This document shows positions 1-64,000 of a stretch of DNA of 64,000 nucleotides, piece after piece. Both the position numbers and the translations under genes were made by a program. The notes under the pieces are model-generated. The model made no database searches. It worked only from the letters and a program-made list of their open reading frames with translations, and had not been told where the DNA came from. Origin of the DNA: Pristiophorus japonicus (lineage: Eukaryota); NCBI RefSeq assembly GCF_044704955.1, contig NC_091977.1, forward strand, positions 430,838,001 to 430,902,000. Direction: 5' to 3'. Numbering within the stretch: position 1 is the first letter of the stretch; each line of letters starts with the position of its first letter.

Positions 1-620
1 TACGAGTGCTACGCGGATGCTCCACGTAGCGCTGATGTGCTACAATGCCCCTATCCTTACATTAAAGGGGAGGGTCGCTGCGTACTCTACATGGACTTTG
101 GTGGCCACCACTGCACCAACAGGGGTACATGAGACCGAGCTAGCAGCCCGGCACCTAAGACGGAGTGCCGGCTGCACAATGATGACCCGGTCCACGCAAG
201 GGCCGCCATGGTCAAACCGACCCAAGTGTCGGCCAACCAACAAAGATGGTGGCCCGGGACACTGCAGGCCTCCTCTTTAAACAACGCCCCAGAGCGGATG
301 TCCGCCAGCTTTGTGATCTGTGAAGCTGACGTTGACATCCGCCCGTGCCAGCCTCATGGCCTGTGGAGCAGTTTTGCCCCGCAGGGCGTTAAGGTGTCAG
401 CGTGGGGCAGAGAGGGGTCACATGCATGCCGATGACATCATTGTTGGTTGCACGGCGGCCCTTGGAGTTAACCGCAGGGCGCGGCGCGGCTGGGACAGTG
501 CCTCCGGGGCAATTTACAGGGAGGTGGTAGCGCCCCCTCCGCTGGGCGAAAATTGCCTTGTGTGCCATTAGTTCCCCCTGACGGCGCTAACGGAGTGCAA
601 AAAAGGGACAATTTTGCCCC
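1..620. mobile_element. GC-rich non-autonomous DNA element (probable Harbinger-derived MITE), left part outside window
   Basis: Ends in AATTTTGCCCC (reverse complement GGGGCAAAATT, the TIR class seen elsewhere in the window). Bases ~60-280 are colinear with the reverse complement of ~25325-25535, e.g. ttaaaggggagggtcgctgc vs gcagcggccctcccctttaa. Confidence 0.6.
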
Positions 621-621
621 A

Positions 622-1104
622 TTGGTCTCCTTACCTAAGGAAGGATATCCTTGCCTTTGTGAGAATGCATGAAGGTTCACCAGACTGATTCATGGGATGG
701 GGGGGATTGTCCTATGAGAGGTGATCTTATTGAAACATATAAAATTCTTACAGGGCTTAACAGGGTGGATGCTGAAATGATGTTTCCCTCCCTGAGCAGT
801 CTAGAACTAGGGGTCACAGTCTCAGAATAAGGGGTCGGGCATTTAGGATTGAGATGAGGAGAAATTTCTTCATTCAAAGTGTTGTGAATCTTTGGCATTC
901 TCTACTCTGGATGCTCAGTCGTTGAGTATATTCAAGACAGATCATTGATTTTTGGATATTAAGGGAATCTAGGGATATGGGGATAGTGAGGGAAGGTGGT
1001 GTTGAGGTAGAATATCAGCCATAATCTTATTGAATGGTGGAGCAGGTTTGAAGGGTTGAAGGGCCTAGTCCTGCTCCTATTTCTTATTTTCTTATGTTCT
1101 TATG
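622..1104 (+). mobile_element. CR1 LINE 3' fragment
   Basis: Degenerate WSPYLRKD...EMRRNFF coding, 3' hairpin (ggagcagg...cctgctcc) and (TTCTTATG)n tail. Confidence 0.9.
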
Positions 1105-1570
1105 CCTTCTTGATCGTTACAGTCCGTGTGATAAAGGTACTCCCACAGTGCAGTTAGGGAGGGATTTCCAGCCTTATGACCCAGTGACGATGAAGAAATG
1201 GCAATATATATCCAAGTCTAGATGGTGTGTGACTTGGAGGGAAAATTGGAGGTGATGGCTGCCATGCACCTTCTGCCTTTGTCCTTCTAGGTGGTAAATG
1301 TCACAGGTTTGGGAGGTGCTGTCAAAAAAGCCTTGGAGAGTTGCTACAGTGTACCTTGTAGATAGTACACACTGGAGCCACAAGTGGAGGAAGTGGACGT
1401 TTAAGGTGGTGGATGGGCTGCCTATCAAGCGGACTGCTTTGTCCTGGATGATGTTGCGCTTCTTGTATGTTGTTGCAGCTGCACCCATCCATGCAAGCGG
1501 CGAGTATTCCATCACACTCATGACTTGTGCTTTGTAGGTGGTGAAGAGGCTTTGGGGAGTCAGGAGGTTT

Positions 1571-2860
1571 ACATAAGATTACATAGGATATACAGCACAG
1601 AAACAGGCCATTTGGCCAAACCAGTCCATGCCAGTGTTTATGCTCCACTTGAGCCTCCTCCCATCTTTCCTCATCTAACTCTGTCAGCATAATCCGCTAT
1701 TCACTTCTCCCTCATATGCTTACCTTGACGGCAGCGAAGAGTGACATCATCAAGGTTCAGGTCAGTGATTGGAGCGTGGGCAGGTACAGCAGGAGTGGCG
1801 AGGTCGGGGCGAAGGAGTGGCGAGAGACTGTAGAGGGATATGATCGGGTCCCAGGAGAGGCGTAAGTTCGGGGCCAGGGGCCCAGGGGCAGCATGGGCCA
1901 GCCCACATTGCAATATGTGTGCGCACTAGGTCCGTGCAGCAGAGCAGGTCTCTAGTCATCTTGGGTAATCCTTGCCACTGGACCAAGCTCTGTCAAGCCC
2001 GTGTGGTGGCTGGTGTGCAACGGCCACCACACATTAAACAAATCCACGCACAGGCATCTCCATCCCTTCAGAATGTAGTTCAGGACCTGGAATCTTGGGT
2101 CCTTCATTGGAACACTTGTGAACTTATCCTTTTTTGGCGTGGAAGCAAGTCATCCTCATTTCGAGGGACTGCCTATGATGATGATGATGATGATATGCTT
2201 ACCTAACTGCCCCTTAAGTGCATCTATACTATTCACTTTAACCACTCCCTGTAGTAGTGAGTTCCACATTCTCACCACTCCCTGGGAAGAAGTTTCTTCT
2301 GAATTCCCTATTTACTTTTTTGGTGCCTATCTTATATTGATGGTGTCTAGTTCCCCACAAGTGGAAAAATTCTCCTCTCTATATCAAAATCTTTCATAAT
2401 TTTAAAAACCTCTATTAGGTCACCCCTCAGACTTTTTTCCAATATAAAAGAGACCCAGCCTGATATGTATAGCCTCGCATTTCTGGTATCATCCTTGTAA
2501 ATCTTCCCAGCACCCTCTCCAGAGCCTCTATATCCTTTTTATAATATGGCGACCAGAATTGTATGCAGTACTCCAAGTGTGGTCTAACCAAGGCTATATA
2601 CAGGTTTAGCATAACTTCACTACTTTTCAATTCTATCCCTCTAGAAATAAATGCTAGTGCTTGGTTTGCTTTTTTAATGGCCTTGTTAACCTGTGTCGCT
2701 ACTTTTGGTGATTTGTGTATTTGTACTCCGAGGTCACTTTGTGCTTCTACCCCCTCAGTCTCACATTCTCCAAGTAATAAGCGACCTCCCTATTCTTCCT
2801 ACCAAAATTTAATACCACACATTTATGTGTTGAAATTCATTTGCCAATTATATGCCACTC
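1571..2860 (-). mobile_element. CR1 LINE 3' fragment (interrupted by 1726-2192)
   Basis: ORF 2427-2630 LYIALVRPHLEYCIQFWSPYYKKD; tail and hairpin at 1571-1630. Confidence 0.9.
1726..2192 (+). mobile_element. Non-coding RTE-dependent retroposon (SINE-like)
   Basis: Perfect 12-bp TSD ATATGCTTACCT (1714-1725, 2193-2204). 3' end gtggaagcaagtc..cgagggactgcct(ATG)n is shared with the RTE 3' ends at 57684-57735 and 59234-59285. Confidence 0.85.
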
Positions 2861-3861
2861 ACTACAGAATACCCAACCTCTGATTTGCTCTAACAGCCAT
2901 GGAATTTATGTGACTGATCCAGTTGAGTTTCTGGTCAATGGTGACCCCCAAGATTTTCATGGTGGGGGATTTGACGATGGTAATGCCACTGAATGTCAAA
3001 GGCAGATGATTACACTCTCTCTTGGTGGAGATTCCCACTATCTTGCACTTGTGTGGCGCGAATGTTACTTGCCATTTATCAGCCCAAACCTGGATGTTAT
3101 GTAGTTCTTGCTTCATGTGGGCATGGGTTGCTTCCTTATCTGAGGAATTGCGAATGGAACTGAACACTATGTAATCATCAGCAAACAGCCTCACTTCAGA
3201 TTTTATGATGGAGGGAAGGTAATTGATGAAGCAGCTGAAGATAGTTGGGCCTTAGACGCTGCCTTGAAGAACTCCTGCAACAATATTCTAGGGCTGAGCT
3301 GATTGGCCACCAACAACCACAACCATTCTCCTTTGTGCTTGGTATGACTCCAGCCACTAGAAAGTTTCCCCCCAATCCGCATTTATTTCAGTTTTACTAG
3401 GGCTCCTTGGTGCAACACCAACACCAAGGCCAGTCACTCTCACCTAACCTCTGGAATGCAGCTCTTTTGTCCATATTTTGATCATGATTGTAATGAGGTC
3501 TGGAGCTGAGTGGACCTGACAGAACCCAAACTGAGCATCACTGAGCAAGTTATTATTAAGTGAGTGCCGCTTGATAACACTGTTGACAACTCCTTCCATC
3601 ACTTTGCTAATGATCGAGAGTAGGCTGATGGCATTAAATTTGCAAACATCTGAAGTGCCAATGCTAACAAATATTGGTGTTCTGATTCAGGATATTTTCA
3701 TTAATCAGGCAACTGAGAAGTCATGTATAAAACTCCAGGACCACAAAATTCAAACAGAACAAGAAATGCAAGATTGAGTTGTCTGGGCTTTATGGCCTGA
3801 TTTCCCGATCTTGGAGCTATTGTTAGAACACCTCTGCTCTAATGTGAATGTAAAGTGAATC

Positions 3862-4170
3862 TTTTTTTATTCATTCATGGGATATGGGCGTCGCTGGGAA
3901 AGTGCCTTGAGAAGGTGGTGGTGAGCCGCCTTCTTGACAACTACGTGGCTTGCTGGGCCATTTCAGAGGGCAGTTATGAGTCAGCCACAGTGCTGTGAAT
4001 CTGGAGTCATGTATAGGCCAGACCGAGTAAAGACGGCAGATTTCCTTCCCTAAAGGACATTAGTGAACCAGATGGGTTTTTACACCAGTTCAGTCATTAC
4101 ATGGTCACCATTAATGGTACTAGCTTTTTTTTGAATTCCAGATTTATCTAATTAACTGAATTTACATTCC
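3862..4170 (-). mobile_element. SINE (probably tRNA-derived; head truncated)
   Basis: Minus strand reads ggttcactaatgtcctttagggaaggaaatctgccgtc...cccatgaatgaataaaaaaa, recalled as a common shark SINE body with an A-rich tail. Confidence 0.65.
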
Positions 4171-4401
4171 TGAAAATAAAACTTTTTTTATGAAGTATAT
4201 ATTATAATAAAGGTTATTTTTATCCTTTTTTTTGACATTTTTGAAGTTAAATTGATTCATTTAGTGGGTTTAAAGATGAGTTACATCCTGATTCTGTTAA
4301 TTTTTGTCTATATAAATGAAATTATTTGAAGTTCTGTTTTTATCAATCATATTTAATACAGTAGGCTAATTGTGTTTCATGTCTGTTTTTTCCCAATGCA
4401 G

Positions 4402-4581
4402 TCACCTGCACACAGCTATTCTAGCTATGAGTCTCTCAGAAATGAAAGTTTAGGAGGTTGCCCCGAAGATCTGACTGTGAGTAGAGCTATTGAAGATGAT
4501 GATGACCAGGATGACCATGATGATGTTGAGAAGATAATTGACTCAGATGGAGCAGAATCTGAACGCCTTAAAGCTTTTAAT
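4402..4581 (+). CDS. NOL4: NOL4-family coding exon (SPAHSYSSY...ERLKAFN), 180 bp, phase 0-0
   Basis: Acceptor ttttcccaatgcag, donor gtaagt. The 60 aa match the acidic segment recalled from NOL4/NOL4L and splice in frame to 32335. Confidence 0.9.
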
Positions 4582-5604
4582 GTAAGTAACACTTGGGTTT
4601 TCAATGTGTATGCTCCTGAAACTATGTACTTCTGCACAATAGTGTTTGTAAGCATGTCATTTTTTTCCAAAAGTAATACCCAAGTAATTTTTCCACACTT
4701 TTAGTAGAATCATAGGAATTGCAGCATGAAAGGAGACCATTTCACTCACTGTGGCTGTGCGAGTGCTAGCTTTTCAACTTGGAGCTATCTACTTTATGTC
4801 CATTTCCCTGCCCAATCCCATATCTCTTTATATATTCTTCCTTTTCAAAGACTTATACAGTTTTATTTTAAAGAAAAGTCTCTGCCTTAATAGTTACTTG
4901 TGGTACAACATTCCATATTCTAATAATCTTCTGTGCGAAAATATTTATTTCAACTTTTCCTTTGTTCTTCAAGTGATAATCCTCAGTACATGCTTCCTTA
5001 TTGCTGATTAACTAACCCGTGGAAACAACCTTTCACTATTTACCTCCTCAAAAGCTTTCATAATTGTGGAAACCTCTGTTGAACCCCTGATTAACTTGCT
5101 CTGTTCAATGAAAAACCAAAACAATTTTCAAGCCTTTCTTCATAACTATAATAGGCCTGAATTTACAATCAGAGGCTTCCCGTGGGTGGATGCCTCCGAA
5201 CCACAATAAAACTACGCACCTATCTTATGATCCTGGATCCATAAAGACTCGCACTCCTCGGCCTCTACGCGTACACATGCATAGAGGCCCACATATCCCA
5301 GGGGCGCATACGGTTCGCAAGCGCCCCGAGGATCATGTGGGCCAGCCCAACCAACCAGAAAGAGGATTACCATTATGCTTATGGGGATTCCATTTATGTA
5401 CGGAATCCCCATAAGCTGAATAGGAATCACCCAAAAATTACATTTTAACAAAACTGAAATTTAAAAAAAATCATTACATGTTTAACATTAATTAAATATT
5501 AATTAAATACAATTTAATTAAATATTTGAAACAGTAATTCTTTGAAAACTAAATGTAAACATTTCTCAAGGGGCCATAACACAAACTTATTTTACAGGTT
5601 TTTA

Positions 5605-7135
5605 CATAAGAACACAAGAAATAGGAGCAGGAGTAGGCCATTTGGCCACTCATGCCTGCTCCGCCATTCAATAAAATCATGACTGATCTGATCTTGGCCT
5701 CAACTCCTTTTACCTGCCCGCTCCCCATAATCCTTGACTCCCTTATCATTCAAAAATCTGTCTATCTCCACCTTAAATACATTCAATGACCCCGCCTCCA
5801 CAGCTCTCTGGGGTAGAGAATTCCAAGGATTCACGACCCAGTGAGAGAAGAAATTCCTCCTCATTTCTGTTTTAAATGGGCGACCCCTTATTCTGAAACT
5901 ATGCCCGCTAGTTCTAGATTCACCCACGAGGGGAAACATTCTCTCTGCATCTACCCTGTCAAGCCCCCTCAGAATCTTATATGTTTCAATAAAATCACCT
6001 CTCATTCTTCTAAACTCCAATGAGTATAGGCCCAACCTTCTCAACCTTTTTTCATAAGACAATCCCTTCATCTCAGGATTTAACCTCATGAACCTTCTCT
6101 GAACTTCCTCCAATGCAAATATATTCCTCCTTAAATAAGGAGACCAAAACTGTACACAATACTCCAGATGTGGTCTCACCAACACCCTGTACAGCTGTAG
6201 CAGGACTTACATACTTTTATACTCCATCCCCCTTGCAATAAAGGCCAACATTCCATTTGCCTTCCTAATTAATTGCTGTACCTGAATACTAACTTTTGTG
6301 TTTCATGTACAAGGACCTCCAGATCCCTCTGTACCTCAGCATTTGGTAATCTCTCCCCATTTAAATAATAATTTGCTTTTTTATTTTTCCTACCAAAGTG
6401 GATAACCTCACATTTTCCCACATTATACTCCATCTGCCAAATCTTTGTCCATTCACTTAGCCTATTTATATTCCTTTGCATATTCTTTGTGTCCTCCTCA
6501 CAACTTGCTTTCCCACCTATGTTTGTATCATTAGCAAATTTGGCTACATTAAACTCGGTCTCTTCATCCAAGTCATTAATATAGATTATAAATAGTTGAG
6601 GCCCTTGCACTGATCCTTGTGGCACGCCACTAGTTACTGTTTGCCAACCGGAAAATGAGCCATTTATCCCGACTCTCTGTTTTCTGTTAGTTAGCTGATC
6701 CTCTATCCATGCTAATATATTACCCCCAACCCTGTGAGCTCTTATCTTGTGCAGTAACCTTTTATGTTCCGGAGCCGGGGGGTGGCACACTCTTGGGATG
6801 AGGGGTGGGCTGTTTGGGGCTGGGATTGGGAGAGACTTCTTCACTTGGGGAGTTGTTGGCCTGGGGGGTTCCCTGCCGCGGAGAGTTGTTGATGCCAGTT
6901 CATTGGATGTGTTCAGGAGGGAGTTGGATGTGGTCCTTGCGGCTGGGGGAGTCGGGGAGTGTGTGGAGGGGGCGTGTGGGGGAGGTGCTGGGGTGGGTGA
7001 TCAGCCATGATCTTGTTGAATGGCGGTGCAGGCTCGAAGGGCCAAATGGCCTACTCCTGCACCTATTTTCTATGTTTTTATGTTTCTATGTAGCACCTTA
7101 TCGAATGTCTTCTGGAAAATCCAAATATACAACAC
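5605..7135 (-). mobile_element. CR1 LINE 3' ~1.2 kb (RT), interrupted by 6768-7091
   Basis: ORFs 6269-6844 (GVPQGS, KFAND) and 5700-6185. Tail at 5605-5625. Sequence resumes after 7091 (agcaccttatcgaatg). Confidence 0.92.
6768..7091 (+). mobile_element. CR1 3' fragment with massive A-to-G hypermutation
   Basis: Colinear with CR1 19558-19870 but about 40 A positions are G. The 3' hairpin and (TTCTATGT)n tail are intact. Confidence 0.9.
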
Positions 7136-8629
7136 CTGCTGAATGTTTTTAAATGTTAAAATTATTTTAATATTTATTTTCACCCTTACACTGGTAAAAG
7201 AAGGCCTTACGCCTGCTTCTACCAGGTGTAAGAGTTTCATGGGTATTCGCTTGTCAAGGGTTGAGCAAATAGCTCAACTCTCCAGAGGCGAATGTCCATT
7301 TGCTGGGGATGCAGAGCATCTGTCAAGAAGATTCTTGACAGATCGCAAGCTCTGTGTTTTCATGCATGTGCAGCGCATGCGTAAACCCGGAACTTGTGAG
7401 GCATTTATGGCCGCTTACGCACCGCGAACATAGTCATAGGCACGAGAAAATCCAGGCCAATATCTAATTCCTGGTATAATTTTAGTGAATCTTCATTGTG
7501 TGCTTTCTATGGTTCTAATATCCTTCTAGTAAAGGGATGAACAGAACTTCACATAATGGACTATGGACTAACAAATGTCCTATACAAATTGAACATAATA
7601 TTCTTGCTTTTGTATTCAGTGAGCCAGTATATATAAACCAGAACTCTATTTGCCACCTTTATTGCTTTTGTACCTGTACTCCCACCATTAAAGATTCTGA
7701 TCTATATTTGTGGTAAGAGACATTATAACATTATATAGTACAAATTCATAAAATATACCTTCACATTTAGCTTTTAGACTCTGGCAGAAATGATTTAATT
7801 GCGCTATTGTGTGGTGAACTGTCTTTGCATCTGTCATTAATGGCAACAAAACACAGGAATGCACGTCAAAATGTTATCCAGCCAGGACAAAAGACATTTT
7901 GCCTGTTTTTTTGCTTTTCCATTGTTAGATAAAAAGAGGATGGGTGGTTATAGAGAATTAACAATGGTTATGGCTGTGTAACCAGATTGATCACAATATA
8001 AACTGTGATATGAAATTCAAATGTTTGATGTAGATTCCAAACCCAGTGAACCTGTGACAACTTGGAACACACTCTCAAACAGTTTATTTTATAATGGTTT
8101 ACAATGTTGGACTTTTTCCATTGTAATTTTTTGGCAGTTATCTTGTTATCAACAGTAGACACCATGCCTGAATATTGACTGCAGCTGTATGTCACATGAC
8201 AAGAGGGGGAATTATTCCACCACATTAGAATTATATTTCAAATGATAGAGACAGTAATACATGCTGAAGTCAGGGAGCTTCACTTTATGCCCATAATTTT
8301 CTATTCATTGATTACAGTGGATAGAAAAACTACGGGTAGAGCACCGCGATTTTCTGATGTGTGGTGGAAGAAATTCAGCACTATCAGCGTGTTCTAGGGA
8401 AATTACTCCCTGTGTGCTTAATTGAGAAATAATAGTTTGTTTTACAGATATAATGGGCACATTTTCCTGAGATCCTGTATCTTGCATGTAGTGGATGGTT
8501 TGTCAGAAAATCATGGTTCCACTGTCCACAATTTCCACCCTTTAATTTCAATGGACAGAGAATCCCAGGCAGTGCCACCCATAATTTTCCAATAAACCAC
8601 CTGCTGAATGCAAGGCTCTGTTAATGACA

Positions 8630-9025
8630 GAGTCTCAGGGCCATCTCTTCTCCTTCCATTCCCTCAACTCTTCTCCCCTCCCTCCAACTTCCCTTCTATC
8701 CCTCCCCCCCCGCCTCACCAACTCCTTCTTCCTCTACCCCCATCCACCTACCTCCTTCCTCTTCCCAATTGCTACCTTCTTCCCCTCCTCTCCCTCTATC
8801 TCACCCCTCACTCTCCCCTCTCTTGTCTTTCCCTTTCCCTCCCCCTCTGTCTATTCCATCTCTTTTCCCCTCTCTCAATCCGTCTTCTACTCCCTTCCCC
8901 CTCGCACATCCCTTATCTCTTGCCTCCCCCCCACCCCCCACACACACCCCCCCCCCCCCCCACCTCCCACCTTCTCCCTTCCCCTCACCCTTCTCTTCTT
9001 TCCCATCATCCTTTTTCTCTCCTCC
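8630..9025. repeat. Polypyrimidine (C/T-rich) low-complexity tract
   Basis: About 400 bp almost entirely C/T, including a long C run at ~8948-8961. Confidence 0.85.
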
Positions 9026-9427
9026 AACTAAAATAATTTTGGTGCATAACTTGCTCAGCTTGGGGAGTAGGGGGCCAGGACAATTTAGTTATGGGGTTGG
9101 TGGAAACTCACACAATGACTTGGCCAACAGAGAAAGCCATATTTGCAGGGACCCTTGCTCAGGGGTGAGCGGGCACTCAAAATAAATGTACTTAATGGAG
9201 CAGACGGAGATTCAAAATAACTTGTTCAGGGGTAGGAGGTAGGATTGTTTGAATCAAAAGTAACTAACTTAACAGGTGAGGAAGTGAGGGGAAAAAAAAT
9301 CAGCCACTGGAATGAAAGTTCTGCTGAGCTATGCTGCTGGAGGACAACTACTATTTTCTTTTTATGGAGCAGATGAAAGATCAAACCTGGAACTAATACA
9401 ATGTTAACTGCTATGCTTCAACAGACA

Positions 9428-12350
9428 CAACAACTTACATTTATATATGAACTCTAATGTAGAAAAGCATTCCAGTGTTCTTCAGAGTGACATACAAAAA
9501 TGGAAGCTCAATCAAAGAAGAAGATATTGGGAGGGATAACCAAAAGCTAGGTCAAAGAGGTGGATTTTAAGGAGGGTGTTAAAGGAGGAGAGGAAGGTGG
9601 AAAGGCAGAGGAGATTATGAAGGGAATTCCAGGGCATGGGGCCTAGATAGTTCAAGGTGCGGCTGCCAGTAGTGGGGCAAAATGAGGGGAAGAATAAAAG
9701 ACAAGCGTTGGAGCAGCAGAAAGTTCTGGAAGGGTTAGAGGGCTGAAGGAGGTAGAGATAAAGTGAGGGTCAAGGCCATGAAGAGATTTAAACACAAAGA
9801 TGAGAATTTTAAATTGGAAGCATTGGAGACTCGGAAGTCAATGTAGGTCAGTGAGGACAGGAGTGATGGGTTGGTGGAGCTTTGCTCAGGATAGAGTATG
9901 GTATTAGAGTTTTGGATGAGCTGCAGCTTATAGAGCATGGAAGATGTGAGGCTACATAGGAAAGAATTTAAATAGTCAAGTTAGGAGGTGACAAAGACAT
10001 GGATGAGAGTTCAGGCAGAAGTGAGCGGTCATGTGATGGAGAGGGTATAGGATCAGGGTCGCATATGATTCTGTAGTTCTGAACTATTTGGTTCAGCTTG
10101 AGACACTGGCTGGGGAGGAAGATGAAATTTAAGGCAAGGGTACAGAGTTTGTGGTAGGGGCCAATGTCGATGGCTTTGGTCTTACAGATAGAGGAAATTA
10201 CAGCTCATTCAATACTGGATGTCAGACAAGCAATCTGAAAAATCATATAGTGGAAAGATAGGGCTAGGTACTGTCAGTATACACGTCTTTGAATAATGTC
10301 TCCAATGGGCAGCATGTAGATGAAAAAGAGGAGGGGGCCAAGGATAGATCCTTGGGGGCTCCTGAGCTAACTGAATGGGAAGAGAAGCCAGTGCTGGGGA
10401 TTCGCTGTTTACAATTCAATCGGTAAGAGTGGAACCAAGTAAGACCAATTGGCAGCAGGGTCGAGAACCAGAGGACACAGATTTAAGGTGATTGGCAAAA
10501 GAACCAAAGGCGATGTAAGAAAATAACTTTTTTTACACAGTGAGTGGTTGGGTTCTGGAGTGCACTGCCTGAAAGGGTGGTGGAGGCAGACTCAATCTTA
10601 TCTTTCAAAAGGGAGTTGGATAAATACCTGAAAGAAAGAAAATTGCAGGGTTACAGGGAAAGAGCAGGGGAGTGGGCCTAGCTGAGAGTTGGCACGGGCT
10701 CAATGGCCCGAATGGCCTTCTTCCGTGCTGTAACCATTCTATGAGTGATCCCACTGTGCCAGACAATGGAGCAGAAGCATTGGTGGAGATCGACTGTGTC
10801 ACAGGCTGCAGAGAGACCGAGGAAGATGAGAGGAAAAAAATACACCATGATCACAGTTATAGAGGATGTCATTTGTGACTTTGATTAGGGTAATTTCAGT
10901 GCTGTAGCAGGGGTGGAAACTTGATTGAATAGATTTAAACATGGAGTTGTGGGAAAGATGGGCACGGACTTAAGAGGCAACAAGTTCAAGAACTTTTTTG
11001 CGGGGTGGGGGGGGGGGGGTGTGTGCGGAGGGGTGATGATGATGGCTTTGAGGAGAAGGGAAACATTTACCATGTCAGCTAGCATGGGAGCCAGGAAGAG
11101 AAGTTGGGTATCCAGCAGTCTAATTGGAATGGGGTCAAGGGAGCAGGCGGTGAGTCTCATGCACATTGAGTTTGGAGAAGGCATGAGGGAAGATAGGAGA
11201 GAAACTAAAGAAAAATGCAGACTCAGGGCTAAAGCAGGGGGAACCTGAGGAAAGGTTTGGTTTGGTGGGCAAGGTCAAGGGGAAAGCAGCAGAGCCGGCT
11301 GAACTGTTGATTTTAATCTTAGTGACAAAGAAGTTAGTGAGCTCCTCACACTGGTGATGGGGCAGGGAACAGGAGTTTAAGGAAATTGTTGGTAGTGGAG
11401 AAAAGAATCCAGTGTTTATGTTTGCTCTCCGGAGTAGTGGGCAATTTTGGCAGAGGAGAATGAAGCTTGATGTGGTCCCGATCAGGTGATGAATGGCAAA
11501 ACCAGTTCTGCATCAAGATAGGCTCAAGCTAGCACACTTTAGACCAGGGGCACTGACTAGGATGGGAGGGAGTAAAGATTTATTGGGCATTAGTGGACCA
11601 ACAGTGGATGTGAGGGAGATCTGACAACTGCAGAATTATCGTGATAAATCCAAGACCAAAGTCTAGGGAGTTAGTAGCTTGAAAGTGCAATTGTAAATGA
11701 GATGGGGAAGCATTTTTTACAGGGGTAGATGCAGAAGGAAGTGGGGATTTCAAGAGGGAAGGGGGATTATGGGGTGGTGAGGGTTACAATAAAGTGCTCG
11801 GAGATGGCCTTATCTCTGGTCAAAATCATGGGAATAGAGAGGCCACATGAGATGGCAAGGTGAAGGGGATGGCCGTGAATAGGGGTAGGGGAGTTTCTGT
11901 GGAGGGAGAGGTTTAGTGAGAACTGGAAGGCAGTGAAATCAGAGGGGAGAGGGCAAGGTAAGTTGAGATGGAGATTGAAATCACTGAGGATGAGGAGATT
12001 TGAGGAAGGAAAGGAGGGACGATATCTCATAGAGAGACTTGGGATAGGGCTTGAGAGGGCAATAAAAAATGAGAATTTTAAAGAAAGGCAAGCTGGGTGG
12101 AACAAGGAAATGTGCTCAAAGGAGAAAGGGCCAAGATGGCACCACAGTGGTTTGGGTGGGGCAGGTGGTGGATCGTAAAGTGGGGCGGGTTCAGTAAGGG
12201 CTAGATGTTGCTGCCCATGAGCCAAGATTCCGTCAAAGCCAGCATGTCAATGCAAGGGTCCATAATAATGTCTTGGATGGCAAGGACCTTGTTCACAAAT
12301 AAATAGACATTCTGAAGGCAATGCGGAGGGGGTGGTTATTGTTAGCAGAG
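9428..12350 (-). mobile_element. L2-clade LINE, degenerate (APE endonuclease plus RT)
   Basis: Minus-strand APE motifs (ILSDFNLH, HGHPLHL, ISEH; 11767-12225) and RT linker CSLDPIP (10885-11184). Antisense L2-type tail caacaacttacatttatat at 9428. Confidence 0.8.
10450..10745 (+). mobile_element. CR1 3' fragment inside L2
   Basis: agaaccagaggacacagatttaagg...ggcccgaatggccttcttccgtgctgtaaccattctatga. Confidence 0.88.
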
Positions 12351-13009
12351 ACCTGCCAAAGAACGTTGTAAGGCACAGAGAATAGCTGTGTGCTTATTAA
12401 AGAGGGATTAAAAGCTGAGATAGCAGAAAGAGTATAGGAAACAAGATAAATAGTGATAGGTTGAAATAAGGATCAAAAGCGGCAAAGTAAGAGGGGAAAA
12501 ATAAAATGTTGCGCGATTGGGTGACAAGAATGGGAGTAGACAATCAAGTGGTACAAACAGGAAGTGTATACAGACCTAAGATTTTTAATATCAAAACCTA
12601 TGCTTGGTGTTTTGCATCTGAAAATGGGTGCCCAATTCTGCAGTGCTATGCTGCAGGAGAGCAGTTGTACCATAGCCACAGGGAAGTTGTGGGAATGGGG
12701 TGAGCAGGCTTTGTGCTTATTTCCTACAATTCTATGATCTGCTGCATTTTGTGTGCTAAAGTACTTGGGCCTATTTCATGCCTTAACCAAATTATGGCTC
12801 CAGCTTTAATTCACATATATTTAAATGAACACCACACAATGCTGCACCATTCATTACAGGTTTTTTTTTCTTTCAGTTCTTATTTGGAATTGCAGGAAAT
12901 GTAGTTCCATGGGCTCTATGTTTCTATATTTCTGGAATTTTCATAATATTTTTGTGAGAAAGTTTCTGGAGTGCTTTGATTGTGAATGTAGTAAGCTTTT
13001 AATTGTCAA

Positions 13010-13480
13010 GGACCAACATGTTGAGGAACCAACTAGAGGGCTGGCCATCCTCGACTGGGTGATGTGTAATGAAAAACGACTAATTAACAATCTTGTTGTG
13101 CAAGGCCCCTTGGGGAAGAGTGACCATAATATGGTAGAATTCTTTATTAAGATGGAGAGTGACACAGTTAATTCAGAAACTAGTGTCCTGAACTTGGGGA
13201 TGGTATGAGAGGTGAATTGGCTAGAATAGACTGGTGATTGATACTTAAAGGGTTGACGGTGGATAGGCAATGGCAAACATTTAAAGATCATATGGATGAA
13301 TTTCAACAATTGTACATCCCTGTCTAGAGTAAAAATAAAATGGGGAAGGTGGCTCAACCGTGGCTAACAAGGAAAATTAAGGATAGTGTTAAATCCAAGG
13401 AAGAGGCATATAAATTGGCCAGAAAAAGCAGCAAACCTGAGGACTGGGAGAATTTTGTAATACAGCAGAGGAGGACAAAG
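13010..13480 (+). mobile_element. CR1 ORF2 internal fragment (end of endonuclease and linker)
   Basis: DQHVEEPTRGLAILDWV...LGKSDHN, followed by QPWLTRKIKDSVKSK. Confidence 0.88.
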
Positions 13481-13578
13481 GAATAAAAACAGAAAATGCT
13501 GGAAATCTCAGCGGATCAGGCAGCATCTGTGGAGAGAAACAGAGTTAACGTTTCGGGTCGATGACCCTTCGTCAGAAC
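13481..13578 (-). mobile_element. Penelope-like element terminal fragment
   Basis: aaaatgctggaaatctcagcggatcaggcagcatctgtggagag is the reverse complement of the Penelope end at 28565-28620. Confidence 0.7.
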
Positions 13579-13579
13579 C

Positions 13580-15260
13580 TATTCCTGTTCAAAAAAGGGT
13601 GTAAAGATAAACCCGGCAATTATAGGCCTGTCAGATTAATCTCGGTAGTCGGAAAGCTTTTAGAAACAATAATCAGGGACAAAATTATCAATCACTTGGA
13701 CAAGGGAGGATTAATTAAGGAAAGCCAGCATGAATTTGTTAAAGAAAAAAAATGGTGTTTAACCAACTTGTTTGAGTTTTTTGATGAGGTAATAGAAAAG
13801 ATTGATAAGGACAATGCGGTTGACGTAGTGTACATGGATTTCCAAAAGGCATTCGACAAAGTGCCGCATAATAGTCTTTCCAGCAAAGTTGAAGCCCATG
13901 GATTAAAAGGGACAGTGGCAGCATGGATACGAAGTTGGCTAAGTAACAGGAAACAGAGAGTAGTAGTGAACAGTTGTTTTTTGGACTGGAGGAAGGTATA
14001 CAGTGATGTTCCTCAGGGGTCTGTTCTGGGACCACTGCTTTTTTTGATACATATTAATGACTTGGATGTGAGTGTACAGGGCACAATTTCAAAATTGTGC
14101 CAATGACACAAAACTTGGAAGCATAGTGAACAGAGAGGAGGAGAGTGATAGACTTCAAAAGGACATAGACAGGCTGGTGAAATGGGCGGAGACGTGGCAG
14201 ATGAAATTTAATGCAGAAAAATGTGAAGTGATACATTTTGGTAAAAAGAATGAGGAAAGGAAATATAAACTAAAGGGTACAATCCTAAAGCGGGTGCATG
14301 AACAGAGAGACCTAGGGGTATTTGTGCACAAATTGTTAAAGGTGGCAGAGCAGGTTGAGAAAGCAGTAAAAAAAAAAGCTTGCAGGATCCTGGGCTTCAT
14401 AAATTGAGGTATAGAGTACAAAAGCAAGGAAATTATGATGAACCTGTATAAAACACTGGTTTGGCCTCAACTGAAGTATTGTGTCCAATTCTGGACACCG
14501 CACTTTCGGAAGGATGTGAAGGCCTTAGAGAGGGTGCAGAAAAGATTTACAAGAATGATTCCAGAGATGAGGGACTTCAGTTACATGGATAGACTGGAGA
14601 AACTGGGGTTGTTCTCCTTAGAGCAGGGAAGATTAAGAGGAGATTTGATAGAGGTTCTTGTAGTGTATTTGCTTCATAGGTTCTTTGCTTAAGAATTCAC
14701 AGCTGCAAATGTGCTGTAAAGAACTAGCTGGCTTATTAGTAAAGGTTTAACAATCAACCTGAACGCTACCAGTTCATCTATCAGGTTCCCAACTGCATGC
14801 CTCATCGTGGAGAAACTGGACTCAATTAACTGAGGTTTTATTGAGTCTTGTGAACATCACATGACTAGCTGAGCCACTCACAGTGCAACAGGTCCACAAA
14901 CCTGTAAGCATGCTCACAAGTATAGTATTCAAAATCGTGGAGAGAGTAGATAGAGAGAAACTGTTTCCAATGGCAGAAGGGTCGACATCCAGATTTAAGA
15001 TGATTGGCAAAAGAACCAAAGGCAACATAAGGAAAAACATTTTTACACAGCAAGTGGTTAGGATTTGGAATGCTCTGCCAGAAAGGATGGTGGAGGCAGA
15101 CTCAATCACAGCTTTCAAAAAGGAGTTGAATAAGTACCTGAAAGAAAGAAATTTGCAAGGCTACGGGGAAAGGACGGGGGAGGTGCTCTTGCAAAGAGCC
15201 GGCACGGACTTGATGGGCCGAATTGCCTTCTTCCATGCTGTAACCATTCTATGACTCTAT
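13580..15260 (+). mobile_element. CR1 LINE, 5'-truncated RT region to tail
   Basis: ORFs 13561-14106 (YRPV, DFQKAFDKV, VPQGS), 14072-14407, 14435-14692 and 14883-15254; (TTCTATGA) tail. Confidence 0.92.
14656..14924. mobile_element. ~270-bp insertion in CR1, probably a truncated solo LTR
   Basis: Interrupts CR1 gatagaggt|attcaaaatc. Starts TGTAGTGT like the other LTRs in the window, but has no clear CA end or TSD. Confidence 0.45.
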
Positions 15261-16055
15261 GGGCTCAATATTCCCCAGTGATTTACGGTGTTTTTTCGGC
15301 ACGTGCCGCTTTTTTTTGGCCTAAATTTAAAAATCCAAGTTTCCCCAATCTTTGTGCACCAGCGTAAGTCAGTTATGATTTTTTTAGGTCAGTTTTTTTT
15401 GCGTCATAGGGGACGTAACCTGATGTCTGTGCCAGTTTTTCACAATTATGGAAGTTTGGCAAATTTAAATTTCTCCTAGGTCGGTATATGTGACTACTCC
15501 CGAAAAATCTTCTGGGCACTTGAGAGAAACCAGTGCACATTAAAAAATTGGTGCAGAAAGATGCCATTTTTTTTATGCGAAGATTTGGAGAGAGTCAAGA
15601 ACACATAAAATATCTATAATCAAGCTTAAATTTTCAAAACTTAAAATGCAGGAAATGGAAGTTTAATGGAATTCTTTAAGTTTTCATTTTTTTAAACTGA
15701 CACGCCATCACCGAACGTCTCCAAACCGGGCTCGAGGGTTGTAGCGTCAGCCGGCAGAATCGGTCCAATGCCCGGACACAGGGGCTTCGGGCTCAGCTTG
15801 AAAAGAAGCCCGGGTGGGGAACGGGGGGGGGAGGTGGGGGGGGCTGTGGAAGGCGAACGGAAGGCATGAGAAGCCTACACCATGCATCAAATGAATCCTG
15901 GGGTGGGGGTGGGGGGTAGGGGGGGGTGTTTCCCGATCATTGCACCTGCGCAGACCTGAGTGTGGTCCATACTAGGGCGTTGGCCTTGGAGAGAGAGAAC
16001 AAAAAACCTTGTCCTGCCTGCCATTTTGAGCTTCTTGCAAAGGTAGAATTTAATC

Positions 16056-17241
16056 ATGGGGGCAACACTGACAATGCCATACCTTGTGCAAGCCTTCTGC
16101 ATGATGGTGATGTGGAGGAGACAATGTCATCGCATGAGGAACCTCAGAGCATGTAGGGTGATGGGCAGGAGGCCTTACGCACGTCGGTTATGTCGAGACA
16201 GGCGTTCGTACCTGCACCTGAGTGATGCAAACTTTGTCAGAAGGCTGCATTTCCGCAAAGAAGTTGTAACAGAGACCTGTGAGTTAGTAAAAAAAGATCT
16301 GCAACCTAGAATGCGTCAGGAGGACTGCTTTGTCAGTTGAAGTGAAGGTTACAGCTGCACTTTCATTCTATGCATCTGGATCATTCCAGGCTACAACTGG
16401 GAATGTGTGCGCCATTTCTCAACATGAATCCAGCAGGTGACTGCTGCATTATATGCCCAGAGGAATGACTACATAAAGTTCCCCATGATCACCCAAGCAA
16501 TGCGTGAAAGGGCTGTGGGCTTCTCCAGGATTGTTGGTTTCCCAAAGGTACTGGGCTGCATTGATTGAATCCACATCACCTTGTGAGCATCTTTGGAGGA
16601 TTCCGAGATGTACAGAAACAGAAAAGGCTTCCACTCCATTAATGTGCAGCTCGTTTGTGATGACATGCATCACATCATGTCAGTTGATGCAAGATACCCT
16701 GGGAGCAACCATGATACTTCCTACTCGTTCATCCTACTCGAGAGCGTTTTATCTGCTATGTTTCATCGGCAGCCAGAAGGGCAGAGCTGGTTGCTGGGAG
16801 ACAAAGGGTACGGCCTAGCCACCTGGCTCATGACGCCTCGATGCGTAAACCGGATGGAAGCTGACTGGGAATACAACATGTTGCACATTGCGACGCGCAA
16901 CATAATAGAGAGGACCATTGGCATCTTGAAACAGCGTTTCTGATGCCTGGACCATTCCGGAGGCTACTTGAAATACTCCCCTGAGATTGTCGGTCAGTTC
17001 ACTGTTGTGTGATGCATGCTTCATAACTTAACCATCAGCAGCTGGTAGTAGAAGACCCACCTGAGGCGATGATGATGAGGAAGATCCAGATGACGATGAG
17101 GAGGAGGAGGATGAGGACAAGGAAGACATGCAGCTATCTGAACCCGGAGCACGATGGCACAGGAAGGCGGGCCGTCATGCCCTTTTAACGATTGCTCGAG
17201 CCTTGCGCCAGCAGCTCATCCGTGAATGCTTTGCTGCCTGA
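16056..17241 (+). pseudogene. Harbinger (HARBI1-like DDE) transposase, disrupted
   Basis: Motifs SFYASGSFQ, GFPKVLGCID*IH, NRKGFHSINVQLVCD, YPGSNHD, LLGDKGY, TRNIIERTIGILKQRF; frameshifts and stops present. Confidence 0.92.
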
Positions 17242-17905
17242 AGGCTCACCGGCAACTATTTCACATGGACCATGTTTACTGTTTGGACCTATTCCATAAT
17301 GATGTGTTGTGCTAATGGAACAAATGATGGAAATGATTCTTGTTTACTTCAAAAAGTTGTTGATAATGGAACAAATAATGTAAATGATTCAGTTATAATG
17401 CAAAATATATTTTATTCAAAAGTTTAACAAACATTTGTACTTAAGTTAACTTTAATAAAAATATTCTTGTATCAAACTTTAAAGTTTTCAGTAAGATCAC
17501 TTACAAACTTTAAGATCACTTACAAACTTGTAAACTTGTAAATTTACAAAACTTACAAAAAACTTTTAATTTGAGAACAGTTACAACAGTAATAATAATA
17601 ACAACAACAGTAGCAAAGAAAGGCTGCACCCATCTCTTCTCCACTTTATTCTAAGACCGCCCGCTGCGCTTAGTCTTGGCAACTCCACCCCTGCCTGCAG
17701 GCGGTTTCTCGGATTGCTTCCAAGCTTATTTTTTCGAACATCTCGGGTAATGCGCACTTCTTGATGGGGGCGGGGGGAGTGCAGGTGGTAATGTGGAGGG
17801 CCCGGCTTGAGCCTCTTCAGAGGGGATTGGGGTGGGAGTGGCAATTGATTCTGTCAATGGGCACGGGATCTGGGCGTGTTCCCTTATTGCAGCATCTAAC
17901 TTCGA

Positions 17906-18132
17906 CATTCCCTCTCTCATGTACCCTGACAGTGTGTCAGCTACCTGCAACAGTCCCTCCCTCATGTTCACTGGCAGTGTTTGAAATACCTGAAACATTC
18001 CCTCCCTCATGTTCACTGACAGCACATCAGCTACCTGCGACATTCCCTCCCTCATGTGCACCGACATTGTTTCAGCTGACTGTGAGACATTCCCTCCCTC
18101 ATGTTCCCAGAGAGTGTTGTTACTTCTCCCGA
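17906..18132 (-). repeat. 45-bp coding tandem repeat, 5 copies (15 aa unit ~MREGMSQVADVLSVN)
   Basis: cattccctccctcatgt units start at 17906, 17951, 17996, 18041 and 18088. Confidence 0.9.
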
Positions 18133-18999
18133 CAGTCCCGATACCTCATCACTAACCCCACTGATGGTGTCCAGGAGTGATCGGGTAAGGTCAATGCTCT
18201 CCACACTCATTACCATCACCTGAACCGCATCTGTTAGATCCTGCACTGCAGGAGAGCGCTCTCCTTCCCCTCCTCACCCTGGATGTGGCTCGCTGCACCC
18301 CACTGAGACCCACAGACTCGGACACTGGGGCCCCAGGTGTGCCTCACTGCACCCCACTTGGAATCCCCAGGCTCAAACGGTGGGAAACGATGGAATGTCC
18401 CACCAACACTCAAACCACTCAGGAAAGGGGCTAGCACCTCAATGGCGGCAACTGCACCTACTCCAGAGTGAGTACAATAGTGGGGCCTTCATCGATCCCC
18501 TCCCCCTCTCCCTCCTCCTCACCCCCATACTCTTGGTCTGGAAGGTGGGATTGGAAGATGTTCTCCTCTTCAGGCTCATCCGGGTCTGAATCTTCTTCTG
18601 CATCGTCAGGGTTGGCCTCAAGTTCTGCAAAATATAACAGAACACAGACAAATGGTTAGCAGCAGAGGAGGGGGCAGGGTGGGTGGCATGAATAGACTCA
18701 CACAGTGCAGGCAGCAGGCTGATTTGAAGGACCATGATGAATGATAGCACATTGCATCAACCGAAGCATAGCTGACGGAAACATAACTATGAACCAAAGC
18801 ATGGATAGCCCGCGCAGTACTTAACATTTAGCAAAGCCAGACTGTAGTATTTGCAGGACTTACCCTTTCCCTCGAGTGTGGGATCAGCTTGTGCAGTGGT
18901 GATTACTTTTCTCCAGGCAGGACCCATCAAAGCTGTGACCCTGTCTTCCAAGGGTGTCAGTGGCTGCAGAATTGCCGGGTCTCCACCTGTTCGAGTTCT

Positions 19000-19870
19000 T
19001 GCAGGGTGACTTGGACAGGTTAGGTGAGTGGGCAAATGTGTGGCAGATGCAGTATAATGTGGATAAATGTGAGGTTATCCACTTTGGTGGCAAAAACATG
19101 AAGGCAGAATATTATCTGAATGGCGGCAGATTAGGAAAAGGGGAGGTGCAACGAGACCTGGGTGTCATGGTACATCAGTCATTGAAAGTTGGCATGCAGG
19201 TATAGCAGACGGTGAAGAAGGCAAATGGTATGTTGGCCTTCAAAGCTAGAGGATTTGAGTATAGGAGCAGGGAGGTCTTACTGCAGTTGTATAGGGCCTT
19301 AGTGAGGCCTGGAATATTGTGTTAAGTTTTGGTCTCCTAATCTGAGGAAGGACGTTCTTGCTATTGAGGGAGTGCAGCGAAGATTCACCAGACTGATTCC
19401 TGGGATGGCAGGACTGATATATGAGGAGAGACTGGATTGACTGGGCCTGTATTCACTGGAGTTTAGAAGGATGAGAGAGGATCTCATAAAAACATATAAA
19501 ATTCTGACGGGACTGGACAGGTTAGATGTGGGAAGAATGTTCCCGATGTTGGGGAAGTCCAGAACCAGGGGACTTAATCTAAGGATAAGGGATAAGCTAT
19601 TTAGGACTGAGATGAGGAGAAACTTCTTCACTCAGAGAGTTGTTAACCTGTGGAATTCCCTAACGCAGAGAGTTGTTGATGCCAGTTCATTGGATATATT
19701 CAAGAGGGAGTTAGATATGGCCCTTACGGCTAAAGGGATCAAGAAGTATGGAGAGAAAGCGGGAAAGGGGTACTGAGGTGAATGATCAGCCATGATCTTA
19801 TTGAATGGCGGTGCAGGCTTGAAGGGCCGAATGGCCTACTCCTGCACCTATTTTCTATGTTTCTATGTTT
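19000..19870 (+). mobile_element. CR1 3' fragment inserted in exon 2 of the H1 Myb gene
   Basis: LQGDLDRLGEWAN...GEKAGKGY*, hairpin and (TTCTATGT)n tail. Confidence 0.93.
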
Positions 19871-20619
19871 TTATTTGCTGTGTGCTACTTTCCTCTGCAA
19901 AGATGAAAACATAACTTTTTAGAGATGGTGTCTTTCTGCTGGGACATATACAGCTGGTCACATTTACAATTGCAATTCCATTGAATAAATGAAAATATTA
20001 CTTGTACTAACTATTTCACCAAGGTCCTGCCACTTCTTTTTGCACTGGCCTCGAGACCTCAGGGTGGTCACCATTGCGCAGTAATCTCCTGCAAGTTGTT
20101 TCCAGCATTTCTTCATTTCTTTTGGTGGAACTTTTACATGACCTCTGCTGGTGTCCAGCTCGTGCCATCTGCACTCAATCACAGTAACTGGTGCCTCCAG
20201 TTCATCCTGTAAGAAATTCTTGGTTTTTGCGCCGCGTTGCATCTTGTATTGCAGCTCCGATTTTTCCAATGAGAATTAAAGTTCTCACACACAACTGGCT
20301 CTTTTAAAATGGCCGAATGCAGATCGGGAGCTGGACTGGGCATGCGTGTGCATAGGTATCAAGTCAAAAATGTCCTTTTTTTTCACGCATGTGCAGAAGG
20401 GGCGGCATCGTTTTTTCAGCGCAGACATTAGGCGCCACCCCCCGAGACTACAAGACAGGTTGCGCGGTGCCAGTTTCAAAAAATAGAATGGGGAAACTTG
20501 CTACTAATTTTTTGGAGTAGTTAGGACCAAGAAAAACAGGCGTAACTCTGGCAATACGCCAAAAAATGGAATTGGGGAAAATTGAGACCTGTGATTCTCA
20601 GTGTGAAGCTGTGCTTCCC

Positions 20620-21440
20620 TATCTTGACACAATAACTCCCCCGCCCAATCCATCGCTGACCTCTCCGTCTTTGCCCTCTTACATTTTTCATTATGTTTTG
20701 ACAACAGATTCATTTTCATATTAGCCCTGCATTGCAAGTTCTCTTTTTAAGTCTCTCTTATTTGCTTCCTTTATCTATGGATGTGCCTCTCACCGCACTA
20801 GATGTTCACATCTCTGTTGTGACCTTATGTGTGACTCTGAACTTCCTTAGTTTATTTAATGTCTAGATATAGCGAATAGAAAGGGCCTGCTTCCCTTAGC
20901 ATAGGAATCAACAACCAGGGGGCATAAATTTAAAGTAATTGGTAGAAGGTTTAGAGGGGATTTGAGGGGAAATTTCTTCATGCAGAGGGTTGTGGGGTTC
21001 TGGAACTCACTGCCTGAAAGGGTGATAGAGGCAGAAACCCTCACCATATTTAAAAAGTACTTGGAAGTCCACCTGAAGTGCCATAACCTGCAGGGTTAGG
21101 AACCTAGAGCTGGAAAGTGGTATTAGGCTGGATAGCCTCTTGTTGGCTGGCATGGACACGATGGGCCAAATGGCCTCCTTCCATGCTATAAACTTCTATG
21201 ATTCTATGATTTCTTTGATGCTCCTTTCCATTGCCTGAGTGATGAGATGATCTGCTAGATCATCTAACCATCATTCTATCAATACTTCGTCACTGCCATC
21301 TGTTTGTTTTTCTCCCCTCACCCTTTTCTGATACTTTTAAAATGCTTTCTACATCTATCATTTTTCAACCCAAAACATTGACTCTTTTGTCCACAGATGC
21401 TGATTGGCTTGCTGTGTGCTGACAACATTTTCTATTTTTA
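20620..21440 (+). mobile_element. Old Penelope-like remnant interrupted by CR1
   Basis: Similar to the 25958-26102 GIY-YIG tail (gacctctccgtctttgccctcttaca) and to the ccacagatgctg...aacattttct end motif. Confidence 0.5.
20858..21210 (+). mobile_element. CR1 3' fragment
   Basis: Nearly the same sequence as 44405-44752; (TTCTATGA)n tail. Confidence 0.88.
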
Positions 21441-21902
21441 TTTTGTGTTGGTGTTGTTAACTATTGTTAAATTGAATTCTACTTGTTTAAAACAAATAAA
21501 ATCATGTAAGGACTAGGAGGTGCCTAGTTGGTTTCTTTCATTTGTTTTCTATTTTAGATTGCTCTGTTGAGGACCAAAGAACAAAGGGGGAGAAATTTGG
21601 TAGCACCCCATTTGGGGCGTTGACTTTTGAAATTTTGGAAATTTAGGTGCTAATGATTCTGAACTTCTACTAAATTGGACTTTAGCGCCTCAGGAAGAAA
21701 GTAGGGTGCTCAATCAGTGGGACGCTACAGGGGCACTACCACCAGAGTGCTAATGAATTTCAGGTGCAATGCATTCAGCAATGATGCTTCACACTGGCTC
21801 ATTCCAGCTCTTAAAGGGGAGATTGTATCATTGTGCAGCTGCTCATTTTCAGCATTGCTGGATCTGAAGGCGACCTGCGAAGAAGTCAATCCCCTGATGG
21901 CA

Positions 21903-23740
21903 ATGGCTGATCCCAATCCCAGGGAGGGAGCTCGTCGCTTCGCAGATGTGGCATTGGTGGCTGGAGTGGAGCAAAGGAGGGAAGCGCTGTTCCCGGCCAG
22001 TGGAAGGATGCCAGGTTTTTAGAGCAATGTGGAGCGAAGTGGCAGAGGAGGTTTTGGCCAATAGTGTGGTGCAACGTAGCCTGACCATATCATAAAAGAT
22101 TCAACGACCTCAGTCGGGTGGTCAAGGTGAGTACATGTTTCAACAGGTCCTACATGTGGTGTATGTAGGCACCTTTAGTAATGACTCCACGAGGCAGGGT
22201 ATGATACTTCAACTGTGTAGACTGTAGTCCTTTATTTGCAGCTCCTCGAGTGAAGACACCAAGTTGTGAGCTCCCTTTGATACTGGGTTACCTGCAGTGT
22301 GCAGGTAACCCTTAGGTCTCCAGCAGCAGCACCCTCTGGTGTATAGGTAAGGTGTGTACAGTGTAAGGGTACATAGTGTTACAAACATCACACAACAAAC
22401 AAGTATGCATTTTTAACACTACATACTAGCATCTGAACCTCTGATTGTGCACACTACGCAAAGCACCACACCCCCTACCACTCACCCACCAAACATCTGT
22501 GCCTACTCAAACTCACATCCACATCTCACGCCTTGTCTACAATCACACCTATTCAAAGATGTCAGGCATATCTCCCAGACACATAACTTGATTCTGACTC
22601 ACACACATTAGTTTCTTTTATAAGCCAAGATTGCCCACCATAGGAGGGAGCAGCAGAGGACAGGTGGGGGGTGATGCTCAGCTCTAGCAGCTCTCAGACC
22701 TGGAGGAGCGAATGCTGGGGCTCATTGGGCAGCAGGTGATGGGTGCCCCTGTTGGGGGCAACAATGGTATCCACATCCCCTCTCCTTTCTTCTCACACCA
22801 GAAACCTTTATCACTTTCCAGCTCCTGATACTGTCTGCATTCCTGACCCCCTGCCCTTATCTTAACGCGAGTCATGTGCCTTTATGCTTTCAGATAATTA
22901 GCAACCAGATGAGCAGCCTATCCCTGAGACTCCCACTGAAAGTGAGGAAGGAGAAGAGGAGGAGGAGGAGGAGCAAAGCACTGCATCTCTCACCCGCAGG
23001 CACCACCTCAGAGACTAGCACTATGCGATCATTAGAGGCAAGCTTAGTAGAGGTGTCTGCACTGGGTGATGCACCAGGGAGGAACGAGCTGCAGCAAGGC
23101 CAAGGGGAAAGCCAGCTTTCTGAAGGGCGAGTTCACGCATGGGTTCTGCTGCACAGGACTCGGATGAGGACCTCGATGAGCAGTCATACACAAGAAGGGT
23201 GATGGCCATGCATTCCGAGATGATAGGTGCAATGGCAAGGGTGTCCGAGAGCCTCTCAGCAATGGTAAGAAGTGTGCAGGAGTCCATCTCCAACATTGCA
23301 CAGAGCTCAGTGACACACCATGGGGCCCATCATTTTTAGTCCGCAGATGATGGTGGACATCCAGAGAGACCATGGGGACCCAGATCTCATGAAGCGTGTC
23401 ATGGGCAATGTGGCAGCTTTCATTACAGCACAGGCGGAAGGAACGCAATGTCTTAGTGCTATAATGCAGACGATGGTTGCTGGTATCGAAGCTCAGACTG
23501 CTCTCATGCAGTCTCAGCTGGATGCCACGCAAGCTTTGACTGCTGCCATCGTCGCTCGTTCCACCACAGTCCACCGGGGATCTCATGGTGTCACAGCAGG
23601 CCACCAATCTTTGCTCCAGCAGATTGGTAGGGATTTTGAGGTGCTGCCCCGGGGGAGTGGCAGTGGGTTAGTGTAATTGGAACCTTCTGTCCTCTCTCAG
23701 GATGACAGCATTCCTCATCCCACCACTGCCACTGTGCCAT
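21903..23740 (+). pseudogene. Myb/SANT-like partner gene of H2 (3 exons)
   Basis: MADPNPREGARRFAD...WSEVAEEV...KRFNDLSRVVK|gtgagt (donor at 22127). Exon 2 ~22625 KIAHHRREQQRTGGG..LSDLEERML. Exon 3 after tttcag (~22894) is acidic, then coiled-coil-like. Confidence 0.75.
22155..22392 (-). mobile_element. Solo LTR (Gypsy-type)
   Basis: TGTGGTGT...ACATCACA ends, TSD CTACA/CAACA (4/5), minus-strand AATAAA. Shares cacgaggca, ctccctt and accctctg motifs with LTR 51655-51914. Confidence 0.8.
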
Positions 23741-24035
23741 TGACTGCCACTGAGAGAGTTATCCTCACCCTGGTCTTAGGCTCAAGGTTTGGTTGCAGAT
23801 GGTGGCAGAGCTCTGTGACCATGTCCTTGCTGAAACGCAGCCGTTGAATACTCTGTTCCTCAGTGAAATTGATGTAGGAGAACTGCTGCCAGAATACCCT
23901 CATAGGGTAAGGCCTTCTGTTGAGAGCCCTGTTGGCCCACCTACCTCTGGCCACATTTTGTACTCTTTCTTTGTGCCTCATTTGCATCCGATGTTGATTC
24001 TGGGGGATGAGGTCCAGTGCCAGTACAGCCTCCAT
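23741..24035 (-). pseudogene. Harbinger transposase N-terminal fragment (catalytic core deleted)
   Basis: MEAVLALD...RRPYPMRVF...RLRFSKDMVTELC...ITLSVAV is homologous to the H1 and H3 N-termini; no DDE motifs follow. Confidence 0.8.
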
Positions 24036-24282
24036 GAAAGGATCCAAATGTTGGACTTTCAAATCTGCCCTCAATAAAAGTCACAAATCTTTATTAACCA
24101 GAACTTTCCTTCAACTGCAAATTGCTCAAATCGATCAAAAGACCTGTTTGTCTATGTAGAACTAACAAGGAAGCATTATTGGCCGATTAAAAGTAAACTG
24201 AATACTGGCGCCTTTAAATAGAGCTCCTCCAGCCGACATCCGACTGAAACCCGACTCCTCAACCTGTCGTTGCGCACAACCA

Positions 24283-25256
24283 GGGGGCAGGCAGTGACTA
24301 GTGGGGTACCGCAAGGTTCTGTGCTGGGGCCCCAGCTGTTTACACTGTACATTAATGATTTAGACGAGGGGATTAAATGTAGTATCTCCAAATTTGCGGA
24401 TGACACTAAGTTGGGTGGCAGTGTGAGCTGCGAGGAGGATGCTATGAGGCTGCAGAGCGACTTGGATAGGTTAGGTGAGTGGGCAAATGCATGGCAGATT
24501 AAGTATAATGTGGATAAATGTGAGGTTATCCACTTTGGTGGTAAAAACAGAGAGACAGACTTTTATCTGAATGGTGACAGATTAGGAAAAGGGCAGGTGC
24601 AAAGAGACCTGGGTGTCATGGTACATCAGTCATTGAAGGTTGGCATGCAGGTACAGCAGGCGGTTAAGAAAGCAAATGGCATGTTGGCCTTCATAGCGAG
24701 GGGATTTGAGTACAAGGGCAGGGAGGTGTTGCTACAATTGTACAGGGCCTTGGTGAGGCCACACCTGGAGTATTGTGTACAGTTTTGGTCTCCTAACCTG
24801 AGGAAGGACATTCTTGCTATTGAGGGAGTGCAGCGAAGGTTCACCAGACTGATTCCCGGGATGGCGGGACTGACCTATCAAGAAAGACTGGATCAACTGG
24901 GCTTATATTCACTGGAGTTCAGAAGAATGAGAGGGGACCTCATAGAAACGTTTAAAATTCTGACGGGGTTAGACAGGTTAGATGCAGGAAGAATGTTCCC
25001 AATGTTGGGGAAGTCCAGAACCAGGGGACACAGTCTAAGGATAAGGGAGAAGCCATTTAGGACCGAGATGAGGAGGAATTTCTTCACCCAGAGAGTGGTG
25101 AACCTGTGGAATTCTCTACCACAGAAAGTTGTTGAGGCCAATTCACTAAATATATTCAAAAAGGAGTTAGATGAAGTCCTTACTACTAGGGGAATCAAGG
25201 GGTATGGTGAGAAAGCAGGAATGGGGTACTGAAGTTGCATGTTCAGCCATGAACTC
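24283..25256 (+). mobile_element. Young CR1 RT fragment with open 320-aa frame; 3' hairpin and tail missing
   Basis: ORF 24270-25232 GVPQGS, KFADD. Stops at cagccatgaactc. Confidence 0.95.
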
Positions 25257-25768
25257 TTTTCCCCATGAGGGAAATTGTTCCACAGGAGCGGAGCAGCCGC
25301 CGCTCGGTGCTCCCGACGACTTTCCCCTTAAAGGGGAGGGCGCGCTGCCGTGGCCGCCATTTTATTTTAAATGTCGGCTGACGCCGAAGTCAGCCCTACA
25401 ATGGCGGACACAGGTTCGGCGGCCCAGCACCCCGTCTTTGGTGCCGGACTGATGGCCCGGCCAAAGCCCTCCCTGGTGGTCCAGTGGGCAACACTAAAGT
25501 AGCTGCAGAGTTTGCAGCGGCCCTCCCCTTTAACTGAAGGAGAGGGACGTTGCTACGCATTAGCGCGACATGGCATGTCCGCGTCGCGCTGGCGTCATCA
25601 GTGTCGGGCTGACGTGCTCAGCATGACACCGCCTGCCTTTCGCTGCGCAGCCGCCCAGAACACCACCTGACCGAAACTCAAACAAAAAGAGGGCAAAATC
25701 CCTCTATTAATAGTCATTTATTTTTCGAACGGTGCGCCCCATTTAGGATGGATGGCAATTTCAGCTCC
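25257..25768. mobile_element. GC-rich MITE (same family as 1-620, inverted), left part truncated
   Basis: Ends AATTTCAGCTCC; reverse-complement homology to 60-280. Confidence 0.6.
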
Positions 25769-25957
25769 TTTATGTATAGGTACAAATCAGATTTTAAAAG
25801 ATTAATAAAAGTGACAAATATACACTGGAAGTAAAACTACCATTACTGCTAGATTAATATTTTTAGACTTCCCTGGTGTCACAATAGCTTAAGAGTGATA
25901 TTCGCATGTCATTAGGATGCAGACTCAATTATTTACTACAAACCCTGTTTTTATGTT

Positions 25958-28620
25958 TCACTTCCACTCTGATCTTTTGGTCTTCGGCCTCTTACACTGT
26001 TCCAATGAAGCTCAACATAAGCTCGAGGAACAGCACCTCATCTTTCAATAAGGCACTTTCAGCCTTCTGGACTCAACATTGAGTTCATAAATTTCAGATC
26101 GTATTAAAGAAATTAGAGAAATTAGGGATAGTGTTAAATCCAAGGAAGAGGCATAGAAATGGGACTCAAGGTAGACAAGTCCCCTGGTCCTGATGAAATG
26201 CAACCCAGGGTATTAAAAGAGATGGTGGAAGTTATAGCAGATGCATTCGTTATAATCTACCAAAATTCTCTGGAATTTGGGGAGGTGCCATCGGATTGGA
26301 AAGTAGCTAATGTAACGCCTCTGAGGACTGGGAGAAATTTAGAATTCAGCAGAGGAGGACTAAGGGTCTAATTAGGAGGGGGAAAATAAAGTATGAGAGT
26401 AAGCTTGCAGGAAACATAAAAACTGACTGCAAAAGCTTCTATAGATATGTGAAGAGAAAAAGATTAGTGAAGACAAATGTAGGTCCCTTGTAGTCAGAAT
26501 CAGATGAATTTATAATGGGGAACATAGAAATGGCAGAACAATTGAACAAATACTTTGGTTCTGTCTTCACTAAGGAAGACACACATAACCTTTCGGAAAT
26601 ACTACAGGACCGAGGGTCTAGCGAGAAGGAGGAACTGAAGGAAATCCTTATTAGTCAGGAAATTGTGTTAGGGAAATTGATGGGATTGAAAGCCGATAAA
26701 TCCACAGGGCCTGATCGTCTGCATCCCAGAATACTTAAGGAAGTGGCCATACAAATAGTGGATGCATTGGTGATCATTTTCCAGCATTCTATAGACTCTG
26801 GATCAGTTCCTATGGATTGGAGGATTGCTAATGTAATCCCACTTTTTAAAAAAAGGAGGGAGAGAGAAAATGTAATTATAGACCAGTTAGCCTGACATTG
26901 GTAGTGGGGGAAAATGTTGGAATCAATTATTAAAGATGTAATAGCAGCGCATTTGGAAAGCAGTGACAGGATCGCTCCAAGTCAGCATGGATTTATGAAA
27001 GGGAAATCATGCTTGACAAATCTATAGAATTTTTTGAGGATGTAACTAGTAGAGTGGACAAGGGAGAACCAGTGGATATGGTGCATTTGTATTTTCAAAA
27101 GGCTTTTGACAAGGTCCCACACAAGAGATTAGTGTGCAAAATTAAAACACATGGTATTGGGGGTAATGTATTAACGTGGATAGAGAACTGGTTGGCAGAC
27201 AGGAAGCAAAGAATAGGAATAAACGGGTCCTTTTTAGATTGGCAGGCAGTGACTAGTGGGGTACCGCAAGGTTCAGTGCTGGGACTCCAGCTATTTACAA
27301 TATACATTAATGATTTAGACAAAGGAATTGAATGTAATATCTCCAAGTTTGCAGATGACACTAAGCTGGGTGGCAGTGTGAGCTATGAGGAGGGTGCTAA
27401 GAGGCTGCAGGGTGACTTGGACAGGTTAGGTGAGTGGGCAAATGCATGGCAGATGCAGTATAATGTGGATAAATGTGAGGTTATCCACTTTGATGGCAAA
27501 AACAGGAAGGCAGAATATTATCTGAATAGTGACCGATTAGGAAAAGGGGAGGTACAACGAGACCTGGGTGTCATGGTACATCAGTCATTGAAAGCAGGTA
27601 CAGCAGGCGGTGAAGAAGGCAATTGGCACGTTGGCTTTCATAGCGAGAGGATTTGAGTATCGGAGCAGGGAGGTCTTACTGCAGTTGTACAGGACCTTGG
27701 TGAGGTCACACCTTGAATATTGTGTACAGTTTTGGTCTCCTAATCTGAGGAAGGACATTCTTGCTATTGAGGGAGTGCAGCGAAGCTTCACCAGACTGAT
27801 TCCCAGGATGGCGGGACTGACATATGATGAAAGACTGGATCGACTAGGCTTATATTCACTGGCATTTAGAAGAATGAGAGGGGATTTCGTAGAAACATAT
27901 AAAATTCTGAGGGGATTGGACAGGTTAGATGCAGGAAGAATGTTCCCGATGTTTGGGAAGTCCAGAACCAGGGGTCACAGTCTAAGGATAAGGGGTAAAC
28001 CATTTAGGACTGAGATGAGGAGGAACTTCTTCACTCAGATAATTGTGAACCTGTGGAATTCTCTACCACAGAAAGTTATTGAGGCCAGTTCATTAGATAT
28101 ATTCAAAAGGGAGTTAGATGTGGCCCCTACGGTTAAAGGGATCAAGGGTTATGAAGAGAAAGCAGGAATGGGGTACTGAAGTTGCATGGTCAGCCATGAT
28201 CATATTGAATGGTGATGCCGGCTTGACGGGCCAAAGGGCCTACTCCTGCAACTATTTTCTATGTTTCTATGTAACCTCTGTCCCCATTTCTTCAGACGGC
28301 AGCTGTTGCTGGTGATTCTGATATTCCCATTTACATCTCTTCTAGACCCATCTTTTGTTTCTTTACTTGCCCCATACCACTTCCTTTTGCCTTGTACATT
28401 CATACCTTTTGTCATGTAATCTCTCCTCTACTCCACCCTATCATAGACCTTTCTTTTCGTTCTTTCCTCCCCTTCCCCTCTGTACTTGCTTAAATCCTAC
28501 TTTTTCTCTAACTTTTTCCAGTTCTGCCAAAAGGTCATTGACCTCAAACGTTAACTCTCTTTCTCTCTCCACAGATGCTGTCTGACCTGCTGAATATTTC
28601 CAACATTTTCTGTTCTTATT
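25958..28620 (+). mobile_element. Penelope-like element 3' part (GIY-YIG C-terminus plus terminal repeat), split by CR1
   Basis: HSDLLVFGLLHCSNEAQHKLEEQHLIF..SGLNIEF..FRS. Resumes at 28273 (acctctgtcccc...ccacagatgctgtctgacctgctga). Confidence 0.75.
26103..28272 (+). mobile_element. CR1 LINE, 2.2-kb 3' portion
   Basis: ORFs 26515-26895, 27009-27656 (KFADD) and 27610-28179; tail ttctatgtttctatgt. Confidence 0.94.
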
Positions 28621-28658
28621 CCTGTTTCTATGTGCTAACATTAAATTTCGACAATGAT

Positions 28659-29900
28659 TAGCCTGGATTTTGTGATAAGAATAATAGTGAGGCTATCAGC
28701 GCTCACTCTTACTATACAGTAAATTGGACACCAACTTTTGGCGCTGCACATGCACAGTTAAACGTGGAAATCTGGAAGTTGCAGTCTGAGTTACCCTGCT
28801 CCTCCACAAGCTTTGCTACATTGCCGATAGTTTCGGCATTGAAACACATGAAAGGCGTCTTATTGTGGTACTTACCCACTAGTTATCCACGAAACATGCC
28901 AGAAAGAATTAGGGCTGGTGCATTCAGGTATAAGTGAATTTTTAACAGCATGATAAGTTATAATTACTGCTGAGCAACCTCTCTGTCCTTGAAAATTTAA
29001 TTTTGCAAGTGTGGAGTCTCATTCCTTCAGAATTTAATTCCGGTTGGAGATTTTTTTATAATTAAAATTTTTTTTTAATTCTACATTTTCTTTTTCTCTT
29101 TTAATTCTCGCTTAATGCCATATTTCTTTCCCTTGCATTATTTCACTTTCTGTACATAATTTTACATCACGTTAAATATTGTAACTTACACTTCCTGGTT
29201 TAGACTGCAGATCCGATATTGACATGGGCAGATTGTGTAGGCGGGTGGGCAGAGTTTCGGACTGGAAACCGGAAGGCCAAGTTTCCCCACATGTTGTGGA
29301 GTTTTAACTCTTTTCTTTTAACTTTTTTCTTCGACAGGATGTTCACCCAGAGGGCAGCCTGATTTACCTGCTTGGTTTCCAATTGGGTGGGGAGAAATCC
29401 AGAGCAGGCCACAGGAGCAGCTAGGAAGCCTGCAGCTGCTAGTTGGGGGGGGGAGGGGTCTAATCTCCGACCGTGGGGGTAGCCTTTGTTTGGGTGGTGG
29501 GGGGGGGTGCTCCGATTCAAGGATAGAAGGTAAGCTGAGGGGGGAGCACTCCTGCTCCTTTTGACCCATAAATAGTGCTGTAAAGGCACTTACCTTCTCC
29601 CTAAAGCTATCCTCATGTCGCTTGATCTGTCAGGTTTCCCAAGGCCTGGAAAACCCGGCCAGACAAGCCAGGATTAAGCTCACAAAGCATCTTAAATCTG
29701 AGGCTGTCAGTCTCATTTTCACAGGCTTTGGAATGGCAACTTACAGTATTCAAAGATCCTTTTCAGGTGATCTGTGGCATGCGTGAGAGCAATCAGCAGC
29801 GTGTCTTCTCAACCAATCAGTGAGTCACACAGGGGTGAATTTTAACAGCCAAAAGTGGGTGGGTTGGGGTTGGATGAGATGTTAAAAATACAAAATTCTG
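28659..29900. mobile_element. Cluster of nested, degraded MITE-like DNA elements
   Basis: TIR-like starts gcctggatttt (28661) and ggggtgaatttt (29832); GC-rich cores with T-rich linkers like the other MITEs. Internal boundaries unresolved. Confidence 0.4.
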
Positions 29901-30380
29901 CTGTCTCTATCCTATCTCGCACTGAGTCCCGTTCACCTATCACTCTTGTGCTCGCAGACCTACATTGGCTCCTGCTCTTGTAATGCCTCAATTAAAAAAA
30001 TGTCATCCTTGTTTTAAAATCCCTCCATGGCCTCACCCCTCCCTATCTTCATAACCTCCTCCAGCCCTACAATCCTCCGAGACCTCTGCGCTCCTCCAAT
30101 TCTGGCCTCTTGCCCATCCCCGATTTTCATTGCTCCACCATTGGTGGCCGTGCCTTCAGCTACCAAGGCCCTAAACTCTGGAATTCCTTCCCAAAACCTC
30201 TCCACCTCTCTCCTCATTTAAGATGCTCCTTAAAGCCTACCTCTTTGACCAAGCTTTTGGTCATCTGTCTTAATATCTTGGTATGTGGCTCGGTGTCAAA
30301 TTTTATTTGATAACACTCCTGTGAAGTGCCTTGGGATGTTTTACTACTTTACAGGTGCTATATAAATATAAGTTGTTCTT
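29901..30380 (+). mobile_element. L2-clade LINE 3' fragment
   Basis: STIGGRAFSYQGPKLWNSFP; tail tgtgaagtgccttgggatgttttactac...ctatataaatataagttgtt. Confidence 0.85.
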
Positions 30381-32334
30381 GAAGGCCATGTGCACTGAAG
30401 CTCCTACTTCTTGCAACGTTAGAGTACCATTGTATGTCAGCAGGATTTGACTAATACATGACATGTCACATGTGCCTATGCATGCACAGCAGGACTCTGC
30501 ATTTCAGAGGAAGCTGACACATTCAATTTCCTGCTGATAGCCTATTTCATTGTGGCTCACATTCATCGGTATATTAAGTGTAAAAAGGTCATGAGTGTTA
30601 GTTGAGACTGAACATTTGACTTTAGGCCCTGTAAATCAGAACTATCAAGTTACCCAGCCACCTGTTGAATTTGATCATTTTTCAAAGGCACATATTGAAT
30701 TTTTCAATGCCTCTGCTTTCCTTAAATGTTTCCTCATACTTTGTGATTTTTGTTTTGCATCTGACATTTTTCTCCCTCAAATCAAGACTTTAATGTGGTA
30801 TAAACAGAGACTGCAATAATGGCAACTTGCTGATTTCTTCCTCAGCTGATGTATTACACTAAAAACTTAGCTTGCCAATATTGTACAGATACTTTTTCTT
30901 ACCAATGTGTCTTCTGCAACAGATAGTTGAAGTTACTAAAATCAGTTTTCATCCTTTCGTACCTTGGTGCAAGGACAAGTTTGATGCAATAAATATTACT
31001 TATTCATTTATTACAATTAAGATCATTTAATCTTATCACAATTAGAGTTAATATCCTAAGTTGTTTGATTAATAGTTGTTCTTACATTTGACCTGAAAAT
31101 TTAAAGATGAAAATCTTCAGACCCCATTTGGAGCAGCAATGTGAGGATGCTGTGAGAATGTCATAGTCTGGAAAATGCAGACTTTTTGCTGCCAAATCTT
31201 GGAATAATTCTGATATATTTTCAAATAGTCTGTAATGTCAATAGCATCATGTAGACATTCTAAAGTATCTGGATCCCATTGCCTACTTTGATAATTGTTA
31301 CAAATCCTTTAAAAAAAAAAATCCATTAGAAATGTTGTAGCTGACATTTGGAAAACATATGAGGATTAAAAAAAGATCTATAGTTAAATTTATTTTGGTT
31401 TTAAAGCACAATACATTTTATCTAAGGAACAAACCAGCTTTGTTCCCAGTGTAATGTATATTGACAGGTATTGCTTTCCTTTTAACTGTTGTCTATATTG
31501 ATTAAATTAAAGATTTGTTTGAGATTTTGACTAATGGTTTATAACTGGTGAAAGTTAAGATTGTAAAGCACATTTTCGTTACTTGAAATCTAAAATTAAA
31601 AATGTGGCAGCAAATAGTAATGTCTTTGATAATGTGGTTTTAACATCTCCCTCAGAGAACAAAAAGTATAATGTAGAAACTTTACATACTATGTAAGAGG
31701 CACATTTACAAGATAGATCTTTTCATTTACTAGTTGCGTATGAAATGAAACTGTTCTTTTTCTTCTTGTAGAATTTTTACAGGAAAGTCCCTGAACATCT
31801 CATAGTGGGTCATGTGCGGGAATATATTCCTATAATGCATTCTGCCAGTAACATGCTCAGTGATTTAAAAGTGCCATTAATGAATAAGTCAAAAACTTTT
31901 TAAAGATGTGGTGTCACATATTTGTCAAGTTCAGACTTCATAGTGGTGTTGGATACTTGTTGTTTTGTAGCGCACAGAACACTGGTTTGCTCAAAAGTAA
32001 TCTGTTGCATTCAGTTAACTGGCATGTATTTGCTGCTTTTTAAATTTTATATATATTAAAATGGCTTTGCTTGGAAGGGTTTCAAATATAAACATTTATT
32101 CACTGAACCTGCACCCCAACGAGAAGCCTCGCATGACAGAAACACGAATTGGAAAACCAGTGCTATAGTATTGTAGCACTATCTCCAAGCCACTCTCATC
32201 AAGTGGGCCTACCCATTGGGAGTGCAGGGTCATTGAATTTATCCTATGGTGTCCACTCAACGAGGCAGTAAAGGATTACAAAATAGAGCAGCCGTCCAAT
32301 GCCTTCTTTTCCTCTGTCTTCCTCTTGCCAACAG

Positions 32335-32526
32335 ATGTTTGTGAGGCTGTTTGTAGATGAAAACTTGGACCGAATGGTCCCCATTTCTAAGCAGCCCAAA
32401 GAAAAGATCCAGGCAATAATTGAGTCATGCAGCCGGCAATTCCCTGAATATCAGGAGCGTGCCCGGAAGCGCATACGTACTTACCTCAAGTCCTGCAGGC
32501 GGATGAAAAAGAATGGTTTTGAGACG
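32335..32526 (+). CDS. NOL4: NOL4-family coding exon ([16 protein letters not shown]...MKKNGFET), 192 bp, phase 0-0
   Basis: Polypyrimidine tract plus acag acceptor, gtgagt donor. Highly conserved NOL4/NOL4L block. Confidence 0.95.
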
Positions 32527-34829
32527 GTGAGTTGGACTGTCCAAATACAACCCATTCCCAGTCTGCATCCAATTCCCATGCATAAACTCATCACAAGATT
32601 TTTTTTTCCCCACCCCCCACCATACTGATGATTTTTTTAAATCTTATTTTTGGTAACATCAGCTCAAAGACCTTTCCCTTTCATCTAAACCATGTTTACT
32701 TTGCGTCACTGGTGTCTAGGAGAATGTTTTATGTGAATGATTGTAGTTTCAAAGGTTGATGATTGAAGTGCCTCATAAAATATTATATTAAACAATGAGG
32801 CACTTAAACAATATTTTGTGTCTTATGTATTGTACCTGTCTACAAACTTCTGTCCAAATCTATCCTTTGACATGTTGAACACAGAGTTATTTCTAATATA
32901 TGCCATTATTCTTTTTCCTCATTCTGATTAATACACTGCAGATAACTAGTTGCTTATACATAATTTAGCAGAAGTGCAAATAAAAGTCCCTGATGGAATT
33001 TGGGAATTATATACAGCACAGAAACAGGCCATTTGGCCCAATTAGTCCTAAGGCATGATGTATGTTAGCATCTCACAGGAGTTCCAGTGGATGTGTGAAA
33101 GAAACTGGGTAATGTACCTTGTGGCAGTCTGAGTGTCCGTAACTGAATTGATATTGGTAACAGGAATTAAGGATTTGAACGGGTCGAAAGTGCTTTCATT
33201 CCTCTTTTCAGAAAAAAAGTTGAAAGAATTTCTATGAATATTTTTACCAAGGTGAGCAATCTCATTTTCTATATGTTAAGTAGCACATCATTCTGTATAT
33301 ATTACAATTTTCAGTGTGACTTTTGTCATGCACGTCAGAATGATTGGTTCACAGAGCTTTCCTTTCCACTATGTTCTTAAAAATGATGGAAATCAAATTA
33401 TATTACTTAAACAACTATATGGTTAAAGAAATGGGATCCATTGTATTGGTGCAATTCAGATCAGTCGATCCAGGTGAATGTTCTCTTTATCAGGTTCCTG
33501 CTTTCTTAAAATAAAAATAAAAGTTGTGCTTTTAAAAAATGTTTAAGCACAGAATTCATTTATTCTGAAAAGCAAAGCAGAAAAGGCTACAATTCCACTT
33601 GTGAAAGCAAGTTTTACATTTCAGTTGAGTCTATATGCCGCAGTTAATTTGGGAACATAAGGAGAAAGAATTAAGGAGGTAAGAATTCAAAAACACTTCT
33701 CAACCTCACTAACTTTATCTGCTGGTGGAAAAACTCTTATTTTTTTAAACCGTGAGTATGTTATGAGTTCCTTTGATTTATTATAATCGATGGTGGCATT
33801 TTTGGAAAGCCTAATTTTCAACTTATTTAATTTAATATGTAACTAACATTCCTTGTGAATGAGTGTGACATCGTTGAACGGTATCACTACAGGAGTCATT
33901 CAACTGAAATTGCTGGTAACAACTGCTTTGCTTGAATGCTATCATAAGCTTTGGTTACTTGTTACCAGTTTTTATTTTTGTGGATTAAGGACTAGAAATT
34001 CGGTGATTTTGCGACAGGGTTTTTGGTGCTATTTCACCTTTTTTGGTGAAAACCCAGTCGACTACATTGCAAGTGTTGTTAAAGAAAATCATAAGAATGA
34101 CTGGGAGAAGAGTCCACAGGAACAAAGGGCTAATTGACCTCCCATTGAAACATTTTATCCACTAATTAGAGGATGCAAATTTTTTCACTACTATCCATAT
34201 GAATCAAAGGACAACACTGCAATGCTCTGTATCCATAACTTAGATATACAGCACTGTCACAGCCAATACGGTAACGGACTCAAAAGTATACAAAATGAAG
34301 GAAACTAGGGGGACTACAGGTAAGAAATTACATGAAACGTTAAGAAAAATATGATGCCAATTGACCAATGATGGGCTTAAAAGGCTTGAGTTGCACAGGT
34401 CTGGTGGAAATTAGGTAACAGCCAGACAACACAGTAGCAATAAATGAGGTAATATTAATTTGAAAAAGCAGGTGGTTAAGAAGAGCAAAGTAAATACAGA
34501 AGCAAATTGATGAAAATATGGTAAGTTCTCCAATTGTCCAGCCTGGAAGTGCATTCAGTGCCACAACCTCAAGGGCATTCTCCACATGCTCAGGCCCTCC
34601 AGTGTTCTCTTATGTGTCTCAGTACCCACCACAGGACACATCAATTGCTCTATTTTTGTGTCATCACTCTGGGAATGGACCTAAATTAGTGGCATGCATA
34701 CAGTTGGAATGGACAGCACTAAACTCTTTTTATCCACTTCATTAACATGATTAACCCATTCTAATAGTTTAGGAACTATAGGATAAAACCAGTCCCATTC
34801 TTGCAGCAGGAAGGCATGCTCAAAGTAAA

Positions 34830-35465
34830 GGCAGGGTGAAGAATTGGCAGGGCGGAGCTGTAGCCCTATCTCGAACCCACGTTCGCGTTGAGCGCAACTC
34901 CTATATAGTGCTGCCTTTGAAGGTTTTCAGGAGGCCAGTCTGCTGTTCGTCAGTACATTCAGCAGGTAACGGATCTATTGTTTGCCAGGACAGACTAACA
35001 TATAGATTTCTCTATGGATGACAGGGTACAGCAAGCCTGTGCCCTTTGGCTTTTACAGACTTGTAGGGTTGTCCAGGGTTCAGGAAGTAATAAATGAAAC
35101 CTATATGGGCCTTCATTTTCTCACACAGGAGTGCCCATTCATGAATAGAAAGATGTGCTACACCATAAACATGTAGCTTGTGTGTGATCACTAGTATAAA
35201 ATAATGCAGGTGAATGTCATGTCGGCTGGCAGCTTGCACATTACCTTTATCGTTAATCTACCATTCCAGCACTGTTTGAAGAAGGGCAGGTATTCAAGGA
35301 CTGGCTGCCAAAGGACCTTGGCTACCTATCTTTCCCATGTTTAATGACACCACTGGGCATCTTCCAGTGTTGCAGAACAATATTATAATGAGGCTTATGC
35401 ATCCACAAGAATAACCATGGAGAACACCTTTGGGATGTTGAAGCAGGGGTCAAACTTTGGACCAC
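34830..35465 (+). pseudogene. Ancient Harbinger transposase relic
   Basis: Degenerate motifs in order: QQVTDLLFAR, NRKMCYTINM*LVCDH, WLPKDLGY..LMTP, YNEAYASTRITMENTFGMLKQ. Confidence 0.75.
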
Positions 35466-36180
35466 TGATTGTGTATATGAAAATTCCACCCCACAAGTGC
35501 TTAGATGACAAATTGTGATTCATCATCTTCCATATAATTTCTTATAATTACAGTATCTCATTCAGCTTAAAAGATATTCAAATTTGATTTTCCTAAAATG
35601 TTTAGTAACTGAATTGCTAAACATGAAATCATTTTTGTCATGGCCATATCATTATCATGTAGAGACCAAAAAGAAATAGATAGTAATGTGATTGGTTATT
35701 AGGGAATTGTACCACAGTATTATCCAAATGACTGGAATAACAATTCAAAAGATCTACTAATATGACACCTGAGAGGCAAAAATGTTTTGATAAATTAAAT
35801 GGTCTTCAGAAATAATCATTTGAATACTGTAATATTAAAAATAATTAGCCCATAAAGGCTTGTAAATGGTAACATCCAGGAACATGAACCAATTCAACAG
35901 CATATCCACATGATAGCTCAATTTCTGTGCACCAAATCTGTTCTGATTTTAAAAACAATTATTTCTGGAATGCCATTATGGATGGCACTAATACTGTTGC
36001 TATTTACATGAGAAAAACTAGATTCTTCTGATATTAGTTCGACATGCAAAAATTGTCTCTGTGTTTATTTCCAGTTATAGTACATCAATTTTTGAATCTT
36101 GAACAGATTGCACTGATGTATATGAATATATGACATAAGAGTCATAAAATTCCAATGGCTGAGGGCGGAAAAAAGACATT

Positions 36181-36742
36181 GGGGTGGAAATTCAGTTGGA
36201 GGCTAATTAGGGCGCTAATGGCGACTGGACGGTAAATTTTGCGCCGGGAAATGGTTTGTGTCTCAGCCACAAAATTCAACAGCTGGCAACTGAAAATCCT
36301 GAGCTGAAGAGCCGGCCTAAGAGAGGCTTCCCTGAAAAGGAATCACCAAAAACACCATCGAAAACATTCCTAATACCTTGCTCACCCCACATAAACTTAA
36401 ATCGCAAAAAGAAAAACAATCACACTTACCTGATGTATTCATTCCTTCTCTCACTGCCGCTGAACAGCTCGGACGGCCCGCTTTCCCAGGTGGTCCCACT
36501 AGGGCATGTTACGGGGTGCTACAGGTCCCGCTGCAATCAAATTTCAGAGTGGTGTCGCAACCGGGGGTGTTGTGCACCAGCCCAACTCTCCCGAGCGGTA
36601 CTACTCCATGTCCCCACAAAACCGGCACCAAATATCCTGGCAGGGTGCTGGATGCTGGCTGCCCAGCTGGAAATCATTTCCACAGCCATTACCACCCCTG
36701 CAGGACACGAACAGAGGCGGCAACAGACCAAAAATCCACCCC
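36181..36742. mobile_element. Harbinger-type MITE, 562 bp
   Basis: TIRs GGGGTGGAAATT / AAAATCCACCCC; perfect 3-bp TSD ATT. Confidence 0.85.
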
Positions 36743-36757
36743 ATTAGCTAGATGGAT

Positions 36758-37251
36758 GGGGGTGAAATTTAGTTTAAGATCCAGTTTTGCTAATTTCCTA
36801 CCTTCTTTCATACACATTAAAAATTCTGCCAGAAATGGGGTTGGATGTGTAATGCACCTACCAAGATATGGGCAGGTGTATGATGGCACCATCCAGATGA
36901 AGGTTTTACGTAACGCAGAGTATTTTCCATCATTTAAGCCCTAGTAACACTGTGTGTCCAGCATTGTTATGGGCCTCCGGTGGGGGAAAGGGGGATTTAA
37001 AATAAAAGAACAGTTTAGGCAATGCAGTCAATCGCAAACAGCAGGGCACCACAGCAATTTTCATGCTCCCTCTTCCCCACCTGAGGCAGGCACCTACCCG
37101 GGCCATAAATAGCACCAGTGCCCGTCAAATTATTTAAATGCCTATAAGCCCAGGCAGTGGGCCAGGCTCAGGGACAAAAACAACAGATGGCCCTAAGTCT
37201 CACCTTGCTGCACTATCACTGGCAGAGCAGGACCACAGGATATTTGGCTCC
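36758..37251. mobile_element. Older MITE-like element
   Basis: Begins GGGGGTGAAATTT; weak right end atatttggctcc; no clean TSD. Confidence 0.4.
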
Positions 37252-38229
37252 AAGATGTCTTTAGATTTAAAAATCACTAATTTAGCACTGCAGTAACACA
37301 TTTCAGTTATATTCATTGCTGGTACGGGGGGAAATCTAAGGCAAATCAACGAAAGATAGATTGTTGTGACTCAGTTATGTCAGTAAAATATGGGCCCTTT
37401 TGGTGAGGATAAGTGGCAGACACCTTTCATACTACCTATATTTCTAACTATTTTGGAAATCTGACGAGTTGCAGTATTTCCACAGTCCTGAGCATTTGAG
37501 TACTAACACTCCTTGTCAGCAAGTAAAACAAATGTAGGTTTGACCCACCACTCCTCTCTCTCAGCCACACCAAGTACAAAAGTACTGAGCAAAGACTGAT
37601 GCTTCTCGCTGCAAGGAGGGAGAGACTATCAGAAGGGAGAGGTAAGTTGGAATGAAAATTTACAAAAAAGAAAGAAAACTCCATTGTCAGCAACAGATTA
37701 ACATTTATAAAGAACATTTTTCATTTGCTGCATGATAAAACTAAATGGGCCTGAAAAAGTACTTTAGCATCCAGAAGGAATGTCAATAGAATAATCAAGT
37801 GTAATGTTTAATTTATTATATACCACACTTTGATGGAGCTGGGGCTATTGAAACCGTATGATGCTGAACACAGAACAGTTCATTCAAAAACTGAGTTTGT
37901 ACAGTTGAATTGTGAAGTATTATTCGGTCCATCTGTGGAGAATTAAATATTAAATGGTTGTTTTTGCCAATAAATGACCTGATATACAATATGACAGCAG
38001 AATGTAATTCCACTGTGATATTTTGTGCAGCATTGACTTTGAAAAGTACAATCCTTGTTTACATCAGAACATTCTGTAAGTGTTTGAACTTTGGAACTAT
38101 TGAAAAGATCTCCAAACTCACAATACACAGCTATGTGATAGTGCCTTTGTTATCAATAACATGCTTGTTTTTAACTCTCTATTTTTCTTTCGCAAGATGC
38201 AATGCTGCTTACAGGGGCAGTAGCCAAAG

Positions 38230-39720
38230 CAGATAACTTGGAGCTGATGCAAAAGGGGCCAGGAATTGTCTTTGCGCAGTTTCATTTTCTTCAAGTATGA
38301 ACCTTATTCTCAAGACCTTCATTTCTTTAGAGGCATTTGTAAGCTGTTGATCAGAGACAACTGAAGAAGCTGTTGCAAAATCACAGATATCTTTAGAGAG
38401 AACTCTAAATGGGGTTCACTATAGTTTTCTAAAGATCTGTCTACATATGCGCCAATACTGTCTCCAGGTTGTGCAGCTGGATTCATAAAGAGAGGAATTC
38501 CTCTGTTTATAGTCTCAGTTAAGGTAGCTCTAATGAAAAGTTGTAGTTTGTACATACCTGGCAATTAGATGACATCAGAAGCCTCAGGTGCCATTTCATT
38601 ACTCTTAGTATTTGGAGGCAACTGCATGGGCGGTGTCTCAGTACTATCAGGCAGCAAATTATACTATCCTGACTAATAAAATTCATCCCACTTTGATTAA
38701 AACACTAAGTAAGACTGTTAGGATGTACTGCTTCCGAAGATGAGTTGGAAAAAAAACTCTTGCCAATACACAGCAAATCCATTGAATCTCTGTCCCTAAT
38801 TGCAACAACCACAACAGTTGTCATCAAAGTGATGATGCAAACAATTTTAATACCATTGGCTTCTTGCAGTCATGAGGAAGAGATTATTGTAGCATTGGGC
38901 ACACTTCATATTGATGAGATGACTCATGTCAGCAAAACCCAGATGTATCCCCTGAGCCACTAAAAGCAGCTATGAAAGCAGATGGTAAGACAATCTCCTC
39001 ATTAACCTGTATAGTTGACTGCACTGCTCCACCATGTTGCTAATAGGCATAGTGGACTGAATTCCAGCTATACGAGAATCTAATACACCATGGAAGTCAT
39101 TTAAGGAACATTGTAATTCTGTCTGCACCATTTCTTGGGCATTGACAAAATTGTATAACCTAGAGTACAGTTCTGCTATGCTTTGCACCACTGAAGCATC
39201 CAATTGATCTAGAAGAATGTTTTCCGGGAAGATAGGTGTAAGGAGCTATGCAAACCCTTCTTCTTGATCCTATATATGTGGCTTCCATTGCTTTGCCTCT
39301 TCAGAATTTTAATCAGCTGATGCTTCCTCCTCTAGTACTGCTAATTCCTTCAGCACTAGTGCTCACTCATATTGTGGCAATGATGAAGTAGATTATACTT
39401 CTGCTGGATCAGCTTCCTCTGTTCTGGTATTAGTAGTGGATTCCAGTGCTGGATATTCTGTAGGATTTATACAGTACCCTTTTTGAGAGTAATCCAAACA
39501 GACAGCATCAACATGCTCACTGCTCAGGCAAAACACGAATCCATGCATGCTTACTTAAATGTACGTTCAGAGCTCCACTTACTGGCATAACAATGCTAAT
39601 GATATTTTTAATGTTAGAAAAGATTTGACTATACTTCCAGCTCTTTGCTATCATTAAAAATTCAAAATGTGGTCCAACAGATTACCTGAGCTTTTCAGTG
39701 GTTGTAGCAACTGGTGTGAA
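38230..39720 (-). pseudogene. Possible ancient Myb/SANT-acidic-coiled-coil gene relic
   Basis: Minus strand has cctacag|EYPALESTTNTRTEEADPAEV (acidic exon start) and a coiled-coil-like ORF at 38970-39203. Architecture resembles the H1-H3 partner genes; similarity is weak. Confidence 0.3.
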
Positions 39721-40399
39721 GCCAAAAATGGTGGGAGACGGCCCTCTCAGGTATTCTAATACTGCTTCAAATAAATTAATTTGAACAATTGTTTTAAACT
39801 GTTATGCTACTGATTCTACATCGGTGCAATGCATAACTAATATTGAATCGATACAAAATGTCTGCAGCACTACTGTCCCTTAACGTGTGACACACAAGTA
39901 CAGTGTTCAGAATTTATGTGTGTTCATATATGTTTGACAACGTAATTTCATTTTGAATATTGCAATATAAATGTTTTTAGAAAAATTCTAATTCAGTCGT
40001 ACTTGAAGACATTTATCTTATTCAGTAGTAGTCCCTCTCACATCATAGGCTCAAAGCCCCCTTCTGTACAGATATTATTAACTTCCGTTTCAGCTAATTT
40101 TACCCCTGTGCCAATGCATTTGTGTTAATTAAACTTTTGCATTTTGTTTCATGTAATTGAAATATTCCTGACTTCTATCCAGATCTGTGTTATGGGAGTT
40201 TGTATGCAGCTACTCAGTAACCTTTGGAATATCTCCAGGAGTTTGGAGATTTACTCGGGTTCTCTGCTCAGCATCGCCTCCACAATTAGACACAACTCCT
40301 GTTCTATGAATCTAAGCTTTGTTGTTCTTTTCAAGTCAGTCATATTCTGCATTTTGGGCTTTTGGTATTATATGATATTTATTATTGTATCATGCCTTA

Positions 40400-41012
40400 G
40401 GGCTAGAATTTCCAGTGCTTCACCGCCCAGTTTCTTGGCGGTATTGGCTGTTTTGGGCGAGAACCGGGTCAGCGAAAAATTCCCCAGCTGAGTTCCGCCG
40501 CTGGTTTTGAAGTACCGCTGGGGAGTGGACCGACGGTGTGCACTGTCCATAGATCGCCATGGTGTGATTTTTGACTCAACGGTGACCCATAGGTAAGTTG
40601 GAAAAAAAACACCCACAAGAATCAGCGGAGCTGTACGGTAGGTAAGTAGCCCTGCAAGAAAAAGGTAAGTAATTGGTTTTTTACTAATTATTTTAAAATT
40701 CTCTTGTAGTGATTAAGTGAAAAGGGCCCTGAGAATGTTTTTATTACTTTTTATTTTATGTTTTTAAAAAATATATTTTTTGTGTTTTTCTCCTCCTAGG
40801 CCCAACCCGCAGCCTCAGTATAAATTTTTAGTAATTATCGCCCACTTTTTTTTCAGAACCGCCCAATCGGCCCAAGATTCCATTTTTTCGCCGAGAATCG
40901 GGTGCAGCGCCCATTTTTTTCACTGGGCGGATTTTTTTCTTGGGGGAATTTTTCGCCGGTGATAATTTTGGGCAGCAATCGGGCGCTGGCGGATTGTTTG
41001 GAAATTCTAGCC
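40400..41012. mobile_element. Harbinger-type MITE, ~613 bp
   Basis: TIRs GGGCTAGAATTTCCA / TGGAAATTCTAGCC, flanked by TTA on both sides. Confidence 0.85.
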
Positions 41013-42193
41013 TTAGTCTTTTTTCATCTAGCAATTCTTATGTTCCTATATAGGATTTTTAGGAATCAAGGGCATTGGTTCAAGATTAAGTAATTAAGAA
41101 AATTGTTGAAAGTATTTTCTCATTTGCCATCTTAATTTACCATTGGCAGTAACTTACCATGCACTAATGGACAATGTCACATCGATGGTGCAATGACAAC
41201 TATCAATTATTTGTAAACTATTTACTACCAAGAATGCCTTGTGAAATCCACGCAGAATGATTTAGCCATTAATTGTTAAAATATTGTCATCTGTGTTTTA
41301 AAGTATTTTGAAAGTAAAAATGAATGATGTCTCATTATAAAAGGGTTACAATTGTTTCCAGTTTCAGTATGATAATGTATCTTTAACACTGTCAATCTTC
41401 AGATAAAACAAATACTGGAAACTCAATGAAAATAGTGAAGACCTGATGGAGAATGGTTGTTAATGAGAAATAATTCACCAAGTAACCTCAGACCCAATCC
41501 TATTAATATTAATTGTAATTTCATCTTGAAAATGTTTTAATCCTCATGCTTTTCTTCAAATAAATCCAATCACATTTCCTCTGAACTTTCATTTCCTTGC
41601 AATTTTATTTGGCTGTAAAGATAATTGCAATGCTTGTAGTAGATTCTTTGCCATTTTTGCCAGTAATACAGAATTACTGTTTTCTTTTCTTCCTCCAATA
41701 TGTCTGAAACATTTGTTTGCAAAATGATAAAGTTCAACACAGCATTATTTACCATGATAAATTGCAGAATGCCTAAAATATTTTATTATCATGCAGGATG
41801 CTTCCATGCATTTTAGAGGGTACAAGACATTTGAGTTTAATAGACAAGGTAGTAACATAGCACTTGATTTGCAGCACCAGTACCCAGAAGATGCCACTGG
41901 CTGTTGAAATGAACCGGACTGAATTCAGTCTACAGAAAAGCAACAAAATTGAGCTTTTGATGGATTTCTGTGGCATTGCCAGATTTTGCCTCTTGAGTGC
42001 TCATCATATTTTTATTATTAGGACTTGTAATTTTCTTTCTTTGGCTTGCAGTATATCGGAGCAGACAGGTATGCTATGGATTTGTGATAGTGTTGCTATT
42101 TTAGAAACACCATCATTAAATATTTTGTGTTAGTTTTTAACTATCTCTCTTTTTAAACCTGGTGTAATATTTATTTTGTATTTCTTTCTTCAG

Positions 42194-42316
42194 TCTCGTC
42201 CCATCCCTTCACACCTCACATCTGCAGTAGCAGAGAATATCTTGGCCACAGCTTGTGAGAGCGAGAGCCGGAATGCAGCGAAGAGAATGCGTCTGGATGT
42301 GCGTCAACAGCAACAG
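42194..42316 (+). CDS. NOL4: NOL4-family coding exon ([41 protein letters not shown]), 123 bp, phase 0-0
   Basis: tttctttcttcag acceptor and cag|gtat donor. In frame with the previous exon. Too short for the ORF track. Confidence 0.93.
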
Positions 42317-42409
42317 GTATTAGGATCATAATTAAATGAGTGCCCCATGTAACAGTTTTACAAGCACAAAGAATACATTATGACACTTTCCTTCAATGGG
42401 TAATATGCT

Positions 42410-42680
42410 CATTGTGATTTGAGCACATAATCTAGATTGACATTCCACTGCAGTACTGAGGGAATGCTGGGAATGCTGCATTGTGGAGCTGCCGTCCTTT
42501 GAATGAGAGATGTTAAACTGAGACCCCATATGCCTATCTATGCTAAAGATTCTATGACACTATTTGAAGAACAACAGGGAGTTCTTCTGGTGCTCTGACT
42601 AATATTCTTACCTCACCCAACACCACCAAAAAAATTAAGAACATTCATCTGACTGCTGATTGTGGGATATTGCTGTGTGT
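42410..42680 (+). mobile_element. DeuSINE (SacSINE1/AmnSINE1-like) remnant
   Basis: tgcagtactgagggaatgctg..gccgtcctttgaatgagagatgttaaactgag..gacactatttgaagaa..cagggagttc matches the recalled Deu-domain consensus. Confidence 0.7.
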
Positions 42681-42707
42681 TAATGTGGTACCTGTGGTGT
42701 CTCCTCT

Positions 42708-44752
42708 GTGCTAATGTGGTACCTTTGTTTAAGAAGGTAGAAAGGGATAGACTGAGTAATTACAGGCCAGTCAGCCTAACCTCAGTGGTGGGAAAATTAT
42801 TGGAAAAAATCCTGAAGGACAGGATAAATCTTCATTTAGAAAGACACGGATTAATCAAGGACAGTCAGCATGGATTTGTTAAGGGAAGGTCGTGTCTGAC
42901 TAACTTGATTTAATTTTTTGAGGAGGTAACCAGGAGGGTCGATGAGGGTAGTGCGTATGATGTAATGTATATGGATTTTAGCAAAGCTTTTGATAAGGTC
43001 CCACATGCAGACTGGTCATGAAAGTAAAAGCCCATGGGATCCAGGGCAAATTGGCAAGTTGGATCCAAAATTGGCTCAGAGGCAGGAAGCAAAGGGTAAT
43101 GGTTGATGGGTGTAATTGTGACTGGAAGGATGTTTTCAGTGGTGTTCCGCAGGGCTCAGTAGTAGGTTCCTTGCTTTTTGTGGTATATAGCAATGACTTG
43201 GACTTGAATATAGGGGGTATGATTAAAAAGTTTGTAGCTGATACTAAAATCAGCTGTGTGGTTGAAAATGAAGAAGAAAGCTGCAGACTGCAGGAAGATA
43301 TCAATCAACTTGTCAGGTAGGCGGAACATTGGCAAATGGAATTTAGTCCGGAGAAGTGTGAGGTACATGTTCAGTGTCCGAAATCCGGAGTTCTGAAATT
43401 CGGAATGTGCCGGAATCCGGACACCGGGATGATCCGTGGCAGGGACATTTTTTTAAAACAGTTACCAAGTTGGGAGGGGGAAAACACCAAAAGAAATTCC
43501 AAAAAATAAAAAATAAAAATTCAGGAAACATTCTCAAAACCCTAATAATTAAAAAAATAAAAACTTTATCTTTTTTGCAGGTCTTCAACGCTGGTTTTTC
43601 CTGGCCGCCAACCCCTGACCCGCAGCCGACATTGTCGAACCCGGAACCATTGACATCCCCGCTCCACCACCGGACTCCCCGCCAGACTCCCCAGGCCCCC
43701 TCCTCCCATGGACCTGCCGCCAGGCTCCCTCCCCCGGACTCCCCAAGCCCCACCACCAGGACCCCTCCCCCGGACCCGCCACCAGACTCCCCAAATACCC
43801 TCCCAACCCCCCTCTCCTCCTGCCCTTACTTTGGCCCAGGCATTTCCAGATTCCGCACATCGGAAGGACATTCCGAAATACCCGAACCACGGCACGGGCA
43901 TTTCTAGATTTGGGATGTCAGAAACGGCCTCGGTCCCGAGGTTTTCAGATTTCGGCGCTCCACCTGTAATGCATTTGAGGAGGGCTAACAAGGAAAGGGA
44001 ATGCACATTAAATGTTAGGACACTAAGAAGTGTCGAGAACAAAGGGACCTTGGAGTGCTTGCCCACAGATCCTGAAGATAGTAAGCCAGGTAGATAAGGT
44101 GGTTAAGAAGACATATGGAATGCTTGCCTTTATTAGCCAAGACATAGAATACAAGAGCATGGGGTTATGCTTGAACTGTATAAAACACTGGCTAGACCAC
44201 AGCTGGAGTACTGTGAGCAGTTCTGGTCATCGCATTACAGGAATGACATGATTGTACTGGAGAGGGTACAGAGGAGATTTACGAAGATGTTGCCGGGAGT
44301 GGAGAATCTTAGCTATGAGGACAGATTGGATAGGCTGGGTTTGTTTTCTTTGGAACAGAGTAGGCTGAGAGGAGACCTCATTGAGGTGTATAAAATTATA
44401 AGGGGCCTAGATATAGTGGATAGAAAGGGCCTATTTCCCTCAGCAGAGGGGTCAACAACCAGGGAGCATAAATTTAAAGCAATTGGTAGAAGGTTTAGAG
44501 GGGATTTGAGGGGAAATTTCTTCATGCAGATGGTTGTGGGAGTCTGAAACTCACTGCCTGAAAGGGTGGTAGAGGCAGAAACCCTCACCACATTTAAAAA
44601 GTACTTGGATGTGCACTTGAAGTGCCGAAAGCTGCAGGTTTAGGGACCTAGAGCTGGAAAGTGGGATTAGGCTGGATAGCCTCTTGTTGGCCAGCATGGA
44701 CACGATGGACTGAAATGGCCTCCTTCCGTGCTGTAAACTGCTATGATTCTAA
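42708..44752 (+). mobile_element. CR1 LINE, 5'-truncated at ANVVPLFKK
   Basis: ORFs 42662-42913, 43018-43320 and 44167-44547; tail ctatgattct. Confidence 0.93.
43366..43966. mobile_element. Tc1/mariner (Tigger/pogo-like) MITE, 601 bp
   Basis: TA TSD inside CR1 gaggTA|atgcattt. Imperfect TIRs CATGTTCAGTGTCCGAAATCCGGA / TTCAGATTTCGGCGCTCCACCTG with repeated tccg(g/a)a motifs. Confidence 0.85.
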
Positions 44753-45104
44753 TATAGCTATTGCATTGTGAGCAAAATATATTAGATTTGGCCTGTAATA
44801 CCAAGAGACTAGAGGGAGTTTTGTTCCAAAGTATAAAGGTTTTTTTAAGAAGTTACAATATAAGTAGTAAAGATGTTAAAATACAAGCGTACAATTATTA
44901 CATACAAAATAAGACGTTGAGATTCAAATAGCTTAATACGGACAAGGTTCCAAGGTGATTAAACTCGCATGGCTTTGCTACCACATGAGCGTGCCTGGAA
45001 TATTCTAACATCTATGCTTTAAGTCCAGCCTTATATATGTCAAGCAGCCATTAGTTTACACAATTTTGAGACTGCTTTGTGCCCACATGTCAATCAATTT
45101 CTAT

Positions 45105-45868
45105 GGTCCTGAAATTCCGATGGCTCGGGTCCGTACGAAGTTCCTACGGACCCTGGAAGGCATCGAAAAAGCCGGGTTTCAGCACGCAATGCACATGCGC
45201 TAAAAACCGGCTTTTCCGATCTGTCAAGTTTCTGGCCTGACAGATCTCGTGCATATCGGGAGCGAGGACACTTGCAGGGCAAGATTTCCGATATTTACGA
45301 ATATCTTGCCCCGCAAATGTCCTTTAAAATCTTGCACCTGAAAAAGCAGGTGTATAGCCTACTTTACAGGCGCAAGTGTTTAAAAATACATAAAAACATT
45401 AAAAGTAAATTAAATAAACACATATGAAAACATATTTTATTGTTTAAAAACCCTCTCCACTATGGTAAGTTTATTTTAAGGCATCTTTAAAAAAAAGTCA
45501 GGAAAATATTATTTTTTATAAGAACTTTTAAGTTAAATGATTCTTAAATATGCCGTGTATTTTTCTATTTTTTTAGTGATTTTTTTTGGTGTGTTGGGGG
45601 GGTTTCGCATTCATAATAATGGAAACTCCAACACAGAGTTCCCATTATTATGAATGAGAAAATTCTCACTCTTGATTAGCTGCCCAGAGCCATGTGACTA
45701 CAGCTCCAAACCTGCGCACGTCCTGATGTGCACACGCTCCGATGCATAGGAGTGAAGGCCTCAGGCTCGGAAGTTCGAGCGGGCGCAGCAGCAACAAGTA
45801 AGTGCGCAGTTTTTTACCTTTTTTCTTTAGTTTGCCCACGTGAAGACCTCTTGCGGAATTTCAGGCCC
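45105..45868. mobile_element. Harbinger-type MITE, 764 bp
   Basis: TIRs GGTCCTGAAATTCCG / CGGAATTTCAGGCCC (14/15); TSD TAT/AAT. Same family as 5153-7458. Confidence 0.85.
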
Positions 45869-46351
45869 AATAATGTCTCCCAAGCCAAGCAGCCACCTGC
45901 TGACTTCCGCACTTTCCCTAATAAGGCAGAAACAGACAACTAATGGTTTTCCATGCCTTGATCCCATAAACATGAGATAACTAATGCTGACAAGGTGTCT
46001 CATTACGTGCGTTCATGAAGGAAATACTAGGCCCCTATTTTCCACTTGCTGCATTTTTGGCGCCCGCGCATGTTAATGTACGACTTTTTTTTGTACATTC
46101 GCGCCAGAAAAAAAAATCAGGGCTTTCGCCAAACAAATATTTGAATTTGGCGCAGTGCTCTTCGAAGTTGTCTTGAGCGGGGTGGAGCTTCAAGTCTGCG
46201 CTAAACTGTCTGGGCATGCGCAAAAAAAGAAACTTCCTGGTCTGGATCAGATATATTTAAAGAGCCCTTTGTGATCGGATAGTTTTTCATTTTGTATTCG
46301 GATCGAGCTACCTGGATCTTTCTGCAATTTTGAACATTAAAACCTGCAAAC

Positions 46352-46642
46352 ATGGCTGAGAGAGACGTGGAAGAGGAATTCGAAGGAGAAGGAAGGGCCA
46401 TTTGATTTCTCCCACACAGTGATATTCCTGGTAGGTATCATTGAGAGGAAATGGAATCTGCTGGCAACTCAGGGGAAAAGCAGAAAAAAGTAAAACCACC
46501 TGTAATGGCTCAACTTTGGGATGATGTTGCTGTAGAGTACAATGCAGTAGCCATCACCCGGAGAATCGGCAGACAGCTGAAAAAGAAGTGGCAGGACCTA
46601 GGACAATTAGTTAAAGTAAGTATGCACTGTAATTACATTTGT

Positions 46643-46673
<31 letters not shown>

Positions 46674-47858
46674 GCCACCACACAAAAGGATCCTCTCTTT
46701 AAAAAGTTCTATTTTCATCTTTGAAGTTGAAGAATGCAAAGATCAGGAACCACAGGAATCGTACTGGTGGAGGTCCACCAAGTAAGCTGCAATTGAGCCA
46801 ACTGGAACAGACGATCTCTGATCTGATTAAAGCTTACCGGAGAAGATCCACCACCAATGTGGACGCTGGGCCCAAGTCAAAGAGATGGGGTAAGCCCTGC
46901 AATTTGCACTGTGGGTTGGCTAAATACTGCATGAGCTAGCTAGGCTTTAATGGATGTTTTGATATGTTTTACAGCAGCTGCGCGTGAGGAAGACGCAGAA
47001 GGTGATCCAGAAGGACCAGCAGACGTACCAGCAGAAGTAGCATCCGAAGGACATCCAGAAGAGAGTCCAGAATTGTTTCCTGATTTTGAGCAGGACAATC
47101 AGGATGAAGGCCAGCATGAAGATCCCCCCCACTGATAAAATGGTCATATTGGACCTCCAGCCAGTGGAGCCCATGGATCAGGATGTGTGTCCCAGTGTGG
47201 TCCAGCAATGCACACCTGTGAGAGGGATGCCCAATAGGGTCGAGGAGCAAGGTACAGGTGGAAGATAGTAAAGGAGGGTGGAAAGGATAGCTGAACCACA
47301 AGCGCAGGTAGACATGGTACAGCTCATCGGGAAGAGTGGGGAGAGTATGCAGCAAACCACGTCACTCCTGGATACCATGCGGAACTGTCAGGAGAAGTAG
47401 CAACACTGTCTGGAGAAATAAGACCACCACTGGCGGGGCAGATTAGGGAGGGAATAGTGGATGCATTTGATACAATGTCGGGACAGCTGATGGGGAAATT
47501 GTCTGACATACATGACAGAAATTTGCAGGTAGCTGCTGCAATAAGGATCACACCCAGGTTGTCATTCAACAGCACCAATTGGTGGCATCAACTGCTGCCA
47601 TTCAAACCATCCCCAGACCAACATCAGGGATTGTGCCACTGCGTGATCCATAGCTTGAAAAAGAAGACAAAGACGAACCTGGGCCTTCCAGAAAGGTGTC
47701 TACTAGGTCTGCCCCTGTCCAACCCCACAAATAAAAAACAAACAAATATAACCTTGTGCTCACCAGGGGGCCGAGGAAGTCTGCTGCATCAACAGAAAGG
47801 GCTAAGAGTAGAAACACCAGGGCAGGCAAGAGGGGCACTACGCGCTCATGGTCATTGA
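46352..47858 (+). pseudogene. Myb/SANT-like partner gene of H3 (exons ~46352-46615, 46727-46889, 46975-~47858)
   Basis: LWDDVAVEYNAVAITRRIGRQLKKKWQDLGQLVK|gtaagt; RNRTGGGPP..LSQLEQ; ttttacag then an acidic exon. Frameshifts present. Confidence 0.82.
46646..46672. repeat. (TG)n microsatellite in H3 Myb intron 1
   Basis: Direct reading. Confidence 0.95.
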
Positions 47859-48206
47859 ATAAGGGGGAGGAGAGATATTTGTATCTTGATGTTACTTGTT
47901 TTGTTAATAGAAAAGTTTGATACAATAAAGTTTTATTAATTGAAAATGTTAACGTTTGCGAGAAGTTTAAAGTGTGATGTATGTTCACTGAAAATTTGAA
48001 AGTTTGATATTTCTTCATTGAAAAGTAAAATATTTTATTAAAGTTAAGTACAAATGTCTAATAAACCTATTGTTTTAATTTAACCAGAATCAGTGCATTA
48101 TTTTGTGAATTTAATCAACATAAAACAACACATTATTAAAAGTGCAAACAGGTGTAAACAGTCAAAATGGTGTGACACTATAATCAACCGTGCCTCTGTT
48201 TAGCCT

Positions 48207-49377
48207 TCAGGCAGAGAAACGTTCACGGATTAGCCACTGATGCAAGTCTCTAGCAATGGCTAGAGGTCCCCTTGGTCGCCCCACCCTCCTCTGCCGTTGT
48301 CCTGTGGCTTGAGGTGGTTCCTTCTCCTCCTCCTCGTCAGCCTCCTCCAAATCCTCATCCCTCCTCCCCTCAGCAGGATCTTCACTGTCCAGTGCCTATC
48401 CCCTCATGATGGTTAAGTTGTGCAGCATGTAGCACACGACAGTGAACTGAGCGACATGGTGAGGGGAGTATCGCAAGTAGCCTCCAGAGTGGTCCAGGCA
48501 TCGGAAACGCTGCTTTAAACTGCCAATTGTCCTCTATATGATGCTCTGTGTCGTTATGTAGGACATATTGTACTGACACTCTGGCTCAGTGCGGGGAATG
48601 TGTAGGTGGGTCATAAGCCAGGTGCGAGCCCGTACCCTTTGTCCCCGACCAACCAGCTCTGCCCTTCTGGCAATTCTTGAAACATCGCAGATATAATGCT
48701 CTCACGTAGGATGAAAGCATCATGGATGCTACCGGGATATTTGGCATACACTGCCATGATCTGCTGCAGATCGTCACACACCAGCTGCACTTTTAGGGAG
48801 TGGAACCCTTTCCTGTTGCAGTAAACTTTGGAAACTTGCAAGGCTGCTCTCAAGGCGTTGTGGATACAGTCAATGGCACCCTGTACCCTGGGGAAGCCAG
48901 CAATTCTGGAGAACCCCACAATCCTGTCTCTCATTGCCTGCGTGGTCAGGGAAAGTGATGAACTGGTCCCTTTTGATATACAATGCAGCAGTCACCTGGC
49001 GAATGCAGCAATGGGTGGCGTGCTGCAAGATCGCGCATATGTCCTCAGTTGAAGCTCGAAATGATCCCGTAGCATAGTACGCAAGTGTCACTGTTACCTT
49101 TACTTCTGCAGGTAGGGCAGTCCTCCTTCCACTTCTTGGCCGTATGTCTGCCCTGATTAGTTGTCAGATCTCAGTGATGACCTCCTGCCTGCAAACGCAG
49201 TCTGCCTCACTCAGTTGCAGGTATGAGCGCCTCTCCCAATAGACTCGGAGGGTAAGGCCTCCTCCCCACCAATCTGTCCCCCCGATATCGGTGTCGAATT
49301 ATTCACCGCCTCTGCATATGCATGCCATGTATAGCCAATGCCGTTATCACATCAGGCATGCTAAAAATTGCACCCAT
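48207..49377 (-). pseudogene. Harbinger DDE transposase, disrupted
   Basis: YYATGSF, GFPRVQGAIDCIH, NRKGFHSLKVQLVCD, YPGSIHDAFIL, LVGDKGY. Ends LIRERFSA*, like H1 LIRECFAA*. Confidence 0.92.
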
Positions 49378-50104
49378 TATTATTGATATTATGCAGATAA
49401 ATACTTAAATCACTGACACCTTCCCTTGATCGAACCACACCCTGATCTGCGCATGCGTTTGTTTGTTTGTACAGTGATTCTCTTGGGTCACCTGTGACAA
49501 ATGGTGATTTCTAGCTTGCTGCTGTGCCTGTGCACAAAATGTCCCATTTCGGATACTGACCGAGCTCGAGCACGGGTCGAGGGAGTGCCGGCCGGGCAGG
49601 ATCGCAAGCTCGACCGGACACAAACACACCAACTCGATGCTCGGCTTCAAAAGCAACCCGGGCCCTGGTGCTTGTGCCCGTGACCCTGCCCAGCCGGCAC
49701 TCCCCCGACCCGTGCCTGGAGCCCGGCCAACAACGATTGTGTTGGGGTGAACAGTTGCGATTTGAGTGAAAAAAAATCCAGCAAAGTTATTTCATTTCCG
49801 TCTGAAAAACGTATATATTTTTTAATTAAATTGTCTCGCTCCAAAACCTCAGAAATTACTTTGAGTTATTCTCACAGTACCCTGTCAAAAAAAAAAACTC
49901 CATGCATCTGTACTTTATTTTGTCTTCTTTTGCCTGGCCCCAATGTCCTTTTGTGCGCCGCACCAATTTCCTTAAGTTCACAGAGTTTTTATTTTTCGGG
50001 ACATTTTGGCAGTGAGCGCCGCGCTGAAAAAAATCGTGGACGGCCAAAATCGCCTAACTACATGAAAAACATTTGGACACCAAAAAACGGTGCACAATCA
50101 TGGC

Positions 50105-51080
50105 GATTTAGATGAGGGGATTAAATGTAGTATCTCCAAATTTGCGGATGACACTAAGTTGGGTGGCAGTGTGAGCTGCGAGGAGGATGCTGTGAGGCTG
50201 CAGAGCGACTTGGATAGGTTAGGTGAGTGGGCAAATGCATGGCAGATGAAGTATAATGTGGATAAATGTGAGGTTATCCACTTTGGTGGTAAAAACAGAG
50301 AGACAGACTATTATCTGAATGGTGACAGATTAGGAAAAGGGGAGGTGCAAAGAGACCTGGGTGTCATGGTACATCAGTCATTGAAGGTTGGCATGCAGGT
50401 GCAGCAGGCGGTTAAGAAAGCAAATGGCATGTTGGCCTTCATAGCAAGGGGATTTGAGTACAGGGGCAGGGAGGTGTTGCTACAGTTGTACAGGGCATTG
50501 GTGAGGCCACACCTGGAGTATTGTGTACAGTTTTGGTCTCCTAACCTGAGGAAGGACATTCTTGCTATTGAGGGAGTGCAGCGAAGGTTCACCAGACTGA
50601 TTCCCGGGATGGCGGGACTGACCTATCAAGAAAGACTGGATCAACTGGGCTTGTATTCACTGGAGTTCAGATGAATGAGAAGGGATCTCATAGAAACGTT
50701 TAAAATTCTGACGGGGTTAGACAGGTTAGATGCAGGAAGAATGTTCCCAATGTTGGGGAAGTCTAGAACCAGGGGACACAGTCTAAGGATAAGGGGTAAG
50801 CCATTTAGGACCGAGATGAGGAGAAACTTCTTCACCCAGAGAGTGGTGAACCTGTGGAATTCTCTACCACAGAAAGTTGTTGAGGCCAATTCACTAAATA
50901 TATTCAAAAAGGAGTTAGATGAGGTCCTTACTGCTAGGGGGATCAAGGGGTATGGCGAGAAAGCAGGAATGGGGTACTGAAGTTGAATGTTCAGCCATGA
51001 ACTCATTGAATGGCGGTGCAGGCTAGAAGGGCCGAATGGCCTACTCCTGCACCTATTTTCTATGTTTCTATGTTTCTATG
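50105..51080 (+). mobile_element. Young CR1 3' fragment (twin of 24283-25256)
   Basis: ORFs 50090-50674 and 50675-50980 separated by a single TGA; complete hairpin and tail. Confidence 0.95.
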
Positions 51081-51654
51081 AAAATACTTTAACAAAGTTA
51101 AGCAATCATCAGACAAGGCTACTGATGTTTTTCTTAACACAGTTGAAAATTATGCATCGGGGGGTGGTAAAAGCAGTGCTCGAGAGTGGGAGCAGTGGGC
51201 TCAGAGCAGCACGAATGGACCTGTGAGGGGAGAGAAAAAAAAATCAAAGTGTGACATCACAGGAAAGCAGATAAGTGATTGTTGGTGAGTATTTCTCTAT
51301 TTCTCCCTTTTTTTCTAAACTTGGACATTGGTTTAAATTAAGAGCCATGACTAAAAACGAAGCATAGATAATTTGATATTCCAAAACTTGAAAACCTAAT
51401 TAGTTAAATAAAATACAATAGAGATGGCAGGGCTGGTGATCCACGACGACCACATCTGCAGTAAGTGTTAGCGGCTCGAGGAACTTCGGCTCAGTGTTGA
51501 TGCGCTGGAGTCTGCGTTTCAGGCACTGTGATACATCAGGGAGGGGCAGAGTTACCTAGACGCTGTGTTCCATGAGGCAGTCACACCCCTTAGGTTAAAT
51601 AATTCAAATTTGTTCTGTGGTCAGGGACAGGAGGGTGTGACTACGAATGAGGCA

Positions 51655-51914
51655 TGTTGTGTCCTTACACACTACAGCAAATCAACACGAGGCACATACT
51701 GGAGACAAGGTCACTCTGTGACCTGTACCTTTATTCACATGACCAAGAAGTGATGACCCTGCGTGGGACCTCCCTTTATATACCTGGATGACCAGGTGAG
51801 GAGTGTCTCCCACAAGTTCACCCTCTGTGGTCAAGGTGTGCATTTCTCAGGTGTATACAGTGTACAGTGTTGTTACATAAAGGTTACAGTTATGTGAGGG
51901 TTACAAACATGACA
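51655..51914 (-). repeat. 3' LTR
   Basis: 260 bp; 11 substitutions and 1 indel relative to the 5' LTR (manual count). Confidence 0.95.
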
Positions 51915-51938
51915 TCACTTCCCCCCAACGTCTTTGGG

Positions 51939-54900
51939 TCAAAGATTGAGTCTTTCAGGCGGTCGACGCCGCAGTTGGAGCTCTGGTTGTTGAGCCTTGG
52001 CATGTGTCTCTGTCACCTGTGGTGATTCCGGCTCGTCCGGGCTGACCGTAGGGACTGTGCATGCTGCTGAATGTTCTTGTTGCTCATTCACTGGCAGTAG
52101 TGTGGGCAGCATCTCATGATTTTCCTCAGGTTCCTCAGTGTCCATGCTGAACCTTTTTTTTTTACTTGGTCCAGATGCCTGCGGCATATCTGCCCATTGT
52201 TGAGTCTGACCACTATGACCCTATTGCCCTCTTTACCAATTACAGTACCCTCGAGCCACTTGGGCCCCACAGCATGATTAAGAACAAATACAGGGTCATC
52301 GATTTCTATACATCTCCCCTTTGAGTTATGGTCATGGCACTCATTTTGGGACTGGCGCTTGCCCTCTATAATGTCTGACAAGACCGGATGAATGAGGGAC
52401 AGCCGAGTTTTTGGTGTACGTTTCATGAGTAGTTCTGCTGGCGGGACTCCTGTGAGTGAGTGCGGTCGGCACCTGTAGGCCAGCAGGAGGCGCGATAGAC
52501 GGTATTGAAGGGAGGGTCCTTGAATCCGGAGCATGCCTTGCTTTATGATTTGGACCGCACGTTCCGCCTGGCCATTGGAAGCCGGCTTGAACAGCGCTGT
52601 CCTGACCTGTTTGATGCCATTACCCGACATGAACTCCCGGAATTCATAGCTAGTGAAACACGAGCCATTGTCGCTAACTAGGATGTCCAGCAAGCCGTGG
52701 GTCGCAAAGACCGCCCGCAGACTCTCCACTGTGGTGGATGTCGTGCGCGAATTCAATATGATGCACTCGATCCATTTCGAGCACGCATCAACAACAATGA
52801 GGAACATTTTTCCCATGAACGGGCCCACGTAGTCTACGTGAATACGTGACCATGGCCTGGTGGGCCAGGGCCACGGACTGATTGGGGCCTCCCTGGGGGC
52901 ATTGCCCAGCTGGGCACACGTCATGCACCTGCGAACACAGTGTTCCAGGTCTGCATCAATTCCCAGCCACCATACATGTGACCGGGCAATGGCCTTCATA
53001 AGCACGATGCCTGGGTGCTCGCTGTGGAGTTCCCTGATGAATGCTTCCCTACCCCTCTGGGACATGACTACCCGGCTGCCCCATAGTAGGCAGTCGGCTT
53101 GGATGGAGAGTTCATCTATCCGTCTGTGAAACGGTCTGACCTCTTCAGGGCAAGCTTCGTGTGCGGGAGCCCAATCCCCAGTCAGGACACATTTCTTAAT
53201 CAGAGATAGGAGGGGATCTCTGTTTCTCCAGGTTTTGATCTGATGGGCCGTGATGGGGGAGCCTGCACTGTCAAAGGCATCGACAGCCATGACCATCTCC
53301 GCGCTTTGCTCCGCTGCCCCCTCAGTGGTGGCCAGTGGAAGCCTGCTGAGTGCGTCAGCGCAGTTTTCGGTGCCTGGCCGGTGCCGTATGGTGTAGTCAT
53401 ACGCAGCCAGTGTGAGAGCCCATCGCTGTATGCGAGCTGACGCATTGGCATTGACAGATTTGCTGTCAGCCAACAGGGATGTTAACGGCTTGTGGTCCGT
53501 TTCTAACTCGAACCTTCTGCCAAAAAGGTACTGGTACATCTTTTTCACCCCATAGACACATGCGAGTGCTTCCTTTTCAACCATCCCATACCCCCTTTCT
53601 GTTTGGGAGAGCGACCTGGAGGCATAAGCCACAGGTTGGAGTTGGCCCTCATCATTATTCTGCTGCAACACGCACCCAACCCCATAACATGATGCATCGC
53701 ATGTCAAAACCAATTTCTTACAGGGGTCGGACAGCGTCAATAACTTATTAGAACAAAGTAGGTTCTGCGCCCGATTGAAAGCCCATTCCTGACAGTCCCC
53801 CCCCAAAATCACTCGCAACCCTTATGAGGAGCACATGAAGCGGCTCCAGCAATGTACTTAAGTTCGGTACAAAGTTCCCGAAATAGTTCAATAATCCCAG
53901 AAATTAACGCAACTCTGATATGTTGCCGGGCCTGGGCGCGCGACGGATCACCTCCGTTTTGGATTCGGTGGGCCGGATCCCATCTGCGGCAACCCTCCTG
54001 CCCAAAAACTCGACCTCTGGGGCCAAAAACACACACTTGGACTTCTTTAGTCACAGACCTACCCGGTCCAATCGGCGTAGCACCTCCTCCAGATTGTGGA
54101 GCTGTTCCTCTGTGTCTCGACCCGTGATAATGATGTCATCCTGAAATACGATTGTTCCGGGGCTGGATTTTAGCAGGCTTTCCATGTTCCTCTGAAAGAT
54201 AGCGGCTGCTGAACGAATGCCAAACAAACACCTGTTGTAGACAAACAGCCCCTTGTGCGTGGTGATGGTGGTCAGTAGATTGGATTCTTCGGCCAGTTCC
54301 TGGGTCATGTAGGCTGAAGTGAGGTCCAACTTGGTGAACAGCTTTCCGCCTGCCAGCGTGGCAAAAAGATCCTCCGCTCTCGGAAGCGGGTATTGGTCCT
54401 GAAGGGACACTCGGTTGATGGTGGCATTGTAGTCGCCACAGATCCTGACCGAGCCATCCGTTTTTAGAACAGGGATGATGGGGCTTGCCCAGTTGCTGAA
54501 TTCAACAGACGAAATTATGCCCTCTCTTAGCAACCTGTCCAACTCACTCTCAATTTTCTCCTGCATCACATACGGCACAGCTCTGGCTTTGTGGTGCACT
54601 GGTGTGCCATCCATAGTGATGCATATCCTTACTTTGGTGCCTTTGAAAATCCCGACACCAGGTGGAAATAATGACTCGAACTTTAGTAGGACCTGTGAAC
54701 ATGAACTTCGCTCCACAGATGAAATGGCGTGCACATCCCCCCATTTCCAGTCATCTCGGCTAGCCAACTCCTCCCCAAAAGCGCGGAACCATTTCCTGGG
54801 ACAATCCAGAGTGGCAGCCGGTTCTGAGATCCATTATGTGTGACCACCAACATTGCACTGGGATGATCTCTTTGGTGTATGTCCGTAATTGCGTGTCAAT

Positions 54901-56111
54901 ACATTCTAGCTTGGGTCTGCTAGCTCTGAGTGGCCACAGTTTCTCGAATTGTTGGACACTCATAAGTGACTGGCTGGCTCCCGTGTCCAGCTCCATGCAT
55001 ACCGGGATGACATTTAATAGTACTCTCATCATCATAGGTGACGTTTTTGTGTATGAGCTGTGGATGTTTGCCACCTGGACCCCCTGAATTTCAGCGTCTA
55101 TTGCTGTGTCCCAGGCATACCCCTGCCTTGCAGACTCCTCTTGTGGTTCATCCACTTCGTAAACCAGCCTCGCTGCGGGCTTCCTGCACATCCTGGCTAA
55201 ATGTCCACTCAAGTTACAATTTCTGCAGATGAATTGTTGAAACCGGCAGGCCTTCACAGCATGTTTGCCCCCGCACCTCCAGCATGAGCTGAGATTGTTG
55301 TGAACAAAAGAGCTGTTACCAGGCATTCCTCTCTAATTGTCTCTTTGATTACTCTTGAGCACTCTGTTTGTGGGTGTCAATGGTCCCATCCCGGGATGTA
55401 TTGTCCCTTGTGATGGTGTAAATGTCCGTTCAACCTGCCATTGTCTCTGTTGCGGACCCACCCTAGAGTCTGTTACTGCCTGGTTGGTGTCGAATTGCCC
55501 TTGCCTGCCTGCGGGGTTCTGAGTCGCATTTACCATGTTACTTCCCTGCTCCATCGCCACGTTGGGAGCAGAGTTGTGCGCGTATATGATCTTGGTTTCC
55601 TCCTCCCCCGCCATGAAGGTTTGAGCCATCAATGCCGCTGCTTCCAAGGTCAAGACCTTATTCTCAATTAGCTTCCTAAAATTCCCGCATGACCAATGCC
55701 CTCAATGAAGAAATCCCATAACATCTCCCCCCTGCAGGCGTCTGTGAACTTACAGAGACTGGCCAGGCGGCGAAGGTCCGCAACAAAGTCCGGTATGCTC
55801 TGCCGTTCCCGACGTCGGTGCGTATAGAATCGGTGTCAGGCCATGTGTATACTACTCGCCGGTTTGAGGTGCTCACCGATAAGTTTGCTGAGCTCCTCGA
55901 AGGTCTTGTCCGCTGGCTTCTCGGGTGTGAGCAGGTCTTTCATCAGCGCGTACGTCTTGGGCCCACAGCTGGTCAGTAGATGCGCCCTTCGCTTGTCAGC
56001 CGCTGCATCTCCCAGCCAGTCCTTCGTGACAAAGCTCTGCTGGAGCCTCTCAACGAAATCGTCCCAGTCCTCACCAACACAGTACCGTTCCTCCGTGCTA
56101 CCGGTGGCCAT
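51939..56111 (-). pseudogene. gag-pol polyprotein (Gag with tandem CCHC knuckles, protease, RT, RNase H, integrase), frameshifted
   Basis: CWRCGGKHAVKAC..CRNCNLSGHLARMC, LDTGAS, VFQDDI, TCDAS, HSEHPG..CMTC, HVDY, SDNG, NGQAERAV. Confidence 0.95.
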
Positions 56112-56148
56112 TCTCTTGAGTCGTTGATTACTGTTTCTCGTCGCCAAA

Positions 56149-56407
56149 TGTTGTGTCCTTACACACTACAGCAAATCAACACGAGGCACATACTGGAGAC
56201 AAGGTCACTCTGTGACCTGCACCTTTATTCACAGGACCAAGAAGTGATGACCCTGCATGGGACCTCTCTTTATATATCTAGATGACCAGGTGAGGAGTGT
56301 CTCCCACAAGTTCACCCCCTATGGTCAAGTTGTGCATTTCTCAGGTGTATACAGTGTACAGTGTTGTTACATACAGCTTACAGTTATGTGAGGTTACAAA
56401 CATGACA
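56149..56407 (-). repeat. 5' LTR
   Basis: 259 bp, adjacent to the PBS. Confidence 0.95.
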
Positions 56408-57197
56408 AGGCAGGTGTGGGGATCCAGAAGGTAGCATTGAAGGTGCCTCAGGTAATTGTCCAACAGTAACGAGGTTCATACTACCTGTGAGGACAAGAGC
56501 AGGGACCGCAGGGAAGCTGCACAATCTGACCACAGCACCGTGGTACAGGGGACCATTCAAGTTGGGGGAGTAAAAAGAAATGTAATAGTGGTAGGTGACA
56601 GGAGAGTTAGGGGGATAGATACTGTTCTCTGAAGCCTAGAGCATGAGTCCCAAAGGCTGTGTTACCTGCCCGGTGACAAGGTTAAGGACATGTCCTCTGG
56701 GCTGGAGAGGAACTTGGAGTGGGAGGAGAAGATGCAGTTGTCTTGGTCATGTAGGTACCAACGGCATAGGCAGGACAAATAAAGAGGTTCTGCTGAGGGA
56801 GCATGAGCAGCTCGGGACTAAATTAAAAAGCAAAAGCAGAATCTCTGGATTACTACCTAAGCCACGCACAAATTGGCATAGGATAAATAAGATCAGAGAG
56901 ATGAATGCATGACTCAAAGATTGGTGTGGGAGAAATGCATTTCGATTCGTGGGGCACTGGCACCAGTACTGGGATAAGTGGGAGCTGTTCCATTGGGACG
57001 GGCTTCACTTGAACCAGTGTCCTGGCTAATCGAATAAATAGGGCTGTAGATAGGATTTTCAACGAAATAGTGGGGGCGGGGGGGGGGGCGGTGTTCAGGT
57101 GAGTGGAAATGTAAAAAGTCAAAGAGAAAGTAGAAAGGAATAGAGCAGGGTAGCGATAGGGATAATAATAACCAGAGTATCACAACTGCTAATGTGT

Positions 57198-57735
57198 ACC
57201 AAATCCCCTGGGAGGACAAACGCACCAACATTAGCATCCTTGACCAGGCCAACATCCCCGGCATTAAAGCACTGACCACACTTGATCAGCTCCGCTGGGC
57301 AGGCCACAACATTCACATGCCAGACACGAGACTCCCAAAGCAAGCGCTCTACTCGGAACTCCTACACGGCAAACGAGCAAAGTTGGGCAGAGGAAACATT
57401 ACAGGAACACCCTCAAAGCCTCCCTGAAAAAGTGCAGCATCCCCACTGACACCTAGAAGTCCCTGGCCAAAGACCGCCTAAGCGGAGGAAGTGCATCCGG
57501 GAGGGCGCTGAGCCCCTCGAGTCTCATTGCCGAGAGCCTGCAGAAATCAAGCACAGGCAGCGGAAAGAGCGTGTGGAAAATTTGTCCCACCCACCCTTTC
57601 CCTCAATGACTATCTGCCCACCTGTGACAGGGACTGTGGTTTTCGTGTTGGACTGTCCAGCCACCTAAGGACTCATTTTAAGAGTGGAAGCAAGTCTTCC
57701 TCGATTCCGAGGGACTGCCTATAATGATGTTGATG
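57198..57735 (+). mobile_element. RTE-clade LINE 3' fragment
   Basis: QIPWEDKRTNISIL..QLRWAGH..MPDTRLPKQALYSEL, C-terminal CPTC..HLRTH finger, (TGA)n tail. Confidence 0.9.
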
Positions 57736-58829
57736 ACCTTTGTTTAAAAGGCAGAAAGGGATAGACTGAGTAATTATAAGTCAGTCATGCCTAACCTCAG
57801 TGGTGGGAAAATTATTTGGAAAAATCCTGAGGGACAGAATAAATCTTCATTTGGAAAGACATGGAATAATCAAGGACAGTCAACATGGATTTGTCAAGAG
57901 AAGGTCATGTCTGACTAACTTGATTGAATTTTTCGAGGAGGTAACCAGGAGGGTTGATGAGGGCAGTATGTACGATGTAGTGTATATGGATTTTAGCAAA
58001 GCTTTTGATAAGGTCCCACATGGCAGACTGGTCACGAAAGTAATAGCCCATGGAATTCAGGGCAAATTGGCAAATTGGATCCAAAATTCGCTTGGAGGCA
58101 GGAAGCAAAAGGTGTTTTTGTGACTGAAAGGCTGCATCCAGTGGGGTTCCACAGGGTTCAGTGCTGGGTCCCTTGCTTTTAGTGGTATATATCAATGACT
58201 TAGACTTAATTGTTGGGGATATGATTAAGAAGTTTGCAGATGACACTAAAATAGACTGTGTAGTTGATAATGAAGAAGAAAGCTGTGGTTGCAGGAAGAT
58301 ATCAGTGTATTGGTCAGGTGGGCAGAACAGTGGCAAATTGAATTCAATCTGGATAAGTGTGAGGTAATACATTTGGGAAAGTCTAAAAGGCAAGGGAATA
58401 CACATTAAATGGTACGGCACTGAAAAATGTAGCGGAACAAAGGGACTTTGGAGTGCAGGTCCACAGATCCCAGAAGGTAGCAGTCTAGACAGATAAGGTG
58501 GTTAAGAAAGCATATGGAATACTTGCCTTTATTAGTCAAGGCATGGAATACAAGAGCAAGGAGGTTATGCTTGAACTGTATAAAACAGTAGTTAGGCCGC
58601 AGCCGGAGAACTATGTGCAGTTCTGGTCACCACATTACAGGAAAGATGCGATTGTATTGGAAAGGGTGCAAAGAAGACTTACAAGAATGTTGCCTGGACT
58701 GGAGAATTTTGGCTATGAAGAAAGATTGGAGATGCGGGGTCTGTTTTCTTTGGAACAGAGGAGGCTGAGAGGAGACCTGATTGAGGTGTATAAAATTATG
58801 AGGCGCCTGGATAGAGTGGATAGGAAGGA

Positions 58830-59285
58830 GTGTCAGCTCTGTTGGGCAGGCCACATTGTTTGCATGCCTGACACGAGACTCCCAAAGCAAGTGCTCTACT
58901 CGGAACTCCTACATGGCAAGCGAGCCCCAGATGGGCAGAGGAAACGTTTCAAGGACACTCTCAAAGCCTCCTTGATAAAATGCAACATCCCTACTGAAAC
59001 CTGAGAGTCCCTGGCCAAAGACCTCCCTAAGTGGAGGAAGAGCATCTGGGAGGGCGCTGAGCACCTCGCGTCTCGTCGTCAAGAGCATACAGAAAACAAG
59101 TGCAGGCAGCGGAAGGAGCGTGTGGCAAACCAGTCCCACCCACCCTTTCCTTCAACGACTGTCTGTCCCACCTGTGACAGGGACTGTAATTTCCATAATG
59201 GACTGTTCAGTTACCGAAGAACTCACTTTTAGAGTGGAAGCAAGTCTTCCTTGATTTCGAGGGACTGCCTATGATGATGATGATA
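58830..59285 (+). mobile_element. RTE-clade LINE 3' fragment
   Basis: QLCWAGHIVCMPDTRLPKQVLYSEL..KRFKDTLK; gactgcct(ATG)n tail. Confidence 0.9.
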
Positions 59286-60951
59286 ATGTTTCCCTTGGCA
59301 GAGGGGTCAACAACCAGGGGGCATAGATTCAAAGTAATTGGGGGGGAGGTTTAGAAGAGATATGAGGGGAAATTTCTTCACCTAGAGGGTGGTGGGGGTC
59401 TGGAACTCACTGCCTGAAAGGGTGGTAGAGGCAGGAACCCTCACCACATTTAAAAGATACTTGGATGTGCACTTAAAGTGCCATAACCTACAGGACTATG
59501 GACCAAGAGCTGGAAAGTGGGATTAGGCTAGATAGCTCTTGGTCTGCCAGCATGGACACGATGGGCCGAAATGGCCTCCTTCTATGCTGTAAATTTCTAT
59601 GATTCTATGATAGAGTGTACAAAGATAAGAATGCACCAGAAAGTACAATCAGATTAGGGAAAAATGGTAAAAAGACATAATTAAAAGCACTTTATCTGAA
59701 TGCATGCAGCATTCATAACAAGATAGATAAGTTGATGGCACAAATAGAAATAAATGGGTATGGTCTGATAGCCATTACAGAGATGTGGTTGCAAGGTAAC
59801 CAAGGCTAGGAACTGCATATTATGGTGTATTTGACATTTTGGAAGGAGAGGCAGAAAGGAAAAAGAGGTGGCATAGCTCTGTTAATAAAGGAAGAGATCA
59901 GTGCAGTCGTGAGAAATGATATTGCCTCAGAAGATCAAGATGTAGAATCAGTCTGGATGGAGATAAGAAATAATAAGAGAAAGAAGTCATTGGTGGGAGT
60001 AGTCTATAGGCCCCCTAACAGTAGCTACACTGTAGGACAGAGTACAAATCAAGGAATAATGGAGGCGTGTAAGAAAGTTATGGCAATAATCATGGGTGAT
60101 TTTCATCTTCATATAGGTTGGACAAATCAAATTGGCAAAGATAGCCTTGAAGTCGAGTTCATAGAGTGTATTCTGGATGATTTCATAGAACTATACATTG
60201 TGGCTATTTTAGATCTGGTAAATATGTAATGAGACAGGATTAATTAATGATTCCACAGCAAAGGATCCTCGAGGGAAGAGTGATCACAGCATATTAGAAT
60301 TTCAAATTCAGTTTGAGGGTGAGAAACTTGGATCTCAAACTAGTGCCCTAAATTTAAATAAAGGCAATTACAAAGGTATGAAGACAGAGTTGGCTGAAGT
60401 GGACTGTGAAAATAGATTAAAGGGTAAGACAGTAGATAAGCAGTGGCAGATATTTTAAGGGGATACTTCATAACTCTCAGTAAAAATATATTCCAGTCAG
60501 AAAGAAAGAATAAGAGAAGGATGAACCATCCATGGCTAACTAAGGAAGTTAAGGATGGTATCAAATTGAAGACAAAGGCATACAATGTTGCGAAGATTAG
60601 TGGTAGGACAGAGGATTGGGAATTTTTTAGAAACCAGCAAAGGACGATTAAAAAAATAATAAACAGAGAGAAGATAGATTATGAGAGTAACCTGGCTAAA
60701 AATATAAAAACAGTCAGTAAGAGCTTCTACAGGTATATAAAAAGGAAGAGAGTAGCTAAAGTAAACATTGGTCCCTTCGAGGATGAGACTGGGGAATTAA
60801 TAATGGGAAACGGAAATGGCAGCGACTTTGAACAAATATTTTGTATCGGTCTTCAGAGTAGAAGACACTAAAAGCATTGCAATAATAATAGATAATCAAG
60901 GGGCTATTGGGAGGGGGGAATTTAAAACAATCACTATCACTGGAGAAAAAG

Positions 60952-63900
60952 TGTTATATATGTGTACTTGTATTTACTCTGTTTAGCCACCAGAGGGCTC
61001 ATCCCCCGGACTCCCAAGGGATCCCATAATCCCTTGAGAGCACCAAGTATTTAAGAAGGCTTCACATGTTGGAGAGGCACTCTGGAGACCTGCAATAAAA
61101 GACTAAGGTCACACTTTACTTTGAGCTCACAATCTTCAGTCTGACTCTTTCTCCATACATAACAACTGGCGACGAGATACAAATAGCGAACCCAAAGATG
61201 CAGAGAACAGTGGGCATCCTGGAGAAATTTTCAGAGAGAGATGATTGGGAAACTTTTGTAGAGCGACTCGAGCAATACTTCATGGCTAGATGGGGAAGAG
61301 AATGCTGCCAAACGTAGAGCGATCCTCCTCACCGTCTGTGGGGCACCAATGTATGGCGTCATGAAGAATCTGCTCACTCCAGCGAAACCCACGGAGAAAT
61401 CATACGACGATTTGTGCACACTGCTCTGAGAGCATTTAAACCCGAAGGAAAGCGTTCTGATGGCGAGGTACCGGTTCTACACCTCCAAAAGGTCGGAAGG
61501 CCAGAAAGTGGCGAGTTATGTCGCCGAGCTGAGACGCTTTGCAGGACATTGCGAATTTGAAGGACATTTGGAGCACATGCTCAGAGACTTTTTTGTACTT
61601 GGCATTGGACTCAAAACCATACTTTGCAAGCTTTTGACATTAGAGACCCCAACCTTGAGTAAGGCCATAGCGATAGCCCAGGCGTTCATTGCCACCAGTG
61701 ACAATACGAAGCAAATCTCTCAGCACACAAGTGCTGCTACAAGTACTGTGAACAAAGTGATGTTGTTTTCGAATCGTAATATATAGGGCAGGTCACACAT
61801 ACCTGCAGCTACACGTCCACAGATGTCTCAGAGTCCACCATCAAGGGTGATGAATGCAAGGCCATTAACACCTTGTTGGCGCTGCAGGGGTGATCATCGT
61901 TTCCATTCATGCCGATTCAAAGGATACGTTTGCAAGGGCTGTGGAACAATGGGACACCTCCAACGAGTGTGCAGGTGAGCTGCTAAGCCTGTTAAACCTG
62001 CAAACCACCACGATGCAGTGGAGGACAGGTCCATGGAGGATCACTACGAACCAGAGCCTCAGATCGAGGAGGCAGAGGTACATGGGGTGCACACATTCAC
62101 ACGAATTATCCCCCGATAATGCTGAATGTTGAACTAAATGGACTCCCGGTGTCAATGGAGCTGGACACGGGCGGAAGCCAGTCCATCATGGGCAAAAAGA
62201 TTTTCGAAAGGTTGTGGTGCAATAAGGCCTCAAGGCCAGTCTTAACTCCAGTTCGCACGAGACTAAGAACTTACACTAAAGAACTGATTCCTGTAATCAG
62301 CAGCACTACCATAAAGGTCTCCTACAATGGAGCGATGCACAAGCTACCACTCTGGGTGGTACCGGGTGATGGTCCCACGCTGCTCGGCAGGAGCAGGCTG
62401 GGAAAGATACACTGAACTGGGACAACGTCCGAGTGCTATCGCCCGTTGACGAAACTTCGTGTGCCCAGGTCTTAAACAAATTTCCTTTCCTGTTCGAACC
62501 AGGCATCGGGAAATTCTAAGGAACCAAAGTGCAGATCCATCTAATTCCGAGGGCGTGACCCATCCATCACAAGGCGAGAGCAGTACCGTACATGATGAGA
62601 GAAAGGGTAGAGATCGAGCTAGACCGACTGCAACAAGAGGGCATCATTTCACCGATCGAGTTCAGCGAGTAGGCCAGTCCTATTGTCCCAGTCCTCAAGG
62701 GAGATGGCATCATCAGAATCTGTGGCAATTACAAAGTAATTATCAATCGTTTCTCCTTGCAAGACCAATACTCACTACCAAAAGCCGACGACCTCTTTGC
62801 AACGCTGGTGGGAGGAAAGATGTTCACAAAGCTGGATCTGACTTCAGCCTACATGACGCAGGAACTGTAGGAATCATCGAAGGCCCTCACCTGCATCAAC
62901 ACGCACAAAGGTCTTTTTGTTTATAACATATGCCCGTTTGGAATCCGATCAGTTTGGCGGCGATATTCCAGAGAAACATGGAAAGTTTACTGAAGTCGGT
63001 CCTGCACACCGTGGTCTTCCAGGACGACATCTTGGTCACAGGTCGGAACACCGTCGAGCACATGCAGAACCTGCAAGAAGTTCTTAGTCGACTCAACCGC
63101 GTGGGGCTCAGGTTAAAACGCTCGAAGTGCGTTTTCCTGGCGCCTGAAGTGGAGTTCCTGGGAAGGAGGATTGCGGCGGATGGCATCAGGCCCACCAACG
63201 CAAAGACGGAGGCAATCAAGAACTCACCGAGGCCACAGAATGTGACGGAGCTGCGGTCGATTCTGGGACTCTTGAACTACTTTGGTAACTTCTTACCGGG
63301 TCTCAGCACCCTGCTAGAACCACTACATGTCTTACTACGAAAAGGGGGTGAATGGGTTTGGGGAAAAAGCCAAGAAAATGCCTTTGTAAAAGCGAGAAAA
63401 TTGTTATGCTCAAACAAATTGCTTGTGTTGTATGATCCATGTGAGCGTTTGGTACGAGCTTGTGATGCGTCGTCACATGGTGTCGGTGTGTATTGCAACA
63501 AGCTAATGATTTCAGGAAACTGCAACCGGTTGCTTATGCATCCAGGAGTCTAAGGCCGAGAGAGCCTACAGCGTGATTGAAAAAGAAGCATTAGCATGTG
63601 TCTATGGGGTAAAGAAAATGCATCAATACTTGTTTGGGCTAAAATTCGAATTGGAAACTGACCATAAGCCACTTATATCCCTGTTTTCCGAGAGTAAAGG
63701 GATAAATACCAACGCATCGGCCCGCATCCAGAGATGGGCGCTCACATTGTCCGCATACAACTACGCCATCCGCCACAGGCCAGGCACAGAAAACTGCGCC
63801 GATGCTCTCAGTCGGCTGCCATTGCCCACCACAGGGGTAGAAATGGCGCAGCCCGCAGATCTAGCCAAGTTATGGAAGCATTTGAGAGTGAGCAATCACC

Positions 63901-64000
63901 CATCACTGCCCGGCAGATCAAAACCTGGACTAGCCAGGACCCCTTATTATCGCTAGTCAAAAGCTGTGAGCTTCACGGGAGCCGGTCCAGTGTCCCAGTG
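60952..64000 (+). mobile_element. Second Mag-like Gypsy element (5' LTR 60952-61164, PBS 61167-61176, disrupted gag-pol from 61198), runs off the window
   Basis: TGTTAT..ATAACA LTR with AATAAA, TGGCGACGAG PBS, CWRC..H..C knuckles, LDTGGS, VFQDDI, ACDAS, IEKEALA. Confidence 0.95.

What the first reader, a model, noticed from the sequence alone, without database searches (positions are those of the whole stretch)
6768..7091. Genomic fossil of an ADAR-hyper-edited CR1 RNA (about 40 A-to-G changes, unedited 3' tail)
Seen: this + strand CR1 3' end aligns end to end with the ordinary copy at 19558-19870, but about 40-45 adenosines (manual count, depends on gap placement) are G. Examples: ctaaagggatcaa to ctgggggagtcgg; ggatatattcaag to ggatgtgttcagg; gttaacctgtggaattccc to gttggcctggggggttccc. 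Over 6768-7015 no TA or AA dinucleotide remains (the comparator has ~17 TA); surviving A's follow G or C. The last ~75 nt (stem-loop plus TTCTATGT tail) are not edited. One site (cactcag to cacttgg, ~6842-6848) fits A-to-G creating a CpG that later decayed to TpG. Established: ADAR deaminates A to I in dsRNA with 5'-neighbour preference U>A>C>G, RT reads I as G, and CR1-group RT recognises the 3' stem-loop and tail. APOBEC editing gives G-to-A, the opposite change. Inference: a CR1 transcript was hyper-edited in germline dsRNA and still retrotransposed because its tail was protected or required. This would record ADAR acting as an anti-LINE mutator and would be a route from RNA editing to heritable G-rich DNA.
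Basis: partly seen in the sequence, partly recalled or inferred. Interest (0 to 1): 0.88.

Follow-up and report, generated by a model that had tools for sequence, protein, structure and literature searches.

The report
RNA-edited LINE founded a repeat family
This G-rich stretch is one of well over a thousand copies of a jumping element whose single ancestor had about 70% of its A letters turned into G on one strand, likely by the RNA-editing enzyme ADAR before the RNA was copied into germline DNA, and six more differently edited copies suggest that this happened repeatedly.

Summary
The A-to-G shift is real, but it was not a one-off edit of this copy. 6768-7091 is a 5'-truncated member of a non-autonomous family: 1,293 exact hits of an edited 22-mer, 70 of 70 examined are members. 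Long members read: 38-bp tandem array, ~130 nt non-CR1 piece, CR1 ORF1/ORF2 junction, a ~2.4-kb deletion, CR1 3' end and tail. Against the parent CR1, 145 of 167 differences are A>G and 4 are T>C; editing by 5' neighbour is T 32/33, A 56/72, C 27/39, G 29/64, the ADAR order. The G's were fixed once, in the founder. A motif test in the region that the family lacks found 6 solo CR1 copies, each edited differently, against 0 for the T>C mirror and 37,101 unedited; their 3'UTRs are spared (3 of 113 A). One secondary source locus and its 5'-transduced daughter in a ferritin intron were traced. ADAR as the cause is inferred from the signature only. This scan already noted the same family at three other places in this genome and solo copies in other genomes; I found no paper describing it.

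The parts
6768..7091 (+). 5'-truncated copy of the G-rich non-autonomous CR1-derived family
   Evidence: 10 differences from the family majority in 324 columns; 39 genome matches at 93-96%
6768..6997 (+). A-to-G converted end of CR1 ORF2 (non-coding in the family)
   Evidence: 47 of 64 mismatches to the parent majority are A>G; 0 TA, 0 AA
6842..6848 (+). CpG made by an A>G change and later decayed to TpG
   Evidence: parent A, family CG, window TG
6998..7066 (+). CR1 3'UTR with two predicted hairpins; one A>G (7015) in a loop
   Evidence: same centroid fold as the comparator; z-scores weak, -0.81 and -1.87; 1 A>G in 93 columns
7067..7091 (+). 8-bp tail repeats; last unit resembles the target just left of the insertion (7 of 8 bases)
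   Evidence: sequence; period-8 repeat in other copies
5602..6767 (-). older CR1 copy of another family, host of the insertion (3' part)
   Evidence: 70-72% to the parent-type copies, opposite strand
7092..7130 (-). host CR1 resumes after the insertion
   Evidence: loose ends at 6767 in four runs continue with the sequence found at 7092; joints skipping about 325 bases
19000..19870 (+). ordinary, unedited copy of the parent CR1 subfamily (comparator)
   Evidence: 10 differences from the parent majority in 313 columns, 1 A>G

Best explanation
6768-7091 is a 5'-truncated copy of a non-autonomous, CR1-tailed retroelement family of well over a thousand copies whose single founder carries A-to-G changes at about 70% of the adenosines of its CR1 part, likely made by ADAR on the RNA and likely written into germline DNA by CR1 reverse transcriptase. 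Steps: (1) shown: an abundant coding CR1 subfamily is the parent. (2) inferred: now and then a CR1 RNA lay in a long duplex with an inverted or antisense CR1 and was hyper-edited A to I. (3) inferred: only RNAs with an intact 3'UTR and tail were reverse transcribed; I was read as G. Shown result: six solo copies and the founder, all sense-strand A>G, all with nearly untouched UTRs. (4) shown: the founder lacks ~2.4 kb of ORF2 and sits behind a 38-bp array and a ~130-nt unedited piece; inferred, weakly: the deletion was a template jump on the already edited RNA. (5) shown: the edited composite was then copied as ordinary DNA sequence, with variable 5' truncation, from more than one source locus; one source (contig C13) gave a daughter carrying 2.2 kb of its upstream flank. 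Inferred: these are read-through Pol II transcripts mobilised in trans through the CR1 tail.
For: Family versus parent: 5' block 84 of 94 mismatches A>G in 334 columns, 3' block 61 of 73 in 378; T>C 4 in all; 144 of 208 parent A's changed, by 5' neighbour T 32/33, A 56/72, C 27/39, G 29/64, p 6e-7. This is the pattern given for ADAR (5' G depleted, 3' G enriched) in PMC3197674 and PMC8586724 (passages). Polarity: the A-rich form codes endonuclease and RT domains (Pfam) and the G-rich form loses the conserved residues. One event: A at edited non-CpG G's 133 of 6,780 versus 225 of 11,267 at native G's, p 0.91; 70 of 70 sampled copies have G at 90% or more of the edited sites covered. Recurrence: designed motif in the deleted region, 6 hits; T>C mirror 0; unedited 37,101. 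The six carry 56-196 A>G against 2-11 T>C, differ pairwise at 54-106 edited sites and share 1-8 other changes; pooled without the motif, 538 of 750 mismatches are A>G, 5' T 57%, A 55%, C 36%, G 22%, 3' G 47% highest. Their UTRs: 3 of 113 A changed, against 41% upstream. Retrotransposition: 67 of 70 copies end in the tail, 5' ends are scattered, empty sites seen for the window and for the C4 insertion. Source: at C13 the copy lies inside a hAT element with both terminal repeats and only 9 loci hold the 5' 150 nt, 8 of them one tandem cluster.
Against: No inosine, no RNA and no ADAR dependence were observed; the enzyme is inferred from sequence alone. The duplex partner of the founder was not found: the inverted, unedited CR1 1.9 kb behind the C4 copies belongs to a daughter locus and is not among the 15 closest of 69 unedited 3' ends. 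The same motif test on the older host CR1 family gave 0 hits (no unedited denominator was counted). The 2.2-kb flank carried from C13 to C4 is not edited (A>G 6, T>C 6 of 39), so later rounds show no editing. In cultured cells ADAR1 restricts L1 without editing and no edits were found in 2.5 kb of L1 RNA (PMC5224506 passages). The 70-copy sample was chosen by an edited motif, so partly edited intermediates would be under-sampled. Subfamily columns show homoplasy, so the order of source loci is not resolved and the founder locus is not identified.
Confidence: 0.8

Rival explanations
1. Error bursts of the CR1 reverse transcriptase (for example dTTP shortage, or slippage next to G runs) put C opposite template A during single insertion events; no RNA editing is needed.
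For: Would also give sense-strand, single-event changes. A>T exceeds T>A at conserved columns in the solos (18 versus 3), as a general failure at template A might give (reading inosine as another base would give it too).
Against: Slippage predicts that A next to a 5' G is favoured (my reasoning); observed 17% with only a 5' G, 46% with no G neighbour, 53% with only a 3' G. A>C is not raised (12 versus T>G 15). Rates of 40-70% per A over 1-2 kb with about 3% other changes, and sparing of the first-copied 100 nt, are hard to get from pool imbalance.
Confidence: 0.07
2. A G-rich subfamily evolved step by step over many rounds of retrotransposition by mutation bias or selection (loss of TA/AA, gain of G runs), with no single editing event.
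For: The family has subfamily columns; A>G among copies is higher than T>C in the CR1 body (118 of 3,822 versus 38 of 7,420), though about half of these fall in four columns and G runs misalign.
Against: Only 22 non-A>G differences separate family and parent in 712 columns, too few rounds for 145 A>G; no residual A at edited sites; no unedited form of the deletion junction (exact pattern only); six solos show the same change made in one step.
Confidence: 0.05
3. An adenine deaminase acted on DNA (cDNA during insertion, or an R-loop at an integrated copy) rather than on RNA.
For: ADARs can act on the DNA strand of RNA:DNA hybrids (recalled, no call). The context would look the same.
Against: The DNA strand in a hybrid with the element's own RNA is the antisense strand, which would give sense T>C; the T>C mirror motif gave 0 hits and no T>C-biased piece was found among 269 CR1 pieces in the fetched DNA. 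Post-insertion damage would not spare the 3'UTR.
Confidence: 0.05
4. Assembly or sequencing artefact.
For: G runs vary in length between the C4 paralogues.
Against: 1,293 motif hits on both strands, separate flanks, CpG decay, and contigs of two studies hold the segment.
Confidence: 0.005

Closest known systems
ADAR-type A-to-G hypermutation recorded in retroviral DNA: RAV-1 and avian leukosis virus (PMC8586724, passage); BLV 3' LTR clusters in three proviruses (PMC8025556, passages)
   Same: Edited RNA reverse transcribed and fixed in integrated DNA as clustered A>G.
   Different: Those are somatic proviruses with short clusters (about 70 bp in BLV). Here: a non-LTR element, germline, 1-2 kb tracts, repeated events, and one edited RNA that founded a family.
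APOBEC-edited endogenous retroelements (PMC4866542, PMC2873906; passages)
   Same: Deaminase hypermutation of a retroelement intermediate, fixed in the genome, found by one-directional mismatch clusters against a subfamily majority.
   Different: G>A made on cDNA, mostly LTR elements; here A>G on the RNA-sense strand of a LINE. That screen filtered for G>A and against A>G.
Hyper-edited (ultra-edited) RNAs from inverted repeats (PMC3197674, passages)
   Same: Same mismatch type and neighbour pattern; repeats as substrate.
   Different: There the changes exist in RNA only; here they are in DNA.
SINEs with a LINE-derived 3' tail, such as HE1/HER1 of sharks and rays and SINEX-1_CM (PMC3747384, passages and table)
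   Same: Non-autonomous, shares the 3' end of a partner LINE thought to need stringent 3' recognition.
   Different: No tRNA-derived head found; the 5' part is a tandem array and host flank, and the body is an edited, internally deleted LINE.
SVA/LAVA composite retrotransposons of apes (recalled, not read)
   Same: Composite of a variable tandem array and TE pieces, GC-rich, LINE-mobilised, 5' transduction from source loci.
   Different: No Alu-like or SINE-R part, no poly(A); CR1 tail; G-richness comes from A>G conversion.

Membership tests
CR1-type non-LTR retrotransposon (parent) | ORF2 with APE endonuclease and reverse transcriptase | tested here: met
   PF03372, PF14529 in L100; PF00078 in window copies
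CR1-type non-LTR retrotransposon (parent) | 3' microsatellite tail instead of poly(A), 5' truncation | tested here: met
CR1-type non-LTR retrotransposon (parent) | placement in the CR1 clade by RT phylogeny | not tested
ADAR hyper-editing product | clustered A>G dominating all other changes, on one strand | tested here: met
   145 of 167 (family), 538 of 750 (solos); T>C 4 and 26
ADAR hyper-editing product | 5' G depleted, 3' G enriched | tested here: met
   pattern as in PMC3197674
ADAR hyper-editing product | long dsRNA partner for the edited tract | tested here: inconclusive
   inverted CR1 near a daughter locus only; founder locus not found
ADAR hyper-editing product | inosine in RNA; dependence on ADAR catalysis | not testable with these tools
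   no raw RNA reads; no experiment
APOBEC-edited retroelement | sense-strand G>A clusters | tested here: not met
   G>A 3 of 167 at family level; the A-rich form is the coding one
SINE (Pol III, tRNA/5S/7SL head) | small-RNA-derived head | tested here: not met
   ARAGORN 0 genes in 4 of 4 loci; Rfam one sub-threshold match, 22.7 bits against 105
SINE (Pol III, tRNA/5S/7SL head) | 3' tail shared with a partner LINE | tested here: met
   2 differences in 93 columns
SVA-like composite retrotransposon | variable tandem array within the mobilised unit | tested here: met
   38-bp unit, about 9 to more than 185 copies in 8 of 8 extended loci
SVA-like composite retrotransposon | Alu-like and SINE-R parts, poly(A), L1 partner (recalled) | tested here: not met
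   body is CR1-derived and ends in an 8-bp repeat; works like, not a member

The most novel reading that the evidence does not exclude
RNA editing can create a transposon family in one step: ADAR rewrote a LINE RNA so thoroughly (about 25% divergence, no TA left, CpG 10 to 37, four G-quadruplex motifs) that the copy escaped CR1-directed silencing and premature termination while keeping the tail for the CR1 enzyme, and even its deletion junction was made on microhomology that only editing created.
Probability: 0.25. Interest if true: 0.92.

Novelty: new variant of a known kind. Interest (0 to 1): 0.74.

Why it matters
It gives a countable germline record of A-to-I-type editing written back into DNA through a LINE, the RNA-level counterpart of APOBEC-edited retroviruses. 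It makes two open questions testable from genomes alone: how often edited LINE RNA still inserts (here of the order of 1 in 1,000 copies, a rough inference), and which part of the RNA must stay unedited (the 99-nt 3'UTR). It also shows an undescribed way to found a non-autonomous family, and that such families will be mis-dated or missed by repeat annotation because they look 25% diverged from a parent of the same age (3.5% versus 3.8% within-family divergence).

Tried and rejected
One-off edit of this copy: rejected. Unedited master that is re-edited at each round: rejected (all six C4 copies read and C13 are edited in DNA). C4 cluster as the founder or source: first thought so, rejected when empty-site paralogues showed it to be an insertion and the hAT ends showed the flank to be native at C13. 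Inverted CR1 at C4 as the founder's duplex partner: not supported. Unedited precursor with the same deletion: none by one exact degenerate pattern, 4 hits all edited. Edited motif in the older host family: 0 hits. Sequencing runs: no RNA holder listed; all runs laid were contigs. In runs of four other organisms the edited body had no or trace cover while the shared tail was deep; holes in contigs prove nothing, so lineage restriction is not claimed. RNA folds of the tail have weak z-scores. The background count was spoiled by unrelated flanks of truncated copies and is not used; one search is the clean control. One copy (L179) was mis-trimmed and left out of the divergence mean (69 of 70); one search shows it is a full-length member. 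An ADAR gene was not searched for in this genome. Nine literature searches (listings only) showed no paper on ADAR-edited LINE copies fixed in a genome or on this family; subscription journals and repeat databases were not searchable, and no supplements were read.

Full report
Observation. The stretch 6768-7091 aligns with the ordinary CR1 3' end at 19583-19874 at 80% identity. Against the majority of 30 parent copies it has 64 mismatches, 47 of them A>G and 2 T>C; the comparator has 10 mismatches with 1 A>G. There is no TA or AA in 6768-7015 and the 29 remaining A's follow G (21) or C (8). The copy sits antisense inside an older CR1 (5602-6767); contigs in four runs continue from 6767 with the sequence that resumes at 7092, which gives the empty site.

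It is a family. A search of the genome with 6768-7015 gave 40 matches among 40 scored of 1,837 candidates, 39 of them elsewhere at 93-96% over the whole length. An exact 22-mer that holds four edited positions has 1,293 matches, control 0. I examined 70 of the first 100 listed; all 70 carry G at 90% or more of the edited sites they cover, 67 of 70 end in the CR1 tail, 59 span the internal junction and 36 reach the tandem array (one more each once L179 is trimmed correctly). The motif is exact in 22 of 30 best hits, so about 2,000 copies is a fair inference. The window copy differs from the family majority (built from 20 long loci of the 30 best hits) at 10 places, 6 G>A and 2 C>T among them, none A>G. 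It inherited its G's.

Anatomy. Long members read, 5' to 3': a 38-bp tandem array of about 9 to more than 185 units (8 of 8 loci extended); about 130 nt of non-CR1 sequence that keeps its TA and AA; 334 columns of the CR1 ORF1/ORF2 junction and endonuclease start; a deletion of about 2.37 kb; the last 378 columns of CR1 with the tail. The A-rich parent codes endonuclease and RT domains, and the G-rich reading loses the conserved residues, which fixes the direction as A to G. No tRNA head was found.

Spectrum. In the 5' block 84 of 94 differences are A>G (parent majority of 25 loci), in the 3' block 61 of 73; T>C totals 4. Of 208 parent A's in the body 144 are G, by 5' neighbour T 32/33, A 56/72, C 27/39, G 29/64. 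Passages in PMC3197674 and PMC8586724 give depletion of 5' G and excess of 3' G as the ADAR motif. The last 93 columns hold one A>G, in a predicted loop. The conversion raised CpG from 10 to 37 and removed all 35 TA; new CpGs decay like old ones, 7.6% versus 8.2% A on the G side.

One event, then copying. If each copy were edited afresh from an unedited master, edited positions would show more A than native G's. They do not: 133 of 6,780 versus 225 of 11,267 outside CpG, p 0.91. A degenerate pattern for the unedited deletion junction found 4 hits, all edited members. Family copies are 3.5% from their majority (69 copies) and parent copies 3.8% (30 best hits, biased low), so the two were active at about the same time. 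The sample was picked by an edited motif, which would hide intermediates.

It happened more than once. I wrote a 33-letter motif from the RT region, which the family lacks, with four TA sites set to TG. It had 6 matches; the T>C mirror had 0; the unedited motif had 37,101. All six loci are 5'-truncated or long CR1 copies with tails, carrying 66, 56, 97, 105, 196 and 144 A>G against 2-11 T>C; any two disagree at 54-106 edited sites and share 1-8 other changes, so they are separate events. Pooled without the motif and the last 310 nt, 538 of 750 mismatches are A>G; 5' T 130/228, A 190/346, C 112/309, G 106/490; 3' G 226/481 is highest. Editing is 41% upstream, 22% (83 of 379) in the last 210 nt of ORF2 and 3 of 113 in the 3'UTR. 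With a TA rate near 57%, the chance of all four sites is about 0.1, so edited copies are of the order of 1 in 1,000; this is a rough inference. The same test on the older host family gave 0. Among 269 CR1 pieces in the fetched DNA, every A>G-biased piece was a family member or one of the six, and none was T>C-biased.

How the family moves. An upstream motif shared by two copies led to a tandem cluster on C4. There the element with 2.2 kb of upstream sequence is an insertion, antisense in the third intron of a ferritin gene, with empty-site paralogues. The same 2.2 kb lies before a copy on C13, and only these 9 loci hold its first 150 nt. At C13 the copy is bracketed by both terminal repeats of a hAT element with 8-bp flanks that match at 7 of 8, so the flank is native there. 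C13 is thus a source whose read-through RNA was retrotransposed to C4; a second copy (L020) shares its rare alleles and a few bases of its flank. Most family copies lack those alleles, so C13 is not shown to be the founder. The carried flank is not edited (A>G 6, T>C 6 of 39). An inverted unedited CR1 lies 1.9 kb behind the C4 copies, but it is at a daughter locus and is not a close relative of the family. At the deletion junction the two sides share 2 bases in the unedited parent and 4 when the 3' side is edited as in 4 of the 6 solos; this weakly suggests that the deletion arose on edited RNA.

Mechanism and rivals. The best reading is ADAR hyper-editing of CR1 RNA in a duplex, selection at target-primed reverse transcription for an intact 3' end (stringent 3' recognition, PMC3747384 passages), and later spread of one edited composite in trans. 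The sequence results are shown; the enzyme, the duplex and the promoter are inferred. RT error is the main rival, but A is changed least when only its 5' neighbour is G (17%) and often with no G neighbour (46%). DNA-level deamination in a hybrid with the element's RNA would give T>C. Gradual G enrichment does not fit 22 other differences beside 145 A>G. Against the reading: ADAR1 restricts L1 without editing in cell assays (PMC5224506 passages), though that paper allows for rare editing below its detection.

Relation to what is known. A>G clusters ascribed to ADAR are known in avian retroviruses and BLV proviruses, and APOBEC G>A fossils in endogenous retroelements. Nine searches of the held library (listings only) showed no report of germline-fixed A>G-edited LINE copies or of a family founded by one; repeat databases and subscription journals could not be searched. 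This scan's own notes already describe the same family from three other places in this genome and solo copies in other genomes; these are AI notes, read after my tests, and are not independent support. That the host is a cartilaginous fish is recalled from the tail sequence and those notes, not tested.

Verdict. Observation confirmed; interpretation partly supported; a new variant of a known kind (deaminase marks fixed by reverse transcription), with a family-founding twist. Interest 0.74.

Noticed in passing
G000:C4:127.8-133.4 Mb (L077-L094, L200-L209): A large ferritin gene cluster: 40 of 40 scored matches to a last-exon stretch lie here; eight ~60-kb tandem units at 97-99.9% identity carry the family insertion about 25 nt from the exon 3 donor site.
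   Followed up: partly
G000:C13:148.717-148.751 Mb (L219, L220, L032): Three family copies within about 30 kb, one of them a source locus, where about one per 2-3 Mb is expected; the two neighbours lack the source's rare alleles.
   Followed up: partly
L034 and L035, upstream of the element: The 38-bp array reaches 155 and more than 185 units (5.8 and over 7 kb) in some copies and under 20 in the C13 source; it may expand during or after insertion.
   Followed up: no
L031 and L037 (C4:160.89 Mb, C4:223.57 Mb); L005 and L022 (C24): Pairs of family copies share both flanks (88-89% and 95-98%), in the first case inside what looks like an LTR element; they were duplicated along with their surroundings.
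   Followed up: partly
L194-L199: Several A's are edited in most of the six solos and in the founder (hot spots about 380-330 nt from the 3' end); A>T exceeds T>A at conserved columns (18 versus 3).
   Followed up: partly
window 6760-6767 and 7084-7091; several loci: Insertions often land on a target that resembles the 8-bp tail repeat, several of them inside other CR1 copies.
   Followed up: no
L221 2159-3039 in the element's orientation (C13, about 2-3 kb behind the source copy): A CR1 3' end duplicated in inverted orientation, 95-96% to the parent majority, unedited.
   Followed up: no
window 53227-54818 and 62343-63929: An inverted pair of 1.6-kb repeats at 67% identity, with a purine/pyrimidine simple repeat near 8.6-9.0 kb from the window's end on the minus strand.
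   Followed up: no
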